Below, piece by piece: positions 1-64,000 of a stretch of 64,000 bases of DNA. The notes beneath the pieces were generated by a model. That model was not told the origin of the DNA and searched no databases. It saw only the letters and a program-made list of their open reading frames with translations. Position 1 is the first letter of the stretch. Each line of letters opens with the position of its first letter. The stretch lies in assembly GCA_017438525.1 (NCBI GenBank), contig JAFRVI010000075.1:34144-98143 (forward strand), in the 5' to 3' direction. Position numbers and translations under genes: made by a program. The DNA is from Clostridia bacterium (GTDB lineage: Bacteria > Bacillota > Clostridia > Oscillospirales > RGIG8002).

Positions 1-1
1 G

Positions 2-1231
2 CCGGACGGCGTCCTGCCGTACGAGCTTTACGGCTTCGACGTGACCGAGCTACCGTTTTCCGACGAGCTTTTCGAGGCGGACGGCGCGATCGCGCAGCTC
101 GAAGCGGACGCCTCGCGGCTTTTCGGCAGCGGCGCGACGCTGATCTCGCCCTTCGGCGCGACCTCGTGCATACAGGTTATGACTGCGATCGCCGCCGCGA
201 AGGGCAAGCTGCTTATCCCGCGAAACAGCCACTATTCCGTTTTCAACGCCGTCGGACTCTGCGGCGCGGAAGCGGTGCTGCTCACGCCCGAGCCGAGCGG
301 CGCGACGCCGGCGGGCGTCGTTTCGCCCGAAGCGGCCGAAGCGGCGTTCAAGGCGGACGGCGGCATTTCCGCCCTGTTTCTGACCTCTGTCGATTATTAC
401 GGATACATCGCGGACGTCGCGGCGTTCGCGGAGATATGCCGTAAACATAACAAGCTTTTGCTGGTCGACAATTCCCACGGCGCGCACCTTCGCTTCGTCG
501 AAGGGTTCAGGCACCCGCTTGAATGCGGCGCGGATATCGTCACCGATTCGATACATAAAACGCTGCCGGCGATGACCGGCTCCGCGCTGCTACATTTTGC
601 CGATCCCGCGCTCGCCGCGGAGGGCAAAAAACTGATGAAGCGCTTTTGCTCGTCAAGTCCGTCATACCCGATAATGCTCTCGATCGCCGCGGCGCTCGAA
701 TGGGCGAAGGACGAGGGCGAAAAGGCGTATAACACGCTCGCGGAGCGGCTCGGGCGGCTGAAAAAGGATATTGAAGACTACGGTTACTCCGTAACGCGCG
801 GCGAGCCGTGCCGCCTTTACGTGACCGGCGGAAGCACGGGCCTTTCCGGCGCGGAAATATCCTCGCGCCTTGCGCGGTTCGGCTGCGTGCCGGAGTTCGC
901 CGACGAAAGCGGCGCGCTGCTTATGTTCTCCCCGATGAACACGGAGGAGGAGCTTTCGCGGCTGACCGGAGTTTTCATCGGCGCGGAAAGGAAAAACGCG
1001 GTATTGCCAAAGCCGGCGCGGCGTGATATAATACCCCGCAGGGCGATGAGCGTCGCGGAAGCTTTCCGAGCTGAATGCGAGTGCGTTCCCGCCGCAGAAA
1101 GCGCAGGCAGGATCGCCGCCGAATGCGTCGGCGTCTACCCGCCGGGACTTCCCGCGGTGATAACCGGCGAATATATCGAAACGCTCCCGGAGGGGCTGAA
1201 TATGAAACGAATCCTCGTGGTAAAGGAATAG
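2..1231 (+). CDS. Orn/Lys/Arg decarboxylase-family PLP enzyme (5' end off-window)
   Basis: The frame is open to base 2 (PDGVLPYELYGFDVTELPFSD), so the GTG at 41 in the track is internal. Has the SIHKTLPAMTGSA PLP-lysine motif. Lies upstream of holB, as yaaO does in B. subtilis. Confidence 0.75.
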   Translation, partial: PDGVLPYELYGFDVTELPFSDELFEADGAIAQLEADASRLFGSGATLISPFGATSCIQVMTAIAAAKGKLLIPRNSHYSVFNAVGLCGAEAVLLTPEPSGATPAGVVSPEAAEAAFKADGGISALFLTSVDYYGYIADVAAFAEICRKHNKLLLVDNSHGAHLRFVEGFRHPLECGADIVTDSIHKTLPAMTGSALLHFADPALAAEGKKLMKRFCSSSPSYPIMLSIAAALEWAKDEGEKAYNTLAERLGRLKKDIEDYGYSVTRGEPCRLYVTGGSTGLSGAEISSRLARFGCVPEFADESGALLMFSPMNTEEELSRLTGVFIGAERKNAVLPKPARRDIIPRRAMSVAEAFRAECECVPAAESAGRIAAECVGVYPPGLPAVITGEYIETLPEGLNMKRILVVKE

Positions 1232-1235
1232 CGGT

Positions 1236-2234
1236 ATGCGGCTTGATCTGACTGAACTGAAAGGGAATAAGGCGCTGCTTTCCGCGTTTTCATCCGCGGT
1301 GACGGCGGGAGCCGTGCCGCACACGTGGATAATCGAGGGGCCGGACGGCTCCGGCAGACATACCTTCGCGTCGCTTTTCTGCCGCGTGATGATGTGCGAG
1401 GGCGAAACGCGCCCCTGCGGCGTCTGCGGCAACTGCAAACGCGCCGCGGCGGGACACGTCGACGTGCATTATATCGTTCCGCTGAAAAGCGAGAACAAGA
1501 CCGTCGGCGTCAGCGAGATCCGCGCTTTGCGCGAGGAGGTCTACGTCAACCCCACGAGCGCGAGGTGCAAGGTGTATATCGTCGAGGATGCCGAGGCGGT
1601 GACTCCGCAGGGGCAGAACGCCCTGCTGAAACTCGCCGAGGAGCCGCCCGATGACGTATATTTCCTGCTGCTGACACATAACCGCCACGGCCTGCTGCCT
1701 ACGCTCGTTTCCCGCGCCGTCTGCTACTCGATGGAGCCGCTTTCGGAAGCGGACGCGAGAGCGGCGCTGGGCAAGGTGAGGGGTGCCGACGACGCGAAGA
1801 TAGAGACGGCGATCCGCCTTTCCGGCGGCTTCGTCGGAGCCGCAAAAAGCTTTCTGAAGGGCGAAACGCTCGCCGCCGGCATAACCGCGGCGGAGAAGTT
1901 CCTGGGCGCGCTCGCCGCGGGCGACGAATACGCGCTGATGATGACCTTCTCATCGCTTCCCGACAGCCGCGACAAAGCCCGCAGTCTGCTGACGGCGATC
2001 GCGGCGGCGGTCGCGGAAACGGTGCGCGTCAAGGCGGGCGCGCCGGACGCGTCTAAGCTGCCTATCGAAGCGGCGGAGCGCAAAGCCGCTTCGGCGGTAG
2101 GATACCGGACGCTGATCAACGTGTACGAATCCGTTACGGCGGCGGAAAACGATATTTCCGCCTTCGTCAACGTCAACGCGGCCGTGACCGAGCTGACCGT
2201 AAAGGTCGCCGCGGCGCGCCGTGAGAATAAATGA
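1236..2234 (+). CDS. holB: DNA polymerase III delta' subunit
   Basis: AAA+ clamp-loader N-terminus HTWIIEGPDGSGRHT and a zinc module CGVCGNCKR. Synteny with yaaT. Confidence 0.85.
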   Translation: MRLDLTELKGNKALLSAFSSAVTAGAVPHTWIIEGPDGSGRHTFASLFCRVMMCEGETRPCGVCGNCKRAAAGHVDVHYIVPLKSENKTVGVSEIRALREEVYVNPTSARCKVYIVEDAEAVTPQGQNALLKLAEEPPDDVYFLLLTHNRHGLLPTLVSRAVCYSMEPLSEADARAALGKVRGADDAKIETAIRLSGGFVGAAKSFLKGETLAAGITAAEKFLGALAAGDEYALMMTFSSLPDSRDKARSLLTAIAAAVAETVRVKAGAPDASKLPIEAAERKAASAVGYRTLINVYESVTAAENDISAFVNVNAAVTELTVKVAAARRENK

Positions 2235-2263
2235 ATAACGCTCGGTGAGCGAGAGGTGATATT

Positions 2264-3124
2264 ATGACAGAAGTAGTAGGCATAAAGTTCAAGGAAGGCG
2301 GAAATATGTACTATTTCGCCCCAAACGGACTTAAACTTTCTCTGGGCGAAAACGCCGTCGTCGAGACCGCCCGCGGACTCGAATACGGTTCCGTCGTCCT
2401 CGCCAACAAGATGCTGGACGACTCCGAGATCGTTTCTCCGCTGAAAAATGTCGTCCGCAAGGCGACGAAGGCGGACGACGAGGTCTACGAGAAGAATAAG
2501 GAAAAAGAAAAAGAAGCGCTCCGCATCTGCGAGAAGAAGGTCGCGGAGCACGGGCTCGAAATGCAGCTTGTCGACGTCGAATACACCTTCGACCGCGGCA
2601 AGATACTGTTCTACTTCACCGCGGACGGCAGAGTCGACTTCCGCGAGCTCGTAAAAGACCTCGCGGCGACCTTCCGCACGAGGATCGAGCTGCGCCAGAT
2701 CGGCGTGCGCGACGAGGCGAAGATGATCGGCGGGCTCGGCATCTGCGGCAGACCCTTCTGCTGCTGCGCGTTCCTGGACGATTTCAAGCCGGTCTCCGTC
2801 AAGATGGCGAAGGAGCAGAACATGAGCTTGAATCCCGGCAAGATCTCCGGCACCTGCGGCCGCCTTATGTGCTGCCTGAAATACGAGGAGGAGGCCTACC
2901 GCTCGCTCTGGAAAATGACTCCCAAGGTCGGCGCGCAGGTCAGAACTCCGGACGGAAAGGGCACCGTCACCGAGGTCTCGCTGCTCCGCGGCGACCTGAA
3001 GGTCACGCTCGATAAAGCGCCCGAGAGCGTCAGAAGCTACAAGCGCGACGAAGTCAAGCTCCTGAAGGACGGCGACATCAAGGTCGACAAGAAGGAAATG
3101 GACGATCTGAAGGACCTCGAGTAG
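2264..3124 (+). CDS. yaaT: PSP1-domain protein YaaT/RicT-like
   Basis: Cys-rich PSP1 core (GICGRPFCCCAFL, SGTCGRLMCCLKYEE). Position after holB. Confidence 0.85.
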   Translation: MTEVVGIKFKEGGNMYYFAPNGLKLSLGENAVVETARGLEYGSVVLANKMLDDSEIVSPLKNVVRKATKADDEVYEKNKEKEKEALRICEKKVAEHGLEMQLVDVEYTFDRGKILFYFTADGRVDFRELVKDLAATFRTRIELRQIGVRDEAKMIGGLGICGRPFCCCAFLDDFKPVSVKMAKEQNMSLNPGKISGTCGRLMCCLKYEEEAYRSLWKMTPKVGAQVRTPDGKGTVTEVSLLRGDLKVTLDKAPESVRSYKRDEVKLLKDGDIKVDKKEMDDLKDLE

Positions 3125-3197
3125 CCGTTTGCCGCGCGAAATACGCGCCGCGGACGCCTTTGCGCCGCGATTTTCGGCGGTTTTTTGAAAAAAAGTG

Positions 3198-3225
3198 TTG
3201 CATATTTCAGAATATGTGCTAAAAT
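3198..3225 (+). promoter_or_regulatory. sigma-A-type promoter for the ferredoxin gene
   Basis: TTGCAT, 16-nt spacer, then TGcTAAAAT (extended -10), about 25 nt upstream of the ferredoxin RBS. Confidence 0.45.
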
Positions 3226-3249
3226 GTTACTCAAACGGAGGTGTTATGA

Positions 3250-3420
3250 ATGGCTTATTTTATCGGTGAAGAGTGCATCGCCTGCGGTTCCTGCGAGGCG
3301 GAATGCCCCAATTCCTGCATTTCTATGGGCGACGACAGATACGTGATCGACGCCGAACAGTGCATCGAGTGCGGCGCTTGCGCGTCCGTGTGCCCGGTGG
3401 ATGCTCCGAAGCAGCAGTGA
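3250..3420 (+). CDS. 2x[4Fe-4S] ferredoxin, 56 aa (missing from the ORF track, below its length cutoff)
   Basis: My translation: [56 protein letters not shown]. Two CxxCxxCxxxCP motifs. RBS ACGGAGGTG upstream. Confidence 0.8.
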
Positions 3421-3567
3421 TCTGCGCGCTTTGAGCTGAAAAATCGTACGCAACAGGGTGCGAGGCTGAAACGGAAAACGGAGATATCCGAGTCTGTTTT
3501 GTGCCGTGCGCCCTATTGTTGTATATAGACGGTATTTGCCGGCCGCGCGGCCGGCCTTGAGGTGCTT

Positions 3568-4278
3568 ATGAAGGAAACGGTCGATCTCGGCGGCGGTTAC
3601 ACGCTCTTTCAGCCGAAGGGGGTATATCCCTGCGGCACCGACGCGGTGCTGCTCGCCGCCTTCGCCGCGGAACGCGGAGAAGGCAGCCGTTTCTGCGACC
3701 TCTGCTCCGGCAGCGGAGTAATCCCCGTGCTCGTATGCAAACGCAGACCGGAGGTATCCTTCGCCGCCGTGGAAATATCCGGAACCGCCTGTGAAGCCGC
3801 AGTAAAAAACGCTTCCGTCAACGGCTTCGGCGGCAGGATAAACGTGATAAACGGCGACGTCGGACGGGTTGACAAGCTGCTTGAAAAGGCGACTTTCGAC
3901 TGCGTCACCGTCAACCCACCGTATATGAAGGCGGGCGGCGGCAAAGCGCCGTCGGACAGGATGACCGAGATAGCCGTTCGCGAGACGCTCTGCACCGCGG
4001 CTGACGTCGTGAAGGCGGCGGCGTTTCTGCTCCGCGACGGCGGCAGTCTGTTCATCGTCCACCGCGCCGAACGCAGAGAAGAGATACTCGCGCTGATGCG
4101 CGAAAACGGCCTCTGCCCGAAGCTGATCCGTCCTATCGTGCACGAGCGCGGCGCGAAGGCGAAAACGTTCCTCGCGCAGGCGGTAAAGGGCGCCTCCGGC
4201 GAAGCGCAGGAGCGCCCGTTCATACTTTACGAAAACGGCGCGTACACCGCGGAAGCGGCGCGCGTCTACGGAGAGTGA
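3568..4278 (+). CDS. SAM-dependent N6-adenine methyltransferase (YabB / tRNA1-Val m6A37 TrmN6-like)
   Basis: NPPY catalytic motif (VTVNPPYMKAG) and a glycine-rich SAM loop (DLCSGSGVI). Sits in the yabB slot before rsmI. ATG at 3568, or GTG at 3562. Confidence 0.7.
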   Translation: MKETVDLGGGYTLFQPKGVYPCGTDAVLLAAFAAERGEGSRFCDLCSGSGVIPVLVCKRRPEVSFAAVEISGTACEAAVKNASVNGFGGRINVINGDVGRVDKLLEKATFDCVTVNPPYMKAGGGKAPSDRMTEIAVRETLCTAADVVKAAAFLLRDGGSLFIVHRAERREEILALMRENGLCPKLIRPIVHERGAKAKTFLAQAVKGASGEAQERPFILYENGAYTAEAARVYGE

Positions 4279-4282
4279 AGCT

Positions 4283-5113
4283 ATGGTTTTTGAAAAAGGC
4301 ACGCTCTATATAGTCGGAACGCCGATAGGCAATCTTTCCGACCTTTCGCCCCGCGCGGTCGAGGTCTTCGAGAACGCCGACTTCATCGCGGCGGAGGACA
4401 CCCGCGTGACGATGAAGCTGCTTAACAGCGTCGGCGTGAAAAAGCCGCTCGTCAGCTATTACGAACACAACGAAGCGACCCGCTCCGGCGAGATCGTCGA
4501 GCGGCTGAAGGCGGGGGAGATATGCGCCCTCGTCAGCGACGCGGGAATGCCGCTGATTTCCGATCCGGGCGGCGAAATCGTCGCGCTCTGCGTGAAAGAG
4601 GACGTTCCCGTCTGCGTAGTCCCCGGGCCGAGCGCCGTGATTTCCGCGCTCGCGGTCAGCGGGCTTGAAACGGGCAGGTTCGCCTTCGAGGGCTTCCTCT
4701 CGGTCAACGCCAAGCGCCGCAGGGAGCATCTGGACGAGGTGAAAAACGACCGCCGCACGCTCGTGTTTTACGAAGCGCCGCACAAGCTCCGCCGCACGCT
4801 CGCGGATATGCTGGAGGTGTTCGGCGACCGCCGCGTCGCGCTCTGCCGCGAGCTGACGAAGCTGCACGAAGAAACGCTGCGCACGACGCTTTCGGAGGCG
4901 TGCGCTTACTTTGAAGAAACCCCGCCGCGCGGCGAGTTCGTGCTCGTCGTCGAGGGCGCGAAGGAGCAGGCGGAGCCGGACTCCGCCGACGCGGAAGCGG
5001 TAATGCGCGAACTGCTCGCCTCCGGAATGAGCCGCAGCGCCGCGGCTAAGGAGACGGCGAAGCGCACGGGGCTTTCGCGCGGCGAAGCGTACAAGCTCTG
5101 CGCCGGCGAATAG
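4283..5113 (+). CDS. rsmI: 16S rRNA (cytidine1402-2'-O)-methyltransferase
   Basis: LYIVGTPIGNLSDLSPRA...FIAAEDTR N-terminus, typical of RsmI/YabC. Confidence 0.9.
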   Translation: MVFEKGTLYIVGTPIGNLSDLSPRAVEVFENADFIAAEDTRVTMKLLNSVGVKKPLVSYYEHNEATRSGEIVERLKAGEICALVSDAGMPLISDPGGEIVALCVKEDVPVCVVPGPSAVISALAVSGLETGRFAFEGFLSVNAKRRREHLDEVKNDRRTLVFYEAPHKLRRTLADMLEVFGDRRVALCRELTKLHEETLRTTLSEACAYFEETPPRGEFVLVVEGAKEQAEPDSADAEAVMRELLASGMSRSAAAKETAKRTGLSRGEAYKLCAGE

Positions 5114-5122
5114 GAGGCATAT

Positions 5123-5569
5123 ATGCTCGTTTACAAACGTAAAGCGCACTATCACGAAGTCGACAAAATGGGCGTCGTCCACCACTCCAACTACGTCAAG
5201 TGGATGGAAGAGGCGCGCATAGAGGCCGTCGCGGAATTCGGGATCAGCTTCAAGGAGGCCGAGGAGAACGGCATTCTGTCGCCCATCGTCAATATTTCCG
5301 TCGACTACAAACGCCCCGTCGCGTTCGGCGACGAGGTCGAGATCCGCGTTACGATCCTGAAATACAACGGCGCGGTCATGGAGCTCGGCTACGAGTTTTA
5401 CAACCTGACGGCCGGCTGCCTCTGCACCGTGGCGACGTCGCGCAACTGCTTCGTCGTCGGCGGGCGCGTGACGTCGCTGAAAAAGGCGGCGCCGGAGGCG
5501 GACGCGAAGCTTCGCGCGATCTACGAAGCGCAGCAAACTCAGGCCGCGTCTGAACGCGGCGGCGACTAA
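5123..5569 (+). CDS. acyl-CoA thioesterase (4HBT/YbgC family)
   Basis: Hotdog-fold N-terminus (HYHEVDKMGVVHHSNYVKWMEEAR). Confidence 0.7.
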   Translation: MLVYKRKAHYHEVDKMGVVHHSNYVKWMEEARIEAVAEFGISFKEAEENGILSPIVNISVDYKRPVAFGDEVEIRVTILKYNGAVMELGYEFYNLTAGCLCTVATSRNCFVVGGRVTSLKKAAPEADAKLRAIYEAQQTQAASERGGD

Positions 5570-5582
5570 AAGGAGGTCAACT

Positions 5583-6749
5583 ATGCTCAATTACGTCCAC
5601 AGTATCCCCACAAAGCTTTACTTCGGAAAGGGGCAGATCAGCCGCCTCGACGGTATCCTCCGTCAGTTCGGCAGCAAAGTCCTGCTTACCTACGGCGGCG
5701 GCTCGATAAAGAAGATCGGGCTTTACGACGAGGTGACGCGTATCCTAAACGACGGCGGCTTCACCGTGACCGAGCTCGCCGGCATCGAGCCGAATCCGCG
5801 GATCGAATCGGTCGAGGAGGGTGTCCGTCTCTGCAAGGAGAACGATATCGACGTCATCCTCGCGGTCGGCGGCGGCAGCACCATCGACTGCTCGAAAGCC
5901 ATCGCGGCCGGCGTCTTCTACGAGGGTGACCTCTGGCAGATGGTCGCTTCGCGCCACGGCGCGCTGAAGGCGCTTCCGCTCGTGGATATCCTCACGCTCA
6001 GCGCCACCGGCTCGGAGTTCGACGGCGGCGGAGTCATCACGAATCTTAAAACGAACGAGAAGCTCGGCAATATGTATACCTATCCCGCCGCGTCCATCTG
6101 CGACCCGACCTACACCTTCTCGGTGTCGAAGTATCAGACCGCCGCGGGAACCGCCGACATAATGAGCCACATCTTCGAGGGCTACTTCTCGCGTACGGAG
6201 GACAGCGACCTTTCCGACTGCATCGCGGAGGGCGTTCTGAAGACCGCGATAAAATACCTTCCCGTCGCGCTCGCGGAGCCGGATAACTACACCGCGCGCG
6301 CCAACCTGATGGCGATAGCGTCCGTCGCCTGCTCGGGCATTCCAGAGTACGGCAAGCAGGATACCGGCTGGCCGTGCCATTCGATGGAGCACGAGCTTTC
6401 CGCGTTCTACGACATCACCCACGGCGTCGGGCTCGCGATACTGACTCCGCGCTGGATGCGCTTCATACTGAAAAAGGACCCCTCCTGCGCGTGGAGGTTC
6501 GTCAGATTCGCAAAGAACGTCTGGGGCATCGACGGTGAGGATGAGCTTTCTCTCGCGAACGCGGGAATCGACAAGCTCGAGAGCTTCTTCAAAGAGTCGG
6601 GCATCCCGATGACGCTCCGCGAACTGAACATTGACGAAGAGCACTTTGAAGAGATGGCGGCGCACGCGAATTTCGGCGGCTACCTCAAAAACGCCTTCGT
6701 CGCGCTCACGAACGAAGATATTGTCGAGATATACAGAGCGTGCCTCTGA
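5583..6749 (+). CDS. iron-containing alcohol dehydrogenase (butanol dehydrogenase/YqhD-like)
   Basis: GGGSTIDCSKAIA nucleotide loop and metal-binding His residues (HSMEHELSAFYDITHG). Confidence 0.85.
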   Translation: MLNYVHSIPTKLYFGKGQISRLDGILRQFGSKVLLTYGGGSIKKIGLYDEVTRILNDGGFTVTELAGIEPNPRIESVEEGVRLCKENDIDVILAVGGGSTIDCSKAIAAGVFYEGDLWQMVASRHGALKALPLVDILTLSATGSEFDGGGVITNLKTNEKLGNMYTYPAASICDPTYTFSVSKYQTAAGTADIMSHIFEGYFSRTEDSDLSDCIAEGVLKTAIKYLPVALAEPDNYTARANLMAIASVACSGIPEYGKQDTGWPCHSMEHELSAFYDITHGVGLAILTPRWMRFILKKDPSCAWRFVRFAKNVWGIDGEDELSLANAGIDKLESFFKESGIPMTLRELNIDEEHFEEMAAHANFGGYLKNAFVALTNEDIVEIYRACL

Positions 6750-6839
6750 CGATCAAAGGGGAGTGTAATTACGGCTCTTTCGGAAAAAACGAAAAAATAT
6801 TTAAAAGAGAACTGCGCACGCTCCCTTGAGGGCAGGACC

Positions 6840-7658
6840 GTGCTGATAACCGGCGCCAACAGCGGCGTCGGCTTCAAGACGGCCGAAACGATGGCGTACC
6901 TCGGCGCGTCCGTGATAATGGCGTGCAGGAATCTTGAAAAAGCGTCGGCCGCGCGCGAAAAGCTGCTCGCGGACTATCCCGAAGCGGATATCTGCGTGAT
7001 GCGGCTCGACATGGCGGACTTCGCTTCGATAGACGCTTTCGCGGAGCAGCTGCCGGACGTTGACGTCTTCATCAACAACGCGGGGCTTTTCCACCGCCGC
7101 GGCGAGAAGACGAAGGACGGCTTCGATCTGGTGATGGGCACGAACTATATCGGCGTTTATTACCTGAGCGAAAAGATACTTCCGAAGCTCGCGGCGTCGG
7201 GGCGCGAGGTCGTGTATATCAACACGATTTCGCTTATCCACAAGGTCGCGCGCGTGAAGCTTTCGCGCTTCGACGACAGCCGCGGCGCGTACGCGCGTTC
7301 CAAGCTCTGCCTCGCGCGCTATTCGCGCTACCTCGCGGAGAAGTACAGGGATACGAACGTCCGCGTTTATATGGTCCACCCCGGAATCGCGAAGACGCCG
7401 ATCGCGTCGCACTTTCTCGGCGGGATGGACGCGCTGTCGAAGATCGTGCCGATAAATTCAGCGGAGAAATCGTCGCTCGCGGCGGCGTGGATACTGTCGC
7501 ACGACGTTCCGGACGCCTGCGTCGTCGGGCCGAATAAGATATTCGGCGGCTGGGGTTACCCGAAGCTGAACCGCACCTGCCGCAGAGCGAAGCGGGATAT
7601 AGAGCCGCTCGTCGAATTCACGAAAGAGCAAATAGAAACGCGGAGGGCTGCGAATTGA
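6840..7658 (+). CDS. SDR-family oxidoreductase
   Basis: TGANSGVG Rossmann motif, NNAG, and YARSK catalytic Tyr-Lys. The start is uncertain: GTG at 6840, and the frame is open from 6750 with no ATG. Confidence 0.8.
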   Translation: MLITGANSGVGFKTAETMAYLGASVIMACRNLEKASAAREKLLADYPEADICVMRLDMADFASIDAFAEQLPDVDVFINNAGLFHRRGEKTKDGFDLVMGTNYIGVYYLSEKILPKLAASGREVVYINTISLIHKVARVKLSRFDDSRGAYARSKLCLARYSRYLAEKYRDTNVRVYMVHPGIAKTPIASHFLGGMDALSKIVPINSAEKSSLAAAWILSHDVPDACVVGPNKIFGGWGYPKLNRTCRRAKRDIEPLVEFTKEQIETRRAAN

Positions 7659-8110
7659 TAAAGCTTACCGGCGTTACCGAAGATAACTGGCTCGAGGTCG
7701 CTTCTCTGACCGTCAGAGACGACCAGAAGGAATACCTCGCGCCCGCGATAGGCATTATCGCGAGAGGATACGTCTACCGCGACTGCAACGCGAGGGTTTT
7801 CGCGGTCGAAAACGACGGAACCGTCGTCGGCGTCGCGCTCGTCAGGGAGTTCGCCGACGAGCCGCTCGGATACGACCTGCAGCAGTTCATGATAGGCGCG
7901 GAGTATCAGGGCAGGGGCTACGGCTCCGCCGCGCTCGCGCTGATCCTGGACGAGCTGCGAAAAGAAGGGCATTACGATCACGTCGAGGTCTGCGTGAAAA
8001 AAGCCGACCTCGCGGCGATACGCCTTTATGAAAAACACGGCTTCACCGATTCCGGATATATCGACGATGACGCGCCGGATTCGCTTAACATGATATGCCG
8101 CCTCTTTTGA
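7655..8110 (+). CDS. GNAT N-acetyltransferase
   Basis: Acetyl-CoA loop QGRGYGSAAL. TTG start overlapping the SDR stop. Confidence 0.75.
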   Translation: MIKLTGVTEDNWLEVASLTVRDDQKEYLAPAIGIIARGYVYRDCNARVFAVENDGTVVGVALVREFADEPLGYDLQQFMIGAEYQGRGYGSAALALILDELRKEGHYDHVEVCVKKADLAAIRLYEKHGFTDSGYIDDDAPDSLNMICRLF

Positions 8111-8158
8111 TATTTCGCTTGCATTAACGGTGAAACCGTGATAGAATAAACACGTCAT

Positions 8159-8253
8159 ACAGAGTAGGCGCGGACGCGTGAAGTGCCGTCGGGACGGGGA
8201 GTTGCCCGGCGGACGAAGGAACGTTCCGCGGTGTCCGCGCCGCATCCCGCTGT
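8159..8253 (+). promoter_or_regulatory. THF (tetrahydrofolate) riboswitch aptamer
   Basis: ACAGAGUAG-GCGCGGA-CGCGUGAAGUG-...-GGGGAGUUG-...-ACGAAGG-...-CCGCGGUG-UCCGCGC-CGCAUCCCGCUGU. This matches the conserved blocks of the E. siraeum THF aptamer in order (AGAGUAG, CGCGUUAAGUG, GGGAUGU, ACGAAG, GCGCGGUG, GCAUCCGCU). P1 is ACAG/CUGU and P2 is GCGCGGA/UCCGCGC. Confidence 0.85.
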
Positions 8254-8313
8254 CAATATCGGCTGAAATATCTTCCCGATATCATTGCGAGAATGTATGG
8301 GGGAGGTATTGTT

Positions 8314-9051
8314 ATGAATGAAACAAAAACCGAAAACGAACGGCTCGTAAATCCGTTCAAGGTACTGAAGGCGTCGGCGCTGGAGCTGACGAAGCTGCCG
8401 ACCGTCTGCGTGCTCGCGGTCATGCTCGCGTGCTGCTACGTCTTCGGAATGCTCACGATACCGCTGCTCGGGCAGGCGCTGCAGATCAAGTTCTCGTTCC
8501 TGATCTACGCGCTCTGCGGCGCGCTGTACGGCCCTGTTCCGACGGTGCTGCTCGGCGTTATGGATCAGCTTCTCGTGGAAACGCTGATGAAGGGCAACGG
8601 CTTCCTGCTCGGCTACGTGATATCATTCGCGTTCCGCGGACTGCTTTTCGGCTCGCTGCTCTATCACCGCGCGCTCCCGCAAAAGGGGCTCTCCGTCGGC
8701 CGCGTCGCGCTGACGAAGGCGGCGGACACGGTGTTTTACAACGTCCTGCTGAATACGTATCTGAACTATCACTACGGCTTCATAAGCGCGGGCTCGTTCG
8801 CCGCGGCGGTCACCGTCCGCGTCGGCAAGAACATAGTCCTGCTGCCGCTTGAAATATTCCTGCTCTGTGTCTTCCTCGCCGCGATGCTCCGCGCGCTTCC
8901 GCATATCGGCGGACTGCCGGAGGTGAAGACGGAGAAGATAACGAAAAAGCAGACGGCGGTCATCATCTCCCTCGCCGCGCTCGGCATGGGACTGCTGCTG
9001 GCGTATCTGTTCATACCTTCGTTCCGAGAGGTGTTGAAGTTTGGCTTATAG
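8314..9051 (+). CDS. folT: folate-family ECF transporter S component
   Basis: Polytopic membrane protein directly downstream of the THF riboswitch. The ATG at 8314 has RBS GGGGGAGG; the track start at 8293 lacks one. Confidence 0.7.
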   Translation: MNETKTENERLVNPFKVLKASALELTKLPTVCVLAVMLACCYVFGMLTIPLLGQALQIKFSFLIYALCGALYGPVPTVLLGVMDQLLVETLMKGNGFLLGYVISFAFRGLLFGSLLYHRALPQKGLSVGRVALTKAADTVFYNVLLNTYLNYHYGFISAGSFAAAVTVRVGKNIVLLPLEIFLLCVFLAAMLRALPHIGGLPEVKTEKITKKQTAVIISLAALGMGLLLAYLFIPSFREVLKFGL

Positions 9052-10885
9052 CGATATCGAAAAAAGACTGACGGAAGTAAAGAAGCCCTCCCGCTACTGC
9101 GGTGGAGAGGTCAATTCCGTCATCAAAGATCCGGCTTCTACCGAGGTCAGCTACGCGTTCTGCTTCCCGGACCTCTACGAAGTCGGCATGTCGCATATCG
9201 GTATGAAGATACTCTATTCCGCGGCGAACCGGCTCGACTTCGTTCGCTGCGAGCGCGTTTTCGCGCCGGACCGCGATATGATAGAGCTTATGCGCGAGAC
9301 GGATACTTCGCTCTTTTCGCTTGAGAACAAGCTGCCCGTCGCGTCCTTCGACCTCGTCGGGTTCTCGCTTCAATACGAGCTTTCCTATACCACGATGCTT
9401 CAGATGCTGAAGCTCGCGGGCATCCCGCTTTACTCACGCGACCGCGGCGAAGACGACCCGCTCGTCATCGTCGGCGGCCCGTGCTCCTACAACAGCGAGC
9501 CGATCGCGGACTTCGTCGACCTCGTCGTGCTCGGAGAAGGGGAGGAGGTCGGCGACGAAACGCTCGAGCTTATCCGCACCTGCAAGCGCGAGGGCTGCGG
9601 CCGCGCCGAAACGCTTCGCCGCTTCGCCGGTATCAAGGGCATATACGTCCCGTCCTTCTACGACGTCGAATACGACGGCGTGAAGGTCAGATCGATAACC
9701 CCCAACCGCCCGGAAGCGCCGGCGCGGATAAGAAAGCGCATCGTCGAGGATCTCGACAAAGCGTTCTATCCGGAGAGCTACGTCGTGCCTTACGGCGAGA
9801 TCGTCCACGACCGCGCCTCCGTAGAGGTGCAGCGCGGCTGCATACGCGGCTGCCGCTTCTGCCAGGCGGGCTTCATCTACCGCCCGTTCCGCACGAAGAG
9901 CGCGGAAAAGCTGAACGCGACCGCGAAGACGCTCTGCGACAACACCGGCTACGACGAGCTTTCGCTGCTGTCGCTTTCGACCAGCGACTACCCCGAATTG
10001 AGCGGCCTCGTCGACGGACTCAACGAGTGGGCGGAGCCGAAGGGGATAAACCTCGCGCTGCCTTCTCTGCGCGTCGACAACTTCTCTATCGAGCTGATGA
10101 AGCGCGTGCAGAAGCTCCGCAAGAGCGGGCTCACACTCGCGCCCGAAGCGGGCAGCGAGCGCATGCGCAACGTGATAAACAAAAACGTGCACGAGGCGGA
10201 CATAATGCGCGCCGTGAACGCGGCGTTCGGCGGCGGCTTTACCTCCGTCAAGCTCTACTTTATGCTCGGCCTGCCGTTTGAAACCGACGAGGATATCGTC
10301 GCCATCGCCGACACCGCGCAGAAGGTCGTAGACGCCTACTACGCGAGCGAGGGCAGGCAGAAGGGCAAAAGCGTTTCCGTTTCGCTCTCCGTCGCGGCGT
10401 TCGTGCCCAAGCCCTTCACGCCGTTCCAGTACGTGCCGCAGGACACCGCGGAGGAGCACTCGCGCAAGCAGAAGCTTCTGCGCGAGCACGTCCGTTCGAA
10501 CAAGATAAAGCTCTCCACGCACGACGCGGATACGTCGTATATCGAAGCGGTGCTTGCCCGCGGCGACCGCCGCCTCGTTCCCGCGATGGCGCTCGCCGTC
10601 GAGCGCGGAGCGTATCTGGAGGGCTGGAGCGAGAACTTCTCACTCGATTTCTGGAAAGAGATCTTCGCCGAATGCGGCATAAACGGCGACGACTACGCCT
10701 GCCGCGAACGCGGTACGGACGAGCTGCTCCCATGGTCGCATATAGACATAGGCGTAACTGACAGATTCTTCATATCCGAATACGAAAAAGCGAAGCAGGC
10801 GGCCGCCTCGCCCAACTGCGCCGAAAAATGCCTCGGCTGCGGCGCCGCGTCGCTGGGAGGGGGAAGGTACTGTGCGAAACGTTAG
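9041..10885 (+). CDS. B12-binding-domain radical SAM protein (TIGR03960-like, function unknown)
   Basis: N-terminus KPSRYCGGEVNS and radical SAM cluster CIRGCRFCQAG. Paired with a DUF2344-type gene. Confidence 0.8.
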   Translation: MAYSDIEKRLTEVKKPSRYCGGEVNSVIKDPASTEVSYAFCFPDLYEVGMSHIGMKILYSAANRLDFVRCERVFAPDRDMIELMRETDTSLFSLENKLPVASFDLVGFSLQYELSYTTMLQMLKLAGIPLYSRDRGEDDPLVIVGGPCSYNSEPIADFVDLVVLGEGEEVGDETLELIRTCKREGCGRAETLRRFAGIKGIYVPSFYDVEYDGVKVRSITPNRPEAPARIRKRIVEDLDKAFYPESYVVPYGEIVHDRASVEVQRGCIRGCRFCQAGFIYRPFRTKSAEKLNATAKTLCDNTGYDELSLLSLSTSDYPELSGLVDGLNEWAEPKGINLALPSLRVDNFSIELMKRVQKLRKSGLTLAPEAGSERMRNVINKNVHEADIMRAVNAAFGGGFTSVKLYFMLGLPFETDEDIVAIADTAQKVVDAYYASEGRQKGKSVSVSLSVAAFVPKPFTPFQYVPQDTAEEHSRKQKLLREHVRSNKIKLSTHDADTSYIEAVLARGDRRLVPAMALAVERGAYLEGWSENFSLDFWKEIFAECGINGDDYACRERGTDELLPWSHIDIGVTDRFFISEYEKAKQAAASPNCAEKCLGCGAASLGGGRYCAKR

Positions 10886-11495
10886 AGTCAGATACGAGAA
10901 GACCGGCGACGCGCGTTTCGTTTCCCACCTCGACCTCGTGCGCACCTTCGCCCGCGCCGTCCGCCGCGCCGACCTGAACGTGTATTACACCGAGGGCTAC
11001 AACCCGCATATAAAGATGAACTTCCTGCCGCCGCTTTCGCTCGGTTACGAGAGCCTGTGCGAAGCGTTCGATATGCGTCTGACGGACGAAACGCCATGCC
11101 CGGAGGTCGCCCGGCGGCTCCGCGCCGTCCTGCCGGAGCTGCTGCGCGTTACCGACGCATACGAGCCGGAGACCGACCTTTCCGACGCCGCCTCCGTGCA
11201 GTACTCGCTGCGCTTTGACGCCGACGCGGACAAGGCGGCGGAAACGCTTTCGCGCGGCGGGCTCGTCATCGAGAAGAAGACGAAGCGCGGGCAGATAACC
11301 GTCGACGTACACGACGCGCTGATAAGCGCGAAAAGCGCGGACGGCGCGCTCGAGATAACGCTTCCGATGGGGGAGAGCTGCCTCAATCCGCGCCACGTCG
11401 TCGAGGCGCTGAATACCTACGGCGGCTTTGAGATCGAAGACTTCCGCTGCGTCCGCAGGCAGCTTTTCGCCGCCGACGGCAGCGTATTCAGATAA
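10872..11495 (+). CDS. radical-SAM-associated protein (TIGR03936/DUF2344-like)
   Basis: RVRYEKTGDARFVSHLDLVRTFARAVRRA N-terminus. 14-nt overlap with the radical SAM gene. Confidence 0.75.
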   Translation: MRNVRVRYEKTGDARFVSHLDLVRTFARAVRRADLNVYYTEGYNPHIKMNFLPPLSLGYESLCEAFDMRLTDETPCPEVARRLRAVLPELLRVTDAYEPETDLSDAASVQYSLRFDADADKAAETLSRGGLVIEKKTKRGQITVDVHDALISAKSADGALEITLPMGESCLNPRHVVEALNTYGGFEIEDFRCVRRQLFAADGSVFR

Positions 11496-11541
11496 CATAA
11501 GAAACGCGCCCGACGGGCGCGTTTTCGGCAAGGAGGCAATT

Positions 11542-12366
11542 ATGAAGATAAAATTTCTCGGCACCGCCGCCGCGGAGGCGATACCGGCGCTGTTCTGCAC
11601 CTGCGAGACCTGCCGCGAAGCGCGGAAGGCGGGCGGCCGCGAACTGCGTCTGCGTTCGCAGGCGCTTATCAACGATACGCTGCTCATCGATCTTAACGGC
11701 GACACCGCCGCGAACGCGCAGCGCTTCGGGCTGGATATGACGCGCGTTTTCCATTGTCTGATAACCCACGTCCACAGCGACCACTTCTGCGTGCCGGAGT
11801 TTTTCTACGTCAGCCCCGGCTTTACACACCGAGACGGAATGCCGCCGCTGACCGTGCACGGCAGCGAAGACGTCGCCGAAGCGCTTGAAAAGAGCGTCGC
11901 CGCCGCGAAGGGCGCGCTCGTCTGCCGCTTCGAGCCGCCGTTCACGCCGTTCAACGCGGGCGGCGTGCGCGTGACTGCGCTGAAGGCGAGCCACGGCATC
12001 CCTCATCCGTATATCTACCTGCTCGAGCAGGAGGGCAAGGCAATCCTCTACGCGCACGACACCGGCCCCTTCCCTGAGGAAACCTGGGATTACCTCGGTC
12101 GGTCGAACGTCCGGCTGTCGCTCGTTTCGCTCGACTGCAACGACGGCGACGTTGACGATATCGAATACGACGGACATATGTGCGTCGGGCGCTGCAAAAG
12201 GGTGCGCGACAGACTGAAGTTGCTTGGGATCGCGGACGAAAGCGCCGTTTTCGTGCTAAACCATTTTTCTCACAACGGCGTCCGCACGCTCTACCGCGAT
12301 ATGTCGAAGATCGCCGAACGCGAGGGCTTCATCGCCTCCTACGACGGACTTGAACTGACGGTTTAA
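11542..12366 (+). CDS. MBL-fold metallo-hydrolase (PhnP-like)
   Basis: ITHVHSDH metal motif. The ATG at 11542 follows AAGGAGG. The track start at 11428 is an upstream extension. Confidence 0.75.
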   Translation: MKIKFLGTAAAEAIPALFCTCETCREARKAGGRELRLRSQALINDTLLIDLNGDTAANAQRFGLDMTRVFHCLITHVHSDHFCVPEFFYVSPGFTHRDGMPPLTVHGSEDVAEALEKSVAAAKGALVCRFEPPFTPFNAGGVRVTALKASHGIPHPYIYLLEQEGKAILYAHDTGPFPEETWDYLGRSNVRLSLVSLDCNDGDVDDIEYDGHMCVGRCKRVRDRLKLLGIADESAVFVLNHFSHNGVRTLYRDMSKIAEREGFIASYDGLELTV

Positions 12367-12438
12367 AAATAGAATAGTTAAACAGCCGCCCTCGGGGGCT
12401 CATAAAGAGGATTCTGCTCACGGCTGTTCTCAAGAGTA

Positions 12439-12467
12439 GGACGGACAGAGAATTGCCCGTCCTTTTT
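12439..12467 (+). terminator. intrinsic terminator
   Basis: GGACGG-11 nt-CCGTCC followed by TTTTT. Confidence 0.6.
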
Positions 12468-12592
12468 GATAAAAATTCGCTTTTTACCCAACCTTTTTCT
12501 CCTCTCATTTGTCTAATAGGCAGAGTGCTCGAAAAAACAAAAAGGAGTGATCGACCATTTACAGATCGTACGACGATGAAACGCTCGTTTAT

Positions 12593-15500
12593 ATGACGCT
12601 TGCAGGCGATCAGGACGCGTACGGCGAACTTGTACTGCGCTGGCAGAGCGCGGCGCTTGCGCAGGCGAATTCGGTCCTGCAATCGGTATATCTGTCCGAG
12701 GATGCGGCGCAGGACGCGTTCGTCGCGGCGTGGCTGAAGCTTAACACGCTCTCCGATCCGTCAAAGTTCGGCGCGTGGGTGTGCAAAGCCGCAAAAAACC
12801 GCGCAAAGAACATACTCGTCCGTTACAGCGGCTGGATGGATTTTTCAGCGTACGAAAATACCGCGGCGGACGATACTTTCTCGCCGACGGTTGCACTGAT
12901 AGGCACGAGCGAAAAGGAAGAGCTGCATAACGCGATAAAGTCTTTGCCTGAAAAAGTGAGAACGGTTATAACTCTACACTATTTTGAAGGGCTTTCCGTC
13001 GCAGAAATAGCGGACAAAATGAGGATATCAGTCGGCACGGCGAAATGGCATCTATCCGACGGAAGAAAGAGATTGAGAGGGGAACTTATGGCGACAAACG
13101 AAGATTATAACGACACGCTCACAGAGCGCGTGATGAAGAAGGTCGAAGAGCTGAAATTATGGTCGTCCAAAACGGATAAGACCGGATTTGAGCTCGTGTA
13201 TAAGGACGTTCTGACGGACGTAGAAGACCTGCCGGAGTCGGAGAAAAAGTATCACGCAATGGCGGACGTGCTTCTGCGCGGCTTCTGGTGGCTGCCCGGC
13301 AAAAAGAACGACAGCCTGGTCGTGCGCATCGCGGACGCTGCAGAAAAAGGCCATAACGACGAGGCGACGGCTTTCATATGCTCGAAGGAGGACGCAAAGC
13401 TGTCCGGTGAGGCAAAGATCGAATTCATCCTCGACAAGCAGATACCGCGTCTGACAGGTGAAGATCTGCCAATCGCACTTGGTTCCGAATGGCTGGCACT
13501 TGCCAACGCATATCTTGAAACGGAACAACACGAAAAGGGCTTGCAGGCACTTAAAAAGGCAAGGGAAATACTGCCGAAGAACAGCGTGCAGTACGCGAGC
13601 ATATTTTACGCAGAAGACTTGGTCGAGCTGCGCGATACAAAGTATAAAGAAAAAGACAAATACAAATTCAGAGTATATTCGTCCGGATATGAGATTTCTT
13701 TAAAGAACGGATATCCGTTAAAGACAAATGAACAGTTTTTTAACTATAAAGGTGAATGGACCCCCGCGGTTGGCGGTTGGTATCGTATTTTAGCTAACGC
13801 ATCATGCTGCGACGGGATATTTTTTACTGAGGGCGCAGATGTCGGATACGTTAAAACTGCATCGGATAAAACGACGCTAACGCTTTTAAGTAAAACAGAG
13901 ACCGTAGATACTCCCGCAGGCATATTTGAAGACTGCGAGCTGTGGGAAACGTTACCCGCTGATTCGTACATATCCGAAGTCTACCGCGCGTATTACAAAC
14001 GCGGTGTCGGTATGGTAAAATTCTGCGAGATCATAAACGACGAGGTTGAAACGGTAGTTTTGTCCTCTTACAACGTTAAGAAAAGCGACAGCCTGATGCC
14101 GCTTGATAAAGACAATACGTGGGAATATACGCGGCAGTCGGAATATCCGTCCGTCTATCATGATGTAAAAATCAAAGTCGTTTTCAAATCCGATGAAAAA
14201 GTAACGCTTGCAGTCTTCTCGGAGACGGAACGGTTGTATTACGACGAACACAGCTTTGCCGATATGGCTTATGCGGTACGTTCCGAATATTACGATTTCG
14301 AGGAAAAAATAATAGATGTACGCGATTACATAAAAAAGCTTTCTGCCGCCGCAAAAACAAAACTGCAGAAGGCGCACGCAAAGGTCGCTTCATCCGTTAT
14401 GGACAGACTGATGGACGAAAACGGCATAACCGAAAATGATCAATATGAAAACACCTGGAACTTCTTTGAGTATAAAACTTTCAGCCAAAGAAACGGAAAC
14501 GTGGTATGTCAGGAAAACCGTGATTTCGCTTTTGAATGGAAGTGTGTCAGAGGTACGGTATATGACGACCAGGTGCTTTTCAATTATATCTATGATTTTC
14601 TGTCTGACAATTTCGGCTGCGTCTATTCGGATCAATGGGTCCCGGGCTTCCGTACCGTAAAAGAGCTTTACGATTACAATGACGATTCTGTAAAAACGGA
14701 GCTGATATGTGAAGATGCGGGTAAAGTCAAAGTTGCCTGCGGTGAGTTTGACGACTGCCTGCGTGTAACTATCGATACGACCGGTAAATTGGAATACCAC
14801 GAGTATTACGGCGGCAAAAAGACATATATTTTCGCAAAAGGTGTAGGTATAATCAGATCAGAAAACTATTATGCCGAAAACGCGCTATGCGCCGTATACG
14901 AGCTGACGGAGTACGAAGGGACAGGCGAAGGATATTTTCCGCTTGATGACGGGTTACACCGCCACTATGACCTGATAAACCCGAAAAGAAACTACGTCGG
15001 ATATACAGACTACACGTTTGTAAAAGATAATTACGGCAGGACGGTGGTTTTTTCGGACAAGCGAGGTTCAAGGAAAAAGGCGGAGCTATTGGAATACTAT
15101 AAAACGAAAGATGAGAAAGAAGTCGGAGAGCTTTGGGATAAGCGCGATTTTGACGAGTATTACATCCGTCAGGGACTTGTCAATCTGAAAATACAGATAC
15201 ATGCGTTGTTTGAGGCAAATCCCACAAACTGGTTTGACGCATGTTTACCGGCGGCGCACAATCAATTTTCAATGCGGGTTATTGAGAGCTTCGGAGAGGG
15301 CGGCGTACCGGAAATATGGTACGGAGCGTACGCGAGAAAGAGCCTTATAGCAGCCGCGGTGTTGTTCGCCTGCGGCAAGACCGAAAAAGGCAGACAGTAT
15401 ATGGAAACAGCGTTTACATACTACGAGAAATGGAACGCGATCCCGAAAGTAACAAAGCTGCCCGTCGGCGCGCCGTGGCTGTTCGGAAACGTAACTGCCG

Positions 15501-15685
15501 AAAAAGGAAGCGGGATCCTTACGCTGTCCAACGGCAGCAAGGAAGTGCTTGACATTGTTATTTTCAGAGAAAGACCAATGTCGGAAATCAGTGCAGCGCT
15601 GAACAGCTGGGGATGGTTTGACTCGGTGAGAAAAGAGCCGTTCTTCGCAGAATACATAAAACGGGCTGAAGAATATAAGGATTAA
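12593..15685 (+). CDS. ECF-like sigma-70 factor fused to an ~860-aa C-terminal extension of unknown function
   Basis: Sigma region 2 (AQDAFVAAWLKL...FGAWVCKAAKNRAKN) and region 4 HTH (LSVAEIADKMRISVGTAKWHLSDGRKRL) lie within the first ~170 aa. The rest has no TM segment. The sequence is visibly AT-richer than its flanks. The likely true start is ATT at 12557, 9 nt after AAAGGAG. Confidence 0.7.
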   Translation: MTLAGDQDAYGELVLRWQSAALAQANSVLQSVYLSEDAAQDAFVAAWLKLNTLSDPSKFGAWVCKAAKNRAKNILVRYSGWMDFSAYENTAADDTFSPTVALIGTSEKEELHNAIKSLPEKVRTVITLHYFEGLSVAEIADKMRISVGTAKWHLSDGRKRLRGELMATNEDYNDTLTERVMKKVEELKLWSSKTDKTGFELVYKDVLTDVEDLPESEKKYHAMADVLLRGFWWLPGKKNDSLVVRIADAAEKGHNDEATAFICSKEDAKLSGEAKIEFILDKQIPRLTGEDLPIALGSEWLALANAYLETEQHEKGLQALKKAREILPKNSVQYASIFYAEDLVELRDTKYKEKDKYKFRVYSSGYEISLKNGYPLKTNEQFFNYKGEWTPAVGGWYRILANASCCDGIFFTEGADVGYVKTASDKTTLTLLSKTETVDTPAGIFEDCELWETLPADSYISEVYRAYYKRGVGMVKFCEIINDEVETVVLSSYNVKKSDSLMPLDKDNTWEYTRQSEYPSVYHDVKIKVVFKSDEKVTLAVFSETERLYYDEHSFADMAYAVRSEYYDFEEKIIDVRDYIKKLSAAAKTKLQKAHAKVASSVMDRLMDENGITENDQYENTWNFFEYKTFSQRNGNVVCQENRDFAFEWKCVRGTVYDDQVLFNYIYDFLSDNFGCVYSDQWVPGFRTVKELYDYNDDSVKTELICEDAGKVKVACGEFDDCLRVTIDTTGKLEYHEYYGGKKTYIFAKGVGIIRSENYYAENALCAVYELTEYEGTGEGYFPLDDGLHRHYDLINPKRNYVGYTDYTFVKDNYGRTVVFSDKRGSRKKAELLEYYKTKDEKEVGELWDKRDFDEYYIRQGLVNLKIQIHALFEANPTNWFDACLPAAHNQFSMRVIESFGEGGVPEIWYGAYARKSLIAAAVLFACGKTEKGRQYMETAFTYYEKWNAIPKVTKLPVGAPWLFGNVTAEKGSGILTLSNGSKEVLDIVIFRERPMSEISAALNSWGWFDSVRKEPFFAEYIKRAEEYKD

Positions 15686-15697
15686 AAAGGCGGCGCC

Positions 15698-15832
15698 GCG
15701 GACGAAAGCACAGTTTTCGTGCTCAACCACTTTTCGCATAACGGTGTACATGTGCTCTACCGCGATATGTCTAAGATCGCGGAACGTGAGGGCTTCACAG
15801 CTTCCTACGACGGATTGGAGATCACGGTCTGA
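15698..15832 (+). pseudogene. orphan 3' fragment (44 codons plus stop) of an MBL-hydrolase gene, paralogous to 12232-12366
   Basis: Translates to ADESTVFVLNHFSHNGVHVLYRDMSKIAEREGFTASYDGLEITV*, compared with ADESAVFVLNHFSHNGVRTLYRDMSKIAEREGFIASYDGLELTV* at the end of the intact gene. No start codon or 5' part. Confidence 0.8.
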
Positions 15833-15850
15833 CGGCGCAGATACAACGAA

Positions 15851-15879
15851 AAAACGCACGCCCGCGGGCGTGCGTTTTA
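15851..15879. terminator. bidirectional intrinsic terminator
   Basis: AAAAACGCACGCCC-GCG-GGCGTGCGTTTT, between convergent genes. Confidence 0.7.
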
Positions 15880-15899
15880 TACTGTATTACTGTGTTTGC

Positions 15900-16817
15900 T
15901 TATTTATTCAGCTCTCTTATCTTCGGGTCGCCGTAGAAGCCGAGGATTATCGTGCCGGGGCCGACGGAGGAGCCGATGCCCTGCTCGATATAGCCGAAGT
16001 GGAAGTTTATCTTCTTATCGGGGAAGAAACCCTGTATCTCGCTGGCGACCTGCTTTGCGTCGGCTTCGCAGTCGGCGTGGGCGATGCAGACGTTGTTGTT
16101 CGCGTCGAGGTCGGCGTAGTCGCGGACGAACTCGGCGCTTCTGGTCAGCGACGCTTTCCTGCCTCTGACCTTCTCGACGGCGACGTTGTGGCCGGTCTCG
16201 TCGTAGACGATCATCGGCTTGACGCTCAGCAGCCCGCCGAAGAAGGCGGCGGAGGCACTGACGCGTCCGGCGCGGCGCAGATAGGAAAGATTCTCGACGG
16301 TGCCGGCTTCATTGAAGCGGCTCCTGTTGTCGAGCACCCACTGATGCACGTCGTCGATGCTCATTCCCGCGTCGCGTTTTTTGGCGGCTTCGATGAGCAT
16401 CATCGCCAGCGAATAGCAGCAGTTATAGGAATCGACGCAGTATATCTTCCTGTCGGGGAACTCCGCCCGCAGCTTTTCCCCGGCGACGATACTTTCGGAA
16501 ACTGAGCTGGACAGCGCCTTGCAGCAGGAGATCGAGAGCACGTCGCGCCCCTCTGAGAGCGCCTTGCGGAACGCCTCCTCATAGGCGGCGGACGAGACCT
16601 GCGACGAACGGAAGCGCGCTCCGCTCTTCACTATGTCGTAATACTGCTGCGGCGTGAACTGCCCCCAGTCGCGGTCTGTCAGATATTCGACATCGTCGAT
16701 ATAGATGTGCATCGGCAGGGAAGGCTCGATGCCGTATTCGTTCAGCTGCTCACTGGTCAGATTGCAGCTGGTGTCGGTGAAGATCGCAAATTTTTCCATA
16801 ACTTTTCTCCTATTCAA
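15900..16817 (-). CDS. DegV-family fatty-acid-binding protein
   Basis: FAIFTDTSCNL N-terminus and length typical of DegV. Downstream of a yloV-like gene. Confidence 0.85.
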   Translation of the reverse strand: MNRRKVMEKFAIFTDTSCNLTSEQLNEYGIEPSLPMHIYIDDVEYLTDRDWGQFTPQQYYDIVKSGARFRSSQVSSAAYEEAFRKALSEGRDVLSISCCKALSSSVSESIVAGEKLRAEFPDRKIYCVDSYNCCYSLAMMLIEAAKKRDAGMSIDDVHQWVLDNRSRFNEAGTVENLSYLRRAGRVSASAAFFGGLLSVKPMIVYDETGHNVAVEKVRGRKASLTRSAEFVRDYADLDANNNVCIAHADCEADAKQVASEIQGFFPDKKINFHFGYIEQGIGSSVGPGTIILGFYGDPKIRELNK

Positions 16818-18474
16818 GAATTACTATGAAGTCGTAGACCTCCTGTTTGCCGTCTATTTCGTAAAACTCCTTGCCGGAGTATTGCGAAGCGAAGAGCGCG
16901 CGGACGTTTTCCTTATCCGCGTCGGTGGCGTCGGCGCCGTAAAAAACGGTGGCGATGTCTTTTTCGGCGATGCCGAGGCGGTCGCAAAGGAGCCGCAGCG
17001 CCTCGGTCTTGTCGGGGGAAGAGGAGATGATCTTTTTGTTGGTGAAGCCTATGTAGTCGTTGTTTTTGACCGAAACGTCGTTGTATTCGACGCTGCGTAT
17101 CGCGCGGCAGACCATGCCGGTCAGCGCGTAGTCCATGTTCTCGATAAAGTTCCGCTTTATCGTCTCCGCGTCGCCGGAGCTGTAGTCGAGCATCGAAAGC
17201 CCGGCGTAAGCCTGGCCGAGATTGACCGACGGGATGACGTGTATCGTCGATCTCTCATAAAGCCGGCCCGCCTGCTCGGCGGCCATAAAGATGTTTGAGT
17301 TGTTCGGAAAAACGAAGATGTCGTCGGCGTTGATCGCGTCGAACGCCTCGATGAAGTCCTTTATCGAGGGGTTTTTGCCCTGTCCGCCTTCGATTATGCA
17401 GTCCGCGCCGAGCTCGCGGAAGATCTCGATCACGCCGCTTCCGCTCGTCACGACGCAGGCGGCGAACTTCGCGCGCTGTTTCTGCGCTTTGGGGAGCTCC
17501 GCTGCCTTTTTCAGCTCGTGCTCGTTGTGCTGGAGCATCATATTCTCGATCTTCACTGTGAGGAATTCGCCGAACTGCTGGCAGAACTCCAGCGCCTTCG
17601 ACGGAGTCATCGTGTGCACGTGCACCTTTACGACGGAGTCGTTTTTGAACGCGACGATCGAGTCGCCGATCGTGGAAAGATAGTCGATTATAACGTTTTC
17701 GTCGAACGCGTCGACGTCGCATTTCGCACTCATAAGCCTCAGCAGGAACTCCGTGCAGTAGCCGAACTCGAACTTATCGTCCTTGCCGAAAAGCGATATG
17801 TCCGCGGCGGCGGTCGCCTGCGCCGCGCCTTCGCCGAGCGAAAGCTCGTTGCCCTTGATCGCATCGAAAGCGCCCTCCGCGATGAGATAAAGCCCCGCGC
17901 CGCCGCTGTCGATAACGCCGGCCTCCTTGAGCACGTCCAGCAGCTCTGGAGTGTTGGCGAGGGAGGCGTTCATGCGTTTGATGATGAGATCGGTGAATTC
18001 GCCGAGAGTCGTGTTTTCGTTTATCAGCGGGAAGATATCGTCGACGGATTCCCGTGCGACGGTGAGTATCGTGCCTTCTACGGGGGAAACGACCGTTTCG
18101 TAAGCGCGTTTCGCGCCGTTGATAAAGGCGGCGGCGAGGTCGTTTATCGAGGCGGTCTCCACGCCCTCGAGTCCGGTGCTGATGCCGTAGAATATCTGCG
18201 AGAGGATAACGCCGCTGTTGCCGCGCGCGGAAAGCAGCATGCCGCTTGCGAGCGCACGCGCTTTTTTGCAGACGGAGTTAGCCGGCTCCTTGCGCATTTC
18301 CGCGACGCCGCCGGAGATGGTGCGGAACATATTGTCGCCGGTGTCTCCGTCGGGGATGGGGAAGACGTTGAGGTCGTTTATCTGCTTGATGTTCTGCTGC
18401 AGCTTTGCGGCTCCGTTGGCGGCGAACTTCTCGAGCATCAGCCCGTCAACGAGCTTGAAATCGTAATAATTCAT
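16810..18474 (-). CDS. DAK2-domain protein (YloV-like)
   Basis: DhaL-type N-terminus (NVFPIPDGDTGDNM, SARGNSGVILSQ) with a ~550-aa YloV architecture. Confidence 0.85.
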   Translation of the reverse strand: MNYYDFKLVDGLMLEKFAANGAAKLQQNIKQINDLNVFPIPDGDTGDNMFRTISGGVAEMRKEPANSVCKKARALASGMLLSARGNSGVILSQIFYGISTGLEGVETASINDLAAAFINGAKRAYETVVSPVEGTILTVARESVDDIFPLINENTTLGEFTDLIIKRMNASLANTPELLDVLKEAGVIDSGGAGLYLIAEGAFDAIKGNELSLGEGAAQATAAADISLFGKDDKFEFGYCTEFLLRLMSAKCDVDAFDENVIIDYLSTIGDSIVAFKNDSVVKVHVHTMTPSKALEFCQQFGEFLTVKIENMMLQHNEHELKKAAELPKAQKQRAKFAACVVTSGSGVIEIFRELGADCIIEGGQGKNPSIKDFIEAFDAINADDIFVFPNNSNIFMAAEQAGRLYERSTIHVIPSVNLGQAYAGLSMLDYSSGDAETIKRNFIENMDYALTGMVCRAIRSVEYNDVSVKNNDYIGFTNKKIISSSPDKTEALRLLCDRLGIAEKDIATVFYGADATDADKENVRALFASQYSGKEFYEIDGKQEVYDFIVILE

Positions 18475-18489
18475 AAATTATCAGTCCGC

Positions 18490-19608
18490 TCAAATGGATT
18501 TTTTGAAGCAGCGTCTGCGTTTGTTCTGCACCTTGTCAAAGTGCTTCATGAGGTTGATTATGTGGTGGTTATCCTCGAGCATAAGGTTCGTTTCGAGGTG
18601 GTGCAGGTCGCTCTTCTGCAAAAAGTCTATCAGCAGTCCGATCATCGCGGTCACGACGCCCTTGGATTCGTATTCGGGCAGTATACCGATGAGACCGAGG
18701 TCGATGACCTTCGGATGCTTTTTGGAGCGCAGGAAGCGGATGAGGAATGGAAGCGTCATGCGGCCCTTTGACTTTCTGACAGCGTCGGAGATCGACGGGA
18801 ACATCAGCGAGAAGCCGACGGTGCGGTCCTCCTTGTCCTTTATCATCATTATATCGTGAGGGCGAACGACAAGCTTGAAATCCTTTATGTAGTTGTCGAC
18901 TATTTCCTGATTCAGCGGCATGGTGCCGTAAAGGCGGGCGTACGTCTTTTCGATGACGTCGAAGATGCCGTTGATGTGCTCGTCGACGAGCTCCTTGATG
19001 GAATCCGCCTGATAGAGATGCAGCCCGTACTTGTCGAGCATGCGGTTGCTGACGCGGATGATCTTTTCCGGGCTTTCCTTCGGGCTGTAAAGCTGATGCT
19101 CCAGCCAGTCGACATCCTTCACGAAGCCGTGCGCCTCGATCAGCTTCTGATAGTATTCGTAGTTATACTGCTCCTCGAAGGTCTGGAACTGGTCGAAGCC
19201 TTCGATCAGCAGGCCCTCGCGCTCGAGGTCGGAGTAGCCGAGCGGGCCGACGAACTCCTCCATGCCCTTATCCTTCGCCCACTTTTCGACGGCGGCGAAG
19301 AGTGCGCCGGAGACTTTTTCGTCGTCGATGGAGTCGAAGCGGGTGAAGCGGACGCGCTTCTGATCCCACTTTTCGTTCGCCTCGCGCTGGATTATGCCCT
19401 GTATGCGCCCGACGGTCTTTCCGTCCTCATAAGCGATATAGCAGACGGTGTCGCAAACCTTGTTGAATGGGTAGTCCGGCTTGAAGATATCAAACTCCCC
19501 GCCGTAAAGCATCGGCACGAAGTATTCGTTGCCTTTGTACAGCTTCAGCGGGAAGCGGACGAAATCCTTTTGTCCCTTCTTGGTTTTGACCTCTCTGATT
19601 TCCAACAC
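18490..19608 (-). CDS. uncharacterised GNAT-fold acyltransferase-like protein
   Basis: Clear coding signal with RBS. Only weak GNAT-like features (ILPEYESKGVVTAM). Confidence 0.45.
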   Translation of the reverse strand: MLEIREVKTKKGQKDFVRFPLKLYKGNEYFVPMLYGGEFDIFKPDYPFNKVCDTVCYIAYEDGKTVGRIQGIIQREANEKWDQKRVRFTRFDSIDDEKVSGALFAAVEKWAKDKGMEEFVGPLGYSDLEREGLLIEGFDQFQTFEEQYNYEYYQKLIEAHGFVKDVDWLEHQLYSPKESPEKIIRVSNRMLDKYGLHLYQADSIKELVDEHINGIFDVIEKTYARLYGTMPLNQEIVDNYIKDFKLVVRPHDIMMIKDKEDRTVGFSLMFPSISDAVRKSKGRMTLPFLIRFLRSKKHPKVIDLGLIGILPEYESKGVVTAMIGLLIDFLQKSDLHHLETNLMLEDNHHIINLMKHFDKVQNKRRRCFKKSI

Positions 19609-19896
19609 GTTCCGTCACTCCTTTTTGAAAGAGTTTACATATGTGTCAATTCTATCACAGAAGTATGAAAAATTCAATACAAAATAAAAACCTTGTCGTT
19701 TCCTATCGAACGTGTGTTATAATATATTCGTTGACGGCGGAGAAAACTTTTTTCAAAAAAACGAAAAAAAGACTTGATTTATTCGAAATTGTGTGTTATT
19801 ATGTCTCGGTTATAAAAGGGAATTTCCGCTGTCCCGCGGCCGAAAGCAGCCGCCGAAGTATGGGAGAATGAAGTTTCCGGAAGGGAAAGAATAAAT

Positions 19897-20241
19897 ATGG
19901 ACTATGTAAAACAGCTTTCTGAGCAACAGCTCAAACAGGAGATCCCTCAGTTCGCGATCGGCGACACCGTCAGAGTGCACGTTCTGATCAAAGAGGGCTC
20001 GCGTGAGAGAATCCAGGTTTTCGAGGGTATCGTGATCGCCCGCAAGAACGGCGGCATTTCCGAGACCTTCACCGTTAGGCGCGTGACATACGGCGTCGGC
20101 GTCGAGAGAACCTTCCTTCTCCATTCCCCGAAGGTCACCAAGATCGAGGTCACGAGAAAGGGTAAAGTTCGCAGAAGCAAGCTTTATTATCTGCGCGACA
20201 GAGTCGGTAAGGCGGCCAAGACGAAGCAGTCGTTCAAATAA
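19897..20241 (+). CDS. rplS: 50S ribosomal protein L19
   Basis: [38 protein letters not shown]...RRSKLYYLR. Confidence 0.95.
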
Positions 20242-20250
20242 GCAACGGGA

Positions 20251-20273
20251 AGGGGACGTAAGTCCCCTTTTTG
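20251..20273 (+). terminator. intrinsic terminator after rplS
   Basis: AGGGGAC-GTAA-GTCCCCT followed by TTTT. Confidence 0.75.
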
Positions 20274-20294
20274 CAATGTTTCAAGAGGTTTCTT

Positions 20295-21203
20295 ATGTCT
20301 GATTTCGACAAAGAAAAATACGGCGATTACGAAGAAGCGATGAAGCGGCTTATGTCCGACCCCATCTTTGATGATATCGACGGTGAGGGCGCGAAGCCGG
20401 ACGCGCCGCAGGCGGAGCCCGCCGCGGAAGAAATCGCTGCCGATTACGCTCCGGCCGCGCCGGAAGCCGCGCCCGAGCGGGAGTTCGCCCGCGCGCCCGA
20501 GGAAGCCGACGCGCCTTCGTATCCGGAACCGGAAGCGGAAGAGCGCGAAACCGCGGAGCAGTCGGAGGAGTATCTTCCCGCCGCCGCTGTCACGGCTCCC
20601 GCGCCGAGCGATGAAAAGAAAAAGCGCAAGGACCCCGTCACCGGCGTTTTCGAGTGGGTGGAGTCCGCGATTTTCGCCGTCGTGGTCGTTATATTGCTGT
20701 TCACCTTCATTTTCCGCATCGTCGGCATCGACGGCAGGTCGATGGTGCCGACCCTGCAGAACGACGACAGGGTTGTCATCAGCAACCTTTTCTATACTCC
20801 GAAAACCGGCGATATCGTCGTTCTCGACACGAGCGAAGACATGATATTCTTCAACGGCAGACAATACTCTAAGCCGCTTATCAAGCGCGTGATCGCGACC
20901 GAAGGACAGACCGTTGAAGTCACGGCCGCGGAAAACGGCGGGCAGAGAGTGTACGTTGACGGCGTGGAACTGAAGGAAGACTATATCAACTTCCAGACCG
21001 TCACGCGCAGCTCCGGCCAGGCGAAGCTGACGGTGCCGAAAGACCATATTTTCGTTATGGGCGACAACCGCGGCGAGAGTCTCGATTCCCGCTCCTTCGG
21101 CTGTATCAGCGTTAACGCGATAGTCGGCAGGGCGCTGTTCAGAATATTCCCGCTGTCCGAAATGGGACTGCTGACAACAGACGATCCTTATGGAGAACAT
21201 TAA
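20295..21203 (+). CDS. lepB: signal peptidase I with a ~125-aa acidic/Pro-rich N-terminal extension
   Basis: S26A motifs GRSMVPTL, KRVIA, GDNRGESLDSR. The ATG at 20295 follows AAGAGG. Confidence 0.85.
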   Translation: MSDFDKEKYGDYEEAMKRLMSDPIFDDIDGEGAKPDAPQAEPAAEEIAADYAPAAPEAAPEREFARAPEEADAPSYPEPEAEERETAEQSEEYLPAAAVTAPAPSDEKKKRKDPVTGVFEWVESAIFAVVVVILLFTFIFRIVGIDGRSMVPTLQNDDRVVISNLFYTPKTGDIVVLDTSEDMIFFNGRQYSKPLIKRVIATEGQTVEVTAAENGGQRVYVDGVELKEDYINFQTVTRSSGQAKLTVPKDHIFVMGDNRGESLDSRSFGCISVNAIVGRALFRIFPLSEMGLLTTDDPYGEH

Positions 21204-22056
21204 CTGGTACCCCGGACATATGCGTAAGACCGAGCGGCAGATTGCGAAGGATCTGACGCTCGTTGACGCAGTTATAGAAATACTCGACGCGCGCATCCCG
21301 CGCAGCAGCAAGAATCCGGATATGGAGCGCATAACGCGCTCGAAGCCGCGCGTCCTTGTTTTCAACAAGATCGACCTTGCGGACCCCGACCTCTCGACGA
21401 AGTGGGCGGAGCATTACAAAAAGCAGGGTTACAAATGCGTTTTCTGCGACTGCAAGGGCGGCAGGGGAGTCAACAAGGTGCTGCCCGCCGTGCGCGAGCT
21501 GCTCGCGGACAAGATAAACGCGAGAGCCGCCAAAGGAATGGGCGGAATGGCGATACGCGCGCTCGTTGCGGGCATCCCGAACGTCGGCAAATCCTCCCTC
21601 ATCAACCGCCTCGTCGGCAGCGGCAAGGCGAAGGTGGAGGACCGCCCCGGCGTGACGCGCGAAAACCGATGGCTCACGCTTTCCGACGGCACCGAACTGA
21701 TGGACACCCCCGGCATCCTCTGGCCGAAGCTCGACGCGGAAAGCGGCCCGAAACTCGCCTTCACCGGAGCGATAACCGACCGCATAACCGATACCGAAGG
21801 TCTCGCCGCGCAGCTGCTTGAGTTCGTGCGCGACGCCTATCCGGACTTCATCGGCGCGCGCTACGGAGTGGAAGCCGCCGCCGGCTTTGAAATGCTCGAA
21901 GCGGTCGGCCGCCGCCGCGGCTGTATGGTCAAGGGCGGGGAGATAGACACGCTCCGCGCGTCCGAGCTCGTGCTCGACGATTTCAGGGGCGGAAAGCTCG
22001 GCAGGATCACGCTCGACCTGCCGGACGGGGAACGGACGATTGCAGATGAAGGATAA
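21190..22056 (+). CDS. rbgA: ribosome biogenesis GTPase A (YlqF)
   Basis: Circularly permuted GTPase (NKIDLAD ... GIPNVGKSSLIN ... DTPG). Confidence 0.9.
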   Translation: MENINWYPGHMRKTERQIAKDLTLVDAVIEILDARIPRSSKNPDMERITRSKPRVLVFNKIDLADPDLSTKWAEHYKKQGYKCVFCDCKGGRGVNKVLPAVRELLADKINARAAKGMGGMAIRALVAGIPNVGKSSLINRLVGSGKAKVEDRPGVTRENRWLTLSDGTELMDTPGILWPKLDAESGPKLAFTGAITDRITDTEGLAAQLLEFVRDAYPDFIGARYGVEAAAGFEMLEAVGRRRGCMVKGGEIDTLRASELVLDDFRGGKLGRITLDLPDGERTIADEG

Positions 22057-22657
22057 TTCTTCGCTTTTCGAATACGATTCCGCGATCCGTGCCGAAGCAG
22101 GCGTCGAGCTGCTCTGCGGCGTCGACGAAGCGGGAAGAGGCCCCCTCGCGGGTCCGGTCTGCGCCGCCGCGGTCATTCTGCCGGAGGGAGTCCGCATACC
22201 GGGCGTAAACGACTCCAAAAAAATATCAGAGCCGAAGCGCGAGGAGCTGTTCGGCGTTATAACCGAAACCGCGCTCGCGTGGGCGGTCGCGTTTTCGGAC
22301 GAAAAAGAGATAGACGAGATCAACATACTCAACGCCGCGATGCTGGCGATGAAACGCGCGGTTGAAGCCCTCGGAGCGAAGCCGCAGCTCGCGCTTATCG
22401 ACGGCAACCGCGTTCCGAAGCTTTCGGTACCCGCGCGCTGCGTGATAAAGGGCGATGCGACAAGCGCGTCGATCGCCGCGGCGTCGATACTCGCGAAGGT
22501 CAGCCGTGACCGGCTGATGTACGAATACGACGCCAGGTTTCCCGAATACGGCTTCGCGCAGCACAAGGGATACGGCACGAAGCGGCATTACGACGCGATC
22601 GACCGCTTCGGAGTGCTGGATATACACAGAAAAACCTTTTTGAAGGGCAGGGCGTGA
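22040..22657 (+). CDS. rnhB: ribonuclease HII
   Basis: GVDEAGRGPLAGPV and DSKK motifs. Confidence 0.9.
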   Translation: MQMKDNSSLFEYDSAIRAEAGVELLCGVDEAGRGPLAGPVCAAAVILPEGVRIPGVNDSKKISEPKREELFGVITETALAWAVAFSDEKEIDEINILNAAMLAMKRAVEALGAKPQLALIDGNRVPKLSVPARCVIKGDATSASIAAASILAKVSRDRLMYEYDARFPEYGFAQHKGYGTKRHYDAIDRFGVLDIHRKTFLKGRA

Positions 22658-22660
22658 TCC

Positions 22661-23053
22661 ATGTACACCCGAGCCGCGTCGAACGGTAAATGGGGCGAGA
22701 TATACGCGGCGCGTATGCTTCGCGAAAAGGGCGGTTACGAGCTGATCGCCTGCGATTACCGCGTCCGCGGAGGCGAGATAGACCTCATCGCGATACACGG
22801 CGAAATGCTTGTCTGCGCCGAGGTGAAGGCCCGCGGTAAAAACGCGATAGGAGAGCCGCGCGAATGGGTGACGGAGTCGAAACGGCGCAAGCTCATCACC
22901 GCCGCGAAACTCTTTCTGGCGCAGGACGGCCGCCGCCTTCAGCCGCGTTTCGACGTTATCGAGGTCTGGCTGGACGATTCGTCGCTCCCGCCGAAACTAT
23001 TGAAAATAAACCACATCGAAAACGCGTTCAGCTGCGAGGACGAGATATTCTGA
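22661..23053 (+). CDS. YraN-family (UPF0102) endonuclease-like protein
   Basis: GEIDLIA...CAEVKAR motif. Position after rnhB. Confidence 0.8.
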   Translation: MYTRAASNGKWGEIYAARMLREKGGYELIACDYRVRGGEIDLIAIHGEMLVCAEVKARGKNAIGEPREWVTESKRRKLITAAKLFLAQDGRRLQPRFDVIEVWLDDSSLPPKLLKINHIENAFSCEDEIF

Positions 23054-23100
23054 AACCGGCGGCGCGTTGCACTTTTTACGGTACCTACGGAGGTAAAAAA

Positions 23101-24576
23101 ATGAGATACCGCAGCACGAGAAACGAAAGTGAATACGTCTCTTCCGCGAGAGCGATCATCAACGGCATCGCTCCCGACGGCGGACTTTATATTCCCGAGA
23201 GCATCCCGCGCCTGACCGGCGAAGACGTCGCCGCGATAATGGAGTGCGACTACGGAAAGACCGCGCTGACGGTGCTGAAAAAGTACCTCACGGACTTCAC
23301 CGAAGCGGAGCTCGCGGAAATGGTGAACGCCGCCTACGCCTCCTTCGATACGCCGGACGTCGTTCCGCTCACGAAGCTTTCCGGCGCGGACTACGCGCTC
23401 GAGCTCTGGCACGGGCCGACCTCCGCCTTCAAGGACGTCGCGCTGCAGATCCTGCCGTACTTCATCACCGCCGCCGCGAAAAAGACGGGGCTCGACAAGA
23501 CCGTGCATATCCTCGTCGCGACCTCCGGCGACACCGGCAAGGCGGCTCTGGAGGGCTTCAGCGGCGTTGAAGGCACGAAGATAACAGTCTTCTATCCCGC
23601 CGACGGAGTCAGCGATATGCAGAAGCTCCAGATGACGACGCAGGAGGGCGAAAACGTCAGCGTCAGCGGCATCGCCGGCAACTTCGACGACGCGCAGACC
23701 GGAGTCAAGCGCATCTTCGCGGACCCGGCGATCGCGGAAAAACTCGCCGCGCGCGGCGAAGTCCTTTCCAGCGCGAACTCGATAAACTGGGGACGCCTCG
23801 TGCCGCAGATTGCCTACTACGTTCACACGTGGGCGCAGCTGAAAAAGCAGGGCGCGGCGCTTGACGGCGGCTTCAACGTCGTCGTGCCGACCGGCAACTT
23901 CGGCAACATCCTCGCCGCCTACTACGCGAAGATGATGGGCGCGCCGATAAACAAGCTCGTCTGCGCCTCCAACAGAAACCGCGTGCTGACAGACTTCTTC
24001 GCCACCGGCGAATACGATAAGAACCGCGAGTTCTACACCACCGAATCGCCGTCGATGGATATACTCATCTCATCGAACCTCGAGCGCCTGCTCAGCTACC
24101 TGGCCGACGGCTCCGCGGAAGCGGTGCGCGGCTTCATGAAGTCACTAACCGAAACCGGAAGCTACGGTGTTACGGATGAGATGGAACGCCGCGCGTCGGA
24201 GCTTTTCTTCGGCTCCTGCGCGAACGACGCGGAGACGTCCGCGGCGATCGGAAAGACCTTCTCGGAAACCGGCTATCTGCCCGATACCCACACCGCCGTC
24301 GGCATAAAGGTCTGCGGCGACTACCGCGCCGCGACGGGCGACGAACGCCCCTGCGTGATCGCCTCCACCGCCTCGCCGTATAAATTCCCCGCCGCCGTGC
24401 TCGGCGCGATAGGGGAGAGCGCCGAAGGCGCGCCCTTCGAGCTTATCGAACGCCTCGAGGCGAAGACCGGCGTTCCCGCGCCCGCCCGCATTTCCGCGCT
24501 GAAGGATAAGGCGGTACGCTTCACCGGCGTATGCCGCCCCGAAGAGATGGCGGACGTCGTGCTTGAGCAGAGGTGA
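23101..24576 (+). CDS. thrC: threonine synthase
   Basis: GPTSAFKD PLP-lysine motif. Starts MRYRSTRNE at 23101. The track ORF from 22864 overlaps yraN. Confidence 0.9.
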   Translation: MRYRSTRNESEYVSSARAIINGIAPDGGLYIPESIPRLTGEDVAAIMECDYGKTALTVLKKYLTDFTEAELAEMVNAAYASFDTPDVVPLTKLSGADYALELWHGPTSAFKDVALQILPYFITAAAKKTGLDKTVHILVATSGDTGKAALEGFSGVEGTKITVFYPADGVSDMQKLQMTTQEGENVSVSGIAGNFDDAQTGVKRIFADPAIAEKLAARGEVLSSANSINWGRLVPQIAYYVHTWAQLKKQGAALDGGFNVVVPTGNFGNILAAYYAKMMGAPINKLVCASNRNRVLTDFFATGEYDKNREFYTTESPSMDILISSNLERLLSYLADGSAEAVRGFMKSLTETGSYGVTDEMERRASELFFGSCANDAETSAAIGKTFSETGYLPDTHTAVGIKVCGDYRAATGDERPCVIASTASPYKFPAAVLGAIGESAEGAPFELIERLEAKTGVPAPARISALKDKAVRFTGVCRPEEMADVVLEQR

Positions 24577-24580
24577 GCGG

Positions 24581-25267
24581 ATGGCGGTATACACCATAGC
24601 CGACCTGCACCTTTCCTTCGGCACCGACAAGCCGATGAACGTCTTCAACGGCTGGCAGAACTACGAGGAGCGCTTGAAGGTGAACTGGCTCGCGACCGTC
24701 GGGCCGGACGACACCGTAGTGCTCGCCGGCGACTTTTCGTGGGGGATGGACCTGCCGCAGACGCTTCCGGACTTCCGCTTCATCGACGAGCTGCCGGGCG
24801 AAAAACTGCTCGTCAAGGGCAACCACGACTACTGGTGGACTACGGTCAAAAAGATGACCGGATTCATTGACGAAAACGGCCTGACGACGATAAAATTCCT
24901 GCATAACAACTCTTACGTTCGCGGCGGTGTCAACCTCTGCGGAACGCGCGGCTGGCTCTATAATCAGCCGACTGAGCTTGACAAAAAGGTCTTCAACCGC
25001 GAGCTTATGCGGCTTGAAGCGTCCCTCGCCTCCGCTGAGGAGGGGATGGAGCGCGTCGCGTTCCTGCACTATCCGCCGGTCTTTTCCGGAACCGCGTGCG
25101 TCGAGGTCGCCGACCTGCTTGCGAAGTACGGCGTGCGCCGCTGCTACTTCGGGCATATCCACGTCCGCGACAGCGAATTTCGCGACGGATTCACTTACGA
25201 CGGAGTGGAATACAAGCTCGTTTCGAGTATATGCGCGGACTTTTGTCCCGTAAAGGTCGCGGAATAA
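24581..25267 (+). CDS. metallophosphoesterase
   Basis: ADLHLSFG, GDFSWG and GNHDYWW motifs. Confidence 0.7.
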   Translation: MAVYTIADLHLSFGTDKPMNVFNGWQNYEERLKVNWLATVGPDDTVVLAGDFSWGMDLPQTLPDFRFIDELPGEKLLVKGNHDYWWTTVKKMTGFIDENGLTTIKFLHNNSYVRGGVNLCGTRGWLYNQPTELDKKVFNRELMRLEASLASAEEGMERVAFLHYPPVFSGTACVEVADLLAKYGVRRCYFGHIHVRDSEFRDGFTYDGVEYKLVSSICADFCPVKVAE

Positions 25268-25288
25268 ACGAAATCGGCAAAAAAACGA

Positions 25289-25317
25289 TTGACAAACACC
25301 CGGACCTACTATATAAT
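25289..25317 (+). promoter_or_regulatory. sigma-A promoter upstream of secDF
   Basis: TTGACA, 17-nt spacer, TATAAT. Followed by the inverted repeat TTGATA-N6-TATCAA. Confidence 0.6.
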
Positions 25318-25407
25318 GTATATTTGATAGTTTATTATCAATAAAATCGCGCCCGACGGAAAAATCCGCCGAGCGCGTAAAACCGAATTATTCGGAGGGG
25401 AAGTCAA

Positions 25408-26706
25408 ATGAGACAAAAAGCAAAGCCCGTCTTCTTTATCGTGCTTGCGGCTATCCTGTTTCTGACTTACGTGGCCTTTTTCGGCTTGTACAGATACTAC
25501 GGTGATATGTCGTCCGGCATTTCCGGAGCGGGCAAGATCAGGTGGGGAATAGACATCCGCGGCGGCGTGGACGCCACGTTCCAACCTGATACGACCGAAG
25601 AAATTACCGACGAAAACATAGACGGTGCGATAACGATACTCAAGCAGCGTCTTGACGACAAGGGAATCTCCGACAGCGAAGTCATCGGGGACTATTCCGC
25701 CGACCGCATCATCGTACGTTTCCCGTGGAAAGCCGACGAATCGAACTTCGATCCCGAGACTGCCATAAAGGAAATCGGCGAGACCGCGCTGCTGAGCTTT
25801 AAGGACCCTAACGGCGAGACTGTTCTGACCGGCGCGGACGTCAACCAGGCGACTGCGGGCTATGACCAGCAGAACGCGCAGTATATCGTTTCCCTCGACC
25901 TTAACAGCGAGGGTTCGACCAAGTTCGCGACCGCTACGAGCGCCAACGTCGGCAAGCAGATAAGCATCTATCTCGACGACGAGCTGATCTCATCCCCCGT
26001 CGTCAACGAGGCGATAACCAACGGCAGAGCGTCCATCAGCGGCAGCTTCAAGGAGTATTCCGAGGTCAAGGCGCTGGCGGACAAGATCAACGCCGGTTCG
26101 CTGCCCTTCTCGCTGAAGGTCGAGACCTACTCCACCATCAGCCCGACGCTCGGCGAAGACGCGCTTGACGTTATGCTTCTCTCCGCGGCAATCGCGCTCG
26201 GGCTCATCGCGCTCTTCATGCTCTGGAGATACAAGGTGCCCGGACTCGTCGCGATCATCTCGATCGTCGGTCAGGTCGCCTGCACCATACTTGCGATCAA
26301 CGGCTTCATCTTCGTGCTGCCGATGTTCGCTGCGCAGACGCTGACGCTGCCCGGCCTTGCCGGTATTATTCTTGCTGTCGGTATGGGCGTTGACGCCAAC
26401 GTCATCACCGCCGAGAGAATCAAGGAAGAAGTCGTCGCCGGCAGGACCATCGACGGCGCTATCGAAGCCGGCTACAAGAAGGCGTGGAGCTCCATTCTGG
26501 ACGGCAACGTAACGACCTTCATCGTCGCGTTCATCCTTTTCATAATGGGCAGCGGCACGATCAAGTCCTTCGGCTTCACCCTCGGAGTCGGCGTTCTGCT
26601 GAACTTCGTAATGGGCGTTTTCGCTTCCAGACTGATGCTGAGAGGCATTTCCAAGTTCAAGGTCTTCCGCAAGGTGACCCTTTACGGAGGTGCGAAAAAT
26701 GCGTAA
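25408..26706 (+). CDS. secD: protein translocase subunit SecD
   Basis: SPTLGEDAL and the polytopic C-terminal half (GLAGIILAVGMGVDANV). Confidence 0.9.
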   Translation: MRQKAKPVFFIVLAAILFLTYVAFFGLYRYYGDMSSGISGAGKIRWGIDIRGGVDATFQPDTTEEITDENIDGAITILKQRLDDKGISDSEVIGDYSADRIIVRFPWKADESNFDPETAIKEIGETALLSFKDPNGETVLTGADVNQATAGYDQQNAQYIVSLDLNSEGSTKFATATSANVGKQISIYLDDELISSPVVNEAITNGRASISGSFKEYSEVKALADKINAGSLPFSLKVETYSTISPTLGEDALDVMLLSAAIALGLIALFMLWRYKVPGLVAIISIVGQVACTILAINGFIFVLPMFAAQTLTLPGLAGIILAVGMGVDANVITAERIKEEVVAGRTIDGAIEAGYKKAWSSILDGNVTTFIVAFILFIMGSGTIKSFGFTLGVGVLLNFVMGVFASRLMLRGISKFKVFRKVTLYGGAKNA

Positions 26707-27907
26707 GAGATATTATGATTTCTGCAAAAACAGCAAGTGGTTCGTGCTTTGTATCGCGGTCGTCTACGTCGTTACGATAGCGATGGCGTTCATCAGCGGC
26801 ATCGGCGTTGACATCAAGTTTACCGGCGGTGCCCTGCTCAAGTACAGCTACACCGGCGGCACCGTCGATCTCAAGAACATCGAGAGCATCGCGGAAGGCA
26901 CGCTCGGCAGAGACGTTACCGTTCAGGAAAACACCGATTCCTCCGGCAACAAAATGATAACCATAAGCGTCGCCAACCGCGGCGGTACGAAGGTAAATGA
27001 CGAACCCGCGGCCGCGGGCGAAGAAGACGCCGCCGCGAGCAGCGAAGAAACTCCTATCGGCGATGCCCCGGTCGTCGGCGATACCAACGCCGGAGAAAAG
27101 GTGGAGAACCCCGAAGTATACGTTGCAAACGACGGTGAAGTCACCACCACGGGCGCCGAAGACGGCGAAGTCACCACCACGGGCGCCGAAGACGGAGAGG
27201 TTACGACCACCGATGATGAAGACGGCGAGGCCGCCGAAGACGCCGCCGCTTCGACCAAGACCGAAGCCGATATCTACGCGGTCAACGTCGAAGAGGAAGC
27301 CGCGCTGAAGGAGGCAATTCAAAAGGCGTACCCCGACGTTACCTTCACCAACGCGGGCTCGAACAGCGTCTCCGCTTCGATGGGTAAAGAAACCCTCATC
27401 AAGAGCTTGATCGCGGTGCTCATCGCGGTCGGTCTGATGCTCATCTACATAGCGATCCGCTTCCGCAAGATAGGCGGCTGGAGAGCCGGTTTCTGCGCGA
27501 TAGTTTCGCTGCTGGTATCGCTTTCTTTCGTGTTCGCGACCTTCGTGATAATGGGCAGCTCCCTGAGCGAGAATTTCATTGCCGTCATGCTGACCATCCT
27601 CGGCTACGCGATCAACAACACGATCATTATCTATGACCGTGTCCGCGAGAACAAAGCGAAACTCGGCCGCGGCAGAGTCGATTACGCCAAGCTTGTCAAC
27701 GACAGTATGAACGAAACGCTGACGAGAACGATAAACACGACTATAACGACCTCCATAGCAATCGGTACCGTCGCAGTTATGTCCATCGTTTTCAACATCG
27801 AATCCATTATCAGCTTCGCGTTCCCGATGCTTGTCGGCATTATAGTCGGCACGCTCTCCACGCTGTTCATTTCCGGACCGCTGTGGGTCAAGCTCCAGAA
27901 GAACTGA
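26699..27907 (+). CDS. secF: protein translocase subunit SecF with a ~100-aa acidic insertion
   Basis: GIDFTGG-like GVDIKFTGG, then the C-terminal SecF core (YDRVREN, ETLTRTINTT). ATG at 26699, 8 nt after GGAGG. Confidence 0.85.
   Translation: MRKRYYDFCKNSKWFVLCIAVVYVVTIAMAFISGIGVDIKFTGGALLKYSYTGGTVDLKNIESIAEGTLGRDVTVQENTDSSGNKMITISVANRGGTKVNDEPAAAGEEDAAASSEETPIGDAPVVGDTNAGEKVENPEVYVANDGEVTTTGAEDGEVTTTGAEDGEVTTTDDEDGEAAEDAAASTKTEADIYAVNVEEEAALKEAIQKAYPDVTFTNAGSNSVSASMGKETLIKSLIAVLIAVGLMLIYIAIRFRKIGGWRAGFCAIVSLLVSLSFVFATFVIMGSSLSENFIAVMLTILGYAINNTIIIYDRVRENKAKLGRGRVDYAKLVNDSMNETLTRTINTTITTSIAIGTVAVMSIVFNIESIISFAFPMLVGIIVGTLSTLFISGPLWVKLQKN
27131..27220 (+). repeat. 3 tandem 30-bp coding repeats (GEVTTTGAED x2, then GEVTTTDDED)
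   Basis: gacggtgaagtcaccaccacgggcgccgaa / gacggcgaagtcaccaccacgggcgccgaa / gacggagaggttacgaccaccgatgatgaa. Confidence 0.9.
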
Positions 27908-27969
27908 ATCACGCACGGACGGCTGGCTTCGGTCAGCCGTCTCAATATTAAGATGACGGAGGAACCTTT

Positions 27970-28437
27970 ATGAAAGGCATGAAATGCCCCTTCTGCGCTT
28001 GGGAGGACAGCAAGGTCATTGATTCCCGCCCGACCGACGATTGCGAGCGCATCCGCCGCCGCAGGGAATGTTTGAAATGCGGCGAACGCTTCACGACTTA
28101 TGAGGCGATCGAGCGCATACCGATAATCGTCATCAAAAAGGACGGCTCCCGCGAGCCGTTCAGTGCGGAGAAGCTTCTGCGGCAGATGCTGATCGCCTGC
28201 GGCAAGCGCGCCGTGCCGACGGAGCGCATCGAGCGCGCCGTATTCGATATCGAGGCGTCGCTGCAGAACTCACTGCTGCGCGAGGTCGAATCCTCGCGTA
28301 TCGGCGAGCTGGCGCTGGAAAAGCTGCGCGACATCGACGAGGTCGCCTACGTCCGCTTCGCCTCGGTCTATAAGGAGTTCCGCGACATAGACAGCTTCAT
28401 GGCGGAGCTTCAGCAGCTCAAGCGCGAGCAGGAATAG
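27970..28437 (+). CDS. nrdR: transcriptional repressor NrdR
   Basis: Zinc ribbon MKCPFC...CLKCGERFTTYE plus an ATP-cone. Confidence 0.9.
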   Translation: MKGMKCPFCAWEDSKVIDSRPTDDCERIRRRRECLKCGERFTTYEAIERIPIIVIKKDGSREPFSAEKLLRQMLIACGKRAVPTERIERAVFDIEASLQNSLLREVESSRIGELALEKLRDIDEVAYVRFASVYKEFRDIDSFMAELQQLKREQE

Positions 28438-28450
28438 GATAACACGAGCA

Positions 28451-28482
28451 AAAGCGGAGCAGGGAAAACCCTGCTCCGCTTT
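28451..28482. terminator. bidirectional terminator between nrdR and dapB
   Basis: AAAGCGGAGCAGGG-AAAA-CCCTGCTCCGCTTT. Confidence 0.8.
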
Positions 28483-28504
28483 AATGTATCGTATTATTGA
28501 TTGA

Positions 28505-29251
28505 TTACTCGCCGATCATATCGTCCATCGAGTACATACCGTTTTCCTTGGCGGAGATGAACTGCGCGGCCTTGACCGCGCCGACGGCGAAGATATCGCG
28601 CGAAAGCGCGGTATGCTTCAGCGTGACGACCTCGTCCTTGCCGGCGAAGATGACCTCGTGGTCGCCGACTATCGTGCCTCCGCGCACGGAGGAGATTCCA
28701 AGCTCTTTCTTGTCGCGCTTCTGCCTGCGGGAGTGGCGGTCGTAGACGTAGACCGGCTCCTCCGGAAGCGCGCCGGAGATGGCGTCCGCGAGCATTATCG
28801 CTGTCCCGCTGGGCGCGTCGAGCTTGCGGTTGTGGTGCATCTCGACTATCTCGATATCGAAGGAATCGTAAAGTATCGACGCCGCCTTCTTCGCGAGCCC
28901 CGCGAGCAGGTTGACGCCGAAAGACATATTGTATGAGAAGAATACCGGCACCTGCGCGGACGCATTCCGCATATATTCGACCTGCTCGTCAGAAATGCCC
29001 GTCGTCGCGATGACCGCGGGCGTTTTCGTTTTAACGGCGTAGTCGATTATGCTTTTCAGCAGGGAGGGGTGGGAGAAGTCGATAACGCAGTCGTATTTTC
29101 CCGGCGCCTCCGAAATATCGGAGTAGACGGGGAAGCCGACCTCGGCGGCGACCTTGTCGACGCCGGCTGCCGGCTCGTGTCCGTATTCGCGGGCTACGGC
29201 GGCGACCGCCCTGCCCATAGCGCCCGCGGCGCCGCAAATCAGAATCTTCAT
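28505..29251 (-). CDS. dapB: 4-hydroxy-tetrahydrodipicolinate reductase
   Basis: MKILICGAAGAMGR Rossmann start and EMHHNRKLDAPSGTA motif. The track ORF extends to 29836 across dapA and is trimmed here. Confidence 0.9.
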   Translation of the reverse strand: MKILICGAAGAMGRAVAAVAREYGHEPAAGVDKVAAEVGFPVYSDISEAPGKYDCVIDFSHPSLLKSIIDYAVKTKTPAVIATTGISDEQVEYMRNASAQVPVFFSYNMSFGVNLLAGLAKKAASILYDSFDIEIVEMHHNRKLDAPSGTAIMLADAISGALPEEPVYVYDRHSRRQKRDKKELGISSVRGGTIVGDHEVIFAGKDEVVTLKHTALSRDIFAVGAVKAAQFISAKENGMYSMDDMIGE

Positions 29252-29274
29252 CTTAAACTTCCTTTTCGTTGCCG

Positions 29275-30174
29275 TCAGACGATAAGCGCCTCGGGCATGG
29301 CGTTCGCGAGCTCGACGTGCAGGCGTTCCTCGTTCTTGCCGGAGATCTTCGTCAGCGGCATACGGAGCGAACCGTCGCACCAGCCGAGCAGCTTCATCGC
29401 TTCTTTGACGGGGATGGGGTTGACGTCGCAGAAGAGCGCCTCGATAAGCGGATGGAACTTCATCTGCAGCGCGAGGGACTCCTTGAGCTTGCCGTTGAAC
29501 CAGTATTGGCAGATATCGTGCGTTTCGCGCGGCAGGCAGTTGGCGAGGACGGAAATAACGCCTATGCCGCCGAGCGAGAGGATCGGCACGATCTGATCGT
29601 CGTTGCCGGAATAGATCTGCAGGTCGTCGCCGCAGAGGTAAGCGGTGCGCATTATCTGCGAAATATTGCCGGAGGCCTCCTTGATTGCGACGATATTCGG
29701 GTGTTTCGCAAGCTCCGCGCAGGTCTCGGGCAGTATGTTGACGCCCGTGCGGGAGGGGACGTTGTAGAGTATCATCGGGATATCCACTCTGTCCGCGACG
29801 CACTCGAAGTGCTTGACGAGCCCGGCTTGCGAGCATTTGTTGTAATATGGAGTGACGGCGAGCAGCGCGTCCGCGCCGGCTTCCGCGGCGTATTGCGAGA
29901 GCTCGAGGAAATAGGCGGTGTCGTTGCTTCCGGTTCCGGCGATGACGGGTATCCTGCCGGCGACGGTCTTCACCGCGAAGCTGATGGCGTTGCGGTGTTC
30001 GGCGTCGGTCAGAGTCGAGGGTTCGCCGGTCGTTCCGCAGATAATGACCGCGTCGGTGCCGTTCTCGACCTGGTAGTTGAGTATCCTTTCGAGCGCGGGG
30101 TAGTCGATGGCGCCGCCGTCGATGAACGGGGTGATGATAGCTACGCCCGAGCCCTTAAATACAGTCTTTTTCAT
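29275..30174 (-). CDS. dapA: 4-hydroxy-tetrahydrodipicolinate synthase
   Basis: GSGVAIITPF, GTTGEPSTL and IVAIKEASG (Schiff-base lysine) motifs. Confidence 0.9.
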   Translation of the reverse strand: MKKTVFKGSGVAIITPFIDGGAIDYPALERILNYQVENGTDAVIICGTTGEPSTLTDAEHRNAISFAVKTVAGRIPVIAGTGSNDTAYFLELSQYAAEAGADALLAVTPYYNKCSQAGLVKHFECVADRVDIPMILYNVPSRTGVNILPETCAELAKHPNIVAIKEASGNISQIMRTAYLCGDDLQIYSGNDDQIVPILSLGGIGVISVLANCLPRETHDICQYWFNGKLKESLALQMKFHPLIEALFCDVNPIPVKEAMKLLGWCDGSLRMPLTKISGKNEERLHVELANAMPEALIV

Positions 30175-30205
30175 ATCTGTTCTGCCTTTCGTAAAAATTG
30201 CAGCG

Positions 30206-31285
30206 TCAGTCGATATAACCCTCGGCGCAGAGCAGTTCGGCCATGAGCACGGCTCCGCCCGCGGCGCCTCTCAGCGTGTTGTGTGAGAGGGAAACGAACT
30301 TCATATCAAAGAGGTTATCTTCGCGGAGACGTCCCACGGTGATGCCCATGCCGCCGTAGATGTCGCGGTCGAGCGCGGTCTGCGGGCGGTTGTCTTCCTC
30401 AAAGTAGGTGATGAACTGCTCGGGCGCGGAGGGGAGCTTCAGCTCCTGCGGACGCCCCTTGAAGTTCTTCCATATCTCCTTGACCTCGTCGAAGGACGGG
30501 GGATTCTCAAACGAAGCGAAGACCGCCGCGAGGTGTCCGTCGGAAACGGGCACGCGCACACACTGCGCGGTGATGACGGGGGAGGAGGCGAGCTTTATCT
30601 CGCCGTCGGCAATCGAGCCCCAGATCTTGAGCGGTTCGACTTCGCTCTTTTCCTCTTCGCCGCCGATGTAGGGGATGACGTTGTCCGCGATCTCGGGGAA
30701 GGTGGCGAACGTCTTGCCCGCGCCGCTTATCGCCTGATAGGTGCAGACGGCGATGGATTTCAGCCCGAACCTGCGCAGCGGCGAAAGCGCGGGAACGTAT
30801 CCCTGGATTGAGCAGTTCGGCTTGACTGCGACGAAGCCGCGCTTCGTGCCGAGCCGCGCGCGCTGTACGGGTATTATCTCCGCGTGGTGCGGGTTAATCT
30901 CCGGGATGAGCATGGGAACGTCGGGCGTCAGGCGGTGCGCCGAGTTGTTGGAAACGACGGGGCATTCGCGCATGGCGTACTTGTTCTCGAGCTCGCGTAT
31001 CTCCGCCTTCGGCATATCGACAGCGCAGAAGACGAAATCGACCGAGGAGGCGATCTTATCGATATCCTGCTCCGCGTCGAGCACCACCATATCCTTGACG
31101 CTTTCCGGCATCGCGGAGGCGAGCTTCCAGCGGCCTTCCATCAGTTCGCCGTAGGGCTTTCCCGCGGAGCGGGAGCTGGCGGCGAGCAGCGCGATATCGA
31201 AATTCGGGTGCTTGTCGAGCAGTGTGATGAAGCGCTGACCGACCATACCGGTCGCGCCGATTATTCCGACTTTGTAGTTTCTCAT
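30206..31285 (-). CDS. asd: aspartate-semialdehyde dehydrogenase
   Basis: VGIIGATGMVGQRF and active-site PNCSIQ. Start MRNYKV at 31285. Confidence 0.9.
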   Translation of the reverse strand: MRNYKVGIIGATGMVGQRFITLLDKHPNFDIALLAASSRSAGKPYGELMEGRWKLASAMPESVKDMVVLDAEQDIDKIASSVDFVFCAVDMPKAEIRELENKYAMRECPVVSNNSAHRLTPDVPMLIPEINPHHAEIIPVQRARLGTKRGFVAVKPNCSIQGYVPALSPLRRFGLKSIAVCTYQAISGAGKTFATFPEIADNVIPYIGGEEEKSEVEPLKIWGSIADGEIKLASSPVITAQCVRVPVSDGHLAAVFASFENPPSFDEVKEIWKNFKGRPQELKLPSAPEQFITYFEEDNRPQTALDRDIYGGMGITVGRLREDNLFDMKFVSLSHNTLRGAAGGAVLMAELLCAEGYID

Positions 31286-31476
31286 AGATATCAGGTCCTT
31301 TCGCGGTCGGGGTTTCGCGCTCTTTATATGGTATGCTTTTGTGACGAAACTACCACACCTATCATAATAGTATAGCATAATATCAAAAAATGGCAATAGC
31401 AAAAATGAAAATTTTTACGGATTAAAGCGTAAAATTATTCGCTCCGGTGCTTCGGGATAAAAATGGAAGAATCCAC

Positions 31477-31505
31477 TTGAAAAGCCGCGCAGGATTTGGT
31501 ATAAT
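31477..31505 (+). promoter_or_regulatory. sigma-A promoter for mtaD-mazG
   Basis: TTGAAA, 17-nt spacer, TATAAT preceded by TGg. Confidence 0.65.
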
Positions 31506-31555
31506 AATTTTTTAGAAACGACGCTTTGCCGCGTTCGCGGCGGAAAGGTGATAAT

Positions 31556-32833
31556 ATGAAAAAACTCATCAAAAACGTTACCGTCATAACCCCCTCCGGA
31601 GAGGTGCGCGGATGCATCGGCGTCGACGGCAGGGTCATCGACTATATCGGCGCGCCGGAGCCGGCCGGATACGACGAGATTATCGACGGCAAAAACGCGA
31701 TAGCGGTTCCCGGCTTCGTGAACGCGCACGCGCATCTGCCGATGGTGCTTTTCCGCGGATACGCGGAGGATATGGCGCTCCAGCCGTGGCTTTTTGAGAA
31801 GATATTTCCCGCCGAGGACAAGCTGACTCCCGAGCTCGTAAAATGGGCGTCCCGCGTCGCGATCGCGGAGATGATTTCGGGCGGAACCACGTCCTTCTCC
31901 GATATGTACTATTTCTGCGACGAAATTATTTCCGCCGTACTCGACAGCGGCATAAAGGCGAATATTTCCCGCGGCGTTTCCGCGTTCGCGGAGACCGACG
32001 CGTCGAAGCTCGTTTCATTTCGCGAGACGGAGGAGCTTTTCGGCAGGTTCGACGGCGCGGGCGAAGGCCGCGTGAAGATCGACGCCTGCCTCCACAGCGA
32101 ATACACGAACAACAAAGCGATCTGCCGCGCGATGGCGGATTACGCGCTTGAGAAGAAGGCGGTGCTTCACGTCCACGTTTCCGAAACCGAAACCGAGCAC
32201 CGCGAATGCATAGAGCGCCACGGTCTTACGCCGACGGCGTTCCTCGAGAAGTGCGGCTGCTTCAGGTCTCCCGTTCTCGCCGCGCACTGTGTCTGGCTGA
32301 CTGACGAGGATATCGCGATCATGGCGGCGAACGGCGCCTCCGCCGCGCACAACCCCTCCAGCAATCTGAAACTCGGCAGCGGCGTCGCCCGCGTTACCGA
32401 TATGCTCGCCGCCGGAGTAAACGTCTGTCTCGGAACGGACGGCTGCTCGTCGAACAACAACACCGATATGTTCACCGAACTCCACCTCGCGTCGCTGTGC
32501 GCGAAGGGCTTCCGCCGCGATCCGCAGGCGCTGCCCGCCTCGCAGGCGTTCGCGCTCGCGAACGCTGCCGGCGCGAAGGCGCAGGGCAGGGCGGATACCG
32601 GCGTCCTCGAGGTCGGCAAGCGCGCCGATATCGCGCTCGTCGGAACGGACGCGCCGCATATGCATCCGACCTATAACGCCACCGTTGCGATAGTTCAGTC
32701 CGCGCGCGCGGCCGACGTCCGCTTGACGATGGTCGACGGCGAGGTGCTTTACAAGGACGGCGAATACAAGACGCTCGACGTCGAGGAAGCGATCTTCGAG
32801 ATGGAGAAGCTCGTCGACAAGACTTACAGATAG
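31556..32833 (+). CDS. mtaD: amidohydrolase, 5-methylthioadenosine/S-adenosylhomocysteine deaminase-like
   Basis: GFVNAHAHLPM metal motif, HVSET, and GTDG..SNN. Confidence 0.8.
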   Translation: MKKLIKNVTVITPSGEVRGCIGVDGRVIDYIGAPEPAGYDEIIDGKNAIAVPGFVNAHAHLPMVLFRGYAEDMALQPWLFEKIFPAEDKLTPELVKWASRVAIAEMISGGTTSFSDMYYFCDEIISAVLDSGIKANISRGVSAFAETDASKLVSFRETEELFGRFDGAGEGRVKIDACLHSEYTNNKAICRAMADYALEKKAVLHVHVSETETEHRECIERHGLTPTAFLEKCGCFRSPVLAAHCVWLTDEDIAIMAANGASAAHNPSSNLKLGSGVARVTDMLAAGVNVCLGTDGCSSNNNTDMFTELHLASLCAKGFRRDPQALPASQAFALANAAGAKAQGRADTGVLEVGKRADIALVGTDAPHMHPTYNATVAIVQSARAADVRLTMVDGEVLYKDGEYKTLDVEEAIFEMEKLVDKTYR

Positions 32834-32845
32834 AGGGTGCGCGTA

Positions 32846-33556
32846 ATGACCGAAGAAGCGAAAAGACTTGTAAAAGAAAAATACGGGTTTCAGGACCTCG
32901 TTGACATAATGGCGCTGCTGCGCAGCGAAAACGGCTGTCCGTGGGACCGCGCGCAGACGCACGAGAGCATACGCAAGAACTTCATCGAGGAGACCTACGA
33001 GGCGTGCGAAGCGATCGATAATCACGACACCGCAAATCTACGCGAAGAGCTCGGCGACGTGCTGCTCCAGGTGCTTTTCCACGCGCAGATGGAGCGCGAG
33101 GCGGGGCGTTTCGATATAAACGACGTCATCACCGAGGTGTGCGAAAAGCTCGTCGTACGCCATCCGCACATTTTCGGCGACGTTTCGGCGGATACGCCGG
33201 AAAAGGTGCTCGAGAATTGGGAGGATATAAAGATCCGCACGAAAGGCCAGACGGACGGCAAAAAGCGTCTTGAGGACGTCCCGAAATCGCTTCCCGCGCT
33301 GATGCGTTCATACAAAGTCATCAAGCGTGCGGAAAAGGCCGGCGCCGACCTCGGCGCACCGGAGGATGTTGCCGATAACACTTCCGCGCTTTTGAAGGAT
33401 TATTTGCAGGCGGAGCAGGCCGAAAAAGAGCAAATTATGGGAAAAATGCTCATAAATCTTGTTACTTTAGCAAAAAAATTTGAAATTGAGCCAGAAGAAG
33501 TATTGACAAAAGCTGTTAATTGGTATATCATATCTTACAAGGGAAACGAAGAATAA
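32846..33556 (+). CDS. mazG: MazG nucleoside triphosphate pyrophosphohydrolase
   Basis: CPWDRAQTHESI...EETYE and EELGDVLLQV motifs. Confidence 0.85.
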   Translation: MTEEAKRLVKEKYGFQDLVDIMALLRSENGCPWDRAQTHESIRKNFIEETYEACEAIDNHDTANLREELGDVLLQVLFHAQMEREAGRFDINDVITEVCEKLVVRHPHIFGDVSADTPEKVLENWEDIKIRTKGQTDGKKRLEDVPKSLPALMRSYKVIKRAEKAGADLGAPEDVADNTSALLKDYLQAEQAEKEQIMGKMLINLVTLAKKFEIEPEEVLTKAVNWYIISYKGNEE

Positions 33557-33627
33557 TACTTCGGACAAGCCCTTGAAGAAGTTAACAAACCGCACGTGCG
33601 GTTAATTTTGAAGGAGGAAATCAAACC

Positions 33628-33900
33628 ATGACCAAGACTGAACTCATTGCGATCATCGCCAAGGAAGCTGACCTGCCGAAGGCTAAGGCCGAGAAGGCCC
33701 TCGCCGCCACTCTCGACGGCATCAAGAAGGCCCTCAAGAAGGGCGACAAGGTCCAGTTCGTCGGATTCGGCACTTTCGAAGTCAGAAAGCGCCCCGCCAG
33801 AAAGGGCCTCAACCCCAGAACCAAGGAAGCCATCAAGATTCCGGCGTCCAAAGTTCCCGCTTTCAAGGCCGGCAAGGCCCTCAAGGATGCTGTCAAATAA
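33628..33900 (+). CDS. hup: HU-family DNA-binding protein
   Basis: MTKTELIA...GFGTFEVRKRPARKGLNPRT. Confidence 0.9.
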   Translation: MTKTELIAIIAKEADLPKAKAEKALAATLDGIKKALKKGDKVQFVGFGTFEVRKRPARKGLNPRTKEAIKIPASKVPAFKAGKALKDAVK

Positions 33901-33921
33901 TTAAGACAATATTCGTTAAAG

Positions 33922-33951
33922 GCGGTCGGAGCGACAGCTCCGGCCGCTTTT
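33922..33951 (+). terminator. intrinsic terminator after hup
   Basis: GCGGTCGGAGC-GACA-GCTCCGGCCGC followed by TTTT. Confidence 0.85.
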
Positions 33952-33967
33952 ATCACACGGAGGCAAT

Positions 33968-34213
33968 ATGCGAGTAGACAAGTTTCTGAAAGTCAGCCGC
34001 ATTATCAAGCGGCGCACCGTCGCCAATACCGCGTGCGACGGAGGCAGAGTGAGCGTAAACGGCAAAAGCGTCAAGCCGTCGCACGAGGTCAAGGTCGGGG
34101 ATATAATCGAGGTTTCCTTCGGCACGGGAAAGGTGAAAGCGGAGATACTCTCCGTTGCGCCGACCGCCGCGAAAGCGGATGCGCCGTCGATGTACCGGAT
34201 CATCGAGGGCTGA
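33968..34213 (+). CDS. S4-domain RNA-binding protein (YabO-like)
   Basis: MRVDKFLKVSRIIKRRT S4 motif. Synteny with mazG and yabP. Confidence 0.75.
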   Translation: MRVDKFLKVSRIIKRRTVANTACDGGRVSVNGKSVKPSHEVKVGDIIEVSFGTGKVKAEILSVAPTAAKADAPSMYRIIEG

Positions 34214-34329
34214 TTGAGGCAAGGATAAATAAATAGAATAGAATAAGCGCCCGCCGCTGTTCATAAGTATAGGTGTCTGTATTTATGAACGGCGGATTTT
34301 TACGCCTGAATTCAAGGGGGCGCGGCGAA

Positions 34330-34602
34330 ATGGCTGAAAGCATAACTGAAAAGTCGCACGATCTGTCAATCGTGCGCAGAAAGAAGATGACTCTTACCGG
34401 CGTTGAAGACGTGGTGAGTTATGATGATAGCAGGATGGTGATGAAAACCGCGCTTGGCGGACTTGTTATCGCCGGCGCCGGCCTGAAGCTCGGACGGCTT
34501 GACACGTCGAGCGGAGAGGCGGAGGTCGAAGGACTGATAAAAATGCTTGAATACACCGACGCCGGCACTGAAAAGGGCTTCTTTAAGAAGTTGTTTCGCT
34601 GA
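34330..34602 (+). CDS. yabP: sporulation protein YabP
   Basis: HDLSIVRRKKMTLTGVEDVVSYDD pattern. ATG at 34330 after AAGGGGG. Confidence 0.75.
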   Translation: MAESITEKSHDLSIVRRKKMTLTGVEDVVSYDDSRMVMKTALGGLVIAGAGLKLGRLDTSSGEAEVEGLIKMLEYTDAGTEKGFFKKLFR

Positions 34603-35123
34603 TGCAGTTCTTTGACGATACCGGCGCGGTGCTGGTCAATATGCTGCGGCTCGCGGTTTACGGAGCTGCAGCGGAGTTCGCGCTTGAGGTGATAAACGGG
34701 TGGAATTCTGCGCGAAGACCGAATAAAAAAGCCCTCTTTGCCGCCGATCTCGGTTGGAGCATATTCGCGGCGGCGGGTTTCTTTTTGCTGCTGCTCGCGT
34801 ACGCGGACGGCGCTCTTCGCCTGCTGTGGTTCGCATGCGCATTCGCCGGCGGATTCGTTTTCAGGCGGCTTTTCGGGCAGCCGACAAAGCGTGCGTTTGC
34901 AGCGTATTTCCGTTTCACGGCGAGCGTATGGAGATTTGTCTGCGCGCACGTTTTGAATCCTGTAGTTTCAGCGGCGAAAAAAATCGCGAAATTTTTCTCA
35001 AAACCCTTGATATTTTTTACTGCATGCATTAAAATGAAAGCGTATAGGTTAAAATCCGGAAGAATCAGGCGTAAAATCGCGAGGAGAAAACGCAGATGGC
35101 TTCGAGAGCGAAAAAAGGCGTAA
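34602..35123 (+). CDS. yabQ: spore cortex biosynthesis protein YabQ-like membrane protein
   Basis: Multi-TM protein with a basic tail, in the yabQ slot between yabP and divIC. Confidence 0.55.
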   Translation: MQFFDDTGAVLVNMLRLAVYGAAAEFALEVINGWNSARRPNKKALFAADLGWSIFAAAGFFLLLLAYADGALRLLWFACAFAGGFVFRRLFGQPTKRAFAAYFRFTASVWRFVCAHVLNPVVSAAKKIAKFFSKPLIFFTACIKMKAYRLKSGRIRRKIARRKRRWLRERKKA

Positions 35124-35389
35124 AGAGAAAGGGCATGCTGCTTAGAATAGCAGTGGTGCTTTTCTTGTGCTTTGTCTGCTACACGATCGTCAAGCTGCAG
35201 ATAGGCATCTCCCAGATGCGCGCCCGTCTCGCCGACATCGAGAAGGAGAACGCCGCGATCGAAATGGAGATCGCGGAAAAGGAGATAACCCTTCAGGAAG
35301 GCGCGACGAAGGAGAACGTGGAACGTATCGCGCGCGAAACGCTCAACTACGTTTATCCGGACGAGATCATCTACACGGATCTCCCGTGA
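35096..35389 (+). CDS. divIC: septum formation initiator (DivIC/FtsB family)
   Basis: Single TM, then a coiled coil, then ERIARETLNYVYPDEI. Confidence 0.7.
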   Translation: MASRAKKGVKRKGMLLRIAVVLFLCFVCYTIVKLQIGISQMRARLADIEKENAAIEMEIAEKEITLQEGATKENVERIARETLNYVYPDEIIYTDLP

Positions 35390-35412
35390 TGCGTAGGAGG
35401 AAAAACTGATAT

Positions 35413-35868
35413 ATGCCAATAAACGTCGGTGATATTTTTGAGGGAACGGTGACCGGAATAACCAATTTCGGCGCTTTCGTCGCGCTTCCGGATGGAAAAT
35501 CCGGAATGGTGCATATTTCCGAGGTGGCCAACGTTTACGTCAAAGACATAAACGAGTTCGTCAAGGACAAGCAGACCGTCAAGGTCAAGGTGATCGGCAT
35601 CGACGACAAAGGCAAGATCGGCCTTTCGATGAAGCAGGCGGCCGAATCCGCGCCGGAACCGCCCAAGCGCCGCGAGGAGAAGCCCGCGCCGGCGCCCGTG
35701 CCTGCCAAAAAGCCGCCCGTTTTCGACGGCGGTTGGACTCCGGAGATAACCGACGACGCGGATTTCGAGGGAATGATGGCGAAGTTCAAGAAACTGAGTG
35801 AGGAGAAGATGAGCGACTTCAAGCGCAGCAGAGACGTTAAGCACGGAAGTTACTCGAGAAGAAGATAG
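35413..35868 (+). CDS. S1-domain RNA-binding protein (YabR-like)
   Basis: GDIFEGTVTGITNFGAFVALPDGKSGMVHISE S1 fold. Confidence 0.8.
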   Translation: MPINVGDIFEGTVTGITNFGAFVALPDGKSGMVHISEVANVYVKDINEFVKDKQTVKVKVIGIDDKGKIGLSMKQAAESAPEPPKRREEKPAPAPVPAKKPPVFDGGWTPEITDDADFEGMMAKFKKLSEEKMSDFKRSRDVKHGSYSRRR

Positions 35869-35869
35869 T

Positions 35870-37030
35870 ATGCTTATAAAAAACGCGAAAGTATTTATGC
35901 CCGACGGCGACGTTATGGAGAACGCCTGGCTTGCCGCCCGCGACGGAAAGATCAGCGGGATAGGCAGGATGACCGAGGCGCTCCCTCACTTTGAGGGTGA
36001 GGAGTATGACGCTGCCGGCGGTTTCTTACTGCCCGGATTCATAGATCCGCACACGCACCTCGGAATGTGGGAGGATTCCCTCGGCTTTGAGGGCGCCGAC
36101 GGCAACGAGGAGACCGACCCCGCCACTCCGCAGCTCCGCGCGATAGACGGCGTCAACCCAATGGACAGATGTTTCTCCGAAGCGCTCGATTACGGCGTGA
36201 CCTCCGTTGTTACCGGCATGGGCAGCGCTAATCCCGTCGGCGGGCAGATGGTCGCTGTGAAGACCTTCGGCGACTGCGTCGACGACATGATAATCAAGAA
36301 CCCCGTCGCTGTCAAATTCGCGCTCGGAGAAAATCCGAAAACGGTCTACAACGGTCAGAAGCAGGCGCCGATGACCCGCATGGCGACCGCGGCGATAATC
36401 AGAGAATCGCTTTTCAAAGCGAAGAAGTATATGGAAAAGCAGGGCAGGGCCGCCGCCGACGAAGACGAGGACGAGCCAGACTTCGATATGAAGAGCGAGG
36501 CGCTCATCCCGCTGCTGAAGGGTGAGATCTCCGCGCATTTCCACGCGCACCGCGCGGACGACATCTTCACCGCGATCCGTATCGCCGACGAGTTCGGGCT
36601 GGATTTGAAAATAGTCCACGGCACCGACGCCGCCTGCATCGCGAAGCGTCTTGCCGACCGTGGTATCGACGTTTTCGTCGGCCCGATAATAAGCGACCGG
36701 TGCAAGCCGGAGCTGCGCTCGAAGTCGGATTCCACCGCCGCCGAGCTTGCCGCCGCCGGGGTCTCCGTTTCGATAACGACCGATCACAACGTCGTGCCGA
36801 TACAGCATCTGCTGACCTCCGTGCAGATCGCCGTGCGCGCCGGTCTTTCCAAACGCGACGCGTTCCGCGCGGTCACGGTCAATCCCGCGAAGGCGCTCGG
36901 TCTCGAGTCCAGAATCGGCCGCCTCGCCGTCGGTCTGGACGCGGATATGTCCGTATTCGCCGAGGATCCGTTCGAGACCGTCGCCGCGAAACCGGCGATG
37001 GTTTTCATCGACGGCCGGCGCGTCAGATAG
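35870..37030 (+). CDS. amidohydrolase-family protein
   Basis: PGFIDPHTHLG metal motif and a conserved late Asp (ITTDHN). Confidence 0.75.
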   Translation: MLIKNAKVFMPDGDVMENAWLAARDGKISGIGRMTEALPHFEGEEYDAAGGFLLPGFIDPHTHLGMWEDSLGFEGADGNEETDPATPQLRAIDGVNPMDRCFSEALDYGVTSVVTGMGSANPVGGQMVAVKTFGDCVDDMIIKNPVAVKFALGENPKTVYNGQKQAPMTRMATAAIIRESLFKAKKYMEKQGRAAADEDEDEPDFDMKSEALIPLLKGEISAHFHAHRADDIFTAIRIADEFGLDLKIVHGTDAACIAKRLADRGIDVFVGPIISDRCKPELRSKSDSTAAELAAAGVSVSITTDHNVVPIQHLLTSVQIAVRAGLSKRDAFRAVTVNPAKALGLESRIGRLAVGLDADMSVFAEDPFETVAAKPAMVFIDGRRVR

Positions 37031-37063
37031 CATCAGATAACGAACGATCGGAAGTGGAGCTTA

Positions 37064-37354
37064 ATGGCTGAAATACTTGAAGCGGCAATGGTGATACTCT
37101 TCGGTGTATCATGGCCGACGTCGATAATCAAATCATACCGCGCGCGCACGGCGAAAGGGAAGAGTCTGCTTTTCCTGTGCTTTATATTCTTTGGCTACGT
37201 CTGCGGCATCGCGGCGAAGATAATCACCGGCAATATCACCTATGTTTTCGCGTTTTACGTGCTTAATCTGCTGATGGTCGGTACGGATATCGCGCTCTAC
37301 TTCCGCAACCGCGCGCTCGATCGCGTCGCCGAAAAAACGGAGCAGCCGGCATAA
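37064..37354 (+). CDS. small 3-TM membrane protein, possibly PQ-loop/SemiSWEET-like
   Basis: 96 aa with three hydrophobic spans. WPTSIIKSYRARTAKGKS resembles a PQ-loop motif, but weakly. Confidence 0.4.
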   Translation: MAEILEAAMVILFGVSWPTSIIKSYRARTAKGKSLLFLCFIFFGYVCGIAAKIITGNITYVFAFYVLNLLMVGTDIALYFRNRALDRVAEKTEQPA

Positions 37355-37404
37355 TAATCATTAGAAGAAATTGCTGAAATCCTTACACAAAATTGTAACA
37401 AAAA

Positions 37405-37437
37405 AGTTACAAATCGGGAACGGTTTGTAACTTTTAT
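37405..37437 (+). terminator. intrinsic terminator
   Basis: AGTTACAAA-10 nt-TTTGTAACT followed by TTTATT. Confidence 0.75.
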
Positions 37438-37511
37438 TGTTAATATTCGCTATGTTTTGTGGAAATATAGAAGTTGTGATTGTGCATATTCCCGAAAAAG
37501 TATCAAAAGTA

Positions 37512-37539
37512 TTGCAAAATAGTTACAAACGGTTATAAT
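37512..37539 (+). promoter_or_regulatory. sigma-A promoter for the M23/LysM/G5 gene
   Basis: TTGCAA, 16-nt spacer, TATAAT. The spacer contains AGTTACAAA. Confidence 0.6.
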
Positions 37540-37609
37540 AGTATAGTACGAAAACACTCCCGTTCGCGGGAAACGGCGGATCATCGCCGGTAAAAAAGGT
37601 GGATATATC

Positions 37610-39406
37610 GTGCTTGATAACAACATTACAAATAAATACGGCGCACGCGCGGTGAAGTATTCGCCTGCGCACGCTTCGAACGGATCTTCCACGGGCCTGA
37701 CGGCGTTCTTCAAGAACATCAGGAAGATGTTTAGAAGAGGATTCAGAAAAACCAAGGCCGCCTTTGGCAATATGTTTGCCGCCTGCGGCAGAGGTTTCAA
37801 GAAGATCGGTTCTTGGTTCAGGCAGCACTTCGGCGAGGATATTGCTGCTGTCAAGCGTTTTTTCGCGAAAGTTCGTTCTGCAGATAACAAGGCGATCAAC
37901 GAGACTAAAAATTTCTTTTCCGAAATAGGCAGGGATTTCAAAGCATTCTTCGGTCTGTTCTCGAAGGATTCGCGCAAGCGGATATTGACTGCGGCGAAGA
38001 ATAAGCTCACCGCAGTAGGCGAGCGAGTTTCGGAGCGGGGTTTCTTCGCGTGGGCGGCGAACAGCGTCAAGCTGCACGCCCGCTTCATTATAACGGTCGC
38101 AATGGTATTCAGTATAGTGCTGTTCACTTCCATCTACGCGGCGAATGCCTACGCGATGAACAGCGTTGCGGTCATAGTCAACGGCGAGAATATCGGCGCG
38201 GTCAGCAGCATCGACCAATTCGACGAATCCGTCCGAATGGTCGAGGAGCGCGTTTCGCTCGGAACTAACGGCGAATACAAGCTCGGTCTTGACATAAAGT
38301 ACGAGTTCACGACCTCGTCGTCGGCCGATATATCCACTACTTATGAAATGATCGATAAGATCCTTCGCTTCTCCGGCACGAGCATAGTCGACGCCTACGG
38401 TCTCTACGTGGACGGCGAGCTGTGGGCGGTCTGCCGCGACAAAGAAACGATCGATAACTCTATTGCTTCGGTGCTCGCGCCTTATCAGGCGAAGCAGACG
38501 GAGGCGGGCGCGACCGTTGCCTTCACGCAGAAGACCGAGACGGTCTACGGGCTTTACCCCGCCGGACTGCTCTGCAGCGAAGAGGACCTCAAATCCATAA
38601 TCGGCGACGTTGAGGGCTACAAGAGCTATCGTATCCAGGCGGGCGACACGCTTGAGAACATCGCTATGATGAACGACACCACCGTCGAGGCGCTGAAGGA
38701 GCTCAACCCCGACCTTCCCGAAGAGCTGGTCGTCGGCACGGATATCAACGTCGCGAAGAACGACGGCAAGCTTTCCGTCAAGACGGTTATCCGCAAGAGC
38801 TACCAGAAGACGATAAAATATAAGACTGTCAAAACCAGAACGAAAACGCTCGCTGCCGGCACGACGAAGGTCGAGCAGAAGGGCGAGAACGGGCTGAAGG
38901 AGATCGTCTCCGACTTCGTCTACATCGACGGCGAACTGATCGAAGAGGTCGTTGTTTCCGAGAAGACGATCAAGAAGGTCGTCGACGAAAAGATCCTCGT
39001 CGGTACCAAGTCCACGGGAGGCGGCGGAGGAGTATCCACCGGCAACTACATGAGACCGGTATCCGGCGGCTACGTATCCAGCAGATACGGCTACAGAGGC
39101 AGGGAGTTCCACACCGGCGTCGATATCGCGTGTCCGAAGGGAACGCCGATAATGGCTGCCGACGGAGGCACCGTCACTACGGTCACATACGGCAGCAGCG
39201 GTTACGGATACCATATCATTATCAACCACTCCAACGGAGAACAGACGCTTTACGCTCACTGCAGCGCGCTCTACGTTCACGTCGGCGAGAAGGTCGATAA
39301 GGGTCAGGTCATCGCCGCGGTCGGGCAGACCGGACGCGCCTACGGCTACCACCTCCACTTCGAGGTCCGCCGCAACGGCAAGCACGTCTACCCCGGCATA
39401 GGATAA
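37610..39406 (+). CDS. M23 peptidase with LysM and G5 domains
   Basis: LysM (YRIQAGDTLENIAMMNDTTVEALKELNP), a G5-like block (TKVEQKGENGLKE), and the M23 core (HTGVDIACPKGTPI...HLHFEV). Confidence 0.8.
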   Translation: MLDNNITNKYGARAVKYSPAHASNGSSTGLTAFFKNIRKMFRRGFRKTKAAFGNMFAACGRGFKKIGSWFRQHFGEDIAAVKRFFAKVRSADNKAINETKNFFSEIGRDFKAFFGLFSKDSRKRILTAAKNKLTAVGERVSERGFFAWAANSVKLHARFIITVAMVFSIVLFTSIYAANAYAMNSVAVIVNGENIGAVSSIDQFDESVRMVEERVSLGTNGEYKLGLDIKYEFTTSSSADISTTYEMIDKILRFSGTSIVDAYGLYVDGELWAVCRDKETIDNSIASVLAPYQAKQTEAGATVAFTQKTETVYGLYPAGLLCSEEDLKSIIGDVEGYKSYRIQAGDTLENIAMMNDTTVEALKELNPDLPEELVVGTDINVAKNDGKLSVKTVIRKSYQKTIKYKTVKTRTKTLAAGTTKVEQKGENGLKEIVSDFVYIDGELIEEVVVSEKTIKKVVDEKILVGTKSTGGGGGVSTGNYMRPVSGGYVSSRYGYRGREFHTGVDIACPKGTPIMAADGGTVTTVTYGSSGYGYHIIINHSNGEQTLYAHCSALYVHVGEKVDKGQVIAAVGQTGRAYGYHLHFEVRRNGKHVYPGIG

Positions 39407-39419
39407 TAAGCGGCATAAT

Positions 39420-39447
39420 AAAAGCGGCTCCGTGCGGAGCCGCTTTT
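39420..39447. terminator. bidirectional terminator (M23 gene / tdk)
   Basis: AAAAGCGGCTCC-GTGC-GGAGCCGCTTTT. Confidence 0.85.
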
Positions 39448-39505
39448 GTCTGTCATTCTGAGGGCGATGCCCGAAGAATCCCCCGACTTTCTCAGCGGTG
39501 CGGGA

Positions 39506-40066
39506 TCAGTCTTCCGGCCCGAGCTGGCCTTTCGCCCAGTGCTTGCGGCAGAGACTCGTGTAGCTTTCATTGCCGCCGATGACGACCTGTTCGCCGGTCT
39601 TCGTGACCTTGCCGTTCAGCAGACGTGCGTTGCAGGTGGCTTTCCTGCCGCACCAGCATATCGTTTTTACCTCCTCGATGGAGTCCGCCCACGCGAGCAG
39701 CCATTGACTGCCCTCGAAAAGGTTGCCTTTGAAGTCGGCGCGCAGTCCGTAGGCGACGACGGGGACGTTTTCCTCGTCCACGATGCGCACGAGCTCCTCG
39801 ACCTGCGCCTTCGTCAGAAACTGCGCCTCGTCGACGATGACGGCGTCGTACTTTTTGACGTCCACGCCGCCGAGCTCCTCCATATAGACGCAGTCAGCGC
39901 GCAGTCCGGAACGCGAGACGACGACGTGATCGCCGTCGCGGTCGTCCACGCGCGGCTTGACCATGAGCGCGTTCTGTCCGCGCTCGGCGTAGTTATACTG
40001 CACCATGATCGCGTTCGCGGTCTTGCTCGAGCCCATCGCTCCGTAGCGGAAATACAGCTTTGCCAT
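39506..40066 (-). CDS. tdk: thymidine kinase
   Basis: YGAMGSSKT P-loop, VIVDEAQF, and a C-terminal zinc motif (CWCG...SLCRKH). Start MAKLYF at 40066. Confidence 0.9.
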   Translation of the reverse strand: MAKLYFRYGAMGSSKTANAIMVQYNYAERGQNALMVKPRVDDRDGDHVVVSRSGLRADCVYMEELGGVDVKKYDAVIVDEAQFLTKAQVEELVRIVDEENVPVVAYGLRADFKGNLFEGSQWLLAWADSIEEVKTICWCGRKATCNARLLNGKVTKTGEQVVIGGNESYTSLCRKHWAKGQLGPED

Positions 40067-40134
40067 AAAAGCGCCTCCGTTTCTTTGCATCATTATACCA
40101 CACCGTAGCGGAAAAGGGAAGAGGATTTGCGTAA

Positions 40135-40180
40135 TAAAAAAGGCGCCCGTCGGGACACTTGCGACAGAGCATGTGTCCCG
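40135..40180 (-). repeat. 45-nt hairpin element, left copy (inverted relative to 41360-41404)
   Basis: The reverse complement, cgggacacatgctctgtcgcaagtgtcccgacgggcgcctttttt, aligns with the right copy at about 36 of 45 positions, including the loop sequence. Confidence 0.75.
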
Positions 40181-40376
40181 ATTTTTTGCGCTTAGCTTTG
40201 AAATTGATCTGATCTGTGCTGTTTTCAGCAAAACCAACGCAAAAGCACTTTTGACAACCTGCGGTCATCAAAAGCGCATTTTTGCTCGGTGAGGCGGGGA
40301 TTGATCTCCGCCTTGATGAATTAATGGCACTGCATTGTTTCAACTCCCAGTTGAATTATTTGCGCTTATCAGGTTA

Positions 40377-40405
40377 TTGAATATTAATTGAGCATGATCT
40401 ATAAT
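40377..40405 (+). promoter_or_regulatory. sigma-A promoter for the XRE-TPR gene
   Basis: TTGAAT, 17-nt spacer, TATAAT. Confidence 0.55.
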
Positions 40406-40466
40406 GATATCAGAACGAAAGGCGCCGATTCGTTTTAATTATGTAATAGAAACGGAGATAACTATT

Positions 40467-41270
40467 ATGGTATTAAACATCGGAAGCAAGATTAAATCGT
40501 TGCGAAAGCAGCGAGGATTAACGCAAGAACAACTGGCTGAGGCTGTCGGCATTTCTTTTCAATCCATAAGCAAATGGGAAAACGGTATTGCATTGCCGGA
40601 TATAACTCTTACACCGGCTTTGGCGAGTTATTTCGGCATCACGATGGATGAACTTTTTGGATACAATCTGAAAGAAACAGAAGAAAAGATAAATTCCATC
40701 TGCGAAGAGGCTTTTAAATGCAGAAACGAAGATCCGATCAAAAGCCGCGGTATTCTTGAAGAAGGGCTGAAAGCTTATCCGGACAATGATGTTTTGCTTA
40801 ATAATCTTCTATACGTAATGGATTATCAAAAAGAGCCGGATGAGGTTATTCGAATTGCCAATAAACTGATTGATCAGACAACGCAAGAAGATGTTAAATA
40901 CGATGCGTTGCGTTGCCTTGCCGACGCTTATAAACAAAAAGGCGATATGAAGAGCGCCGAAGCAGCCATTGAGCAGATTCCCGAAATCTATTTTTCAAAG
41001 TTATCGGTAGCAGCGTGGATACTGACAGGCAAAAAACAATACGATGCTGCGGAAAAGCAGAAGTGGATAGCTTTTGAAGATCTTCTACAAATGATGGGCA
41101 AAATCGCCGAATATCTGGAAGAAGAGGAGAACTGCGTTGCTGCTCTTGCGGAAGCAAAACGTGCAAAGGCGCTCATTGAAGCAATGAAAGATGAGAAAAA
41201 CATTGAAAAATTCAGTGTATATGTCAAGGCGATAGATGAACAGATTTGCAGACTATCGGCAAAAAAGTAG
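40467..41270 (+). CDS. XRE-family HTH regulator with a TPR-like C-terminal domain (RRNPP-like architecture)
   Basis: HTH IKSLRKQRGLTQEQLAEAVGISFQSISKWENG, then ~200 aa of helical repeats. AT-rich gene. ATG at 40467 after ACGGAG. Confidence 0.75.
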   Translation: MVLNIGSKIKSLRKQRGLTQEQLAEAVGISFQSISKWENGIALPDITLTPALASYFGITMDELFGYNLKETEEKINSICEEAFKCRNEDPIKSRGILEEGLKAYPDNDVLLNNLLYVMDYQKEPDEVIRIANKLIDQTTQEDVKYDALRCLADAYKQKGDMKSAEAAIEQIPEIYFSKLSVAAWILTGKKQYDAAEKQKWIAFEDLLQMMGKIAEYLEEEENCVAALAEAKRAKALIEAMKDEKNIEKFSVYVKAIDEQICRLSAKK

Positions 41271-41359
41271 TGAGGCGCGGAGCAATCCCAGCCTTGTATC
41301 ATTGTTACTTATAAACAGTCTTCTTGACTCTTTAGCTCCGAACCCGTAAACAAACCGCG

Positions 41360-41404
41360 AGGGACACCTGCTCTATGGCAAGTGTCCCTCGGGACGCCTT
41401 TTTC
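41360..41404 (+). repeat. 45-nt hairpin element, right copy; also the terminator for the XRE gene and queT
   Basis: agggacacctgctctatggcaagtgtccctcgggacgccttttt. Confidence 0.75.
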
Positions 41405-41415
41405 GTATGCGTTTT

Positions 41416-41961
41416 TCAGAAAAGTTCGGTCCTGCGGTTGATGCGGTTGAGCAGGAGCATCAAGCTGACGCCGAGGACGTAGCAGACGGCGGCTTCGCCG
41501 GCGCCGACGGTCAGCGCGTGGAGCCCGAGCACCGCGAACTTCGAGGTCGCGCCGAGGGTGGCGGTCACTCCGTAGCCGTAGTAGAGCACGAATGGGATAA
41601 TCAGCGCGTTGAAGACGACGGGCGGCAGCGGCACGAGCAGCTTCGCTCCGAGCGCGACGCGCTCGGTCCTGCCGACGCGGAACGCCCTGCCGATGAAATA
41701 GCTCGCGATCGCGGCGAGCAGCGTCGCCAGCGAGCCGAAGACGACGTCGATCCACGTGCCGCCGAGTATGTTCGCGACGGCGCAGCCGATCGTCAGTCCC
41801 GGGATGGCGGCGGGCGTGAACGCGGGCAGCACGCAGAGCGCTTCGGAAAGGCGGAACTGGATGCCTGCGGACGAGATCTCCCACAGCACCATCGTCAGCG
41901 CGGCGTAAAGCGCGGCGGTCAGCGCCGCGGTCACAAGGTACCTTACACTTTTGTTTTTCAT
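41416..41961 (-). CDS. queT: QueT-family queuosine-precursor transporter
   Basis: ~180-aa polytopic protein with the GIQFRLSEAL motif. Start MKNKSV at 41961. Confidence 0.7.
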   Translation of the reverse strand: MKNKSVRYLVTAALTAALYAALTMVLWEISSAGIQFRLSEALCVLPAFTPAAIPGLTIGCAVANILGGTWIDVVFGSLATLLAAIASYFIGRAFRVGRTERVALGAKLLVPLPPVVFNALIIPFVLYYGYGVTATLGATSKFAVLGLHALTVGAGEAAVCYVLGVSLMLLLNRINRRTELF

Positions 41962-42030
41962 TTTTTCAACTCCGTAGTTTTGTTTTTTCGGCCTTGCGGC
42001 GTGGGTGAGGATGGTTCCGAACTCACCGAG
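41962..42030 (-). promoter_or_regulatory. queT leader, candidate preQ1-class riboswitch
   Basis: Minus-strand transcript from TGTTATAAT (42035-42043): GGUGAG-UUCGGAACCAUC-CUCACC, then a GCC-GCAA-GGC hairpin, then CCGAAAAAACAAAACUACGGAG running into the SD. The A-rich ...AAAAAAC..ACUA.GGAG tail resembles preQ1-I. Confidence 0.3.
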
Positions 42031-42100
42031 GGCGATTATAACACAGGCGCGCGCGAATTGCAAGCGAAAGTTTCGCCGCCCGAAATACAAAAAATATCTC

Positions 42101-42129
42101 TTGACAAAGGCGGCGCGGTATGTTATCAT
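42101..42129 (+). promoter_or_regulatory. sigma-A promoter for the tRNA-Ser pair
   Basis: TTGACA, 17-nt spacer, TATCAT, about 16 nt before the first tRNA. Confidence 0.6.
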
Positions 42130-42145
42130 TCATCTGTTGCGTTAC

Positions 42146-42232
42146 GGAGAGATGTCCGAGCGGTTTAAGGAGCCGGTCTTGAAAACCGGTGACCCGAAAG
42201 GGCCGAGGGTTCGAATCCCTCTCTCTCCGCCA
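42146..42232 (+). tRNA. tRNA-Ser (anticodon UGA), CCA encoded
   Basis: GGAGAGA acceptor paired with TCTCTCC, anticodon arm CCGGT-CTTGAAA-ACCGG, long variable arm, T arm GAGGG-TTCGAAT-CCCTC. Confidence 0.9.
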
Positions 42233-42275
42233 ATTTCTCTCATAACGAAATGATATAGGCGTTTATCGTCACCAT

Positions 42276-42365
42276 GGAGAAGTACCCAAGTGGTGAAGGG
42301 GCTCCCCTGCTAAGGGAGTAGGCTTGTAACAGGGCGCAAGGGTTCAAATCCCTTCTTCTCCGCCA
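42276..42365 (+). tRNA. tRNA-Ser (anticodon GCU), CCA encoded
   Basis: GGAGAAG acceptor paired with CTTCTCC, anticodon arm CTCCC-CTGCTAA-GGGAG, long variable arm, T arm AAGGG-TTCAAAT-CCCTT. Confidence 0.9.
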
Positions 42366-42368
42366 AAT

Positions 42369-42406
42369 AAATCAACCCCACAAAAATTGTGGGGTTGATT
42401 TATTTA
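42369..42406 (+). terminator. intrinsic terminator after the tRNA pair
   Basis: AAATCAACCCCAC-7 nt-GTGGGGTTGATTT followed by ATTT. Confidence 0.85.
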
Positions 42407-42482
42407 TGTCGGATTCAAGGGGATTTGAAACGAGCTCCAAAGGCGCGAAGCGGCTTTGGCCGCAACAGTCCGGTGGACTGTT

Positions 42483-42517
42483 GCGCAAGGGAGAGGAAAA
42501 TCCCTTCTTCTCCGCCA
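42483..42517 (+). repeat. duplicated 3' end of tRNA-Ser(GCU), att-like relic
   Basis: gcgcaaggg...aaatcccttcttctccgcca. The last 20 nt are identical to 42346-42365. Confidence 0.8.
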
Positions 42518-42596
42518 GCATGGCACCTCGCGATCGCGGGGTGCTTTTGTTTTATCCTTTCCCGCGCCCCGCGCGTATACTGCGAGGGGTGATAGT

Positions 42597-43301
42597 ATGA
42601 AAAAACTCCGCAGCCCGTTCGCCTGCGCGGTAAGGCGCACGGCGGGCTATCCGAACTACCCGGGCGGCGCGTACCACGGCGGGGAGGATTACGTTCCCGT
42701 CGACAAAACGCCCGAATCGAACTGGGATATCTACGCCGTTTCCGGCGGCGAGGTATATATCGCGAAAAAGCAGAAGGGCGACTACTCCGGCGGCTACGGC
42801 GCTTACGGCAACTATATCGTCTATATCTGCGATAACGGTCTGTGGGTGCTCTGCGCCCACCTCGCGAAGCTCCCGTGCGTGAAGGCGGGGGAGCGTCTCG
42901 CCGCGGGCGAGCTGATCGGCGTTGCCGGCGCGACGGGGAACGTCACCGGCCGTCACCTGCATATCGAGGTCGCGGATATGCGCGGCGTCGAATGCGACCG
43001 CGCGGACTGGTACGCCGCCTTCAAGGCACGCCGTGTCCGCCCGAGCGACTATATCGATTTCAACGACTACAGGGAAGAGGGCTTCTTCGTGAAAGTGTGG
43101 AAAAACGGCAGCACCGTCGAATACGTCTATCAAACGACGGCGGACTGCAAAGCGCGGCGCGGCCGTATCGGCTCGCTCGCGCCTTACGAAAGCTGCGAGT
43201 GCCGCGGGATCATCGACGGCGTCTATCTCGTCGTCTACCGCGTCAACGGCACGAACGCGCTCAAGTGCGGCTTCGTCCGCTACTCCGGCGGCGTAAAGTA
43301 G
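42597..43301 (+). CDS. M23-family peptidase with an SH3b-like C-terminal region (lysin-like)
   Basis: GGEDYVP...GATGNVTGRHLHIEV M23 motifs. ATG at 42597 after GAGGGG. Confidence 0.7.
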   Translation: MKKLRSPFACAVRRTAGYPNYPGGAYHGGEDYVPVDKTPESNWDIYAVSGGEVYIAKKQKGDYSGGYGAYGNYIVYICDNGLWVLCAHLAKLPCVKAGERLAAGELIGVAGATGNVTGRHLHIEVADMRGVECDRADWYAAFKARRVRPSDYIDFNDYREEGFFVKVWKNGSTVEYVYQTTADCKARRGRIGSLAPYESCECRGIIDGVYLVVYRVNGTNALKCGFVRYSGGVK

Positions 43302-43304
43302 GTG

Positions 43305-43333
43305 TTGACCTCGCAGCGAAACGGTGGTATAAT
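43305..43333 (+). promoter_or_regulatory. sigma-A promoter
   Basis: TTGACC, 17-nt spacer, TATAAT (TGg extended). Confidence 0.6.
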
Positions 43334-43366
43334 ACCGGTATCAGCTAAACGAAAGGACGTTCGGAT

Positions 43367-43723
43367 ATGAGTATTCTGAAATGGGTCATCAAAGACGCCG
43401 TCGAAGAAGCGGTCTCGCAGGCCGCGTGGAAGGCCGCTCAGCCGTCTATGGAAGCCGCCGCCAACAAAGCCGCGCAGGAAGCGTTCGCTGAGGCAACCAA
43501 AAACGACGCCGCCGTTCAGGCCGCGCTCGAAGCGGCGAAGAATATGAAGATCTGCCCCTCATGCGGAACCGGCTGCGCTGCCGATATGAAGTTCTGCACC
43601 AACTGCGGAACGAAGCTGCCGGAGCTCGCCGTCGGCGCGGGATTCTACTGTCCGAACTGCGGCAAACAGAACAGCGACGACGCGAAGTTCTGCGTCGGCT
43701 GCGGTCAGCCGCTGAACCATTGA
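43367..43723 (+). CDS. double zinc-ribbon protein with an Ala-rich helical N-terminus
   Basis: CPSCG...CTNCG and CPNCG...CVGCG. Confidence 0.7.
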   Translation: MSILKWVIKDAVEEAVSQAAWKAAQPSMEAAANKAAQEAFAEATKNDAAVQAALEAAKNMKICPSCGTGCAADMKFCTNCGTKLPELAVGAGFYCPNCGKQNSDDAKFCVGCGQPLNH

Positions 43724-43740
43724 TACCGCGCTTTTTCCGC

Positions 43741-43773
43741 GAGCGCCGTCCTTCCGGGCGGCGCTCGTTTTTT
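43741..43773 (+). terminator. intrinsic terminator
   Basis: GAGCGCCG-10 nt-CGGCGCTC followed by GTTTTTT. Confidence 0.8.
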
Positions 43774-43790
43774 GCGCGCGCACCGCGGTA

Positions 43791-43819
43791 TTGATTTTTC
43801 TTGTCCGATATGCTATAAT
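43791..43819 (+). promoter_or_regulatory. sigma-A promoter
   Basis: TTGATT, 17-nt spacer, TATAAT. Confidence 0.6.
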
Positions 43820-43885
43820 ATCTAATGTTATACACAAGATGCCGTTGGGGCAAATACGCGAAAAGAATATGGGGGCTTCCGCTTA

Positions 43886-44707
43886 ATGAGCCGTAAAATA
43901 CGTAACTTTTACTATTATGACGAACGAAACGACGACTTCGCGAGCAACGGAATAGAGACCAAGCCGCTGCCCGCGGACTACGAATACCTGCCGAAGAGCC
44001 GTCTTTTCCGCTTCTTCAAACCGCCGGTCTACTTTTTCGTGCGCGGGATATGCTCGCTTTGTGAAAAGACGGGGATCGCGATGCGCGGAAAGAACAAAAA
44101 GGTGCTGAAGAACAGGGGAGACCGCTCGAAGGGATATTTCATCTACGGCAACCACACCTCGAGCTTTTCCGACGCCGTCACCGGCGCGGTGGCGACGTTT
44201 CCGAGGCAGTGCTACGTCGTCTGCAACCCCGACGCGCTCTCAATAAAAGGCATCCGCACGCTCGTGCGCTTTGTCGGCGCGCTTCCGACGCCGTCTTCGC
44301 GCAGGAACTACGCCGACTTCGGCGTCGCCGTGGGGACGCTGTACGAGAAGGGGCGCCCGATAGTGATTTATCCTGAGGCGCACATCTGGCCGAAGTATAA
44401 CGCGATCCGCGACTTCGCCGACGTGTCGTTTTCATTTCCCGTCAAGCTCGGCGCGCCCTGCTTCGCGAAAACCACGGTTTACAAAAAGAAGCGCGGAGGC
44501 AGGACGAGGGGCTTTGTGATATACGACGGGCCATTCTACGCGGACCGTTCGCTCGGCGAGAGGGAGGCCCGCGCGGAGCTCTGCGCACGCGTTAAGGCGT
44601 GTATGCGCGCGCGTGCGGAGGAGTTCGGCTCCGCGCTTGACGAGAGTTACCATTATATAAAAGTCGAATCGCCCGCCGAGGTCAGAACGGAGAGCGTTAA
44701 AAAATAA
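43886..44707 (+). CDS. lysophospholipid acyltransferase (PlsC-like) family protein
   Basis: YGNHTSSFSD (HX4-5D-like) and IYPEAHIWP blocks. Confidence 0.55.
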   Translation: MSRKIRNFYYYDERNDDFASNGIETKPLPADYEYLPKSRLFRFFKPPVYFFVRGICSLCEKTGIAMRGKNKKVLKNRGDRSKGYFIYGNHTSSFSDAVTGAVATFPRQCYVVCNPDALSIKGIRTLVRFVGALPTPSSRRNYADFGVAVGTLYEKGRPIVIYPEAHIWPKYNAIRDFADVSFSFPVKLGAPCFAKTTVYKKKRGGRTRGFVIYDGPFYADRSLGEREARAELCARVKACMRARAEEFGSALDESYHYIKVESPAEVRTESVKK

Positions 44708-44780
44708 TTCTCAGCGATTATTCAAAGCGGCGCGGAAGCTGATAAAAAGACGCGAAGAACAAAAAAACTAATTTTCCCTC

Positions 44781-44809
44781 TTGACATATGGGGAAATATG
44801 CGGTATACT
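44781..44809 (+). promoter_or_regulatory. sigma-A promoter of the sipW/tasA-like operon
   Basis: TTGACA, 17-nt spacer, TATACT. Followed by a ~150-nt leader. Confidence 0.65.
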
Positions 44810-44962
44810 TTTAATGATTTGATGTAGTTTTATGATGTCTTGCGGTACGCAATTGTGCCGAAAGGCGTTGTAAAGCGCAGTTTCCGTATTTATTTTTTCG
44901 CGTTTCAAGAAAGATTGCGGCGCCGCGAAAAGCGCTTTCCGCAATCGTTTTCGGAGGTCCAA

Positions 44963-46042
44963 ATGTGGCATAAGAAAGAAAACGTGAATAATGCCGTCGA
45001 GGAACAGACCGCTCCCGAGCAGGTTTCCACGGTGAAAAAGGTATTTAACATAGTTAAGAGAGTTTTCACCTGGATTGTTGTTATCTTCGCCGTCTTTATG
45101 ATGATTTTCACCATAATCTCGACGACGACCTTCAACCGCAGGGACAGGGGACTGTTCGGATATAAGATGTTCATCGTTCTGTCCGACTCCATGAGCATCT
45201 CTGAGCAGGATACCACCGCCGAGGATAAGGCGGGGGTCTACTTCAACGCAGGCGACCTGATTTTCAGCAAGAATCTCGACCCCGAGGAATGCGTGCAGCT
45301 TCAGCCGGGCGACGTCATTACCTTCCAGTCGCAGAACGGAGACAACTTCGGAGAGGTCGTCACCCATAAGATCAGGAGGATAACGACGACTGCAGAAGGC
45401 GGCCTCGGCTTCGTCACCTACGGTATCAACACCAACACCGACGACGAAACCATCGTTGCGCCCGACTTCGTCCTCGGCAAATACGCCGGCAAGATTCCGA
45501 AGCTCGGCACGTTCCTGAGTTTCCAGAAGTCGACGGTCGGTTACATAATCTGCATATTCGTACCTTTCGTTATTTTGATAATCATTCAGGGCGTTAAGAG
45601 CATCCGCCTGTTCCGCGTTTACAAGAAGGAACAGCACGCTGAGCTCGACGCCGAGAAGGCGGAGCTTGCCGCGCAGAAGGCGGAGACCGAAAAGATGATG
45701 CGTGAAATGCTCGAGCTCAAAGCTCAGCTTTCCGGTCAACAGGCGCCGCAGCAGGCCGCTCCTCCCGTTCAGGAAGCGCCGCAGCCCGCGGCGGCTCCCG
45801 AACCCGCGCCCGCGGCAATACCCGCGCCGGAAGCGGAGCCAGCTCCCGCACCGCAGCCCGAACCGGCTCCCGCACCGCAGCCCGAACCGGCTCCCGCCGA
45901 GGATCCGTTCGCCGCGCAGAAGGCGGAGCTCGAGGCGCAGAAGGCGGAGACCGAGCGCATGATGCGCGAGATGATGGAGCTCAAAGCGAAGCTCGACGCG
46001 CAGCTCAATAAACCGAACGACGGCTCCGAAGGAGCAGAATGA
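44963..46042 (+). CDS. sipW: SipW-type (ER/archaeal S26B) signal peptidase I with a ~150-aa C-terminal coiled-coil/Pro-Ala tail
   Basis: N-terminal TM, catalytic LSDSMS, GDVITF, THKIRR, second TM (YIICIFVPFVILIIIQ), then the tail. ATG at 44963 after CGGAGG. Confidence 0.8.
   Translation: MWHKKENVNNAVEEQTAPEQVSTVKKVFNIVKRVFTWIVVIFAVFMMIFTIISTTTFNRRDRGLFGYKMFIVLSDSMSISEQDTTAEDKAGVYFNAGDLIFSKNLDPEECVQLQPGDVITFQSQNGDNFGEVVTHKIRRITTTAEGGLGFVTYGINTNTDDETIVAPDFVLGKYAGKIPKLGTFLSFQKSTVGYIICIFVPFVILIIIQGVKSIRLFRVYKKEQHAELDAEKAELAAQKAETEKMMREMLELKAQLSGQQAPQQAAPPVQEAPQPAAAPEPAPAAIPAPEAEPAPAPQPEPAPAPQPEPAPAEDPFAAQKAELEAQKAETERMMREMMELKAKLDAQLNKPNDGSEGAE
45842..45897 (+). repeat. tandem 24-bp coding repeat (PAPAPQPE x2 plus a partial copy)
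   Basis: gctcccgcaccgcagcccgaaccg repeated exactly at 45842 and 45866, with a partial third copy. Confidence 0.9.
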
Positions 46043-46116
46043 TTCCGCAAACGGTATATGCGGCGTATCTGCGCCGATAATACGAATGCGGTTTGAATGG
46101 ATAGGAGGCAACGGCT

Positions 46117-47301
46117 TTGTTCAGAAATGATAAGCAACAACTGAAAAAGCGTAAGAATGCGGCGCTGAAGGTGCTGCTGTTGTCTGCGTTCGTTACATTT
46201 ATGTGCTTCTCTATGCTTGTCGGCACGACCTACGCATGGCTGACCGACAGCGTCACGAGCGGTAAGAACAGGATCGTTTCCGGCAGTCTGGATATTCAAA
46301 TGAACTACTATAACGGCACGAAGTTCGTTTCCGCCGAGGGCGACGTTTTTGAAAACGTTACCTGGCAGCCCGGCGCAGAAACTCACCGCCTCATACAGAT
46401 TTACAACAACAGCGATATGCCCGTCAAGTTCGCGTTCAAGGCAAACGTTATGTCCGAGTACGGCAGCATAAACACCGAAGGGAACAGCTTCCTGCTTTCC
46501 GATTCGCTGGTTTCTTATCAGGCGATATTTGACAACGATAAGCTTCAGGACGCGCAGGATGCGTTGGGCGCGATCGTCCAGACGTGCAAAAACACTGCCA
46601 TCAATAAGTTCGGCGCGTTCACGCAGATCAACGACAACAGCGTGCTTATCGATCCGGGCAAATCGAAATACGTTCTCCTCGCTCTTTATATGCCGGAAAC
46701 CGGCGTTGAAGCCTCCACCGTTAAGGAGGGAATGCCGCTGCCTACGTTCGAGGTCGAGCTTGACCTCGCCGCCACTCAGGCGTCCGGAGGTCAGGATTCC
46801 TTCGGATACGTTCCCGGCAACACCACCGTTCCCGACGTGAGCGTCGATACGGCTAAGTTTACCTATGAGCTCGCCCCGAACACGCTCCTTTACGAAAAGG
46901 AAGACGAGAATCACAACAAGTATTATGAAATAAAGGACGCCGCGGATTTTGCCAGATTCGCAGCCGCGGTCAACAAAGGAAATAACTTCGCCGGCAAGAC
47001 CGTCAAGCTGACATGCGAGGAAGAAATCGACCTCGACGGCGCCGCCTGGCCGCTGACCGGCGATTTTGCCGGAACGTTCAACGGCAACGGCAAGAAGATA
47101 AGCGACTTTAAGCTTACCGTAAACACAACGACCGCCACCCCGGTTCAGTATGCGACGCTGTTCAACGGACAGTGCGGCGTGACCAATCTTAAGGTCGCCG
47201 GTATCGCGCTGACGAAGCATAATACCGATGATAACTCCGACGCCGAATCCACGATTAACGAGTTGAGCGTTATGAGCAACGGTACGATATCTGTTGCGTG
47301 A
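46117..47301 (+). CDS. TasA/camelysin-like SipW-substrate paralog 1, with a C-terminal adhesin-like module
   Basis: SipW-class signal (KKRKNAALKVLLLSAFVTFMCFSMLVGTTYAWLTDSVTSGKNRIVSGSLDI), WQPGAE..IQIYNNS block, FEVELDLAATQ block. C-terminal part: IKDAADFARFAAAVNKGNNFAGKTVKLT..IDLDG..W..G.FAGTFNGNGKKISD. TTG start after TAGGAGG. Confidence 0.7.
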   Translation: MFRNDKQQLKKRKNAALKVLLLSAFVTFMCFSMLVGTTYAWLTDSVTSGKNRIVSGSLDIQMNYYNGTKFVSAEGDVFENVTWQPGAETHRLIQIYNNSDMPVKFAFKANVMSEYGSINTEGNSFLLSDSLVSYQAIFDNDKLQDAQDALGAIVQTCKNTAINKFGAFTQINDNSVLIDPGKSKYVLLALYMPETGVEASTVKEGMPLPTFEVELDLAATQASGGQDSFGYVPGNTTVPDVSVDTAKFTYELAPNTLLYEKEDENHNKYYEIKDAADFARFAAAVNKGNNFAGKTVKLTCEEEIDLDGAAWPLTGDFAGTFNGNGKKISDFKLTVNTTTATPVQYATLFNGQCGVTNLKVAGIALTKHNTDDNSDAESTINELSVMSNGTISVA

Positions 47302-47323
47302 TAACCCTTTACGGAGGAGCTTT

Positions 47324-47938
47324 ATGAGCAAAGATAACAGCACAGGCGTCGAACGCAGCACATGGCGCAAAGTCTGGAATATCGTCTCTATCGTCCTTGT
47401 GGCGATAGTCGTGCTCATAGCCGTTCTGCTTATGGGCGCCAAGATAATAGGACTCAAGACCTACAGCGTTATATCTCCTTCGATGAAGCCCGCATATAAC
47501 GTCGGTGATCTCGTTTACGTCAAGGGCTACGACATTGAGGATATACCGGAGAATATCGAGGTCGGCGACGCGATAACCTTCGTCCTTGACGAAAACCTCA
47601 ACGTCGCGACCCACAGAGTCGTGAGTATAGACCTTGAGAGCAGTCACTTCACAACGAAGGGCGATGCGAACGACACTCCCGACGCCAACCCCGTCCATTT
47701 CAAAAACCTCGTCGGCAAGGTCGTTTTCAAGCTTCCGCTGCTCGGCTACGTAGCCGACTGGGTGCAGAACCCGCCCGGAACCTACATAGCGGTCACCGTC
47801 GGTGCGGTGCTGCTGATCCTCGTCTTCCTGCCCGATATGATAGGGAAGAGGGTAAAGGCGAAAACAGGGCAGAACGTTATTGTGGAAGACGTGCCGCCGG
47901 CTGAAGATAAGCCGGACGGCGACGATAACTTTCAATAA
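47324..47938 (+). CDS. sipW: SipW-type signal peptidase I (second copy)
   Basis: ISPSMKP catalytic Ser, GDAITF, THRVV, TKGDANDTPD, and a C-terminal TM. ATG at 47324 after GGAGGA. Confidence 0.85.
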   Translation: MSKDNSTGVERSTWRKVWNIVSIVLVAIVVLIAVLLMGAKIIGLKTYSVISPSMKPAYNVGDLVYVKGYDIEDIPENIEVGDAITFVLDENLNVATHRVVSIDLESSHFTTKGDANDTPDANPVHFKNLVGKVVFKLPLLGYVADWVQNPPGTYIAVTVGAVLLILVFLPDMIGKRVKAKTGQNVIVEDVPPAEDKPDGDDNFQ

Positions 47939-47976
47939 ATAATAATATAGTATTCTCTTGAAAAGGAGCATCAACT

Positions 47977-48813
47977 ATGAAAAAAAAGATAATCGTTGTA
48001 TCCGCAATCGTCGCGCTGGTTGCCATCGCGCTGGTCGGCTCTTCGCTCGCGTTCTTCCGCGACGCTGATGAGAAGGCGAACGTATTTGTGTTCGGCAGCG
48101 TTGACATCGAGCAGCACGAGAAGGACAGAGACGGCAACGACTTCGTTGACAACAGCATCCTGATGCCCGTCATTGATACTACTCTCGGCACCGACAGCGA
48201 GTCCGCGACCACGAGAGACACCAACGGAATGCCCACCGACGAGAACTTCCGCGATAAGATCGTCACCGTCGAGAACGTCGGCAGCGAAGACGCTTACGTC
48301 CGCACCTACATAGCCGTTCCGAAGGCGCTTGACGACGCGGGTATCCTCAAGCGTGATATCAAGGCCGGCACCGACTGGACCGCCGTTTCCGCGGACCCCG
48401 TTGCGGTCATCACCAGAGACAGCATCGATTATAACGTCTATGCATACTACTACAACGCCATTCTTCCGGACGGCGAGACCACTCCCGCTCTGCTCAACGG
48501 CGTATATCTCGATTATAAGACCGACTGCAAGACCGCGGTTGATGCAAACGGTGTTACGCAGCTGACTCATCTGACTTATCCCGGCACCCCCGCGGCGATT
48601 GAGATTGCCGTTGATGATTTCGCCATCGGTACCCCCGGCGCCGATCCCGCCGTCAATCCGACCGAATACAAGAGCTACGTGCTCGTAGCCACCGAAGGCG
48701 TCCAGGCCCGCGGCTTTGCGAACGCCGCCGCTGCTACCAACAGCGCGTTCGGCGATTTCTCCGCGATGAGCGCCGCCGACGCTGCCGCGCACTTTGACGG
48801 TTTCTGGAACTGA
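47977..48813 (+). CDS. TasA/BsaA-like SipW-substrate paralog 2 (candidate major subunit)
   Basis: MKKKIIVVSAIVALVAIALVGSSLAFFRDADEKANVFVFGSVDIE, then KIVTVENVGSEDAYVRTYIAV. Followed by a terminator-like hairpin. Confidence 0.7.
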   Translation: MKKKIIVVSAIVALVAIALVGSSLAFFRDADEKANVFVFGSVDIEQHEKDRDGNDFVDNSILMPVIDTTLGTDSESATTRDTNGMPTDENFRDKIVTVENVGSEDAYVRTYIAVPKALDDAGILKRDIKAGTDWTAVSADPVAVITRDSIDYNVYAYYYNAILPDGETTPALLNGVYLDYKTDCKTAVDANGVTQLTHLTYPGTPAAIEIAVDDFAIGTPGADPAVNPTEYKSYVLVATEGVQARGFANAAAATNSAFGDFSAMSAADAAAHFDGFWN

Positions 48814-48840
48814 TAGAGTTCTGTTGATTCAGGTTTTAGA

Positions 48841-48885
48841 GGAGAGATCGGCTTTTGTCGTAACACGTGAACGACAAATATCTCC
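48841..48885 (+). terminator. compound hairpin, candidate partial terminator/attenuator inside the operon
   Basis: GGAGAGA..TTTGTCGT-AACACGTGA-ACGACAAA-TATCTCC followed by TTTGAAATAATTTTC. Confidence 0.5.
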
Positions 48886-48922
48886 TTTGAAATAATTTTC
48901 AAAGAAAGGAGAAGACTACTAC

Positions 48923-49597
48923 ATGAAGAAAAAGGTTCTTGTCGTTGCAGCTATCGTTGCTATCATATCCATTCTGTCGGTAGGCACTTTGGCGTGGTAC
49001 AGCGATTCGCAGGAGAAGGTCAATAAGTTCATCGTTTCCTCTGATCAAAACGGTGATCCTGATTTCTCCGTTGAAGTGCAGGAGTCTGTTGACGATACCG
49101 CGAGTGACGTCGTGCCGACCGTTATAACAGATACCGACGGCAACCCCACCGGCCTCCAGTATGACGGAATACTCCCCGGCGACTTCCTGTCGAAGGAGCC
49201 CAAGGCCGTCAATACCGGCGCTTATGATGAATACATCAGAGTTACCGTAACGCTGGTTCCCGATGACGCCGCCGCGTGGGCCGCGATGGTTCCTGATTTC
49301 AAGCTGAACGACTACCTCCAGGATGTTGACGCCGACTTCGTATTCGACACGGTTTCCGCCGATGGTCTGACTGTTGTGTATTACTACAACAAGATCCTGC
49401 CCGCGGGCGAAGCTACTGCTGACGTGTTCAAGGGCTTCAACGTTCCGGACGTCGAGATGACCACCACCAGCGGAGTCGTCTCTCTTGACCTGAAGGTCAA
49501 GGCTGACGCTGTCCAGACGAGAAACATCGTCAACGCTGACGATTACGCCACCGTCGCGCTCGCCGCGAAGGCCGCGTTCACCGTTCTGGGCGCGTAA
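48923..49597 (+). CDS. TasA/camelysin-like SipW-substrate paralog 3
   Basis: MKKKVLVVAAIVAIISILSVGTLAWYSDSQEKVNKF, LPGDFLSKEPKAVNTG..YIRVTVTL, and LKVKADAVQ. Confidence 0.7.
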   Translation: MKKKVLVVAAIVAIISILSVGTLAWYSDSQEKVNKFIVSSDQNGDPDFSVEVQESVDDTASDVVPTVITDTDGNPTGLQYDGILPGDFLSKEPKAVNTGAYDEYIRVTVTLVPDDAAAWAAMVPDFKLNDYLQDVDADFVFDTVSADGLTVVYYYNKILPAGEATADVFKGFNVPDVEMTTTSGVVSLDLKVKADAVQTRNIVNADDYATVALAAKAAFTVLGA

Positions 49598-49677
49598 CCA
49601 ACTTTTCCCGTGTTTCTTAACGTAGCATGACATGCGTTTTGAATAGCAAAACACAAAAATCAATCTCGAGATTTTGT

Positions 49678-49743
49678 CCGCTCGAATCCGCAAAAGTTCG
49701 AGCGGCGAACAAAGGGCTTGAGGGTTCAAACCCTTTGTTCGCC
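49678..49743 (+). other. two abutting strong hairpins (9-bp and 13-bp stems); the second resembles a tRNA minihelix
   Basis: CCGCTCGAA-10 nt-TTCGAGCGG, then GGCGAACAAAGGG-cttgagGGTTCAAA-CCCTTTGTTCGCC-A. Confidence 0.6.
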
Positions 49744-49778
49744 AGAAAGATTTGTTCCAGTATTTAAGGAGGAAGCGT

Positions 49779-50333
49779 ATGGCAAAAATTAAATTATGCT
49801 TTATTGCGTTTCTGATGTTAATAGTTTCACTGCTGTCTTTTGAGACCGTCGCGTTTTACACCGTAACGGGTACGGCGCGGAACGTCATAACCTTCGGCGA
49901 TATCCCGTCGGAAGTTATTGAAACGACCGCTACCGGCGACGACTTCCCGGAAGACGGCGTATACGTCATGCCCGGCGATATCGTCAGCAAGATCGTTAAG
50001 GTGGCCAACAAATCCGAACATCCGTTCTACGTCAGAGTCAAGCTCGTCAAGGGCACCGACAACGTCGAGCTCACGCCCGAGGAGTGCCTCGCCATCGAGA
50101 CTGACACAGTCAACTGGACGTATATGGAAGACGGATATTACTACTACAACAAGGCAGTTCCCGGCTACGGCGTAACGGAACCTCTGTTCAAGGAGGTCGA
50201 GGTCGTCGGCGACAAGATCACGAAGGAGCAGATCGGCTCCATCCTGACCGTCACCGTCAAGACCTTCGTCGTGCAGAGTGAGAACAACGCCGACACTCCG
50301 TTTGAGGCCGTTGGCTGGCCGGTAGAAAGCTGA
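49779..50333 (+). CDS. TasA/camelysin-like SipW-substrate paralog 4
   Basis: MAKIKLCFIAFLMLIVSLLSFETVAFYTVTGTARNVITFGDI, MPGDIVSKIVKVANKS..FYVRVKL, and TVTVKTFVVQ. ATG at 49779 after AAGGAGG. Confidence 0.6.
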   Translation: MAKIKLCFIAFLMLIVSLLSFETVAFYTVTGTARNVITFGDIPSEVIETTATGDDFPEDGVYVMPGDIVSKIVKVANKSEHPFYVRVKLVKGTDNVELTPEECLAIETDTVNWTYMEDGYYYYNKAVPGYGVTEPLFKEVEVVGDKITKEQIGSILTVTVKTFVVQSENNADTPFEAVGWPVES

Positions 50334-50341
50334 GGCGGCAG

Positions 50342-50974
50342 ATGAAGAGAACAGCGAAGTTTTTTGTAATGTTAATAGCTGCCGCGATACTGCTCGCGGG
50401 CGCCGTTCCGGCGTTTGCCTATAACGGTGAGGTCGTTTACGACGGCAACGCGAAAGAATTCGTCTTTGCGCCCGGCAGTGAATATTCGCCCACCGATCTT
50501 TTCCCGGATTTCAAAGACGTTATGCCGGGCGACAGTCTGACGCAGAAGATAACCGTCCGCAATACCGCGGATAAAAAGGTCGACGTCAAGATCTATATGC
50601 GTTCGCTCGGAGCGCAGGAGGGAACCGAAGACTTCCTTTCCCAGCTCTCCATGAAGGTTATCCAGAGCTCCGATAATACGTTGTTCGACGCTCCGGCGGA
50701 CCAGACCGACGGACTCACCGATTGGGTCCTGCTCGGCACGCTCCGTTCCGGCGGACAGACCGATCTGACCGTTCAGCTCGACGTCCCCGTGACGATCGGC
50801 AACGAGTTCAAGAGCGCTATCGGCTACATAGACTGGGAATTCAAAGTCGAAGAGATACCGGTCGAAGAGCCCGACACCGGCGACGAAGGGTTGCCGGTAT
50901 GGCCGTTCATCGCGGGCGGCGCGGCGCTCATTCTGATAGCCGTACTGCTTGTGGTTTTCAAGCGCAAGAAGTAA
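50342..50974 (+). CDS. TasA/camelysin-like secreted protein with an LPXTG-like (EPDTG) sorting signal
   Basis: Classical signal peptide (..LLAGAVPAFA/YNG), MPGDSLTQKITVRNTADKKVDVKIYM, GNEFKSAIGYIDWEFKVEE. C-terminus: EEPDTGDEG, then LPVWPFIAGGAALILIAVLLVVF, then KRKK. Confidence 0.6.
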   Translation: MKRTAKFFVMLIAAAILLAGAVPAFAYNGEVVYDGNAKEFVFAPGSEYSPTDLFPDFKDVMPGDSLTQKITVRNTADKKVDVKIYMRSLGAQEGTEDFLSQLSMKVIQSSDNTLFDAPADQTDGLTDWVLLGTLRSGGQTDLTVQLDVPVTIGNEFKSAIGYIDWEFKVEEIPVEEPDTGDEGLPVWPFIAGGAALILIAVLLVVFKRKK

Positions 50975-51010
50975 ATTGTTCAACACAGTAATTTTTGGGA
51001 GGAACTTAGA

Positions 51011-51697
51011 ATGAAGAAAGCGACAAAAGCAGCTCTTTGTGTAAGCATCGCTTTGCTTATTTTGTGGGGCCTCCTCGGCGCCGGCGCCTCGCTGGCGTGG
51101 TTCACGGATACCGTCACCGACGTTCGTAATCAGTTCATCATCGGCGTCGCCGATATAAGAGTTTCATATTACAGTCTTGTTCCCAACCCGACCTACGATT
51201 TCAGAGAGCTTCTCCCGACGACGACCGATATGTTTGATGACCAGGCGCTTTACGAGCCGGGTTATACAAAGGTCGTTTATATCAAAGTCGAGAACCTCGG
51301 CGGCATCCCCGTTGACTTCAAGGTTTCCGTTACGGCTAACAGCTGGGTGGACGGCAGAAACTCGCTGGGCAACGTAATACATCTCCCGTCATATCTGAAG
51401 TTCGGGATTCTTGTTGACAACAACCTTACCGATCTGGCCGCCGCGGTCAACGCGGTGGGCGGGCGTCCGGATGCGCGTATGATAGCCGGTCTCGATATGG
51501 ACGATTACGAATCGCTCAATCACTATAACAGCAACAGCGCGTCCCTCGACGTCAACGAAACGAAGTACGCAGCCATCGTCGTCTATATGCCCGAGGACGT
51601 CGGCAACGTCGCCAACTACGTCGGCGATACTCAGCCGACCGTCAACCTCGGCGTGACCGTGCTTGCTTCGCAGAAGGGAACCATCGATCAGCTTTAA
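51011..51697 (+). CDS. TasA/camelysin-like SipW-substrate paralog 6
   Basis: MKKATKAALCVSIALLILWGLLGAGASLAWFTDTVTDVRNQFIIGVADI, EPGYTKVVYIKVENLGGIPVDFKVSV, and LGVTVLASQ. Confidence 0.7.
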   Translation: MKKATKAALCVSIALLILWGLLGAGASLAWFTDTVTDVRNQFIIGVADIRVSYYSLVPNPTYDFRELLPTTTDMFDDQALYEPGYTKVVYIKVENLGGIPVDFKVSVTANSWVDGRNSLGNVIHLPSYLKFGILVDNNLTDLAAAVNAVGGRPDARMIAGLDMDDYESLNHYNSNSASLDVNETKYAAIVVYMPEDVGNVANYVGDTQPTVNLGVTVLASQKGTIDQL

Positions 51698-51807
51698 TTA
51701 AGCCGATCAAAAGCGCCGGACGGCGCGGAATCAAAAGTAATGCCTCTTTGCGTTGGCGCCTGCAGTCCACGTTGTAAAAAGTGGCTTTGAAAGGAGAAAA
51801 GGCGATA

Positions 51808-52404
51808 ATGTCTGATAAGGTCTTTACCAAAAAAATGACACTGTCTATATGCCTGATAATATTATGCCTGTGCGCCCTCTCCATATCTGCCGGAGCGTTC
51901 TTTTCCGATACGTCAAAATCCAACGCGAAGACGTTCTCTACCGCCACTTATGACCTGACGATCACGGCCACGAAGCAGGTGACTGAAAACTCGACGACAA
52001 CGACGGAAAGCGTTACTGCGACTGCTGCCGATCCTCATATTTACGAGTTTACAATACTTCCTGATGCGGATAAAGCTGAGGGTTACTCGGTAAGGCTACA
52101 GATTAAAACCGGAATAACAGCAACGTCGTCCGGATATTGTAAAATCGTAATCAAGGATAAAGAAACTCCGACAACGGTCCTTGGTACGTATTATTCAAAA
52201 CAAATCGCAAAAGCGAATGCGGCAAACGCCGATATCACAACGCTTCGCGATATCAAGATTATTACAGAAAAAGCGATAATTGTCGAATTCATTCCTCTGT
52301 GGGGAACGTATTCCGGTAATGATGCGCTGGCAAATAACAAGATTATCAACGTGGCTGCTGCCGGCACAATAACCCTTTCCGATCCGCCTTCCACTAATAC
52401 GTAA
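51808..52404 (+). CDS. divergent SipW-signal protein, Thr-rich, AT-richer (paralog 7, possible accessory/TapA-analogue)
   Basis: ..MTLSICLIILCLCALSISAGAFFSDTSKSNAKTFSTATYDL signal. No PGD block. ATG at 51808 after AAGGAG. Confidence 0.55.
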   Translation: MSDKVFTKKMTLSICLIILCLCALSISAGAFFSDTSKSNAKTFSTATYDLTITATKQVTENSTTTTESVTATAADPHIYEFTILPDADKAEGYSVRLQIKTGITATSSGYCKIVIKDKETPTTVLGTYYSKQIAKANAANADITTLRDIKIITEKAIIVEFIPLWGTYSGNDALANNKIINVAAAGTITLSDPPSTNT

Positions 52405-52419
52405 TCAAATAGTTGCTTT

Positions 52420-52449
52420 AACCGGCGGCCTTATGGCTGCCGGTTTTTG
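52420..52449 (+). terminator. intrinsic terminator ending the operon
   Basis: AACCGGCGGCC-TTAT-GGCTGCCGGTT followed by TTTG. Confidence 0.85.
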
Positions 52450-52551
52450 TTATATAAAAACCCGCGCATTTTATCATCTTTCACTTTTCATTTTCAAAAC
52501 CTCGTGGTATAATATACAATATGTTATTATGAGAGATTGTGGGGTGATCGC

Positions 52552-54515
52552 GTGGATAGATTTCAGCTCGTTTCCGAATACAAGCCGACCGGCGATCAGC
52601 CGCAGGCGATAGACAAGCTCGCGAGCGGAGTGGAGAAGGGCTTTCGCGAGCAGGTCCTGCTCGGCGTTACCGGCTCGGGCAAGACCTTCACGATGGCGAA
52701 CGTCATCGCGCGCGTGAACCGCCCGACGCTTGTGCTCGCGCACAACAAAACGCTCGCCGCGCAGCTTTGCAGCGAGCTCAAAGAGTTCTTTCCGAACAAC
52801 GCCGTTGAATACTTCGTGTCGTATTACGACTACTACCAGCCGGAAGCGTACATCCCCGCGACCGACTCATATATCGAAAAAGACTGCGCGATAAACGACG
52901 AGATCGACAAGCTCCGCCACTCCGCGACCTGCTCGCTTTCGGAGCGGCGCGACGTGATCGTCGTTTCATCCGTCTCCTGCATCTACACGCTCGGCAACCC
53001 GATCGACTACCGCAACATGATAATCTCGCTGCGCCCGGGTATGAAGTGGGATCGCGACGCGCTTATCCGCAAGCTCGTTTCGCTGAAATACGAGCGAAAC
53101 GATATCAACTTCGTCCGCAACAAGTTCCGCGTCCGCGGCGACGTCGTGGAGATATACCCCGCATACAACACCGACACCGCGATCCGCGTCGAGCTTTTCG
53201 GCGACGAGGTCGAACGCCTGACCGAGATAAACGTCCTGACCGGCAAGGTGAAGGCGGAGCTGAACCACGCCGGCATCTATCCCGCGTCGCACTACATCGT
53301 TTCCGACGAGAAGCGCGAGGAGGGGCTGCGCCGCATAGAAGAGGAAATGCGCGAACGCGTCGAGTTTTTCCGTGCGCACGACCGCCTTATCGAAGCGCAG
53401 CGCATCGAGCAGCGCACGATGTACGATATCGAAATGCTGCGCGAGACCGGCTTCTGCAACGGTATCGAGAACTACTCCCGCGTGCTCGCGGGCAGGGAAC
53501 CGGGCGCCGTGCCCTTCACGCTGCTCGACTACTTTCCGAGCGACTTCCTGCTCATGGTGGACGAATCGCACGTCACCGTGCCGCAGGTCAGAGCGATGTA
53601 CGCCGGCGACCGCGCGCGCAAAGAAACGCTCGTCGAATACGGCTTCCGCCTGCCGTCCGCGTTCGACAACCGCCCGCTGAACTTCAAGGAGTTCAACGAG
53701 CGCCTCAATCAGATAATCTACGTTTCCGCGACGCCCGCGGAATACGAGCTGGAACGCGCCTCCGCCGTCGCGGAGCAGATAATCCGCCCGACCGGCCTGC
53801 TCGATCCGGAGATCTCCGTCCGCCCGACCGAGAATCAGATCGACGACCTCGTCGGCGAAATAAACGCGCGCATCGAAGCGCAGGAGCGCGTCCTCGTCAC
53901 GACGATGACGAAGAAGATGGCGGAGGACCTCTCCGCGTATCTGGAAACGCTCGGCATCAAGGTCAGATACCTGCATCACGACGTCGACACGATCGAGCGA
54001 ATGGAGATAATACGCGACCTGCGTCTCGGCGAATTCGACGTGCTTGTCGGCATAAACCTCCTGCGCGAAGGTCTCGACATCCCCGAAGTCTCGCTCGTCG
54101 CGATCCTCGACGCCGACAAACAGGGCTTCCTGCGCAGCGGCACTTCGCTCATACAGACCATCGGCCGCGCCGCGCGAAACGCCAACGGCAAGGTCATCAT
54201 GTACGGCGACGAGGTCACCTCCGCGATGGAATACGCCATCCGCGAGACCGACCGTCGCCGCGGCATACAGGCGGCGTACAACGCCGCGAACGGCATAATT
54301 CCGCAGACTATAAAAAAGGACGTCCGCGACATAATCGAGATCTCCACGAAGGAGAAGACCGAGAATATCAACGTCCGAAGACTTTCCGCGAAGGAGCGCG
54401 CCCGCCTCGTCGAACAGCTCACGAAGGAGATGAAGGCGGCGGCGAAGCTGCTTGAATTCGAGCACGCTGCGTTCCTGCGCGATAAGATAAGAAGCATCGA
54501 AAACGGAGAGGGCTA

Positions 54516-54516
<1 letters not shown>
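52552..54516 (+). CDS. uvrB: excinuclease ABC subunit B
   Basis: [25 protein letters not shown], and the C-terminal UVR domain ([11 protein letters not shown]). GTG at 52552 after GGGGTGA. Confidence 0.95.
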
Positions 54517-57345
<2,829 letters not shown>

Positions 57346-57353
<8 letters not shown>

Positions 57354-58326
57354 ACTCAGATGGCACCCGCTTATCAAAGACTGGGTAATGATCGCGTCCA
57401 ACAGACAGAACAGGCCGCAGATGCCGAAAAACGACTGCCCCTTCTGTCCCGGCTCCGGCAAGGTGCCGGATAACTACGACGTATATATGTACCCCAACGA
57501 CTTCCCGGCGTTGAGCCAGACTCCGCCGACGCCCGACCCCGTGGCGACCGACTTCTTCAAGACCGCGGAAGCGTACGGCAAATGCGAGGTCATACTGTAT
57601 TCGCCCGACCATACAAAGCCGATCCGCGAGCTGACAGACGAGCATATGCTCAAGCTCGTCGACCTGTGGGTAGAGCGCTTCAACGCGATGAAAGCCGACG
57701 AGCGCATAAAGTACGTCTTCATCTTCGAGAACAGAGGCGAAGTCGTCGGCGTCACGATGCCGCACCCGCACGGCCAGATCTACGGCTATTCCTTCATGCC
57801 GAAAAAGCTCTGCCTCGAGCTCGACAGCGCGAAGGAACACAAGGAGCAGACCGGCAAATGCCTCTACTGCGACCTGCTCGAGAACGAAGTCAAAGAGCGG
57901 AAGCGTATAATCTTTGAGAACGAATACTTCACCGTTTTCCTGCCGTTTTTCTGCGAATATCCCTACGGCGTCTATATTATGTCGAAGGCGCACAAGGGCG
58001 ATATCACGGAGTTCACCGCGGAAGATCGCTTCGCGCTCGGCGCGACGATACGCCGCGTTTCGGGAACGCTCGATTCGCTTTTCGGAACGAACTTCCCGTA
58101 TATGATGTGTATGCATAACGCGCCTGTGAACAGCGGCGATACGAGAGAATACTTCCACTTCCACATCGAGTTTTTCCCGCCGATGCGCTCGGACGTCAAG
58201 CAGAAGTTCAACGCGTCCAGCGAAACGGGCGCGTGGGCGCACTGCAACCCCACCGCGCCGGAAGAAAAAGCGGAAGAGCTCCGCGCCGCCTATCGGCGCT
58301 TCCTTGAAGCCGACGCGAAGAGATAA
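57346..58326 (+). CDS. galT: galactose-1-phosphate uridylyltransferase (HIT-type)
   Basis: CPFCPG zinc motif and HPHGQIY active site. ATG at 57346 after GGAGGA, overlapping the uvrA stop. Confidence 0.85.
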
Positions 58327-58371
58327 CTTCGCGGTCCTGAATTATGGGAAGATAATCCGCCAACAGACTGT

Positions 58372-58404
58372 TTAACAGCCCCTCTGATGAGGGGCTGTTA
58401 ATTT
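58372..58404 (+). terminator. intrinsic terminator after galT
   Basis: TTAACAGCCCCTC-TGAT-GAGGGGCTGTTAA followed by TTT. Confidence 0.8.
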
Positions 58405-58594
58405 AGCCGATATCAGAACAATACCGTCGAGGATGCTTCTTGCGGAATGCGTTATAGCTGTTAATTCAAAAATCCCTTTCTCTTTGCAGCTTTGCAAAAT
58501 CCGGCTTTTTTCAAATTGATTATTCTACAGTAAACGTGTATAATATTATTAGAGAGAAAAGGGGGATTAGGTCGAATGCTGTAAGGAGTCTGAT

Positions 58595-59047
58595 ATGGGG
58601 TACTATTCGATCGCGCAAATCTCAAAGCTCTTCGGGTTGTCAGATAGGACGCTACGCTCACGTTTGAAGGATGGAACGCTTGTCGGTGAAAAAATCAACG
58701 GCAAGTGGATGATTTCAAGTGAAAGAATATACGATTTTATTTCTTCACCCCAAACTATACCGACGTTGAGAACGAAGGTCGACGGGGTTTATTCGCGGAT
58801 GTTTACATCGAGCGACAACGGAAGAAAGGCATCGGAATATATGCTGTTGTGCCGCTTTCACGACGCTATTGATTATGAGAGCGAAAAAGTGATTGACTTG
58901 ATGATGAAGGCATCGGAAAACAGCGATATTCATTTTTATCGTTTTGTTCAAAAACGCGACTTGATTTATATTATCAAAGGCGAATATTCGGTAGTTCGGA
59001 AAGTTATTAACGAGTTATACTCAATTTATATCGGCATCAAAGAATAA
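58595..59047 (+). CDS. excisionase/MerR-type HTH protein with an unknown C-terminal domain
   Basis: YYSIAQISKLFGLSDRTLRSRLKDGTLVGEKINGKWMIS. AT-rich islet. Confidence 0.55.
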   Translation: MGYYSIAQISKLFGLSDRTLRSRLKDGTLVGEKINGKWMISSERIYDFISSPQTIPTLRTKVDGVYSRMFTSSDNGRKASEYMLLCRFHDAIDYESEKVIDLMMKASENSDIHFYRFVQKRDLIYIIKGEYSVVRKVINELYSIYIGIKE

Positions 59048-59154
59048 ATGCTTTTGTTCCTGTTGAAGAGAAGATGTTCAGGCCCGAGATTGTGTATATC
59101 TGTCTTAAGGAACAAGTTGAGTTTGCTTAAACTCTTTTTATTCACAGATATTAT

Positions 59155-59194
59155 AAGCAGCATCCGTCCATTCACACGGACGGATGCTGCTTTT
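59155..59194. terminator. bidirectional terminator
   Basis: AAGCAGCATCCGTCC-8 nt-GGACGGATGCTGCTT followed by TT. Confidence 0.85.
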
Positions 59195-59208
59195 ATACGG
59201 CTAATAAT

Positions 59209-59955
59209 CTAAACCGCGTTGTCGATCTCTTCCGGCTCCTGATTCTCCGCCTTCGCTTTGTCGCGGCGCTTTTTCGTTATGATTCCGTAGATTAACAGCC
59301 CGACCGCGCTGACGACTACGGTCGCGGAGGTAACGATTATCGCGAGGGTGTAGTCCTTCACGCCGAGCGCGTTGCCCGCGATGACGGACGTGATGATCGA
59401 AGGTATACGCGCGAAGGTCGTTATCAGCAGCCACCTGTGCCATTTTATCGGCGTCAGACCGCCGACGTATGAGAGCAGATCCTTCGGCGTGCCGGGGATG
59501 AAGAAGAGGATGAAGGCGATCAGCTCAAGCCGCTTTTCGTTCTGCAGGAACTTCACCGACTCTATTTTCTCCTTCGGGAAGAACGCTTCCACCGCCTTCA
59601 TGCCGAAATAGCGAGTGAAGGCGAATATCAGCGCGCCGCCGATGAAAACGCCTATAAGGCAGAGCGCGAGCCCCTCGAAAACGCCGAAAGCGTAGCCGGC
59701 GCCGATCTCCAGCGGCTCGCCCGGTATCACCGCGACGACGACCTGAAGCACCTGCATACCGATAAACGCCAGCTTGCCGACGAAGCCGTGCGCGTTCACC
59801 CATTCGCGGAACTGTTCCGGCTCCCTGACGAACTGCAGCATCGGCCGCCCGACAAACCACGCTATCGCCGCAAAAAACGCGATCATCACCGCTATCGAAA
59901 CTATCGTTATTATCTTTTTTGCTTTGGGGGAAAGATGCGTTTCCCGTTTTTCCAT
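59209..59955 (-). CDS. TVP38/TMEM64 (DedA-related) membrane protein
   Basis: Polytopic. VIPGEPLEIGAGYAFG and PGTPKDLLSYVGG motifs. Confidence 0.75.
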   Translation of the reverse strand: MEKRETHLSPKAKKIITIVSIAVMIAFFAAIAWFVGRPMLQFVREPEQFREWVNAHGFVGKLAFIGMQVLQVVVAVIPGEPLEIGAGYAFGVFEGLALCLIGVFIGGALIFAFTRYFGMKAVEAFFPKEKIESVKFLQNEKRLELIAFILFFIPGTPKDLLSYVGGLTPIKWHRWLLITTFARIPSIITSVIAGNALGVKDYTLAIIVTSATVVVSAVGLLIYGIITKKRRDKAKAENQEPEEIDNAV

Positions 59956-59957
59956 AG

Positions 59958-60959
59958 TCAGTCCTCACTGTCCTCGGTGCGCTTTTTCGTGTCCGCTCGG
60001 CGTTTCGCCTTGCCGAGCGGGTTGCTCTCCATCGCCGCCTGCACCTGCTCGTCGCGCACGTGGGTGTATATCTGCGTCGTGCTCAAGCTCTCGTGCCCGA
60101 GTACGTCCTGAAGCACGCGGATGTCCGCGCCGTTCTGATACATCAGCGTAGCGGCGGTGTGCCGCAGTTTGTGGACGGAAAGGTGCTTGCCGCCGAGTCC
60201 GGCGCGGTCGAGCGCCGTGTAGACGACGTGCTGAACGGTCTTCGGACTTATGCGCCGCCCGAGCCGGCTCAGAAAGAGCGCGTCCTTGTCCTTTACGCCG
60301 TTGACGGGGCGGGCGGTGAGGTAGTCGTTTATCGCGTCGCGGCACATCTGATTGAGGAAGAGCGTCCGCTGCTTGTTGCCCTTGCCGGTAACTATGAGAA
60401 ATCCGTCGTCGGCGTTGATATCCTTGACGTTGATCCCGACAAGCTCGCTCAGTCGCATTCCGCAGTTGAGGAAGAGGGTTATCATGCAGTAGTCGCGCGC
60501 TTTGTAGGGCCCGTCCACCGCGTCGAGCAGGTTGACGCTGTCGTCGACGGTGAGGTATTTCGGCAGCGCGCGTTTCAGCTTCGGCGTTTCGAGCTCGCGC
60601 GCGGGACTGTCAGATATGACGCCGGTATGCAGCAGGTATTTGTAGAAGCCGCGTATCGCGGAGCACTTGCGGGCGCGCGCGGCGGCCTGATTGTTGCGCT
60701 CCTGCGCGGTGTAGGTGATGAATTCGAGTATGTCGTTATACGTCACGCTCGTGATGAAAGCGTCGTCGAGACGGGAAATATCGGTCTCGTCGAACGGCTC
60801 GTCCGATAATCCGCGATAGTGCTTCAGAAAGCGGAAAAAGAGCTTCAGATCGGTATAATACTGGCTGACAGTCAGTTTCGATTTGCCCTTGACGGCGGTC
60901 AGATAGTTGATATATTTTCGCACGAGCTCCGGCGCGTCGCTGTAAATCCTGCCGACCAT
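59958..60959 (-). CDS. Xer-like tyrosine recombinase
   Basis: Catalytic residues in context: GMRLSELVG (Arg), HKLRHTAAT (His-x-x-Arg), LGHESLSTTQIYTH (His...Tyr). Confidence 0.8.
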   Translation of the reverse strand: MVGRIYSDAPELVRKYINYLTAVKGKSKLTVSQYYTDLKLFFRFLKHYRGLSDEPFDETDISRLDDAFITSVTYNDILEFITYTAQERNNQAAARARKCSAIRGFYKYLLHTGVISDSPARELETPKLKRALPKYLTVDDSVNLLDAVDGPYKARDYCMITLFLNCGMRLSELVGINVKDINADDGFLIVTGKGNKQRTLFLNQMCRDAINDYLTARPVNGVKDKDALFLSRLGRRISPKTVQHVVYTALDRAGLGGKHLSVHKLRHTAATLMYQNGADIRVLQDVLGHESLSTTQIYTHVRDEQVQAAMESNPLGKAKRRADTKKRTEDSED

Positions 60960-61088
60960 GCCTTTCTCCTTTCAATTATACAAAATCACAATGTGATTAT
61001 ATCATACGTATTCGCGTTTTTCAAGAATTAAAGAGCATAAAAACAGGCAATAATAACTGCGTAGAATCTTTTGAAAGGATATTAGCGT

Positions 61089-63347
61089 ATGAAAGCAGTT
61101 ATTATGGCGGGTGGGGAAGGGACGCGGCTCAGACCTCTGACCTGCGATATGCCGAAGCCGATGGCGCCGCTCTGCGGCAGGCCGGTGATGGACTACACGC
61201 TGGAGCTTCTCGCCCGGCACGGCTTCGACGAGGCGGCGGTCACGCTGATGTATATGCCGCAGGCGATAAGCGAACACTTCGGCGGCGAGGCGCACGGCGT
61301 CAAACTGCGCTACTTCGTCGAGGACGAGCCGCTCGGGACGGCGGGGAGCGTGAAACGCGCTTCCGCGGACTTCGGCGGCGACTTCCTCGTAATAAGCGGC
61401 GACGGGCTCTGCGACTTCGATCTTAAAAGGGTATGGGAATACCACAAAGCGAAGGGCGGCGCGGCGACGATCGTGCTGAAGGGGATGCCGAATCCGCTCG
61501 AATACGGGCTCGTCATGACGGACGCGGACGGGCGCGTCACGCGCTTCCTTGAGAAGCCCGACTGGGCACAGGCGCTGACCGACCTTGTCAACACAGGCGT
61601 TTACGTATTGTCAACCGAAGCTATGAAGCTTGTTCCCGAGGGAAAGTCGTTTGATTTCGGTAAGGAGCTTTTTCCTTTGATGCTCGAAAAGGGGATGCCG
61701 GTATACGGGTATACCGAGAACGGCTACTGGCTGGATATCGGCGATATCGCGACATACGTTTCAGCGCAGTTCGACCTGCTCGACGGCAGGGTGAAGTTCG
61801 ACGCCGCGAAGCCGCCGCGCCGCGCGGGCGTCAAACCGCCTGTCTGGATAGGCGAAAACGTCAGCATCGCGCCGGGCGCTTCGGTGGGAGAATACGCCGT
61901 TATCGGCGACGGATGCCGTATCGCGCAGGGCGCGAGCGTACGCAACAGCGTCGTCGCGGCGGGAAGCTATATCGGCAAACGCGCCGCCCTGCGCGGTGCG
62001 CTCGTCTGCGGCGGCTGCGTTGTGAAGGCGGACGCCGCGATGTACGACGGCAGCGTGCTCGGCGCGGGCAGCGTGCTTTCGGAGGGCTCGGTCGTTTCGC
62101 CGAACGTTCGCATATGGCCCGGAAAGCGCATCGAGCCGAACTCCGGCGTCTACTCCGACGTCGTCAAAGGCGTTTCCGGCGGCGGCCTTATCGAAAACGG
62201 ACTCATCGCAGGAACGATAGGCGCGGATATCACTCCGGAATACGCCGCGCGGATCGGCGCCGCGGCGGCGACGGCGCTGAAGGGCGGTTCCGTTGCCGTT
62301 TCCTGCGACGGCTGTGAGGGCGGCGGTGTGATAAAATCCGCGCTCGTCGCAGGTCTGCTCGGCAGCGGCGTGGAGGCGGTCGACATGGGCGTCCTGCCGC
62401 TGAACGTCTTTTCTTTCGGTGTCGCGGACAGAGAAGTGAAACTCGGGCTCGCGGTCACGGAGAAAGGAATAGCTGTCCGCGACGGGCTTGGGTTTCCGCC
62501 GGTGCGCGAGCTTGCGCGCAGGGTCGAATCGGCGTACCGTCGCGGCGAGTTTTCCCGCGGCGGCTACCGCGAGGCGAAAACGGACTCCGCGGTCTTCAGC
62601 GACTACGCGCGCGAGCTTGAGAAGTTCCGCGCGCCTTTTCCCGTCACCGTCAGCTCGCCGGAGCAGGCGTTCGGGCGGCTGTTTTCGTCGGTATTCACCG
62701 TCGGCGGCAGCGTCCGCGCGCGTATCTCCGCAGACGGTTTTGCTGCTTCATTAGTCGATGAGGAAGGGAGGGAGATCGCGCATTCCCGTCTGCTTTACGG
62801 CATATGCTTCCTGCTTGCCGTCGGCGGCGCAAAGCGCGTTCCGCTCCCGCCTGAAACGCCGAAAACGCTCGCGGAGGCGGTCCGTCAGCTCGGGTGCGAG
62901 CCGCGTATCAGAATGGCGTGCCCGCCGGACAAAAGCGACGACGCTTCGCGCAGGGAGGCCGCGCGCCTGCGCGTGCTTGACGACGCGGTCTTCGGCTGTG
63001 CGTTTCTGCTCAAATCGCTCGCGGAACAAAAACAGCGCGCCGCCGACTTTTTCGCCTCCGTGCCTCACTTCGCGGTAGCAGAGTTCGCCGAGGACTGCGG
63101 CGAACGAAGCGGCGGTATGCTGATCCGCCTGCTCGGCGAAAAGGAAAAGGACTTCACCGCCTCCGCCGAAGGAGTTGACCTGCGCCGCGGAGGCGCGGTC
63201 TGCACCGTCAAGCCCTCCGATCGCGGCAGGCGTCTGCGCCTCGTAGCCGAGGCAAACACCGTCGAAGCCGCGCGGGAGCTTGGCGCGGAGGTGCTCGAAC
63301 GAATCCGCGAAGTCAAAAAAGAACTTGACAATACCCCTTACGGATGA
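61089..63347 (+). CDS. sugar-1-phosphate nucleotidyltransferase fused to a left-handed beta-helix and a phosphohexomutase-like region
   Basis: MKAVIMAGGEGTRLRPLT..PKPM N-terminus, hexapeptide-like repeats around aa 270-340, and a long C-terminal domain. Confidence 0.7.
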   Translation: MKAVIMAGGEGTRLRPLTCDMPKPMAPLCGRPVMDYTLELLARHGFDEAAVTLMYMPQAISEHFGGEAHGVKLRYFVEDEPLGTAGSVKRASADFGGDFLVISGDGLCDFDLKRVWEYHKAKGGAATIVLKGMPNPLEYGLVMTDADGRVTRFLEKPDWAQALTDLVNTGVYVLSTEAMKLVPEGKSFDFGKELFPLMLEKGMPVYGYTENGYWLDIGDIATYVSAQFDLLDGRVKFDAAKPPRRAGVKPPVWIGENVSIAPGASVGEYAVIGDGCRIAQGASVRNSVVAAGSYIGKRAALRGALVCGGCVVKADAAMYDGSVLGAGSVLSEGSVVSPNVRIWPGKRIEPNSGVYSDVVKGVSGGGLIENGLIAGTIGADITPEYAARIGAAAATALKGGSVAVSCDGCEGGGVIKSALVAGLLGSGVEAVDMGVLPLNVFSFGVADREVKLGLAVTEKGIAVRDGLGFPPVRELARRVESAYRRGEFSRGGYREAKTDSAVFSDYARELEKFRAPFPVTVSSPEQAFGRLFSSVFTVGGSVRARISADGFAASLVDEEGREIAHSRLLYGICFLLAVGGAKRVPLPPETPKTLAEAVRQLGCEPRIRMACPPDKSDDASRREAARLRVLDDAVFGCAFLLKSLAEQKQRAADFFASVPHFAVAEFAEDCGERSGGMLIRLLGEKEKDFTASAEGVDLRRGGAVCTVKPSDRGRRLRLVAEANTVEAARELGAEVLERIREVKKELDNTPYG

Positions 63348-63511
63348 TATAATCCATACGGACTCGGGCGGACGGGGCGTGCAAATCGGCGCCCTGATAC
63401 AGACCTTTTTCCCGTCAGCGAAAGGCGGGTAACATAAACAATCAAATACACTCATAATACTTTTCCGAAAGGAAAGGTATGTTTTGGTATGAAAAATCCG
63501 GAGGTACATTT

Positions 63512-64000
63512 TTGAGCAACAGCAAATCCAGGAAAAAAACCGAACAGCGCATTGAAGGCGCGAAAAAGCGTATGACCGCCGCCGAAAAGCAGGCGGCGCG
63601 CGACGCCGCGGACAAGGCGGCGTTTATGGAAAAACTCAACGCGTCCAAAAAGACGCAGGCGGGGCTTCCCGGCACCGATTCCACGCCGATCCCGCTGAAA
63701 AAGCGCGAGGGCAGGGTGGTCGAGATACCCTTCAAGCCCGCGAAGACGCGCGCGAAAAAGCAGCAGGCCGAGCCGAAGCCGGAGCCGCCCAAGCCCGAGC
63801 CGAAAGCCGCGAAGAAAAACCGCAGGCGCGCCGAAAAACCCGCTCCCGCGCAGCCGGAAGCGGCGCCGGCGCAGACCGTGCCGGCTGTAACCGCGCCTTC
63901 CGCGAAGCGGAAGAAGAACCGCAAGGCCGAAAAGTCCGCGTCGCCGCTGAAGATCATGGCGCTCGGCGGACTGCACGAGATCGGCAAGAATCTGTACGTA
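63512..64000 (+). CDS. rnj: ribonuclease J (3' end off-window) with a Lys/Pro/Ala-rich N-terminal extension
   Basis: Ends with LKIMALGGLHEIGKNLYV, the start of the RNase J beta-lactamase core. TTG at 63512 is 7 nt after GGAGG; an in-frame ATG at 63479 is the alternative. Not in the ORF track because the ORF runs off the window. Confidence 0.7.
   Translation, partial: MSNSKSRKKTEQRIEGAKKRMTAAEKQAARDAADKAAFMEKLNASKKTQAGLPGTDSTPIPLKKREGRVVEIPFKPAKTRAKKQQAEPKPEPPKPEPKAAKKNRRRAEKPAPAQPEAAPAQTVPAVTAPSAKRKKNRKAEKSASPLKIMALGGLHEIGKNLYV

What the first reader, a model, noticed from the sequence alone, without database searches (positions are those of the whole stretch)
12232..15832. A diverged 135-bp duplication of a gene 3' end brackets an AT-richer 3.3-kb cassette
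The last 44 codons plus stop of the MBL-hydrolase gene (12232-12366) recur at 15698-15832 with no indel and the stop codon in the same position (TAA vs TGA). By my count there are 25 mismatches in 135 nt. Most are synonymous third-position changes, and only 5 of 44 residues differ (A/T, R/H, T/V, I/T, L/I). Both copies therefore evolved as functional coding sequence before being brought together, which argues against a decaying local duplication. The second copy has no 5' part. Between the copies lies the AT-richer sigma-fusion gene with its own terminators. This is the footprint of an element that inserts into the 3' end of a gene and carries a replacement 3' end, or of a recombination with a diverged homologous locus. 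No recombinase remains in the cassette.
Basis: seen in the sequence. Interest (0 to 1): 0.6.

Follow-up and report, generated by a model that had tools for sequence, protein, structure and literature searches.

The report
Recombination scar at a cassette hotspot
The repeat is real. It is the leftover tail of a related bacterium's version of the same gene, stranded when foreign DNA was spliced in between two conserved genes at a spot where different strains carry different inserted genes, so it is ordinary genome patchwork and not a new mobile element.

Summary
In detail: 12232-12366 and 15698-15832 are 135 nt, with no indel, 25 mismatches and 5 of 44 residues changed (dN/dS 0.08). The repeat is slightly larger than reported. 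Copy B starts about 15686, directly after the sigma-fusion stop codon, and both copies run on into a terminator.

The gap between the convergent MBL and DegV genes is a strain-variable hotspot. It is empty in more distant congeners. Close relatives (MBL at least 90% identical) carry a sigma-fusion gene, a three-gene M23-peptidase set, two XRE-HTH genes, or a 345-nt remnant. A further DegV-adjacent contig shows a possible fifth content. Only the sigma variant has the MBL duplication.

Copy A clusters with conspecific MBL genes (90-96%). Copy B is at most 84% identical to anything sampled. It adjoins a DegV-FakA stretch that is similarly diverged from the conspecifics sampled (synonymous divergence 3-4 times that of the left flank). 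The sigma gene is compositionally foreign (GC3 55% against about 80%), and its nearest homologues sit elsewhere with their own terminator, which is missing here.

Best reading: DNA from a diverged congener was joined illegitimately right after the sigma stop codon and homologously on the DegV/FakA side. This is HFIR-like and happened at a site resembling a minimal mobile element. The e14/icd-type model, in which an element carries a replacement 3' end, predicts the opposite polarity and is not supported. This is a new member of a known kind, of modest interest.

The parts
11542..12366 (+). Resident MBL-fold hydrolase gene (274 aa), here called the 'alpha' allele. It is the left conserved flank of the hotspot.
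   Evidence: Pfam Lactamase_B_2. It is 97% identical at the nucleotide level to L092 and 93-95% to L098 and L102. The same synteny rSAM-DUF2344-MBL is seen in L089, L092, L095 and L098.
12232..12366 (+). Copy A: the native last 44 codons plus stop of the resident MBL gene.
   Evidence: It is 95.6% identical to L088, 94.1% to L092 and about 90.5% to L102 and L098, but 82% to copy B. Variable sites are shown.
12367..12428 (+). MBL terminator of the L002/L089 type. The arms are at 12381-12388 and 12421-12428, and the loop is expanded by about 30 nt. That loop sequence resembles the left inverted-repeat end of the XRE-HTH cassette of L098.
   Evidence: RNA fold. Alignment to the empty sites of L002 and L089 and to L001/L098. 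L098 inverted repeat.
12430..12469 (+). Second hairpin followed by a T-run (GGACGGA...CCGTCC TTTTT). Its origin is unknown: it may be the left edge of the inserted DNA or an extra terminator for MBL.
   Evidence: Fold. It has no BLAST match in any related locus except the near-identical assemblies L095-L097.
12471..12592 (+). Conserved 5' leader or promoter region that travels with the sigma-fusion gene.
   Evidence: Nucleotide homology of 82% to L081-L084 and about 80% to L085-L087 starts here, although those genes sit in unrelated contexts.
12593..15685 (+). Cargo: a 1030-aa protein with an N-terminal ECF-type sigma domain (regions 2 and 4) fused to about 850 aa containing TPR and DUF3108-like parts. 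No transmembrane segment is predicted. It is compositionally foreign.
   Evidence: Pfam. At least 627 homologues, the 120 best listed mostly about 1050 aa. GC3 55% against about 80% in the flanks. Hydropathy maximum 1.1.
15686..15832 (+). Copy B: a stranded 3' fragment (about 49 codons plus stop) of an MBL orthologue from a diverged, unsampled congener, here called 'beta'. It abuts the sigma stop codon and has no 5' part.
   Evidence: At most 84% identical to any sampled MBL. Shares states with L002 and L089. dN/dS 0.08. BLAST homology to L002 and L089 runs continuously from 15687 into DegV.
15851..15878 (.). Perfect 28-nt palindrome that acts as a bidirectional terminator for the sigma gene with copy B on one strand and for DegV on the other.
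   Evidence: Terminator scan, repeat I10, fold z-score -4.5. It occurs once in the window. Its core recurs after a DUF2344 3' fragment inside the L092 cassette.
15900..16799 (-). DegV-family gene, the right conserved flank. Its allele is diverged from all sampled relatives.
   Evidence: Pfam DegV. It is 82-85% identical at the nucleotide level to all relatives, conspecifics included. dS to L092 is 0.40, against 0.12-0.16 for the left-flank genes.
16810..18474 (-). FakA-like (Dak2) gene, also diverged from all relatives. Identity to the sister strain L092 recovers only to the right of about 18.8 kb.
   Evidence: Pfam. It is 82-86% identical at the nucleotide level, with dS to L092 of 0.53. Sliding identity.

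Best explanation
The intergenic gap between the convergent MBL and DegV genes is a recombination hotspot. It resembles a 'minimal mobile element' or genomic islet, where different strains of one rumen Clostridia lineage hold different whole-gene cassettes.

In the window's lineage the cassette is a horizontally acquired sigma-fusion gene from a lower-GC relative. The 135-nt repeat is a scar of one exchange event. Copy A is the resident MBL gene's own end.

Copy B is the end of an orthologous MBL from a diverged congener ('beta'). It arrived as one piece with that congener's terminator, DegV and most of FakA.

On the right, this piece was resolved by homologous recombination around the FakA/acetyltransferase boundary. 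On the left, its end, which lay inside the donor's MBL gene at about codon 226, was joined by illegitimate (non-homologous or microhomology) recombination 1-3 nt after the sigma-fusion stop codon. That join deleted the sigma gene's own terminator. The event is therefore of the homology-facilitated illegitimate recombination (HFIR) type.

Shown:
- the hotspot and its alternative contents;
- the empty site;
- the polarity of the two copies;
- purifying selection on both copies;
- the diverged right flank;
- the foreign composition of the cargo and its other genomic homes;
- the junction position and the missing terminator.

Inferred:
- that the left join was illegitimate and the right one homologous;
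- that a single event did this. The order is unresolved. The mirror version gives the same product in two steps: first a beta import, then an MBL-anchored import of the sigma cassette that displaced the old 3' end;
- how the DNA was delivered (transformation, transduction or conjugation), which is unknown.
For: 1. Hotspot. The site is empty, with a 55-62-nt spacer and one terminator, in L088, L089/L090 and L002. The sigma-fusion cassette is in the window and L095-L097. A set of a 417-aa gene, an M23 peptidase and a 239-aa gene is in L092-L094. Two XRE-HTH genes are in L098 and L001/L100. L102 has a 345-nt remnant, and L103 has a further unmatched content next to DegV. Two variants occur in one sample, ERZ28653690. 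Many assemblies break within about 200 nt of the MBL stop.

2. Polarity. Copy A is 90-96% identical to conspecific MBL 3' ends, and copy B is at most 84% identical to anything sampled.

3. History of copy B. Copy B evolved as a gene, with dN/dS 0.079 and dS about 1. Its states are shared with L089 and L002.

4. Right flank. Copy B runs continuously into a diverged right flank. The window's DegV and FakA are 82-86% identical to every relative. dS to L092 is 0.40-0.53, against 0.12-0.16 in rSAM, DUF2344 and MBL. Identity recovers to 95-96% to the right of about 18.8-19.2 kb.

5. Inter-lineage recombination. Homologous recombination between lineages with a breakpoint inside MBL is directly visible in L088. 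Its 5' part is L002-like and its last 300 nt or so are about 96% identical to the window, against 76-85% in the middle of the gene.

6. Cargo. The sigma gene has GC3 of 55% against about 80% in the flanks. Its 81-84% homologues sit after nadE/LexA or after SBP/GDSL in genomes of about 50-52% GC, with their own terminator and without any flank duplication.

7. Junction. The homology shared with L082 ends at 15687, and MBL homology starts at 15686/7.

8. Mobility signatures. No integrase, tRNA gene, terminal inverted repeats or Rfam element is found. No full-length relative was found in the phage, plasmid or viral collections searched.

9. Literature. HFIR and the stranding of 'orphan' 3' ends by such events are described (PMC3240628; PMC5361080).
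Against: - The donor lineage 'beta' was not found. A search with the 48-aa copy B peptide scored only five short candidates, none a close relative, and the full-length MBL search listed nothing copy-B-like. The single metagenome scan gave one locus of the L092 type.
- No strain was found with a 'clean' sigma cassette at this site, that is, with its own terminator and no copy B. The pre-event state is therefore hypothetical.
- The right flank is patchy (75-95% identity to L092 in 200-nt windows) and is diverse among all strains. 'One contiguous beta block' is the simplest reading but not a demonstrated one.
- Microhomology at the junction cannot be assessed without the donor sequence.
- The right junction is covered by only two assemblies, which may derive from the same study.
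- Whether these bacteria take up linear DNA is unknown.
Confidence: 0.55

Rival explanations
1. Campbell-type insertion-duplication. A circular DNA carried the sigma gene plus a beta-type 'MBL 3' end + terminator' segment. It integrated by a single RecA-mediated crossover with the chromosomal MBL 3' end or terminator, which duplicated the homologous segment around the insert. It could leave again by recombination between the repeats.
For: Direct repeats of the homologous segment flanking the insert are the classical product of this route. In E. coli, single crossovers of this type gave duplications of 109-950 bp and far outnumbered true HFIR events (PMC3240628). The unit 'gene tail + terminator' is present on both sides. 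No recombinase is needed, which matches.
Against: - The crossover would have to occur within about 170 nt of only 82% identity.
- The two copies are not reciprocal chimeras. A is alpha-like and B is beta-like over their whole length. The crossover would therefore have to lie in the terminator, where the two sides are of different types.
- This model leaves DegV-FakA native, yet they are as diverged as copy B.
- None of the other cassettes at the site has such a duplication.
Confidence: 0.12
2. One reading: a site-specific integrative element of the e14/phage 21 in icd type. It inserts into the MBL 3' end at a short identical core and carries a replacement 3' end, and has since lost its integrase.
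For: A 13-nt identical stretch (CGCGGACGAAAGC) sits at the 5' edge of both copies. It is similar in size to the 11-bp core of e14 in icd. There, the lysogen and non-lysogen icd alleles also differ mostly by synonymous changes (10 of 12 SNPs synonymous; PMC4759930).
Against: - In that model the copy fused to the gene is element-borne and the stranded copy is native. Here the fused copy A matches conspecifics that lack this insert (90-96%), and the stranded copy B matches none (at most 84%).
- Copy B's homology to MBL extends about 11 nt upstream of the supposed core, in a non-alpha form.
- No integrase is present in the cassette, within about 8 kb on either side in annotated relatives, or in the alternative cassettes.
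- The cargo was not found in the phage, plasmid or viral collections searched.
- Homologues of the cargo in other genomes have no flank duplication.
- Identical runs of 13-19 nt are expected inside 82%-identical coding sequence.
Confidence: 0.05
3. An unrecognised hairpin- or terminator-targeting insertion process works at this site. Cassettes land in or beside the intergenic terminator, and the gene-tail and terminator duplications are its by-product.
For: - The L098 XRE-HTH cassette sits between 43-nt inverted repeats (84% complementary) whose outer 14 nt are the two arms of the split terminator.
- L102 has a 44-nt inverted repeat and a duplicated terminator hairpin.
- Inside its cassette, L092 has a 52-nt, 98% copy of the DUF2344 3' end plus stop, followed by the same palindrome core as behind copy B.
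- The window's MBL terminator has a 30-nt loop insert resembling the L098 left repeat.
Against: - The repeat motifs are not dispersed. ATAAAGCAGGTTTA occurs only at L098-type cassettes, and the palindrome occurs once per locus.
- No candidate enzyme is encoded nearby.
- Intergenic terminators between convergent genes are simply the places where insertions are tolerated.
- The junction of the sigma gene with copy B lies inside a coding sequence, not in a hairpin.
Confidence: 0.1
4. Local tandem duplication, or a truncated second MBL paralogue, that decayed in place. Alternatively, a chimeric metagenome assembly.
For: The repeat is direct and close (3466 nt apart). The source is a MAG.
Against: - dN/dS is 0.08 with dS about 1, so copy B diverged under selection as a gene and not as a relic.
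- Copy B is no closer to copy A than to other lineages.
- No relative has a second MBL at the site.
- The structure is reproduced in another assembly, L095. The copies share no run long enough to cause a k=141 misjoin.
Confidence: 0.03

Closest known systems
Minimal mobile elements (MMEs) of Neisseria. [quoted passage not shown] 2007 and Saunders & Snyder 2002).
   Same: There are two conserved flanking genes (MBL, DegV). Close relatives carry at least four different contents, and more distant congeners have an empty site. No cassette carries a mobility gene. Flank divergence and mosaic flanks point to exchange by homologous recombination.
   Different: The organism is an uncultured rumen Clostridia lineage with unknown competence. 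One variant carries an extra stranded gene tail, which plain two-sided homologous exchange would not leave.
Homology-facilitated illegitimate recombination (HFIR; de Vries & Wackernagel 2002, Prudhomme et al. 2002, Meier & Wackernagel 2003, as cited in PMC5361080; defined in PMC3240628).
   Same: One end of the imported stretch lies in homologous sequence (DegV/FakA/acetyltransferase). The other end is a join between unrelated sequences, the sigma stop codon and MBL codon about 226.
   Different: This is inferred from a natural genome, not observed experimentally. Microhomology at the junction cannot be checked without the donor. The anchor is 15-20% diverged, which would make the event rare.
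C-terminal displacement and 'orphan' 3' ends in Rhs, CDI and T6SS effector-immunity loci (Jackson et al. 2009; Kirchberger et al. 2017, PMC5361080).
   Same: A gene's 3' end is stranded downstream of newly inserted DNA, while an intact gene remains upstream. The published explanation is also HFIR anchored in conserved sequence.
   Different: MBL is not a polymorphic toxin. The two tails encode nearly the same peptide (5 of 44 residues differ), so no functional tip swap is involved. There is one orphan, not an array. The inserted gene is unrelated to the flanking gene.
Prophage e14 (and phage 21) in icd of E. coli. The element integrates inside the 3' end of icd and supplies a replacement 3' end that differs mainly at synonymous sites (PMC4759930).
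   Same: A diverged direct repeat of a gene's 3' end brackets the inserted DNA, with mostly synonymous differences. A short identical stretch lies at the 5' edge of the repeat.
   Different: The polarity is reversed: here the gene-fused copy is the native one. There is no integrase or any phage gene. The right chromosomal flank is diverged too. Other inserts at the same site lack the repeat.
Hitch-hiking of flanking genes next to hypervariable cassettes, such as gnd beside the O-antigen cluster in E. coli. This comparison comes from my own knowledge (Nelson & Selander 1994) and was not checked here.
   Same: Conserved genes beside the variable site (DegV, FakA) show allele divergence approaching between-species levels among strains whose other genes are 94-99% identical.
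   Different: The cargo here is small (1-3 genes) and has no known surface-antigen role. The excess diversity is seen on one side only.

Membership tests
Minimal mobile element / genomic islet exchanged through its flanks | Two conserved genes bracket the site in all strains. | tested here: met
   MBL and DegV bracket the site in every locus that spans it: the window, L088, L089, L090, L092, L095, L098 and L102.
Minimal mobile element / genomic islet exchanged through its flanks | [quoted passage not shown] | tested here: met
   The contents seen are the sigma-fusion gene; a 417-aa gene, M23 peptidase and 239-aa gene; two XRE-HTH genes; a 345-nt remnant; and an empty site.
Minimal mobile element / genomic islet exchanged through its flanks | Cassettes are incorporated by homologous recombination in the flanks and carry no mobility genes of their own. 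| tested here: inconclusive
   No recombinase or transposase domains are found in any cassette. The flanks are mosaic or diverged, which fits the feature. The exchange itself is inferred, and the window variant needs one non-homologous join.
HFIR product | One junction lies within sequence homologous between donor and recipient. | tested here: inconclusive
   Identity to the sister strain L092 rises from 75-90% to 95-96% to the right of about 18.8-19.2 kb. The transition is patchy, so no single breakpoint can be named.
HFIR product | The other junction joins non-homologous sequences, typically at a few bases of microhomology. | tested here: inconclusive
   The junction of the sigma stop with MBL codon about 226 lies at 15686/7 and joins unrelated sequences. 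Microhomology cannot be scored because the donor sequence upstream of the junction is unknown.
Integrase-driven element inserting in a gene 3' end with a replacement end (e14/icd type) | The element encodes a tyrosine or serine recombinase, or lies next to one. | tested here: not met
   The cassette holds only a sigma-fusion ORF. The neighbours within about 8 kb on either side are housekeeping genes in the annotated relatives.
Integrase-driven element inserting in a gene 3' end with a replacement end (e14/icd type) | The gene-fused copy is element-borne, and the stranded copy equals the allele of insert-free strains. | tested here: not met
   Fused copy A is 90-96% identical to strains that lack this insert. 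Stranded copy B is at most 84% identical.
Integrase-driven element inserting in a gene 3' end with a replacement end (e14/icd type) | The same element with the same ends recurs elsewhere or on phage or plasmid DNA. | tested here: not met
   Homologues in L081-L087 and L104 sit in other contexts without flank repeats. The viral, plasmid and phage collections hold no full-length relative.
Transposon / mobile insertion cassette | Terminal inverted repeats and a target-site duplication lie at the ends of the insert. | tested here: not met
   No inverted repeat links the two ends of the window's insert. The 135-nt repeat is 18% diverged, so it is not a target-site duplication. A different cassette at the site (L098) does have 43-nt inverted repeats.
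Integron cassette | An attC-type recombination site at the cassette end and an intI integrase with attI nearby. | tested here: inconclusive
   No integrase-type gene was seen within about 8 kb on either side in annotated relatives. No attC or other RNA or structured family reached threshold in 11000-17000. The hairpins present are ordinary terminators. attC sites were not searched with a dedicated model.

The most novel reading that the evidence does not exclude
The stranded gene tails and split or duplicated terminators at this one site may not be independent accidents. There are four: the MBL tail in the window, the DUF2344 tail plus the same palindrome in L092, the 43-nt inverted repeats that split the terminator around the L098 cassette, and the duplicated hairpin in L102. 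They could be the signature of a recombinase-independent, or trans-acting, cassette-capture process. Such a process would use 'gene 3' end + terminator hairpin' modules as its recombination substrate, a kind of integron-like platform without an integrase.
Probability: 0.08. Interest if true: 0.65.

Novelty: new member of a known kind. Interest (0 to 1): 0.3.

Why it matters
The locus is a clean natural example, in uncultured rumen Clostridia, of how small gene cassettes are swapped between strains without any mobility gene. It also shows how one-sided homologous recombination can strand a piece of a neighbour's gene.

Such scars are useful markers. They record the donor lineage, the direction of an import and its extent. 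They also warn annotators that a short 'pseudogene' next to an island need not mean a lost integrase-driven element.

The biological payoff is modest, because the mechanism class and the islet architecture are already known. The cargo is a member of a large, uncharacterised family of roughly 1050-aa sigma-fusion proteins, and may be the more interesting object.

Tried and rejected
- **Search for the donor lineage 'beta'.** The full-length MBL search returned only alpha-type, L088-type and 76%-identity groups. A search with the 48-aa copy B peptide scored only five short candidates. The one looked up (L105) is a split MBL in an unrelated context, not a stranded tail.
- **Repeat of the upstream gene's tail around sigma-fusion homologues elsewhere.** I looked at the nadE and GDSL contexts and found none.
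- **Cargo on phages, plasmids or viral contigs.** Only the 170-aa sigma domain gives hits.
- **tRNA, Rfam families and terminal inverted repeats at the cassette ends.** Nothing relevant was found.
- **Whether the palindrome behind copy B or the L098 inverted-repeat motif is a dispersed repeat.** Neither is.
- **An early reading I dropped.** I first took GGCGGCGCCG after the sigma stop for a remnant of the sigma terminator. Comparison with L002 and L089 shows it is MBL coding sequence.
- **Another early reading I dropped.** I first thought the MBL terminator after copy A was truncated. Folding shows both arms are present around a 30-nt loop insert.
- **Weak similarity left as a lead.** The similarity of 12399-12470 to the left end of the L001/L098 cassette gives no BLAST hit. 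I kept it only as a lead.

Full report
**1. The observation**

The two segments 12232-12366 and 15698-15832 align without a gap over 135 nt. There are 25 mismatches, 17 of them at third codon positions. Five of 44 residues differ, and the stop codons TAA and TGA are in register. The repeat finder finds the pair independently. The chance probability is about 1e-39.

The whole arrangement recurs at 99.95% identity in a separate assembly (L095). Its left half recurs in two more assemblies, L096 and L097. The longest identical run between the copies is under 20 nt, so an assembly artefact is unlikely.

The coordinates need two refinements.
- Compared with the orthologues L002 and L089, copy B's homology to MBL begins at about 15686, which is 1-3 nt after the stop codon of the 1030-aa ORF. 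Copy B reads AAAGGCGGCGCC where L002 and L089 read GAAGCCGGCGCC, and it encodes GAADE, as they do.
- Both copies are followed by a terminator, so the duplicated unit is 'gene tail + terminator'.

**2. The genes**

From left to right the genes are: a radical-SAM gene, DUF2344 and an MBL-fold hydrolase on the + strand. Next comes a 1030-aa ORF with an ECF-type sigma domain (regions 2 and 4) fused to about 850 aa with TPR and DUF3108-like parts. DegV and a FakA-like gene follow on the - strand.

The sigma-fusion ORF has GC 47.6% and GC3 55%. All the flanking genes have GC3 near 80%.

Two hairpins (12381-12428 and 12430-12469) precede the gene. Nothing follows it until the perfect palindrome at 15851-15878, behind copy B.

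**3. The site in relatives**

One scan of species-representative genomes with the MBL protein gave two close relatives. L002 has the empty site, with the MBL stop, one terminator and DegV in direct succession. Protein searches and exact look-ups added more loci.

- L088 (MBL 89% identical) and L089/L090 (76%) are also empty, with spacers of 55-62 nt and full synteny.
- Among strains whose MBL is at least 90% identical to the window's, the same gap holds four different contents:
  - the sigma-fusion gene (L095-L097);
  - a 417-aa gene, an M23 peptidase and a 239-aa gene (L092-L094);
  - two XRE-type HTH genes (L098, and the truncated L001/L099/L100);
  - a 345-nt non-coding remnant (L102).
- A further DegV-adjacent contig, L103, has yet another unmatched content.
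- None of these cassettes encodes a recombinase-like domain.
- Two variants come from the same sample, and many contigs end within about 200 nt of the MBL stop. Both facts are expected if variants coexist.

[quoted passage not shown] Only the sigma variant carries the MBL tail duplication.

**4. Which copy is native**

Copy A is 95.6% identical to L088, 94.1% to L092 and about 90.5% to L102 and L098. Copy B is at most 84% identical to any of them, and 76-78% to L002 and L089.

Copy B's differences are not decay. dN/dS between A and B is 0.079 (16.5 synonymous and 7.5 non-synonymous differences, dS about 1). Two of its 'odd' protein states have natural counterparts in orthologues: VHV resembles VNV of L089, and GAADE occurs in L002 and L089. 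Copy B was therefore the working end of an MBL gene in a separate congener, which I call 'beta', for nearly all of its divergence.

**5. The right flank**

The window and L092 are 94-99% identical over about 8 kb to the left of the site. They are only 75-92% identical across DegV and FakA, and identity recovers to 95-96% to the right of about 18.8-19.2 kb.

The window's DegV and FakA are 82-86% identical to every relative, including the outgroup L089. Synonymous divergence from L092 is 0.12-0.16 in rSAM, DUF2344 and MBL. It is 0.40-0.53 in DegV, FakA and the acetyltransferase, which is close to outgroup levels.

The simplest reading is that copy B, its terminator, DegV and most of FakA are one stretch of beta origin. 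The profile is patchy and the flank is diverse among all strains, so more than one exchange may be superimposed.

Exchange between such diverged lineages demonstrably happens here. L088's MBL is L002-like in its 5' part (89-95% identical to L002 across 11617-11988). Its last 300 nt or so are about 96% identical to the window, against 76-85% in the middle of the gene.

**6. The cargo**

The sigma-fusion protein belongs to a large family. At least 627 homologues were found, and the 120 best listed are mostly about 1050 aa long and about 40% identical over their full length.

Its nearest relatives (81-84% at the protein level, 82% at the nucleotide level) lie after nadE/LexA (L081-L084, L104). 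A 73% relative lies after an SBP and a GDSL lipase (L085-L087). These genomes have about 50-52% GC, which matches the gene's own composition. In each, the gene has its own terminator and no flank duplication.

Nucleotide homology between these copies and the window runs from 12471, which takes in a conserved 120-nt leader, to 15687. In the window the gene's terminator is missing, and MBL(beta) sequence begins at exactly that point.

No full-length relative is found in viral contigs, plasmids or phages. There is no nearby tRNA gene, Rfam family or terminal inverted repeat.

**7. Mechanism**

The facts fit a one-sided homologous, one-sided illegitimate recombination (HFIR; PMC3240628). A linear piece of beta DNA began inside the donor's MBL gene. 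It was joined non-homologously just after the sigma stop codon and homologously in the FakA/acetyltransferase region. It replaced the sigma terminator and the resident DegV-FakA.

A two-step mirror version gives the same product: first a beta import, then an MBL-anchored import of the sigma cassette that displaces the old tail. That version is the 'C-terminal displacement' or orphan 3' end route proposed for Rhs and T6SS loci (PMC5361080).

I cannot decide between these versions, because neither the beta donor nor a 'clean' sigma cassette was found.

**8. Rivals**

- **e14/icd-type model.** Here an element-borne replacement end is fused to the gene and the native end is stranded. e14 has an 11-bp core and mostly synonymous differences (PMC4759930). 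The model predicts the opposite polarity to what is seen and requires an integrase, so it is not supported.
- **Campbell-type single crossover of a circle.** This would also give flanking direct repeats, and such events outnumbered HFIR in E. coli. It leaves DegV-FakA native, however, and needs a crossover in about 170 nt of 82% identity without producing chimeric copies.
- **Local duplication with decay.** This is excluded by the low dN/dS and by copy B being no closer to A than to other lineages.

**9. A residue that keeps a more novel reading open**

- The L098 cassette lies between 43-nt inverted repeats whose outer 14 nt are the two arms of the split terminator.
- L102 has a duplicated terminator hairpin within a 44-nt inverted repeat.
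- Inside its cassette, L092 has a 52-nt, 98% copy of the DUF2344 tail plus stop. It is followed by the same palindrome core that follows copy B.
- The window's MBL terminator has a 30-nt loop insert that resembles the L098 left repeat.

These may simply be scars of repeated exchanges at the only place where insertions are tolerated. The motifs are not dispersed repeats. A hairpin-associated capture process is nonetheless not excluded.

**10. Verdict**

The feature is a new example of known kinds, an MME-like islet with an HFIR-type scar, and its interest is modest.

Noticed in passing
window 12544-12595: Most members of the sigma-fusion family start about 12 residues earlier, with a conserved (Y)DDETLV motif. 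In the window, YRSYDDETLVY is still encoded in frame just upstream of the called ATG (12593), but with no ATG, GTG or TTG. The only candidate start is ATT at 12557, which lies 9 nt after a GGAG. In L085 a GTG start is in frame, because that sequence has one base fewer. The called start may therefore be wrong, or a non-canonical start may be used.
   Followed up: partly
window 12593-15685: The cargo belongs to a large family of soluble proteins in gut and rumen Clostridia. At least 627 homologues were found, the best-listed mostly about 1050 aa. The proteins have an ECF sigma domain at the N-terminus, then TPR, then a DUF3108-like part, with no predicted membrane segment. The C-terminal extension is far longer than in ECF sigma groups with C-terminal extensions that I know of (that comparison is from my own knowledge). 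The function is unknown.
   Followed up: partly
L092 10403-10498 (also L093 2667-2762): A 52-nt, 98% copy of the 3' end plus stop of the DUF2344 gene sits inside the three-gene cassette. It is followed by a palindromic terminator whose core, GCACGCCCGCGGGCGTGC, is identical to the one behind the window's copy B. The fragment matches the window's DUF2344 allele better than L092's own. This is a second stranded gene tail at the same hotspot.
   Followed up: partly
L098 8833-8875 and 10978-11020; L102 959-1002 and 1196-1239: The two-gene XRE-HTH cassette is bracketed by 43-nt inverted repeats (84% complementary). Their outer 14 nt are the two arms of the MBL/DegV terminator, as if the cassette sat in the hairpin loop. 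L102's 345-nt remnant has a 44-nt inverted repeat and a duplicated terminator hairpin.
   Followed up: partly
L098 7674-8000, L089 7674-8000, L101, L002, L092 (DUF2344-MBL spacer); window 11496-11541: In relatives the DUF2344-MBL spacer is 170-330 nt long and is packed with GC-rich palindromic units. Examples are CCTTCCCCTCGAGGGGAAGG, GGCTCCCCTGTGCAAGGGGAGC and GTCATCCTGAGCGAGCGCGAAGCGCGAGTCGAAGGATC. Some are tandemly repeated, and they look REP- or MITE-like. The window has only 46 nt here, with a simple terminator.
   Followed up: no
L088 17-844, compared with window 11542-12366: L088's MBL gene is a recombinant. About the first 450-500 nt are L002-like (89-95% identical to L002, 76-85% to the window). 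The last 300 nt or so are about 96% identical to the window, and 99-100% in most 75-nt windows. This places a homologous-recombination breakpoint inside MBL at about window 12000-12060.
   Followed up: yes
window 11542-12366 and orthologues: Orthologues of this MBL hydrolase carry weak or faint precomputed hits to PF23023 (Anti-Pycsar Apyc1, a cyclic-nucleotide phosphodiesterase fold). The window protein itself matched only Lactamase_B_2 in the Pfam scan. In more distant relatives (MBL 50% identical or less), the gene is not next to DUF2344 or DegV. Its position here is therefore specific to this genus-level clade.
   Followed up: no
window 12244-12275: Copy A has three substitutions within about 30 nt that are unique to the window lineage: G at 12244, A at 12258 and T at 12270. 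At these positions copy B and all other orthologues agree with each other. The cluster lies just inside the 5' edge of the repeat and is unexplained.
   Followed up: no
window 15683-15700: Copy B is in the same reading frame as the sigma-fusion ORF, separated from it only by the TAA stop (...EEYKD*KGGAADEST...). Chance gives this one time in three, and nothing suggests read-through.
   Followed up: no
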